Below the pieces are notes generated by a model, which was given only the letters and a program-made list of their open reading frames with translations, was not told where the DNA came from and made no database searches. 64,000 bases of DNA from the NCBI RefSeq assembly GCF_964194155.1, contig NC_135893.1:20150001-20214000 (forward strand), read 5' to 3'. Shown here piece after piece: positions 1-64,000 of this stretch (position 1 is its first letter; the number at the start of each line of letters is the position of its first letter). This DNA comes from Cetorhinus maximus (Eukaryota). Both the position numbers and the translations under genes were made by a program.

Positions 1-2700
1 TTCCATTATCAATTCCCCAGACGCACTCTCTATAGGACCAACGTTCACTTTGTTAACTCTTTTCTTATTTAAGTATCTATAGAAACTCTTACTATCCATC
101 TTTATATTACTATCTAGCTCTCTCATACTCTAATTTTTCCTTCCTGATTAATCTTTTTGTCATTCTTTCATGTTCTTCATATTCTTTCCAATCTCTGACC
201 TGCCACCTGTCCTTGCATAATTATATGTTTTTTCTTTAAGTTTGATACCGTCTTTAACTTTTTTAGTTAATCACGGATGGTGGGCCCTCTCCTTGGGATT
301 TTTCTTTCTCATTGGAATGTATATATTCAGTGTATTCTGAAATATACCTTTAAATGTCTGCCATTGAACTTCCATTGACATATCCCTTAACCTCCTTTGC
401 CAGTTCACTTTAGCTAGCTCTGCTTTTATGCCCTCATAATTGCCCTTATTTAAGTTTAAAATACTAGTCTTGAGACTCTCATTTCTCCCTCAAAATGAAT
501 GTAAATATTATGATCGCTGCTACCTAAGGGTGCCTTCGCTAGGAGGTTATCAATTACTCCTATCTCATTGCTCAATACCAGGTCTAGTATAACCTGCTCT
601 CTGGTTGGCTCCAGAACGTGCTGTTCTAAGAAACTATCCCGAAAACATTCTATGAACTCCTCATCTGCACTACCTTTGTACATCTGATTTTTCCAGTATA
701 TATGTAGATTGAAATCCCCCATGATTATTGTTGTACCTTTCTGGCAAGCTCCCATTATCTCTTCTTTTATACTCTGTTCCACTGTATAGTGACAATTGGG
801 GGGCTTGTACACCACTCCCACAAGTGACTTCTTGCTTTCATCATTCCTCATCTCAACCCAAACCGCTTCTACATCCTGGTTTCCTGAATTTAGATCATCT
901 CTCTCTAATGTGCTAATACCATCATTAATTAACAGAGCTACCCCTCCACCTTTTCCCAACTTCCTGTCCTTTCTAAGTGTCACATACATTCAATATTCAG
1001 GTGCCAATCTATGTCATCCTGTAGCTATGTCTCTGTAATGGCTATCAGGTTGTACTTATTTATATTTGTGCTATCAGTTCATCTGTTTTGTTTCTAATGC
1101 TAATGAGATACAGAGCCTTTAGTTTTGTCCTTTTATTATTTTTGTAGTTACTAGCCTTATCTGCTGATTTACTCTTATATTTGTACTCTCTGCCCCTTCC
1201 TGTAACAGTCTGTTTATAATTTCCCATATTAATACCTGTCTCTTGCCTTGTCTCTACTCTTTGGTTTACCACTTCTTCACAAATTTGATCCCTTGCCCCC
1301 ACTATTCCATTTAAAACCCTCTCTACTTCCCTAATTAGGTGGCTCATGAGGACACTAGCCCCAGCACGGTTCAGGTGTAGACCGTCCCGATGGTATAGAT
1401 CCCACTTTCCCCAATACTGGTGCCTGTGCCCCACAAACCAGAACCTACTTCTCTCACACCAGTCGTTGAGCCACGCATTCATTTCTCTCGTCTTATTTGT
1501 CCTATGTCAATTTGCATGTGGCTCAGGTAAAAATCCAGAACTTATTACCTTTGAGGCTCTGCTTCTTAATTTGGTGCCTAGCTCATCATACTGACTATGC
1601 AGAACCTCCTTCCTCATCTTGTCTATGTTGTTGGTACTTACATGGACCACGGCTCCCCGATCCTCCCCCTCCCACTGCAAGTTCCACTCCAGCCCTGAGC
1701 AGGTGTCCTGAACCCTGGCACCGGGTAGGCAACAAAGCAATCTGGACTCTTGCTCTTTGTGACAGAGAACAGTGTCAATCCCCCTCACTATACTGTCCCC
1801 TACTACCACTACATTCCTTTTTGCTCCCCCCACTTGGATAGCTTCCTGTACTATGGAGCCATGGTCAGTTTGCTCATCCACCCTGCAGCCCCCACTCTCA
1901 TCCAACAAGCTGAGAGTCTCAAACCTATATGACAATTGCAGAAGGTCACACTCCTGCACTCTGGTTCCTCTTACCTGCCTCACTCGCAGTCACACCCTTC
2001 TGTCCCTGGCCACTGATCAAATTAGAAGACCCTATCCTAAGTAGTGTGACTGCTTCCTGGTATAAAACATCCAGGTAACTTTCCCCTCCCTGATGTGTCA
2101 CAGAGTCTGCAGCTCAGCCTCCAGCTCAATAACTCTGATCCAAAGTTCCTCAAGCCGCATACACTTACTGAAGACATGTTTGCCCTGGTTCACAATGTTA
2201 TCCAGGAGCACCCACATGCTGCAGCCTCGACACATCACCTGTCCTGCCATTCTTAATTTTTTAAATAATCACTTAATTATATTAATCACTTAGTAATGTT
2301 GCTTTCTTATATATTTTATTAACTTTACCAACAAATTATGTACTATTTTAAACCTTACAGATAGAATAGAACTTACCAAGTTACCAGATACTCACCAAAC
2401 AGCTATCTCCTTTCACTGTAGTAGAACAAGAACCTATTTCTATGGGGTGAGAAAGAAGAAATGAACAGCTCCTTCTCCCAACTCCCCTCTCACCAAACTC
2501 CAAATCTCCACTCAGTTAGTTGGCTGCACTCCTTTTGCCAAGGCTGAACTAAAGAACTCTGAATTTATAGTAAACCGAACTGGGGCTACAGTAACCAGAT
2601 TCAACCAGTTAGTTAATTAACTACTCAGCTCCTACAGCTGAGCGTGAGTTTACCTTGTCGAAAAGAAAGTTGGGTAACTTTTTGAACCACAGTTAATTGG
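1..2700 (-). mobile_element. CR1 LINE, 5' half, degraded: 5'UTR, ORF1 (CxxC/leucine-zipper plus SGNH esterase) and start of ORF2 (APE endonuclease); runs off the window start
   Basis: ORF1 ATG at ~2250 (MAGQVMCRGCSMW...LEAELQTL). SGNH motif VVVVGDSIVRG...CCLPGARVQD in ORF 1507-1983 and DGLHLN in ORF 1060-1482. APE motifs RKDRKLGKGGGVALLI, MGDFN, LDLVL and LGSSDHN in ORF 456-989. Stops and frameshifts present; 5' boundary approximate. Confidence 0.9.
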
Positions 2701-3002
2701 TAAAAGGGGAGAGAGGCAAGATGGGAGAGAGGGCAGTGTTATTCTTTTATGTTGTGCTAGCAACCAGCCAACAAACATTTTGGGCTGACTGGCCTTCTAT
2801 GATTATATGCTGGTTGAATGCCACTGATACTGTGTGTTGTCCAGATTTGGTGCAGTTCCTGTAAAAAGCTGCTGAATGCTGGATATGTGACATTAAGTCT
2901 GAACCAGTGACAAATAAATTCCATCTGGAGAAAACTTCTGTTTTGTTCCCCAGCTTCCTCCCTCCGGGTTGCTTTCTGCAGATTAGGGGTGAAGTTAAAG
3001 TG

Positions 3003-3930
3003 CAAGATCAGGTGAGGGTGGAGGGGTGGGGAATGTAGTTTGGTTGTGAGATTGCAGGTCTGGGAAGAGGTGTGTTAAGGGTGTGAGGTGAGGCTGAGAG
3101 GATGGAGGTTGGGGTTGAGGCGTGGATGTGATTTTAAGGTTGGGTGAGGGATAAGGTGACAATGGAGGACAGGTTGAGGTGAGGCTATGAAGGTGGAGGT
3201 GAGAATAAGTTTGAGGGTGGGTTGTGGACAAGGTGAGGGTAGCGTTTGAGATGAGGGAAATTGGTGATTGATGTTATGGTGGAGGTGTGGATGAGGTGAA
3301 GGTGAGAGATCAAGTGAGGTGAAGGATGAGTTGGGGCTGAGGTGAGTGGATGGGGTGAAGTGGGTTGGGTTTGAGAGAAGAGATGGGGCATAAGGTAAGG
3401 GAGTGAAGCTGGAGAATGAGGTGAGGGGTGAAGGTGGGTGATAAGATAATGGTGGGATTGAGGTAAGGTGAATGGGTGAAGTGAGATGGAAGTGGGTATG
3501 AAGACGCGGATGGAAGTGGAAGTGTGGTGGAGACCTGGGTAATGAGGTAAGGGTGTAAAGGAAGGGAATGAGGTAACATTGGGGGGTGTGGGGTGAAAGT
3601 GAGTGGTAAAGGTGATGTTGGGGAATGAGGTGAGGGTGGAATTGAGGTGGGCGATGTGGGTGGAAATGAAGGTGTAGTGGAGTGGGCGGGGAATGAGATG
3701 AGGATAAGGGATAGGGTAAGGTGAGGATGTGAGTGTGAGGGACTGAGGTTAGGGTGTGAGAGTGAGCTATTGAACAAGGGTGGAGGATGAGGTGAGAGTG
3801 GAGTGCTGTAAAGGATGTGAGGTGTGAGTGATGGGAGGGAGTGAGGTGAATGTGTGAGGATGGAGGAGGTGAGGACGAGGTGTGAGTGAGAGTGGGGCTG
3901 AGGTCAGGTGCGAGGGATGATGGGATAGAT
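3003..3930. repeat. C-poor G/T/A low-complexity tract of degenerate GTGAG/GAGGT units
   Basis: About 930 bp with very few C on the + strand and recurring tgagg/gtgag/ggtga words. Confidence 0.9.
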
Positions 3931-3934
3931 TATG

Positions 3935-4270
3935 AAGGCGATAGCGCTGCTCGCGCTCTATTTCTCTTGAAGCCGTTGGATTTAAATTGAAGCTCGCGCT
4001 GGCACGCAGGTTGATGACATCACGGCGCATTGCGTGGCCGGGAAACGGCAATGACAGCAGCAGGAAGTTAGGATGCGGCCTAGGGCGGGGCACTGAGGAA
4101 CAATGAGGCTGTTGGCAGAGTAACTTCGGAGTGTAGTCAGTAGCTGGTGGTGACTAGTACTCTCGGTGTCCCGATTAGGACGGCGTAAGGAGCTAAGAAT
4201 CCCGTTGCTGGAAAGCCCAGGTGTCTGGCCTCGACTAAAGTTTCTCACCGCGGCACTGCTGTCTCTGCAC
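3935..4270 (+). promoter_or_regulatory. CpG-rich promoter / non-coding first exon region of MAD2L2
   Basis: CpG-dense segment upstream of the acceptor at 4775. Contains CRE-like TGACATCA (~4015), ETS CAGGAAGT (~4061), GC box GGGCGGGG (~4083) and a CHR-like TTTAAA (~3981). TSS not determinable. Confidence 0.65.
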
Positions 4271-4787
4271 CGGTTTCACAAGTATCTCTAAGCTTCATTG
4301 ACTGAAATGCAGCTCAAACATCCATTGACTCTTGCATTACACCTGTATTAGGCTGTATATCAATACTGGCCCTGTTTACTGGGCTGTACGGCCTTGGATC
4401 ATGGCTTGAGGATGGCTACATGTGTTAACACACATCATTGGCCTAACATTGAAATAAAAGAATTCGAAGTGATGGATCTGATGAATGCTCAAGAAAAATC
4501 ATTAAAATATTCTGAAGGAAAAACGTGTTGAGATATGGAATCAGTTTTCTTGCTCTCTCCTCCTTTAAGATGCTCCCTAAAATCTTAATCAAGCTTTTGT
4601 TTACCTGTCTGAATATCTTATATGGCTCAGTGTCAAATTTTGGTTTGCTAACACCCCTAAGTGCTTCGGGACACTTTATTATATATTGTTCATCTGCAAG
4701 TGGGACAAGGAATAAACAGTTTTTAAACAATCCTGCCATCTGGATTAATTGTAATTGACTTTGTTTCTCCGACAGGTGCTTGTGAAC

Positions 4788-7700
4788 ATGGCCACTCTCA
4801 CACGACAGGACCTCAATTTTGGACAAGGTACAGTCTTTGATATTCTCACCTTGTTAATGATATTCTGCATGGAATTGTAACAAACTGGCTATTTTATTTT
4901 ATTGTCAATTGACCCCCTTTGCTCCCTTCAGAAGCTGCTGTCTGGTTGGGGCACTGGTTGCCTGTTGTAGCTTGTCCAAGTAGTTGTTGGATAAACAGTC
5001 AGTGTGGGGGACATCATAACTGAACCTGGCCCCTTATTCACCTTATGCCATATGCACTTTCAGGTGGAGTTATTGATGGTGATTAGGAACAGGAATTTGA
5101 GTGCAGTATTTGTCTTGCAGCCCTTGTACAGGGATGCGGAGGCCTCTACCAATTGTCTTGGTTACAATGCTTTGTGCTAAGTAGAACCAGTAGCGTTCCA
5201 AATTTTAGTTTACCACCCTGTTTCCCTTCCCGATAATCACCTGACACCCAGCCATACACTGCAGGCTGTGACCCAAGGTCTTGCATCCCATTGTGTAACT
5301 GGTCTCATCTTCTCTCTGCCTTTCCAGTGGTTGCAGATGTACTGTGTGAATTTCTAGAAGTGGCTATTCACATGATCCTGTATGTCCGGGAGGTTTATCC
5401 AATCGGAATCTTTCAGAAGAGGAAGAAGTATAATGTACCTGTCCAGGTGAGACAACAGTTGAACTTCCAGCTTGTTGATAGTCTGAAGCAGTGATCTGCA
5501 TTCACAATCATTTATTCTCTGAACATTGTGTCACACTACATCTGTTGGTTACAGCATTTTTGAGTTTGTTTAGTGTGGTGCTGACATTGGGATTTCATGC
5601 TTAAAAAAATTAAGGATCACTTCATTTTTTGCTGATGATGCTTTGTTTACCCTTTCGAATGCTGTGTTTGTCTAGATGTCGTGCCATCCAGAGCTTAACC
5701 AGTACATCCAGGATACGCTACACTGCATCAAACCTCTGATTGAGAAGGTGAGGAAAATTTTTAGTTGGCTGGTTCCATCATCATGTACAACTATTTATAT
5801 GAATGTAGACTTTTGTCATAGACAAAATATGTGATTCATACTGCCTGAGATCAGTGTGTTTTGTATGTGAGCTTTGTGTATTTTTTTATCCTTAGTGATT
5901 GTCCCAATTTAAATAATTTGAGCAGCAAGGTTTTTGTAAGTTTAAAAATGAGGTTTAAAAAAAAAAGCAATGTCTCACTCACACACACCATCACTCTCAA
6001 AAATTAGATACAGACGAAGAAAAAGTACTATACAATTACGAAGTATAATTGTCTTAGTTTCTCTTTTGTGGCCGGCTTGTGGTTTCTTTGATGACTTGAT
6101 GCTTTTAGTAGTTGCAGTGAAGTTCTTGTGAGCAAAGGATTCTCACTAAGCTGTGAGGCATCTTGTGGTTGAATTTCCAGAAGGTTGGTTCTCGGGTGAA
6201 CTTGAAGTTGGAACAAGTTGGGGAAAGTCCTCCTTTCAATTTTAATGTATTGCTAGTTATCACCTTGGCTGCATAGTTGACTTGCTGGTTCAGTGGCTTT
6301 TCTGATGGACTGGGATGGAACTTTTTTCTGCAAGCAGCTTTTGCTGTTAAAAGCAGACAAAAAATATGGCTGTGCTCATCATGTGACTTGTGCAAGTTTA
6401 AAAAAAATCCTTTGTCCAAAGCCAGGTGGTGTGCTGATTACACATCCTGTGTTCTTGTTTGACACTTGAAAATTCATCCTGCCTAATTTGGATGAGAAAC
6501 TATCATAATACAATGGAGGGTCAATGGGATCCCTTTCATATTTATCTAATTCATTGAGTTTTTGTTGTCTATGGTGAAACAGAAAGATGTATTGGCTGGA
6601 ATGCTATGGTTCTATTGTTAATGGTCTATCCTTAAACAAACGGATGTGTGAATTTCCCAGCTGGCTGTGAATGTTCATGCTGAATTAGGTGTTTACTTGA
6701 GACTCAGGACTGTCTGGCTCATTGCCAAAGGTCACATGATTTGCAGTGGCCATTTTAACAGACATCTTAAAATATTGCCTGAAAGTTCATCATTTACTGG
6801 AGCATGACACTTTATTGAGTTAGTTTCTACTCCACATTATCTCCCCTTACCCTAATCGCATATTAAATATCATTCTCCCTCTGAGGGTGGGTACATACTT
6901 GTATCAAGTGAGTACCGAGGGAATGTGTACAGCAGCTGTTTGGGTTACGATTTGGTGTCAGTCTATAATGTTCACTTTTTATATCACTCCCTTAAATGTT
7001 TGTGTGGCAGAGAAGGGCTTTTTATTTCTGTTTTCGCCCACTTATTGATATATTTTGTAATGTCCTTTAGGAAGGGAAGGTATGACTAAGAATAGACTGG
7101 GAATTCTTTGCTAAATGACTTAATTCCTGAGCCCTCAAAACCTCTCCATCATCTGCTAGGCACAAGTCAAAAAACACTCACCAGTTACCCTGAGGGGTGC
7201 AGTCGCAAGAACACTTGATTTAACATCATTCAGGATAGAGGGGAGGTGGTGGCATAGTGGTATTGTCACTGAATTATTAATCCAGAGACCCAGGGTAATG
7301 TTCTGGTAATCTGGGTTCGAATCCCACCACAGCAGATGGTGAAATTTGAATTCAATAAAAAAATCTGGAATATAAAAGTTGTCGAAACCATCTGGTTCAC
7401 TAACTTAGGGAAGGAAATCTGTTGTCCTTACCTGGTCCTGCAGCAATGTGGTTGACTCTTAAATGCCCTCTGAAAACTAAGTGGCCTAGCAAGCCATTTC
7501 GTTCTCAAGGGCAATTAGGGCCTCAAGACTGGCCACCCATGAGGCGCTGTGGGCCATCAGCAGCAGCAGGATTGTATTCGAGCACAATCTGTAACCTCAT
7601 GGCCCAGCATATCCCCCATTCTACCATTACCATCAAGCCAGGGGATCAACCCTGGTTCAATGAAGAGTGCAGGAGGGAATGCCAGAAGCAGCACCAGGCA

Positions 7701-10700
7701 TACCTAAAAATGAGGCGTTAACCTGGTGAAGCTATAAAACAGGACTACTTGTATGCCAAACAGTATAAGCAGCAAGTGGTAGACAGAGCTAAGCGATCCC
7801 ACAACCAACAAAGCAGATCTAAGCTCTGCAGTCCTGCCACATCCAATCGTGAATGGTGGTGGACAATTAAACAACACACTGGAGGAGGTGGCTCCACAAA
7901 TATCCCCATCCTCGATGATGGAGGAGCCCAGCACATCAGGGCAAAAGATAAGGCTGATCTTCAGCCAGAAGTGCCGAGTGGATGATCCATCTTGGCCTCC
8001 TCCGGAGGTCCCCAGCATCACAGATGCCAGTCTTCAGCCAATTCAATTCACTCCACGTGATATCAAGAAACGGCTGAAGGCACTGGATACTGCAAAGGCT
8101 ACAGGCCCTGACAACATTCAGTCAATTGTACTGAAGACTTGTGCTCCAGAACTTGCCACACCCCTAGCCACGCTGTTCCAGTACAGCTACAACACTGGCA
8201 TCTACCCGACTATGTGGAAAATTGCCCAGTTATTCCATGTACAAAAAAGCAGGACAAATCTAACCTGCCCCATCAGTATCCTGTCCATCATCAGTAAAGT
8301 AATTGAAGGGATCATCAACAGTGCTATCAAGTGGCAATTGCTTAGCAATATCCTGCTCACTGATGCCCAGTTTGGATTCTGCCAGGGCCACTCAGCTCCT
8401 GAACTCGTTACAGCCTTGGTTCAAACATGGACAAAAGAGCTGAACTCCCGAGGTCAGGTGAGAGTGACTGCTTGACATCAGGGCAGCATTTGACCGAGTG
8501 TGGCATGAAGGAGCCCTAGCAAAACTGGCGTCAATGGGAATCGGGGAAAACTCTGCTGGTTGGATTCATACCTATCACAAAGGAAGATGATTGTGGTTGT
8601 TGGAGGTCAGTCATCTCAGCTCCAGGACATCACTGCAGGAGTTCCTCAGCACAACCATCTTCAGCTGCTTCATCAATGACCTTCCTTCCATCGTAAGGTC
8701 AGAAGTGGGGATGCTCGCTGATGATTGCACGATGTTCAGCACCATTCGTGACTGCTCAGATACTGAAGCAGTCCATGTCCAAATGCAGCAAGACCTGGAT
8801 AATATCCAGGCTTGGGCTGACAAATGGCAAGTAACATTCGTGCTACACAAGTGTCAGGCAATGACCATCTTCAACAAGAGAGAATCCAGCTATCTCCCCT
8901 TGATGTTCAATGGCATTATCATCACTGAATCCTCCACTATCAACATCCTGGGGGTTACCTTTGAACAGAAACTGAACTGGACTAGCCATATAAATACTGT
9001 GGCTACAAGAGCAGGCCAGAGGCTAGGAATCGTGTGACAAGTAACTCGCCTCCTGACTCCCCAAAGCTTGTCCACCATCTACAAGGCACAAGTCAGGAGT
9101 GTGATGGAATACTCCCCACTTGCCTGGATGAGTGCAGCTCCTACAACACTCAAGAAGCTGGACACCGTCCAGGACAAAGCAGTCCGCTTGATTGGCACTA
9201 CATCCACAAACATTCACCCCCTCCATCACTGACACAACAGTGTGTACCATCTACAAAATGCACTGCAGGAATTCACCAAGGCTCCTTCGACAGCACCTTC
9301 CAAACTCATGACCACTACCTCCTAGAAGGACAAGGGCAGCAGATAGATGGGAACACCACCACCTGGAAGTTCTCCTCCAAGTCACTCACCATCCTGACTT
9401 GGAAATATATCGCCATTCCTTCACTGTCGCTGGGTCAAATCCTGGAACTCCTTTCCTAACAGCACTGTGGGTGTACCTACACCACATGGATTGCAGCGGT
9501 TCAAGAAGGCAGCTCACCACCACCTCTCAAGGGCAACTAGGGATGGGCAATAAATGCTGGCCTAGCCATGAACGAATAAAAACGGACCCATGAACGAATG
9601 TTTAAAAAAAAAACTCACTCAATGACCCCACTACTGGATTTTGTATTCACGCCTTCCACCTGTGTTGGACTGTGGCAACTCTAAGGTTATCCCTGCAACC
9701 TGTACCACAAAGGTCTTAAGAAACACTAATGCTGTTGTGACACCATCACCTCCAAGTTCCCTTCCCGGACTTGGTCTTCTGTTGCTGGATCAAAATCCTG
9801 GAATTTCTAACCTAATGCCATTGTGTGGGAGCAACATCAGTAATGCAGATTAAGGAGGCCAGCCATCACAATCTCTGCATTTAGGAACAGTGTCCACCCA
9901 CCTCCCGAGAACAAGTAGATTCATAAAAAGGCAGTGAAATCCAGCAAAGCATTGGTTCCCTTTATTTGCTGTTGGGGCATGGGTATCAGCAGAAACTATT
10001 GCTTGAAGAGCTGCTGCAGGTTCCCGCCAATCTTTGTTCATGTCTATTTGTTCATCGGTGGATGATGAGCTGCTTGTGGACTGTGACCGGTCATCTTTTC
10101 TCATGTTTAGAATGAGGTGGATCGGATGGTGGTGGTGATCCTGGATAAAGAGCATCATCCTGTGGAGCGCTTTGTCTTTGAGATATCCCAACCTCCTCTG
10201 CTGTCTGTCAGGTGAGATATTTTCAGCCTTCACTGTTTTCTTGTATTACCTACAGCACCAAACTATTGATCAGATTCCTGAAATTATTACAATTAAACTT
10301 AACTCAAGAACAAGAATAGGGCCAATTTAATCTCTTTGTTTCAAATTTAAAAAAAATTAAAGCCGTTGTTAGGTTTTCCTTTTATCATGATTCTAAATGT
10401 TGTAACCCTTTTTCTGCATTCTGCACTGTTACTGAAGCAGGCAATCCAATGAGAGAACCTGTTAGATCAATAGGCATAATGAATCGATGCATGGCCTATC
10501 CATAACAACTTGGCTGGGTCAGAAAGTGCACCTGTGGAAAGGGTGGATTATGAATGTGTGTTACTTGTTGATGGCACTGAAGGATAGTATTCTAGTGAGC
10601 TATGACATGGAAGGCTAGTTCACTACTGAGCGGTGGCACAGTGGGGGCAAGTACACTTGCAAACTTGCCCCAGGCAAGAATCATTGGCGTTCTGCTGTGT

Positions 10701-13700
10701 TGTTGGATTCTCAGTCTATTATGTCTATACTGGCTCTTTTAAAAGAGCTGTCCAATTAGTCTCATTCCCTTGCTTTTTCCTCAGATCCCTACAAATTGGT
10801 CCTGTTCAAATACATGTCCAATTTCCCTTTAAAACTTACTATGGAATCTGATTCTGCCATACTTTAAAGGTGTGTATTGCAGGTCTTCACTGTCTGTGTG
10901 GCAAAAAAAAAATAAAAATTCTCATTTCCTCTTTAGTTCTTTCGGTCAATTATTTTCAACCTATGACTCTGGTTCCTGACCATTTGTGAGGAAATAGTTT
11001 CTCCTGATTTTATCAAAATCCCTTCATTTTGTTAACTTCATCCTTTTCTTTTGTAAAGACGGATTCAGTGCCTCAAATATGTCCTCTGCACATAATGATT
11101 CCTGTTTCTTGTCTCTAATTGGCCCCACAATTCTTTTAACCACCCTTTTAGTTTTTGTGTTAATAAATGATTTTGGCTTCCCTTTCATGTTACAGTAAAT
11201 TTTTTCTTGTACTCTCTCTGCATTCATGTATTCTTTTTCAATTTTCCCCAGCACTCTGTATTCTGTCTGTTTTCTACTGTATTCTGTACTTGATACTTGT
11301 AAAAACCCTATTTTTTCTGTTTTACTTTAACCTCTCTTTCCTTTGTCATCGTGAGCTTTGGCTCTGGATGCCTCATCTTTTACCCTGATGGAATATGCTT
11401 GGTTTGAACCTAAAATATCTCCATCCTAAAGATCTGCCCTTGTTCAGTAACTGTTTTCCTGACTAATCTTTGTTTACAGTTCATCTGTCCTAGATCTTTT
11501 CTTAAATCATTGAAATTGGCTCTTTTCCAGTTAGATTTTTCTTCATCCATAACTGCTTTAAACCTAATTATATTATTATCACTACTATTTGTGCACCATG
11601 GAAACCACTATTAACCTGTGGCACTGGGGAGTAGCACACCATAAGAATATAAGAAATAGCAGAAGTAAGCCAAATTGCCCTTCAAGCCAGCACTGTCATT
11701 CAGTAAGATCACACCTAAATTCTACATTTACTCAATTTTCCCATCCTATACCCATATCCCTTGATACCTTTAGTGCCCAAAAATATATAGATCTCAGTTT
11801 TGAAATTTGAATGGAACAGTCTGGCAAAGTACAACAGGCCCAACAGCTCTGAAAGTGCAGCACTGTGTTGTGATGAATGATTACCCCCTCCCATTGCACC
11901 CCAAATGCAAGCCTGTTTCCCCTCCCACAGACGTCAACAGACCAATCTCTAATTTATTAAGGAGTTTGAGAAACTTAGAAAATCTGAGCTAACTGATCTC
12001 CTGAGACATTGATAGAAACATAGAAACTAGGAGCAGGAGTAGGCCATTTGGCCCTTTGAGCCTGCTCCACCATTCAATATGATCAGGGCTGATCCTGTAT
12101 CTCAATGCCATATTCCTGCTTTCTCTCCATACCCCTTTGATGCCCCTAATATCCAAAAATCTATCAATTTATTTCTTGAATATACTCAGTGACCCGGCCT
12201 CAGACCTCTGTGGTAGAGAATTCCACAGATTGACCACCCTCTGAGTGAAGAAATTTTTCCTCATCTCAGTCCTAAATGGCTTTCCCCTTATCCTGAGACT
12301 GGCCCCTGGTTCTAGACTCCCCAATAGGGTAAACATCCTCCCTGCATCCAGTCTGTTTAGCCCTGTTAGAATTTTATTACCTTTCAATCAGATCCCCTCT
12401 CATTCTTCTAAACTCTAGTGAATACAGGCCCAGTCAAACCAATCTCTCCTCATACGACAGCCCTGCCATCCCCGGTATTGGCCTAGTGAACCTTTGCTGC
12501 ACTCCATCTATGGCAAGTATATCCTTTCTTAGGCAGGGAGACCAAAACTGTACGCAATACTCCAGGTGTGGTCTCACCAATGCCCTGTATAACTGCAGTA
12601 AGACATCCCTAATACTGAACTCAAATCCTCATAAACAGTTTGAAAAACTGTCATCTTTTCCTGGAACTGTCTTTTATTTCTGACTCACTGTTCCCATCGC
12701 CCTCTCTTTTTTAAAAAAAAATATGCTGACATTCCCTTTTAAATCAATCTATGTGACCTCGCTGTAATCCTTGCTGGCAAGTTCCTGAGGCTGATGTCAT
12801 AAGAGCTGATGATAGAGTGGCATGGGCACTCTGTGCAAAAATTGGTGGGGACTGAAGAGGAGCAGAGAGGCCTAGGAGTGTATATAGGCATTTTCTCTGT
12901 AGTTCATAGAATTATACGGGTGAGATCAGGATCACACATGGTCATGTTATCCCCATGGTCAAATACACACCTATTGAGGCTCACATTTGAAGACTCCACC
13001 AGGGAATACCCAAGGCCAGTTGAGCAATATCTGTGAAGAGTCAGTGCCTTTAGAAGAAAAGTGGCGTAATTAAGAATATAGTATTTGGGCACTTGTGCAG
13101 CTCAAACACTTTTTTATTGGTTGGATTTTCCTGTGACATCTATTAATCAATCTTATTGTTGTTTGCAGCTCTGACTCACTGCTTTCCCGTGTTGAGCAGC
13201 TCCTGCGAGCATCAATCCTGAAGATCAGTGTCTGTGATGCGATTCTTGACAGCAACCCTCCAGGTAAATCTGTGGTTAGGAGTGTGTTTGTTGCACCCAT
13301 AGTCATAGCAGCTGTGAATTTTGCTTACTTCAGCTAGGCATCCGTGGAAAAACTGACTGGATGTAATCCGACTGAGGGAATCAGATGTTCTTTCTGTGCT
13401 TCTCTAGAGCAGCAACTTTTCTCTGCCACTTTCTCCCCATCTCTCCTGAAGGTAACTACTTCTCCTGAGTTATGGTTTCTTAGGCGCCAGTTCTTAATCA
13501 GAATCTTTAATAGAACATGGTGGAACTATCTTGATCCCAGCCCAAATTGTTCACCTGTTTTTTCTCTTCAGATGTTGCTGAATGTAGCGTATTTCCTGCA
13601 GTATTTTTTCTTAGCTGAAAGCACACCCAAAGGGCTATTCTTGATTTTCAAGCCCACATAGTGATCATTACCAGCCCATGTAACTGTGTAGTATCACAGC

Positions 13701-16700
13701 TAAATTTAATTGTCCTTTCCACTGGATAACACCATCTGTTTTCTCCCACCTAAAGCAGAGACAGAGAAAAAGAGAGCTTTCTTTAATGCTTTCATGTCCT
13801 TGAAATGGCCTAAAGTCCTTCACAACTAACAAAAAGATGTTTTGAAATGTCACTCTTTAGTAGGCAAATGTATGGCTAATACATGTATAGCACAGTCATA
13901 CAACAAGCAAATTAATAAATAACCAGATCATTTGTTTTTACTAGTATTGTTTGAGGAGGTAATGTTGCTCAGAATTCCAGGACAACTTGAGTAGTGCCAG
14001 AGGAAATGTTACTTACATGCTCATGGGCAGGCAGACAGTTTAATGTTTCATCCAAAGCATCAAACCTTTGACCGTGCAGCACTTCTTCAATACATCACCG
14101 AAGCACTTTTAACACTAACTGTTGCTGCAGATGCTCAGCTAATTTGGCGTAGACAAGGAATTGAGCCTGGGACTTTCTAGGTCCGCAGGGCGCTGTGGAC
14201 TAGTTGCTGTGCTATTGAGGGAGCACATACCTTAATATACCACATACTACTTAACTTGACTAATCAACATTAATAGACTATCCCCTATTGGTATCATATA
14301 CCTATGTATAATCCCCATTAATCTATATTCCACTATATCATAACATACTATGCTTAATACTCATTAATATACTATCCGCTATTTCATTACATTATATTCT
14401 TCAGCCCCCATAAATCTAAAATCAGAATTTTCATATCATAAAACCATTCATTTAACCCTCAATTATCTAACTTATAAATAATGTGGGTTGGTAAGAACGT
14501 CACATCCCGCTATTATAAGAAAATTGCTCTCTTTGTGGCACTATACTCGATTAATCCCTATCAATTGATCAAAACTGGCATCTGATTAATGCTTGACATA
14601 CTTATAATCCTTGATCGCATCAAGAATGCCAGCCTGCTAGTTCCCCTTAATGGCACTTTCGTCCTTGTTCATCTCAAGATTTATTGTACGCCCTGTTTTT
14701 TTATTCGGGTACGAAGCAATTACTATGCCCCGGGAGGGCTGATCTGGAACACTGAGATAAACTTGAGCCCACCTCGACATTTACTTAAAATACACATTAC
14801 TTATCATTCATGAGTTATAATTGTCAAGTTGATCATTACTGAGGGATAGAGAGATTGACTCCATAGTCGACAAGTTTCGATTTTTTTGATTAATGAAGCT
14901 ATGGTTTAAAAAATACACTTTCTTAACCCCCACTTAAACACTTTGTTTAAGTGTTGCTTTGTAAATTTCTAATGCAGAAGCTGGAATAAATTCCTCCTAT
15001 GTATTAGAATTGTGCTGTTTTATTTCTAGGCTGTACCTTTACTGTATTGGTTCATACTCGAGATGTTGCCACTCGAAATATGGAGAAAATTCAGGTGATA
15101 AAGGTGAGTAGACCATCTAGGTAGACGCAGTGGGCTAAAGTCTGTGATATGCAATCTGTTGATAATTTTGCAGGTTAATATCATATATGTCTCTGGTTAT
15201 TGGATCAGAGAAAAGTTCTGTAGCTTCACCACATCTACTTGAGAATGGTAAAACAAAAATTAAAAATACCTGGAAAAACTCAGCAGGTCTGGCAGCATCT
15301 GCGGAGAGGAACACAGTTAATGTTTCGAGTCCGTATGACTCTTCAACAGAAAAATCTGTTGAAGAGTCATACGGACTTGAAACATTAACTGTGTTCCTCT
15401 CTGCAGATGCTGCCAGACCTGCTGAGTTTTTCCAGGTATTTTTAGTTTTGTTTTGGATTTCCAGCATCCGCAGTTTTTTGCTCTTTACTTGAGAATGGTG
15501 GTGAGCATTCAGCTAACTTTGAAGGCGAAAGCTCCATAAATACCCAGTTATCTCTTTTGACTTTCCGTGTTGTAGCACCAACATCACTAACCATAAGTTT
15601 AACTGAATTGGCTGTATCATCACCATGTCCGGGGCAAATGGCTCACCTCCTGACCCCTCAAAGCTTCTCCATCACCCAGAAGCTTCAACTAAGGATCGTG
15701 ATGGAATTTCCTCCATTTGCTTGGATGGGGTAGATGCAACAGCCCTTAAACACCATCCACTGAATTCAATATCCACCCTCTATACCACCAGCATAAGCTT
15801 GCTTCAACACCTCCAGTCCAACGATCTACCACTAGAAGACAAAAAGCAGCAACATAATGTGGAACAGTGTGACATGCAAGTTTCCCTCAAGTCACACGCT
15901 TTCCTGACTTGGACATATGTCGCCATTCCCATTTTGTCACCAATGGATCAATATCCCCGAGGTCACTATCCAACACCATTCCAGGAGCACTATCACCATT
16001 ATGGACTGCAGCCACCAAGGAAACGGTCCACTATCGCCTTGGGGCAACTAGTAATAAACAATAAATTTCCCAAACCTGAGAACAAATACACAATAAACAA
16101 TTAATGTTGTGTTTCAGATTCACCCTTTGTTTGCTTATTCCTTGTGTAGGACTTCCCATGGATCCATGCTGATGAACAGGAAGTGAACATGCGAGAGCCA
16201 CGGCTCATCCCACTGAAAACTATGACATCAGATATCTTAAAGGTAACAACTTTAATTCTAGCAAGGGGTGTCTTGTGTTCTATTTGTGGTTCATGTGTAG
16301 TAGCTTATGAGCTTTGATTGTAAACTTATCAGATGTTTATGAAAAGATTTCTTGACCAGAAGAGAGTGCATTAGGTGGTGGCTTTGGGTGGCAAGTGAGG
16401 CAATTTGTTGAAAATACCATATATATAGGATCATCTACCCTTGTTTGTTTTCAGTGAACTTTCTGAAGATTGGATGCCAAATGCATAGGGTTGTAAAATT
16501 AACCCAGTTTATTGTAACTGCTGCTTCCTGGATTATATCTGAAGAAAATGATAACAGTGACTCTGATAAACTGATATATTTAGTAGCGCTGCAGTCCACT
16601 GTATGCACAGTTCTTACATTGGGATTTGCATTTGATACATGTTTTTTTTAACTCTTTTATAGATGCAGTTGTATGTTGAGGAGAGAGCTCAGAAAACATC

Positions 16701-16704
16701 CTGA
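4788..16704 (+). CDS. MAD2L2: MAD2L2 / REV7 (HORMA-domain subunit of Pol zeta and shieldin), 211 aa
   Basis: Exons 4788-4827, 5328-5446, 5676-5747, 10111-10211, 13169-13263, 15030-15103, 16150-16242, 16663-16704 total 636 nt, all GT-AG and in phase. Translation [68 protein letters not shown]...[13 protein letters not shown] closely matches vertebrate REV7. Confidence 0.98.
4960..5145 (-). repeat. Old dispersed SINE-like repeat, family unassigned; related copies ~32690-32830 (+), ~49180-49275 (-), ~52090-52250 (-)
   Basis: Degenerate shared words such as catcacag..gagcc..atcctgtcctc and ctcctgatcgctatccagtga across the copies. Confidence 0.45.
7241..9612 (+). mobile_element. tRNA-headed SINE body fused to a 5'-truncated CR1-Zenon-like LINE (RT region and 3' tail), inserted into an older copy of the same family
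   Basis: A box TGGCATAGTGG 7250-7260 and B box GGTTCGAATCC 7314-7324. RT motifs ([31 protein letters not shown]) in ORFs 7849-8475 and 8591-9037. 3' tail GGGCAATAAATGCTGGCC...A-rich. Flanks ~7130-7240 and ~9614-9870 are collinear diverged LINE sequence. Confidence 0.9.
10750..11810 (-). mobile_element. Old CR1 LINE fragments
   Basis: Remnant ORF2 peptide (EKEY...KGKPKSF...[13 protein letters not shown]) in ORF 11024-11254 and CR1 3'-like sequence nearby. Confidence 0.65.
12012..12630 (-). mobile_element. CR1 LINE 3' end (5'-truncated)
   Basis: ORF 12169-12387 ([30 protein letters not shown]) is the CR1 ORF2 C-terminus; (ATAGAAAC)n terminal repeat at ~12012. Confidence 0.9.
13800..14105 (-). 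mobile_element. Deu-domain SINE remnant
   Basis: Reverse-complement Deu-core words (tttaatgtttcatccaaag...gtgcagcacttc). Confidence 0.6.
14226..14930 (+). other. NUMT: nuclear copy of the mitochondrial control region (D-loop) in a MAD2L2 intron
   Basis: AT-rich TAS-like block (ctatgtataatccccattaatctatattcc...catactatgcttaatactcattaat), then central-domain words typical of shark control regions (ggttggtaagaa..cacatcccgctatt; aactggcatctgattaatgcttg; tcaagaatgccagc..ctagttcccc.taatggc) in the native order. Recognised from memory; no alignment was run. Confidence 0.85.
15250..15485. mobile_element. Fold-back mini-element derived from the Penelope-like pLTR end, 14-bp TSD
   Basis: ~100-bp near-perfect inverted arms centred at ~15352; TSD TACTTGAGAATGGT at 15236-15249 and 15486-15499; homologous to the 40421-40545 end of the large Penelope element. 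Confidence 0.9.
15620..16090 (+). mobile_element. Old diverged 3' fragment of the CR1-Zenon-like LINE
   Basis: Collinear with 9040-9560 (ctcacctcctgaccc, tcctgacttggacatat, tggactgcagc, gggcaactag). Confidence 0.7.
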
Positions 16705-17369
16705 TTACATGCCAGATCCAGTGGCCACAATACCAAATGAAACACAGATCCCAAGGCACTGGGCATGTTTCATCATTGAACTGACTTGTGGGGTATAAGA
16801 GAGCTTTCAAAACTCACGTAATGTGAAACATTAGCAGGGATCAAATCCTGAATTGGCACCTATGGGTTTTAACTCTCTTGTACTATAGGAATAATTTGTG
16901 GTTTGACTATGTACATTGTGTTGTGCTGCATTCATTGAGGATGAGGTGAAATTTGGTGTAAATTTTATGGTTCTAGGTCGAGGTTTGAAATAGCTTATCT
17001 CCTGCATGATTAGGCATTGCTTTTTAAATTGGCGGTCAGACTTTCTCTGAACAGACTGTAGAGCAATGGTAAAGCATTGTAGAAATGCACAAGGCTTATA
17101 ATCTGCAGCTGTTCCAGCAGTTAACTACCAGCTTCCATAATAAGGAATTAGTCATCTGTGTGTGAGGTCACGACCCTCACAAGATGGGAGGGAGCAGACC
17201 TGTCCTAGCCTACCAGAGTAGGTGTCCTGGACAGGGCTGAAGTCTTGGGCTGTATAGCATTTCTAGATGGAAGAAACTGTGGTTGAGTGAAAGAATATTT
17301 TATAAAATTAAAAACAGAAATTTGTGAGATTTGTGTATTTTTTCTTTGTACTTTTTCTAAAATGCTGAA

Positions 17370-17375
17370 AATAAA
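17370..17375 (+). terminator. Probable MAD2L2 polyadenylation signal
   Basis: AATAAA ~670 nt after the stop, preceded by U-rich sequence. Confidence 0.55.
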
Positions 17376-18257
17376 GTAAATAAGAACTAAACTGTTGACA
17401 GGATATTGTGTGAAATCTAGTAAAAGCCTAATTGAAAATCCCATTTTCAAGTTCATTTACTCCTTTCTCTTGGTGATGTAGGGAAATTGCCCAAGGTATT
17501 TCACAGAAACACAATCGGACACAATTAGATGCTTAACTGGAGAAGATGTTAGGAGGAGTGATCAAAAGCTTAGTCAAAGAAGTGGAACTTAAGAACTGTA
17601 AGTGAGGATGGAAAGGTCGAGGGGTTTAGGGAGAAAATTTCATAGAATGAATTTATCTTGAGTGCAAAGTGGATGACTTCATACTTGACCACATTGAACT
17701 TAATTTGCTGTAGTACTACCGACTCATTTAATCTCCCTATGTCCCTTTGAAACGTCCTACTCCTATCTGGACTACTTACTGTCTCTTCTAGCTTGGTGTC
17801 ACCTTAAATATAAAATAACACTTTCTTCAACTTAAGTTGAGGCCCCATAATGTCCCGAGACCATGTCACTCCTGCCAACCTAAGTACCTTTATCCCCACT
17901 GTCTCCAATTTCCAGTCCAATTCTGTGCTCTCAGTTTTGATAATTTCTTCTGTGCAACCTCAACAAATGCTTTCTGGAAGTTCACTTGGATAATGTTCGT
18001 TGATTCCTTTACCTACCTTTGATAGCAACTTCCTCAAAGCATTCAACTAAATTTAGTCACACATGATATGTCCTTAACTAATCTTTGTTGGATTTCTGTT
18101 CAGCTCATCTATGTTCAAGTACTGATGCACTCTGTCCCTAATGACAGATTCCCATAGCTTCCTACAACTGACCTAAAACTGACTGACCTGAAGTTACCTG
18201 GTTTCTCTCTCATTCTTAAGTAATCTAATGACAAGAGAAAATTTTCAATCAAATGGC

Positions 18258-19390
18258 ATATTTCCCACATTTCTGCCCTCACCTCTTTCCCTCCCTCCCA
18301 GAACTACGATAGGGTCCCCCTTGTCCTTATTTTTCACCCCACCAGCCTCCGCGTTCAGATGATCATCCTCTGCCATTTCTGCCAACTGCAGCATGATGCC
18401 ACCACCAAACACATCTTTCCCTCTCCCCGTCAGCATTCCGTAGGGACCGTTCCCTCTGTGACACCCTGGTCTACTCCTCCATCACCCCTAACTCCTCATC
18501 CATTTCCCCCAGCACCTTCCCATGCAATCGCAGAAGGTGCAATACCTGCCCCCTTACCTCCTCCCTGTTCAATGGCCCAAACACTCCTTTTGCACCTCCT
18601 TCAATTTGGGAGCAGTACATACAGTAGACCAATGCAGTCTCCTCTACATTGGGTAGACTAAACGCAGACTGGGTGACTGCTTTGTGCAACACTTTTGCTC
18701 AGTCTGCAAGCATGACCCAGACCTTCCTATTGCTTACCATTTCAACACACCACCTCACTCTCATGCCCACATGTCCGTCCTTGCCTGCTGTGATGTTCCA
18801 GTGAAGCCCAATGCAAACTGGAGGAACAGCACTTCATCTTCCAATTAGGCACTTTACAGCCTTCTGGATTTAACATTGAGTTCAGCAACTTTAGACCATG
18901 AACTCTCTCCTCTATCCTTGCCTCTTTTTAAATCATTGTTTTTTTTAATGTTGTTTTTTTACTTAATGTTAATTTATTCATTTTATCCTTTTTGCCCAAA
19001 CACCCCCACCCACAGGACCATCTGTCACTGTTTTCTATGTTGTGCTTTCACAGAATGCTGACCCTTGTTCTGCTATTAACACATTCTGCTCTTACCTTTG
19101 TCACTATCTGCACCCTCTTTAGTCTTTATCACTACTGTTAACACTCCTTTTATCTTGTGTCCATGACATCTTTGTCAATTTCTCCTTAGCTCCCACCTAT
19201 CCCTGACCTATCTTGCTCCACTCCCCTTAAACAGTATAAAATCCATCACATTTCTACTTCTCTTTAGCTCTGATGAAGTCATACAGTCAAAACGTTAACT
19301 CTGTTTCTCTCCACAGATGCTGCCAGACTTGCTGAGCTTTTCCAGCATTTTTTTATTTCAGATTTCCAGCATTCACAGTATTTTGCTTTC
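18258..19390 (+). mobile_element. Degraded Penelope-like element 3' part (GIY-YIG region and pLTR with hammerhead remnant)
   Basis: Collinear with 39390-40545 (gatagggtcccccttgtcct, catgatgccaccaccaaacacatc, ctctacattgg, ctggaggaacagcac). CTGATGA...AAACGTTAAC at ~19270-19300. Confidence 0.88.
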
Positions 19391-20179
19391 ATCTCACTAT
19401 TAGCCTTTATACCACTTGCAACTTTTTTTGTTACAATTTTGTAGCTCTTAAAGTTTTCTTGTGTCTTATTGTTGTTATCTATAATTCTCTCAGGTTGCTC
19501 GATGACAGTTTTTCTTGTATCTTACCTTATATATTGTCTGTGGTTGCTTGACTGTATATGTGGAATTTTTGTTCTTCAGTGATATATTCATCTTCAGCTA
19601 TTTCACCAGTGACTTTCCCTGTACTGCATACTTACATTGACTCTAGCATTCCCTGGATTGTAAAATCTCATCCATGCTTTCAAATCCCTCTATCGTCTTG
19701 CCCTTCCCTACCTCCTCCAGCCCAAAAACCCTTCCAGATCTCTGTGTTCTTCTCCAACTCTGACCTCTTGTGTATCCCTGATTTTAAACGCTCCACCATT
19801 AGCAGCTGTGCTATCTTACCTAGCCCTCAGCTCTGGAATCTTCCTAAACTTCTCAACCAGCCTCTCTACCTCCTTGTCCTTTAAAGTGTTTCTTAAAACT
19901 ACATCCTTGATATTTCCTTAAGTGCCTTGGTGTCAAGTTTTGTTTGATAATGATTCCTAGGGACGTTTTACTGGTTTAAAAATGTTACACAAATGCAAAT
20001 TGCATTACTCTCGATCATGACAGAAGTTGGGCTGCTAATTGATAATTGCAGTCTTCAGTTCAATTCACGGTTGTACACTCAATAATCAATTCTAAGCTTG
20101 GATTGATAGCGGCAAGTAACATTCTGCTAAACAAAGTGACAGGCAATGACCATATGTGACAGCTACCTGACATTGTCAT

Positions 20180-20308
20180 TGTCACGCGCTTGGACTTCGG
20201 CGACGCACACTGGAATGGACGGGGTTTGGCGACGCACACTGGAGTGGGCGGGGTTTGGTGACGTTCACCCGGGTCCTACTTGAACTCTTCGGCCCCGCCC
20301 TGGCTGCC
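20180..20308 (+). promoter_or_regulatory. CpG-rich AKR7A promoter with a 29-bp tandem duplication
   Basis: ggcgacgcacactgga.tgg.cggggttt at 20199 and 20228, partial third copy at 20257; GC boxes gggcgggg and ccccgccc. Confidence 0.7.
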
Positions 20309-25215
<4,907 letters not shown>

Positions 25216-25724
25216 AACAGACCTCAATAAGGAGGGCTTCTTAAAATATACACACAAATAATAAATTTAATAATTGCCACATTTTTTGTCAAACCTGGTT
25301 CTAAGATCATTTAATATGTCTGGATATGGATAAAATGATTCATGTAACTAATTATGTTCCGATGATTTGGCTGCCAGTAATCCTGGTGGAAATAGGAAAT
25401 GATTTACAGATATAGATGGCTGAGGTAAATTTCCTGTGATAAGGAATCAGGCAGCCTAGGACAAAAACATCAGTAAGATAAAGGAGATTGCACTGAGGAC
25501 CTTTTCAGTTACTCCATGACTGTTGGAGAATTGAACTATAAACATAAACTGCAAATAGATCAAAGCTGTTACTGAAAGTACAGAAATATTTGTTTTAAAT
25601 CTATCTCCAATGGAGAATTAAAACCAAGACTAATTGACCATTTATATATTTGTTAGTGCTTGACTCATCCATTGCATCAGACATGGGGAGGATTCAGCTG
25701 AAACAAGATGAATGTCCTAAAATG

Positions 25725-26108
25725 AGCAAGTGTTGCCCATTCCCAATTACCCTTGAAGGTGAACTACTTTTTTGAATCTCTGCAGTCCATGTGGGTAGGT
25801 ACACCCACAGTCCTTGTTTTCCTATAGCAGTTTGATACAACTGAGTGACTTGCTGTGCCATTTCAAAGGGCAGTTAAGAGTCATATGTAGGTCAGACCAG
25901 GTAAGGATAGCAAATTTCCTCTCCTGAAGGACATTAATGAACCAGATAAGTTTTTCCCCCAAAATCCAGTAGTTTCATGATTATTGAGACTAGCTTTTTA
26001 TTCCAAATTAATTAATCTTAAATTCCCACAGCTGCCATAATATTATTTGAACTCATGTCTATGCCTCTGGATTACTAGTCCATAACATTACCACTATGCT
26101 ACAGTCCC
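25725..26108 (-). mobile_element. tRNA-headed SINE (internal-deletion derivative of the Zenon-like LINE)
   Basis: Minus strand reads tRNA-like head (tagcatagtgg...gagttcaaat), the ggttcattaatgtccttcagg body, caaactgcta, then LINE tail ctgtgggtgtacctacccacatggactgcag...caagggtaattggg. Confidence 0.8.
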
Positions 26109-26639
26109 TGATGTTAAACTGGTAACTTGCCTACTTGTGTGGGTGGATATAAAAGATGCTAGGGCCCTATTCCAAGAACAGGGCATTCTGGCTAACATCT
26201 ATCTCCCAGTGATAATCTCTCAAAAAACACATCTGGATTATTTACGTCACTGCTGTTACTGGTATCTTCCTGCCCATAAATTAGCTGCCACCTACAATAG
26301 TGACTACACTTCAAAGCTGATCATTAGCTATGAAGAGCTCAGGAAGGAGCTTATATAAACAAGAGTTCTTTTGACTATTAGTGTTAAATCAATAGGTTCC
26401 CTGAAGGTCGGTAGAAACCAATTAATCTCAGACATTGCGTGCCTCTTCAACCATTAGGTGAGACCCGGCCAATAAATCTGTTGAAGTTCCAAACTTTTAT
26501 TAAAAATCCACACTAAAGTTAGTGTCCATTACTGCAACAACTGATATCCCAAATGTTCGTGACATTGCTCATTAGCCACTGAAGGTTAATACTGATGGCA
26601 CACACAGACTGCAGCCCTTGAACTTCCAATCAGTCCTGC

Positions 26640-29600
26640 TCATCTTCCATCTCCTCCACCTCTGTTGCTTCTTGCACCAGTCACTGTCAGTTGCTCAAAT
26701 TTACCAGTCTCAGAGTTCCACACACAGTTTATAGTCACTTTGAAGGCAGCCATCTCAACACCAAGCAGTTTCTGGGAGAGACAAGAGTGGACAATTAAGA
26801 ACTTACATAGTATCCATATCACCAATATTTATATTTTTATTTAAATGCAAATTTGGAAAATTCTATTTTGACTTTCAGGTAAGTTTTTCCAACTTATTGG
26901 TACATTCCACCTGCTTCTCAGTTACTTCAGTTTCTGAAAGTTATTTTTTAAAAAGTAAAGACTAACCAGAAGACGTGCTTGTTCAGGAGTCAGTGAGGCA
27001 CCTTCTTTACACACTTCATAATCAGACAATAACGTTACAACACCTAGAAGACAGACCACAGACAGTGAAATCCAACTATTGCCTACTGTTCCAAATCTTC
27101 TTTCATATGTGACAGTAAAAAACGAGAGCACCTCTAGTTACTCTGACATCACCAGTTTGCATGAGTTGCCATTGCTCATTACAGTACCTTTCTTCAATGT
27201 GGTTGGTAACCCAAGCTGTCGCAGTTGTGGCTCGAGAGAGTGTATGAACTGTGGCAGCGGCCCAGCATCAAGTGTAACAGCCATCGTGGCTGTATTCCCA
27301 GCACGAGCAAAATCGGACTCCGTGTATTGATCAAACCACCTACAGATTGGAGCAAGAGATAGTGTGTTGGGCAGCTCAGCAGAAAGACCAAAGAATTAAA
27401 AGTAAGAGTGGGAGCAGCTCAAGCAGGTCAGAGAGAGGTTGGACAGAAAAATGCTGCGAGACTCACTCAATCACTTCCACCTTTGTGCGATTAGTGAACA
27501 GGAGACCAACTTCACCTTGCAACTGTTTACTGACCTAGAAGAAAAGACATTATAAAATTCTGCAGATGCTGGAAATATTCAGGTCAGGCAGCATCTGGAA
27601 CAAGCAATGCAGGGTTAATGTTTCATGTCAATGACCTTTCACTATAATGACAAAAGATAGACCTGAAACGTTAACCCTATAAACTTTTGAGTTTTCATTA
27701 TGGAAATGTAGGTTGAAATATGGAGTCACAGATCCCATACATAGCCCAGTCACTGAGATCTCACCTTATGCAAACCGTCTTTGTATTCGTCTGCTGGTTC
27801 TCTTCCCAGTGCCACCATCATCACTTTGTTTTTACCAAAGAAAAACCTGCACAAGCACAAAATAGAAGTTTCACACTTACTTACATAACAGACTGATAGC
27901 AACTCATTGACTTGGATAAATAATCAGTGAGGAAGTAAGAAACTGGAGGGATAATGGATATGCATTCAAAATTGGCAAGATAGGATTAGTGGTGGCCCCG
28001 GGATCTGTATTAGGTCCTTTTCACTATATTTATAAATTACTTTAATAAAAGGAATAGGAAGCTGTACATCTAAGTTTGCTGCTGGAATTAAGTTAGATGG
28101 GACAGTGAATATTGTAGATGGCAATGGAAAGTTTCAAAGGGATAGTGATAGATTAAGTGGGCAAAACTTTGGCAGATGGAATTTGGTGTTCACTTTGGGA
28201 CCACAAAAGATAAATCGGAATACTTTCCAAATGATGAAAATCTTAACTGTTTAGGGTCACAGAAATTTCACAACTGAAACTGATAAGATTTTTGTTAGAT
28301 ATGGGCATCAAAAGATGAAGAATCAAGGCAGATATGTGGAGATAAGACAAATCAGCCACAATCTAATTAAATGATGGAACAAGCTCAAGGGGCTGAATGG
28401 CCTACTCCTATAATTAAATGATGGAACAAGCTCAAGGGGCTGAATGGCCTACTCCTGTTTCTAGGTTCCTCGAACAGAAATAAAACTAATTTACAGTGGC
28501 CTGGTACCCATTTTACTGCAGTTAGTATGTGTCTGGGGAGGGCAGTTTAAATCCAAGTGACTTACCGACTATGTTTCCAGGCACTCCGCATGTCCTTTAG
28601 TTTGTTATTTCTCATATTCTCAATAGAAAAGACAAAGAGATTCTTGTAGGTGTCCACACATTTCCTTAACTAAAAAAAAGACAAGCCAATGAACACCAGT
28701 GATAAGGGTTCAAACACACTGTCAGCATACTTTGGCCAATTTTCCATCAGATATTTTATTAGTTTCAATGCTGAAGGATTAACCATACAACAACCTGATT
28801 CACACCTTGAATGTAGGAAAATGACCAAACAAACTGCACAGAAGGATTATCAATCAAAATTTGACAGCCATACAAGGAGATATTAGGGCAGGTGACGAAA
28901 GATTGGACAAAGGTAGGCTTTAAAGAGAGAAGTTTAGGAAAGGAATTTCAGAGTTTAGCACCTTGGCAACTGAATGCATGGCCACTGATTGGGATAAAGG
29001 TTACTGAGATAGGGAGTTGCAAGGCCACAGGGGGATTTGAATGCAAAGATGAGAATTACAAATTTCAGGCATTGCTGGACCATGAACCAATGCAGGCTAG
29101 CATGCACGGGACGAACAGAATTTACAGAATTTAAGATTAGCTCAAGAGATGGCATGAGGGGAGATAGTGAAAGACAAGTTTAGAATTAGAACAGGGGTGG
29201 GCATGAATCATAACTTGGTGAGCAAGGGAAGCAAGAGATTGGCAGAGGAGGCCACAATATAAAGTCTCAAATTTAGTGTTAGAGGTTCACGGATTTAAGG
29301 GTACAATCAGTATCATAGACAAGCCAAAGATTATTTTTGTTCTTGTTATGGGCCAGCCAGATCTCAGTAATGACTAAATCTTTCGAGAGCAAAAATAGGA
29401 TCTACCGGGGTAGGGTACTGGAGATAAGGGCATCAAAGGAAGCGGCGAGGGTGTTTTTTGAGCCAATCGGCAGCTGCAAAAATGTTTTGTTGAGGGCCAA
29501 AGACTGGACATTTGGGAATTTGTTGTTTTAAGTTATTTGAGGAGGGAGGCGAGGAAAAGATTTTCCCAGAGTCGTCACAGGCGATGAGATTGTGAGGAAA

Positions 29601-29994
29601 TATGACCAGAGATGAGCGGGCTTGTGACCTGGAGGATGGGAGCAGAGAAAGGGATAGAACAGAGAGGCCCGAGAGGCCGTTCTAGCTGCGACAATGTGGT
29701 CAATGCGATTATTGACTTACCTCCTCGATCAGGTTCTGTTTGACTTGCAATCCTTTCTTTGTTGTTTTAGTCAAAGAAACTGCAGAAATAATATAAAAGG
29801 AATGAGTTTGTTGAACATTTCAACCAGCAAAACTCTGAGCCTGGAACCGACCATTTAGGCCCCGAGCCTCGGGTCCAGGTTTGTGAAAATTCTCGGATTT
29901 AGTCAAATTCGCCAAAAATATACTCATTCGGTCCACCCCCCCCCCCCGGGACAAGCCGACTCTTACCCCGCTTGTCGCGCCGGGATCGCGGCAT
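26640..29994 (-). CDS. MRTO4: MRTO4 ribosome maturation factor (233 aa as assembled; probable true stop at 26630 if the frameshift is an error)
   Basis: Exons 29994-29967, 29779-29721, 28669-28566, 27846-27765, 27534-27467, 27339-27188, 27043-26967, 26771-26640, GT-AG and in phase. [37 protein letters not shown]...[15 protein letters not shown]...[10 protein letters not shown]...[11 protein letters not shown]...[13 protein letters not shown]. Confidence 0.97.
27930..28470 (+). mobile_element. Old CR1 3' fragment with a 46-bp perfect tandem duplication at its end
   Basis: RT-like remnants (tctaagtttgct, tggcagatggaattt); taattaaatgatggaacaagctcaaggggctgaatggcctactcct at 28364 and 28411. Confidence 0.75.
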
Positions 29995-30484
29995 GGTGCC
30001 GAGGCCCGGCTGTCTCTCTCGCCGCTCCGGCTGTGCCGAGGCCCGGCTCTTTCTCTCTCCCGCCGCTCCGGGTGTGCCGAAGCCCGGCTCTCTCTCTCCG
30101 CTCCGTGTGCCGAGGCCCGGCTCGCTCTCTCTCTCTCTCTCCGCTCCGGGTGTGCTGAAGCCCGGCTCTCTCTCTCTCTCTCTCGCCTCACGCTGCCTCA
30201 AGCGCTCAGGACCCCGTTCCGCGGGGTCTTATGGGATTAATGGCTCCTTCATAACGCCTGAATATTTGCAAAGGGTAAAAGCCGATCAGACTCGGATACA
30301 GCCCATCAGGTTTACTGAATCATCCAAATAACAAGGGTTCTGGGCATGGATTACGGCTACACACTGGGACACTAGGTAACTTTCCGTATGGGAATACCGG
30401 AGCAACAAGCTCTCTGTGTATTCTGAGATACTGGAGGACCCAGCTCTCGCTCTGCCTTCTGGGATACTGGAGGACCGAGCAGTG
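29995..30484. promoter_or_regulatory. Bidirectional CpG-island promoter of MRTO4 and EMC1
   Basis: Divergent ATGs 490 bp apart, CpG-rich, with several ZNF143-like (T/A)CTGGGA/TATGGGA words. The same head-to-head arrangement is known in human. Confidence 0.88.
29996..30187. repeat. GC-rich compound minisatellite (5 units of ~33-45 bp with variable (CT)n) abutting the MRTO4 ATG
   Basis: Unit GTGCCGAGGCCCGGC(TC)nCGCTCCGG repeated five times. Confidence 0.92.
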
Positions 30485-58253
<27,769 letters not shown>

Positions 58254-59658
58254 ATACCATCGGCACAGAAGAGAGTAGTTGTCTTGTAGTAGAGAGGAAC
58301 AGAAGATGGGTGCAACCTTATCAGGGACCCCGGTGGAGTTGATGCTCTTATGCCCATGTACATACTATGTATATTTTTTGTAACAGTCTCATTATGAGAA
58401 GCAGGGTGATGGACACTTTCAAGAGTAGATTTTTAAAAAAAAAATTGGTTTCATTGCTGTAAAAAAAAATAATTGAAGCATTTCTATTGATCAGAAATTT
58501 TTTTGAGGTGAAAGATATTTTTGTTCATGCAGAGCTTGGAGCAAAAACGGGAGCTGTTGAAAGTGAGATGTTATGATTAATAGCAAAGCTGAATTTGAAA
58601 GTTTCCCACTGCTGCGCTTTAAATCTTTTAGCTTTTGTTGTGTTTATGGAGCTAGTTGATATTTGATAATAGAACATGGATGTTGCATCTGGCTCAGGTT
58701 CCCCTTTAAACACAAGTGCCAGAGACTAGTTACATTGCCAGAATATCGGACGGAAAACTTGGTCTTGTATACAGTTTAAGTTGTCCGGCGTTCTGGTGTT
58801 CCTTTTGGTCTGATGCTCCATTGTGAGACAGGTTTAGAAATCTTTTTGAAAGAGCTTGTCTGCAATGCTAAAGCACTGCCACCAGATGTTGCTAGACTTT
58901 TTTTTGTCTGGATATGCACTGGATCCATAAGGAGGTATTCTCCATCTTTGGGCATTATCTTCAGTCCCAACACTTCTAAATGGACTTGGTCATTATTGAC
59001 TTGGCATCTTTTATTTTTAATGCCATGATTATGTTGTCTTCTCTCCATGTAATGAACAATCCCACTTTACGGTGTTACATGTTGATGGTTTTTGTGAGGA
59101 GTGGTTGATAGTGGATTGCTGATTGATTACTTACATGAATTTGAAATAGTTGCTGTTAATTGTTTTAATTGAAATCTTGAAGCTTGTGTAGGGTGAGTGT
59201 GCATGTACCTTCAGTGTCACCCGACAAATGCCTTGAAATACAAAAAAATTCTGAAAAATTTAACAGTTGCAACTTGCAAGTGTACCCTAGGAATAGAAGA
59301 TTTTGACTGTTTCTGATTTTAAGTTATGGATGTTTGATACTTAACTCCTTAAAAACCTTGACAGGATTTTAGAGCCAACTTAAAATGTGCAATGGATGAA
59401 TGAGTGAACAGGATTAAAGCCTGATCTGTGAATAGCTGAGATTCTAATCATGTGCCCAAGTTTTAGCATTGTGTTGCAGGAAAGGGAGGCTTAGAATGAT
59501 GGTACTAAGCTTTTCCTGATTAGTTACATGTCTTCTCTCCCATTCCTGTAATTCAAGGATAGCCACATCAAAAACATTGATACTTGAAACTGATACATTG
59601 AAATTTGTTAAATAGTAAGTACTAATTTATGTTTCATGGGTTGTTTTGGAAACCACTA

Positions 59659-59664
59659 AATAAA
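59659..59664 (+). terminator. Candidate EMC1 polyadenylation signal
   Basis: AATAAA ~1.4 kb after the stop, near the end of a repeat-free AT-rich 3'UTR-like stretch; an alternative ATTAAA lies near 59797. Confidence 0.4.
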
Positions 59665-59814
59665 ATGTTACTGCAACATTCAACTTGCTTTTTTTTCTGA
59701 GCTGCAGGTGATGTAATATTTGTAATAATGAAATGAGCTTCCACCACCACTTGATATGAAGATATCTGGAACTGTATTTTAAAAGCAGTTTGTACATTAA
59801 ATACATCAGTAAAC

Positions 59815-60045
59815 CAGGAAGGTCCCACAAACAGCAATGTAATAATCAACCATGTTTTAGTGATGATGGCTGAGAAAATTCTTGGCCAGGGCATCTGTGG
59901 AAAACTCAATAGAGCCATGGGATCACTTGCAACACCTGAATGGGGCAGACAGCCCCTTTGATGGTGCAACACTGAAATGTCAACCCAGATTACGTGCTCA
60001 AGCCTTAGTACGGGGTTCAAACACACAGCAAGAGTGGCTGACACA
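59815..60045 (-). mobile_element. Deu-domain SINE remnant
   Basis: tcccacaaacagcaatg...ttggccagg...gccatgggatc...cacctgaatggggcagac. Confidence 0.7.
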
Positions 60046-60084
60046 ATGTAAAAGTGACAATATTAATTAAAGATCTAATTTAAA

Positions 60085-63000
60085 GGGAGGTGGTATAGTG
60101 GTATTGCCACTGGGGACCCCGGTTTGTATCCCACCACAACAGATTGTGGAATTTGAATTCAATAAAAATCTGGAATTAAAGTCTAAGATGACCATGAAAC
60201 CAGATGGACATGAAACCAGATGGACAGTGAACCATCTGGTTCACTAATGTCCTTTAGGGAAGGAAATCTGTCATGTGACTACACGTGACTCCAGATCTGC
60301 AGCAATGTGGTTGACTCTTAAATGCCCTCTGAAATGGCGTAGCAAGCCACGGCAAACCGCTAAAAGGTCAATAAAAAGGAATGAAACAGGATGGACCACC
60401 TGACATTGACCTTGGTACTGGAAATTACAATGGCAAACTGAGCCCTGTCGACCCTGCAAAGTACTCCTTACTAACATGTGGGGGCTTGTGCCAAAATTGA
60501 GAGAGCTGTCTCACAGATGATTCAAGCAACAGCCTCACATAGTCATACACATAGTTGTACTCACGGAATCATACCTTACAGATCACGCCCCAGACAATAC
60601 CTGGACAGTGTCCTGGGCAGACCTACCAGAGGTGGTGGCACAATGGTACACAGTCGGGAGGGTGTTGCCCTGGGAGTCCTCAACATCAACTCCAGACCAC
60701 ATGAAGTCTCACGGCATCAGATCAAACATGGGCTAGGAAACCTGCTGATTACGACGTACCACCACCCACCTCAGCTGATGAATCAGTACTCCTCCATGTT
60801 GAACGCCATTTGAAGCAAGCACTGAGGGTGGCTAGGGCACAGAATGTACTCTGGGTAGAGGACTTCAATGTCCATCACCAAGAGTGGCTCAGTAGCATGA
60901 CCACAGACTGAACTGGTCGAGTCCTAAGGACATAGTTGCTGAACTGGGTCTGCGTCAGGTGGTGAGGGAACAAGAGGGAAAAACATACTTAACCTAATTT
61001 TCACCAACCTGCCTGCTGCAGATGTATCTGTCCATTACAGTATCAGTAGGAGTGACCACTGTACAGTCTCATCTTCACATTGAGGATACCCTCCATTGTG
61101 TATTGTGACACTACCACTGTGCCAAACGGGATAGATTTTGAACAGATCTAGCAACTCGACTGGGCATCCATGAGGCATTGTGGGCTATCTGAAGCAGCAG
61201 AATTGTACTCAACCACAACTGTTACTTCATGGCCTGGCATATCCCCCACTCAACCATTACCACTATGCCAGTGAATCAACCCTGGTTCAATGAAAGAGTG
61301 CAGGAGGGTATGCCAGGCACAGCACCAAGCATACCTAAAAATGAGGTGTCAACCTGGTGAAGTTACAACACAGGACTACTTGCGTGCCAAACAGCATAAG
61401 CAGCGAGTGATAGACAGAGCTAAGTGATTCCACAACCAATGGATCAGATCTAAGCTCTGCAGTCCTGCCACATCCAGTTGTGAATGGTGGTGGGCATTTA
61501 AACAACTCACTGGAGGAGAAGGCTCCACAAATATCCCCATCCTCAATGATGGAGGAGCCCAGCACGTCAGTGCAAACAGAAATGCAGAAGCATTCGCAAC
61601 AATCTTCAGCCAGAAGTGCTCAGTGGATGATCCATCTTTGCCTCCTCCTAAGGTCCCCAGCATCACAAATGCCAGTCTTCAGCCAATTCATGTCAATCCA
61701 CGTGATTTTTAAAAAATTTCATTCACGGGATTTGGGCTTTGCTGGCTGGGCCAGCATTTATTGCCCATACCTAGTTGCCCTTGAGAAGGTGGTGGTGAGC
61801 TGCCTTCTTGAACCACTGCAGTCCATGTGGTGTAGGTACACCCCAGTGCTGTTAGGAAGGGAGTTCCTAACGTGATATCAAGAAACAGCTGAAGGCACAG
61901 AATACTGCAAAGACCATGGGCCCTAACAATATTCCAGCAATAGTACTGAAGTCTTGTGCTCCAGAACTTGCTGCATCCCTAGCCAAGCTGTTCTGGTACA
62001 GCTACATCACTGGCATCTACCCAGCTATGTGGAAAATGGTCCAGGTATGTCCTGTACACAAAAAGCAGGACAAATCCAACTCAGCCAATCGCCACTCCCA
62101 TCAGTCTACTCTCGATCATCAGTAATGTGATGGAAGGGGTCATCAACAGTGCCATCAAGTAGCGCTTGCTTAACAATAACCTGCTCACTGATGCTCAGTT
62201 TGGATTCCACCAGGGCCACTCAACTCCTGATCTCATTACAGCCTTGGTTCAAACATGGACAAAAGAGCTGAACTCCAGAGGTGAGGTGAAAGTGACTGCC
62301 CTTGACATCAAGGCATCATTTGACCATGTGTGGCAACAAGGAGCCCTAGCAATACTAGAGTCAATGGGAATCAATGGTAAAACACTCTGTTGGTTGGAAT
62401 CATAGCTAGCACAAAGGAAGGTGGTTGTAATTTTTGGAGGTCAATCATCTGAGCTCCAGGGCATCACCGCGGGAGTTCCTCAGAATAGCGTCCTCGGCCC
62501 AACCATCTTCAGCTGCTTCATCAATGACCTTCCTTCCATCATAAGGTCAGAAGTGGGGATGTTTGCTGATGATTGCAAAATGTTCAGCACCATTCATGAC
62601 TTCTCAGATACTGAAGCAGTCCATGTCCAAATGCAGCAAGACCTGGACAATACCCAGGCTTGGGCTGACAAGTGGCAAGTAGCATTCACACCACATAAGT
62701 GCCAGGCAATGACCATATCCAACAAGAGAAAATCTAACCATCACCCATAGCCATTCAATGGCATTACCATCGTTGAATCCCTCACTATCAACATCCTGGG
62801 GGTTCTCATTGACTAGAAACTGAGCTGAACTAGCCGTATAAATACTGTGGCTACAAGAGCAGGTCACAGGATAGGAATCCTGTGGAGAGTAACTCACCTC
62901 CTGACTCCCCAAACCCTGTCCACCAACTACAAGGCACAAGTCAGGAGTGTGATGGAATACTCGCCAGTTTCCTGGATGAGTGCAGCTCCAACAACACTCA

Positions 63001-63296
63001 AGAAGCTTGACACCATCCAGGACAAAGCAGCCCCCTTGATTGGCACCCCTCCCACAAACATTCACTCCCTCCACCACCGACGAACAGTGGCAGCAGTGTG
63101 TACCATTTACAAGATTCAATGCTGAAACTCACCAAGGCTCCTTGGGCAGCACCTTCCAAACCCACGACCACTACCATCTAGAAGGACAAGGGCAGCAGAC
63201 ACATGGGAACACCACAACCTGGAAGTTCCCCTCCAAGCCACTCACCATCCTGACTTGGAAATATATCACCGTTCCTTCACTGTCGCTGGGTCAAAA
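60085..63296 (+). mobile_element. Near full-length CR1-Zenon-like LINE with tRNA-derived head and a single APE-RT ORF (decayed); antisense tail fragment nested at 61707-61869
   Basis: Head TGGTATAGTGG (60091) and GGTTTGTATCC (60121). APE motifs LLTN.WGL, VLTESYL, RGGGT, EDFNVHH, RSDH. RT motifs QFGFHQGHS, LDIKASFDHVW, GVPQNSVLGP, FADD. Collinear with 7525-9440. Confidence 0.92.
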
Positions 63297-63479
63297 TTTT
63301 ATTTTATTTTAACCTTATTAAGCATCTTGAGGGCTGGGGTGAGATTACAGATGAAATGTGACAGTTGTAGGTTGGAGGCCAGGCAGTCAGACGTATTGGC
63401 AGCACCTAACTGTATAATGTCTCTTTATTGCTGGGGGCTGCTAACTGTAGCTTTCCAAACGGCAAGTGAGTGGGATGCA

Positions 63480-64000
63480 CTTGATTAAGTGAATGAGTAA
63501 AACTTTGGCAGATGAAGTTTAAAATGCAAAGTGTTCGGTCATCTACTTTGAAACCTTGAAGGAACAGAGCTATTGAGGGGTCCAATACAGAAATTACTAA
63601 AAGCTAATAGGTACAAAATATAATTTAAAAGGCTAATGAAATGTTGATTGTCATCTTGAGGGCTGGAAGATTATCTGTTGTACACAGCTCTGCTTAAACC
63701 TTGTTTAGAGAACTGTGTTCAATTCTGGACACTGTACCTCAAAATATATATTGGAATCGGAGGGGATGTAGCAAATTCACCAGAATGATACTGGAGGTGA
63801 AAGGGTTAAATTATGAGGACGGGTTGCAGAAATTCGGCTTGTATTCTCATGGGTATGGAAGATTGATATAATTGAGGTATTTAAAATGATTAAAGGAGTG
63901 ATAGGGTTGATAGAAGGTAATTATTTCCTATAATAGGAAATGTTAGAGCTAGACTATTCAGGGCGTACAAAAAGTAGTGGAAATCTGGAACTTTCTCCCC
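63480..64000 (+). mobile_element. Old CR1 RT 3' fragment
   Basis: tggcagatgaagtttaa, tgtgttcaattctgg, ttatgaggacgggttg, tggaaatctggaactttctcccc. Confidence 0.75.

What the first reader, a model, noticed from the sequence alone, without database searches (positions are those of the whole stretch)
60085..63296. Candidate RNA-polymerase-III-driven LINE: tRNA head directly upstream of an ORF1-less APE-RT ORF
Seen: the element starts with a tRNA-like A box and B box, continues through a ~250-nt body shared with the window's SINEs, and reaches the first endonuclease motif (KVLLTN.WGL, ~60458) within ~380 nt of its 5' end, leaving no room for ORF1. SINE-length copies at 55479-56000, 25725-26108 and 52830-53160 share both this 5' end and the LINE 3' tail but join them at different points, as expected for internal deletions of one parent. 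Established: LINEs normally use Pol II promoters, while tRNA heads with A/B boxes define Pol III SINEs. Inference: the head is an integral part of an autonomous retroelement that produces its own SINEs. I cannot tell whether repeat libraries already record this.
Basis: partly seen in the sequence, partly recalled or inferred. Interest (0 to 1): 0.85.

Follow-up and report, generated by a model that had tools for sequence, protein, structure and literature searches.

The report
Shark LINE with tRNA promoter head
This is a broken copy of a very abundant shark jumping gene whose full-length form begins with a tRNA-like promoter head and avoids the T-runs that stop RNA polymerase III, so it was likely transcribed by the polymerase that normally makes only short non-coding RNAs.

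Summary
Observation confirmed. The element is a decayed copy of the elasmobranch Zenon LINE (single APE-RT frame, no ORF1, poly-A tail; PMC13343379); the family makes up about 7.7% of 400 kb sampled. The tRNA-like head is its normal 5' end. It is present in 14 of 29 copies found by the endonuclease alone (the rest stop earlier; none shows another shared 5' end) and in all 7 published shark and ray Zenon consensuses. It is absent from the 3 hagfish and coelacanth ones. The sense strand has no run of four T in 3,287 alignment columns (a co-resident CR1: 14 in 2,744), and TTT runs are 4 against 12.7-20.9 expected, lower than in any of 65 relatives. The frame has no AUG before the endonuclease. 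Best reading: a Zenon captured a SINE's Pol III 5' module and was transcribed by Pol III (0.62); no transcript data show this. TSDs were not found. The short copies are a few fixed-breakpoint families from an older subfamily. The sequence is in print; the head is not discussed in the passages I searched. The scan found this before in two other genomes.

The parts
60085..60141 (+). tRNA-like head, decayed; A-box-like 60091-60101, B-box-like 60121-60131
   Evidence: better-kept copies scored as tRNA
60142..60352 (+). Body shared with the SINE-length copies (Deu-domain/SacSINE1 label is recalled, not tested)
60353..60457 (+). LINE-specific extension; in the family it is open in the main frame (basic N-terminal stretch) and holds an out-of-frame ATG
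60458..61200 (+). Apurinic-type endonuclease region, broken in this copy (end approximate)
   Evidence: Pfam PF14529 on copy L139
61705..61867 (-). Later antisense insertion of the family's own 3' tail
62060..62780 (+). Reverse transcriptase region, broken in this copy (limits approximate)
   Evidence: Pfam RVT_1 on copies L132, L145
62781..63297 (+). C-terminal coding region; copy ends about 160 nt short of the family's poly-A tail
55479..56011 (+). SINE-length copy, main join type (body end to reference 3163), with an unrelated insert near 55620-55765
25725..26108 (-). SINE-length copy that keeps part of the LINE-specific extension and joins at reference ~3095
52830..53160 (-). Decayed SINE-length copy, very short tail (join ~3210)
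7240..9590 (+). Head, body and start of the SINE tail directly followed by a 5'-truncated LINE copy (reference 1133-3204)

Best explanation
The element is a dead copy of the elasmobranch Zenon LINE, whose 3.2-3.3 kb unit begins with a tRNA-like A/B-box head and was likely transcribed from that head by RNA polymerase III. Shown: the head is the family's only 5' end found; a single 975-codon APE-RT frame follows; the sense strand lacks T4 runs and is poor in TTT; no in-frame AUG lies before the endonuclease. Inferred: an ancestral ORF1-less Zenon acquired the 5' half of a tRNA SINE before sharks and rays split, most likely by template switching between RNAs that share the 3' tail. Source copies with T-runs would give cut-off RNAs, so T-runs were purged. 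The uncapped RNA would be translated by a cap- and AUG-independent route, which is the weakest step; no such signal was identified. The protein would then reverse-transcribe its own RNA at the target and copy the internal promoter along. Rare internal deletions keep promoter and tail and spread as SINE families.
For: Head linkage. Seven of 7 elasmobranch Zenon consensuses (5 species, one a ray) open with the head and 0 of 3 hagfish/coelacanth ones do (first 400 letters read by eye). T-runs by commonest letter per column in 39 copies: T4+ 0; T3+ 6 against A 47, G 41, C 51 in 3,287 columns. CR1 control of like age, 29 copies: T4+ 14 and T3+ 38 in 2,744 columns; natural copies carry 0.38 against 5.4 T4 per kb. 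With the protein held fixed: TTT runs 4 against 12.7 and 20.9 under two nulls (both p=0.0002); T4 0 against 4.1 (p=0.010); A, C and G runs as expected. Among 65 relatives the lowest TTT observed/expected is 0.73 and 0.67; here it is 0.31 and 0.19. First in-frame ATG at codon 291, endonuclease motif at codon 46; 29 of 30 relatives have an in-frame Met before the endonuclease. B box within one mismatch in 17 of 21 heads.
Against: No RNA evidence: only assembled contigs were available, and they cannot show start, strand or cap. T4 absence alone is not significant under the stricter null (0 against 2.06, p=0.086). 1 of 65 relatives (L224, 5' end missing) also has no T4. The element is T-poorer than CR1 (20% against 26%), which widens the raw contrast. 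The A box is within one mismatch in only 10 of 21 heads, and Rfam gave a tRNA hit for only 1 of 14 loci. Many relatives have long stretches before the endonuclease, so some of their Mets are chance. No IRES or ribozyme family matched, and the consensus fold of the 5' region has almost no covariation (-0.35 kcal/mol). Efficient translation of a 3-kb Pol III RNA has no natural precedent that I know (recall). No intact copy was seen: longest open frame 549 codons among 150 scored hits.
Confidence: 0.62

Rival explanations
1. Split labour: Pol III makes the RNA that is copied, but the protein comes from capped Pol II or read-through RNAs of the same or other copies.
For: It explains the T-run purge without translation of an uncapped RNA. 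The tail carries AATAAA just before the A-run in many copies.
Against: Templates copied only in trans should lose their frame, yet the column-wise frame is open for 975 codons. The lack of an AUG before the endonuclease is still unexplained.
Confidence: 0.17
2. Pol II LINE whose 5' UTR happens to be a captured SINE. The boxes are passengers or serve as a Pol II or insulator element, and the T-poverty has another cause such as RNA stability or mutation bias.
For: LINEs are held to be Pol II units (PMC5786205). The head starts with a G-run and a YY1-like ATGGCG as in L1 (motif recalled). T4 absence is not significant under the stricter null.
Against: TTT depletion is specific to T runs, strand-specific, and absent in CR1 of the same genome and in 65 relatives. 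The YY1-like word is not kept in the dogfish and catshark consensuses while the box-like words are (by eye).
Confidence: 0.16
3. Chance SINE insertion next to a LINE, or a LINE that inserts at a fixed site inside SINE copies.
For: TSDs enclosing head and frame could not be shown (2 of 43 copies with a repeat of 7 or more; null 3.7%). One SINE-plus-truncated-LINE neighbour exists in the window (7240-9590).
Against: The same seamless junction occurs in dozens of loci and five species. Of 15 apparently 5'-truncated copies followed upstream, 14 gave no same-strand head match within about 5 kb and one was a full copy split by CR1; in one of the 14 (L345, the locus of L036) a short head stub directly abuts the deleted frame by eye. 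The 3' ends run into unrelated flanks.
Confidence: 0.02

Closest known systems
Elasmobranch Zenon LINEs (CarCar_, RhiTyp_, ScyCan_, HypSab_Zenon-1; SquAca_Zenon-1/2/3; PMC13343379)
   Same: Same family: 2.9-3.3 kb, no ORF1, APE+RT, poly-A tail. The first 400 letters of the published consensuses match the copies here by eye, head included.
   Different: Nothing in sequence. The paper's main text has no occurrence of 'tRNA', 'polymerase III' or 'promoter' and says none of these elements was in a repeat repository.
RTE-1_DAn and relatives (mentioned in PMC5786205)
   Same: A LINE that holds a tRNA-like sequence and hits many tRNA SINEs (one sentence).
   Different: RTE clade, another host. The passage gives neither position nor promoter role; I could not see the sequence.
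SacSINE1 / Deu-SINEs of sharks, chimaera and coelacanth (PMC5499810)
   Same: tRNA head, conserved body and LINE-derived tail in sharks; the match of this head and body to SacSINE1 is recalled.
   Different: Non-coding and under 500 nt. The paper names L2-2_CM as the tail partner, whereas the tails here come from the end of the Zenon frame.
Bipartite non-autonomous LINEs and SINEs of RTE, Vingi, Ingi, R2 (PMC5786205)
   Same: Short elements made of the 5' and 3' parts of a LINE.
   Different: There a tRNA head is added after the deletion and the parent is Pol II. Here the coding parent already bears the head, so one deletion gives a complete SINE. Zenon is not among the clades listed.

Membership tests
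Zenon LINE (CR1 group) | No ORF1 | tested here: met
   Endonuclease motif about 430 columns from the 5' end; one long frame only
Zenon LINE (CR1 group) | APE endonuclease and RT in one frame | tested here: met
   Pfam on natural copies; 975 open codon columns
Zenon LINE (CR1 group) | Poly-A tail | tested here: met
   108 of 119 tails end in an A-run, 29 of them with T's before it
Zenon LINE (CR1 group) | Sequence match to named Zenon elements | tested here: met
   First 400 letters of published consensuses compared by eye only
Zenon LINE (CR1 group) | RT placed inside the Zenon clade | tested here: inconclusive
   The tree had no named Zenon reference; copies group weakly with P0001/P0002 (0.63) inside a 0.906 clade that holds a butterfly protein
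tRNA-derived SINE (SINE2) | tRNA-derived head with A and B boxes | tested here: met
tRNA-derived SINE (SINE2) | Short and non-coding | tested here: not met
   3.2 kb with a 975-codon frame; met by the short derivatives
tRNA-derived SINE (SINE2) | Transcribed by Pol III | not testable with these tools
   Only indirect: T-run purge
Deu-SINE / SacSINE1 | Deu domain in the body | tested here: inconclusive
   No reference sequence could be obtained; label recalled
Bipartite non-autonomous LINE (short copies) | 5' and 3' parts of one LINE joined by internal deletion | tested here: met
   23 joins mapped; 5 clearly keep LINE-specific sequence past the body end
Target-specific LINE inserting into tRNA/SINE sequence | 5'-truncated copies also sit behind the target and are followed by its remainder | tested here: not met

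The most novel reading that the evidence does not exclude
An autonomous, protein-coding retrotransposon run entirely on RNA polymerase III: a LINE that took over a SINE's promoter before sharks and rays split, purged every Pol III terminator from 3.2 kb of coding sequence, dropped its AUG, and translates a 975-residue enzyme from an uncapped RNA. It would be a SINE-LINE hybrid that expanded to several percent of the genome and spawns SINE families by single deletions.
Probability: 0.55. Interest if true: 0.87.

Novelty: new variant of a known kind. Interest (0 to 1): 0.7.

Why it matters
The working split is that LINEs are coding Pol II units and SINEs non-coding Pol III units (stated in PMC5786205). 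A family that fills about 7.7% of sampled shark DNA and carries both a Pol III head and a terminator-free coding strand would break that split. It would give a natural case of a long protein made from a Pol III RNA, offer a testable role for the conserved SINE body (translation or RNP signal), and show a direct LINE-to-SINE route. Shark repeat annotation would also be affected, since the 5' ends of these LINEs can be counted as SINEs.

Tried and rejected
TSD search: 2 of 43 copies had a shared word of 7 or more between flanks; mismatched pairs gave 3.7%; uninformative for full-length and truncated copies alike. T-runs in the tail as a built-in terminator: 29 of 119 tails have T4+ before the A-run against 3-5% of random A-runs, but T4A4 outnumbers pure A8 in random DNA (148 against 54), so decay of A-tracts explains it as well; not used. 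Read-through of the in-frame UAG after a short ATG frame at the body end: one subfamily has a second in-frame stop and two published consensuses are out of phase by eye; rejected as the general start. A -1 frameshift from the out-of-frame ATG: no canonical slippery site seen by eye. Ribozyme or IRES: no Rfam match; weak consensus fold. Heads on distant relatives: none in 46 loci by ARAGORN and one stray B-like word in 57; many contigs are 5'-short and the relatives are distant. Public runs: four coded organisms hold the stretch and one contig bridges body and extension, but contigs cannot show transcription; not used as expression evidence. A hidden second 5' end: 7 flank pairs among 44 copies were alike; those followed up were CR1. 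Literature: 10 searches listed no paper describing a Pol III-driven LINE or the Zenon head. Repbase, Dfam, subscription journals and the original Deu-SINE paper could not be read; supplements of PMC5499810 and one file of PMC4824008 were not readable and may bear on the SacSINE1 label.

Full report
The copy. The window lies in a 4.0-Gb genome. At 60085 an element starts with a decayed tRNA-like head (A-box-like word at 60091, mutated B-box-like word at 60121) and a ~210-nt body, and reaches the first endonuclease motif at about 60458. The frame is broken by stops and shifts, carries a 163-nt antisense piece of the family's own tail at 61705-61867, and ends ~160 nt short of the family's 3' end.

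Is the head part of the element? A search with the junction gave 40 scored hits of 6,090 candidates, all running from body into endonuclease; this is biased by design. A search with an internal endonuclease stretch, blind to the 5' end, gave 40 hits, of which 30 were fetched. Of the 29 other copies, 14 run back to within 58 nt of the head's start and 15 stop at reference positions 223-775. Of 20 copies that I picked from 150 RT hits for long open frames, 6 reach the head directly and a seventh does so across a CR1 insertion. In 40 evenly spaced 10-kb stretches the family covers 7.7%; 5 of 5 copies covering the endonuclease start carry the body (4 reach the head), and 7 copies are SINE-length. 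Flanks upstream of 44 copies share no common sequence apart from 7 pairs, those followed up being CR1. TSDs were not found above chance in 43 copies, so unity rests on the repeated junction and common ends, not on TSDs.

What family? Natural frames carry APE and RT domains. The nearest database proteins are 37-46% identical, mostly 920-1,050 aa on 3.2-4.3 kb contigs. PMC13343379 (passages, parts 2-3 of 8, supplement searches) reports ORF1-less, poly-A-tailed Zenon elements in five elasmobranchs, absent from repeat repositories. Its supplement shows the first 400 letters of each consensus. All 7 elasmobranch entries open with this head and body; the 2 hagfish and 1 coelacanth entries do not and hold T4 runs there (by eye). 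The main text has no 'tRNA', 'polymerase III' or 'promoter'. The whale shark preprint names CR1-Zenon once and never tRNA (passages). So the sequence is in print and the head is unremarked in what I could read. The scan itself reported the same thing in two other genomes; I reached the Zenon match before seeing those notes, and they are not independent support.

Is the head tRNA-like? One head passes Rfam's tRNA cut-off, the only tRNA hit in 14 loci. ARAGORN of 31 loci, the two LINE heads as Thr(AGT), and the head at 7243 in the window. The B box is within one mismatch in 17 of 21 heads and the A box in 10 of 21. An anticodon-arm-like hairpin appears in the consensus fold.

A test of Pol III use. 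Vertebrate Pol III stops at four or more T on the sense strand (recalled), so a Pol III source copy must lack them. I aligned 39 of 44 copies (5 dropped for large deletions or insertions), 3-11% from the column majority. In 3,287 columns there is no T4 run and 6 T3 runs, against 47, 41 and 51 for A, G and C; none of the six has another T in the 2 letters before or 3 after. A CR1 family from the same genome, treated alike (29 of 30 copies, one near-duplicate dropped, 5-10% diverged), has 14 T4+ and 38 T3+ runs in 2,744 columns. Six of 6 long natural frames of the element are below a synonymous null for TTT (p 0.001-0.016) and 0 of 6 CR1 frames are; the six share ancestry and are not independent. 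Over the 975 codon columns, TTT runs are 4 against 12.7 (own codons permuted) and 20.9 (base-weighted draw), p=0.0002 each. T4 runs are 0 against 2.06 (p=0.086) and 4.13 (p=0.010). A, C and G runs are as expected. TT is the most depleted pair after CG. Among 65 of 80 metagenome relatives with long frames, the lowest TTT ratios are 0.73 and 0.67 against 0.31 and 0.19 here; one relative also has no T4. None of the relatives examined shows a tRNA head. The window copy itself has two T4 runs inside the element and a third that is the edge of the later insertion.

Translation. The frame is open from column 302 to 3226. The endonuclease motif is at codon 46 and the first ATG at codon 291, so an endonuclease-bearing protein cannot start at an in-frame AUG. 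In 29 of 30 relatives (9 more not alignable at the start) a Met precedes the endonuclease, partly by chance given longer leaders. This fits an uncapped RNA read by an unusual route, but I found no such signal. This is the open step.

The short copies. Of 83 body ends, 55 continue into the LINE, 23 jump to the tail and 5 were unclassified. Joins cluster: 14 near reference 3163, 4 near 3093, 2 near 3134, and 3 singles (the sample is enriched by the search). Five keep LINE-specific sequence past the body end, which points to deletion from a headed LINE. The tails begin inside the last codons of the frame, so they come from this LINE lineage. Typed SINE heads are of an older type in 11 of 12 cases and typed LINE heads of the newer type in 33 of 36. 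Older-type LINE copies exist (L283, L316, L320). So the SINEs are a few amplified families from an older subfamily, not fresh deletions of this copy's parent.

Direction. PMC5499810 (parts 1-3 of 6) finds a tRNA head plus Deu body shared by shark, chimaera and coelacanth SINEs, while the coelacanth Zenon has no head. If this head and body are SacSINE1's (recalled, not tested), the SINE module is older and the LINE captured it. [quoted passage not shown] Also seen: PMC3747384, PMC5753468 and PMC11481361 (passages; the last links Deu SINEs to CR1-Zenon tails in bivalves), PMC7245038 (part 1 of 4), PMC4824008 and PMC5804259 (supplement searches only, no reference sequence).

Verdict. An integral tRNA-type head on a known LINE family is shown. 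Pol III transcription of the source copies is likely (0.62, plus 0.17 for a split-labour form) on indirect but controlled evidence; no transcript was seen. New variant of a known kind; interest 0.7.

Noticed in passing
window 7240-9590 +: A head, body and about 25 nt of SINE tail run straight into a 5'-truncated LINE copy. It could be a template switch from LINE RNA to SINE RNA, the kind of event that may have made the headed LINE.
   Followed up: partly
L331, L334, L338, L339 (and L333 by eye): Four or five of 14 5'-truncated copies have same-strand CR1 sequence ending within about 40 nt of their 5' break; chance, template switching or site preference not resolved.
   Followed up: partly
L132, L133: SINE-length copies of the family inserted inside full-length LINE copies.
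   Followed up: no
L224 (metagenome contig): A distant relative with no T4 run in 912 codons (5.5 expected); its 5' end is missing, so a head could not be checked.
   Followed up: partly
body of the family, e.g. window 55838-55850: The body holds CTTACCTGG, like the 5' end of U1 snRNA (recalled), which reads as a 5' splice site on the other strand.
   Followed up: no
head, variable-arm region: By eye the long hairpin after the anticodon arm differs between the published species but keeps pairing, hinting at selection on RNA shape.
   Followed up: no
random stretches L261-L300: T4A4 words outnumber A4T4 three to one and pure A8 runs (148, 52, 54): A-tracts in this genome seem to decay to T-then-A.
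   Followed up: partly
window 15489-15929, 20096-20155, 22795-22935, 7125-7215: Further old fragments of the same LINE family.
   Followed up: no
window 63470-64000 and 55620-55765: A CR1-like RT fragment follows the element (by eye); another short repeat interrupts the SINE copy at 55479 and recurs in L008 and L315.
   Followed up: no
run X19: A run labelled coral metatranscriptome holds pieces across the whole element; possibly shark DNA or a mixed sample; not examined.
   Followed up: no
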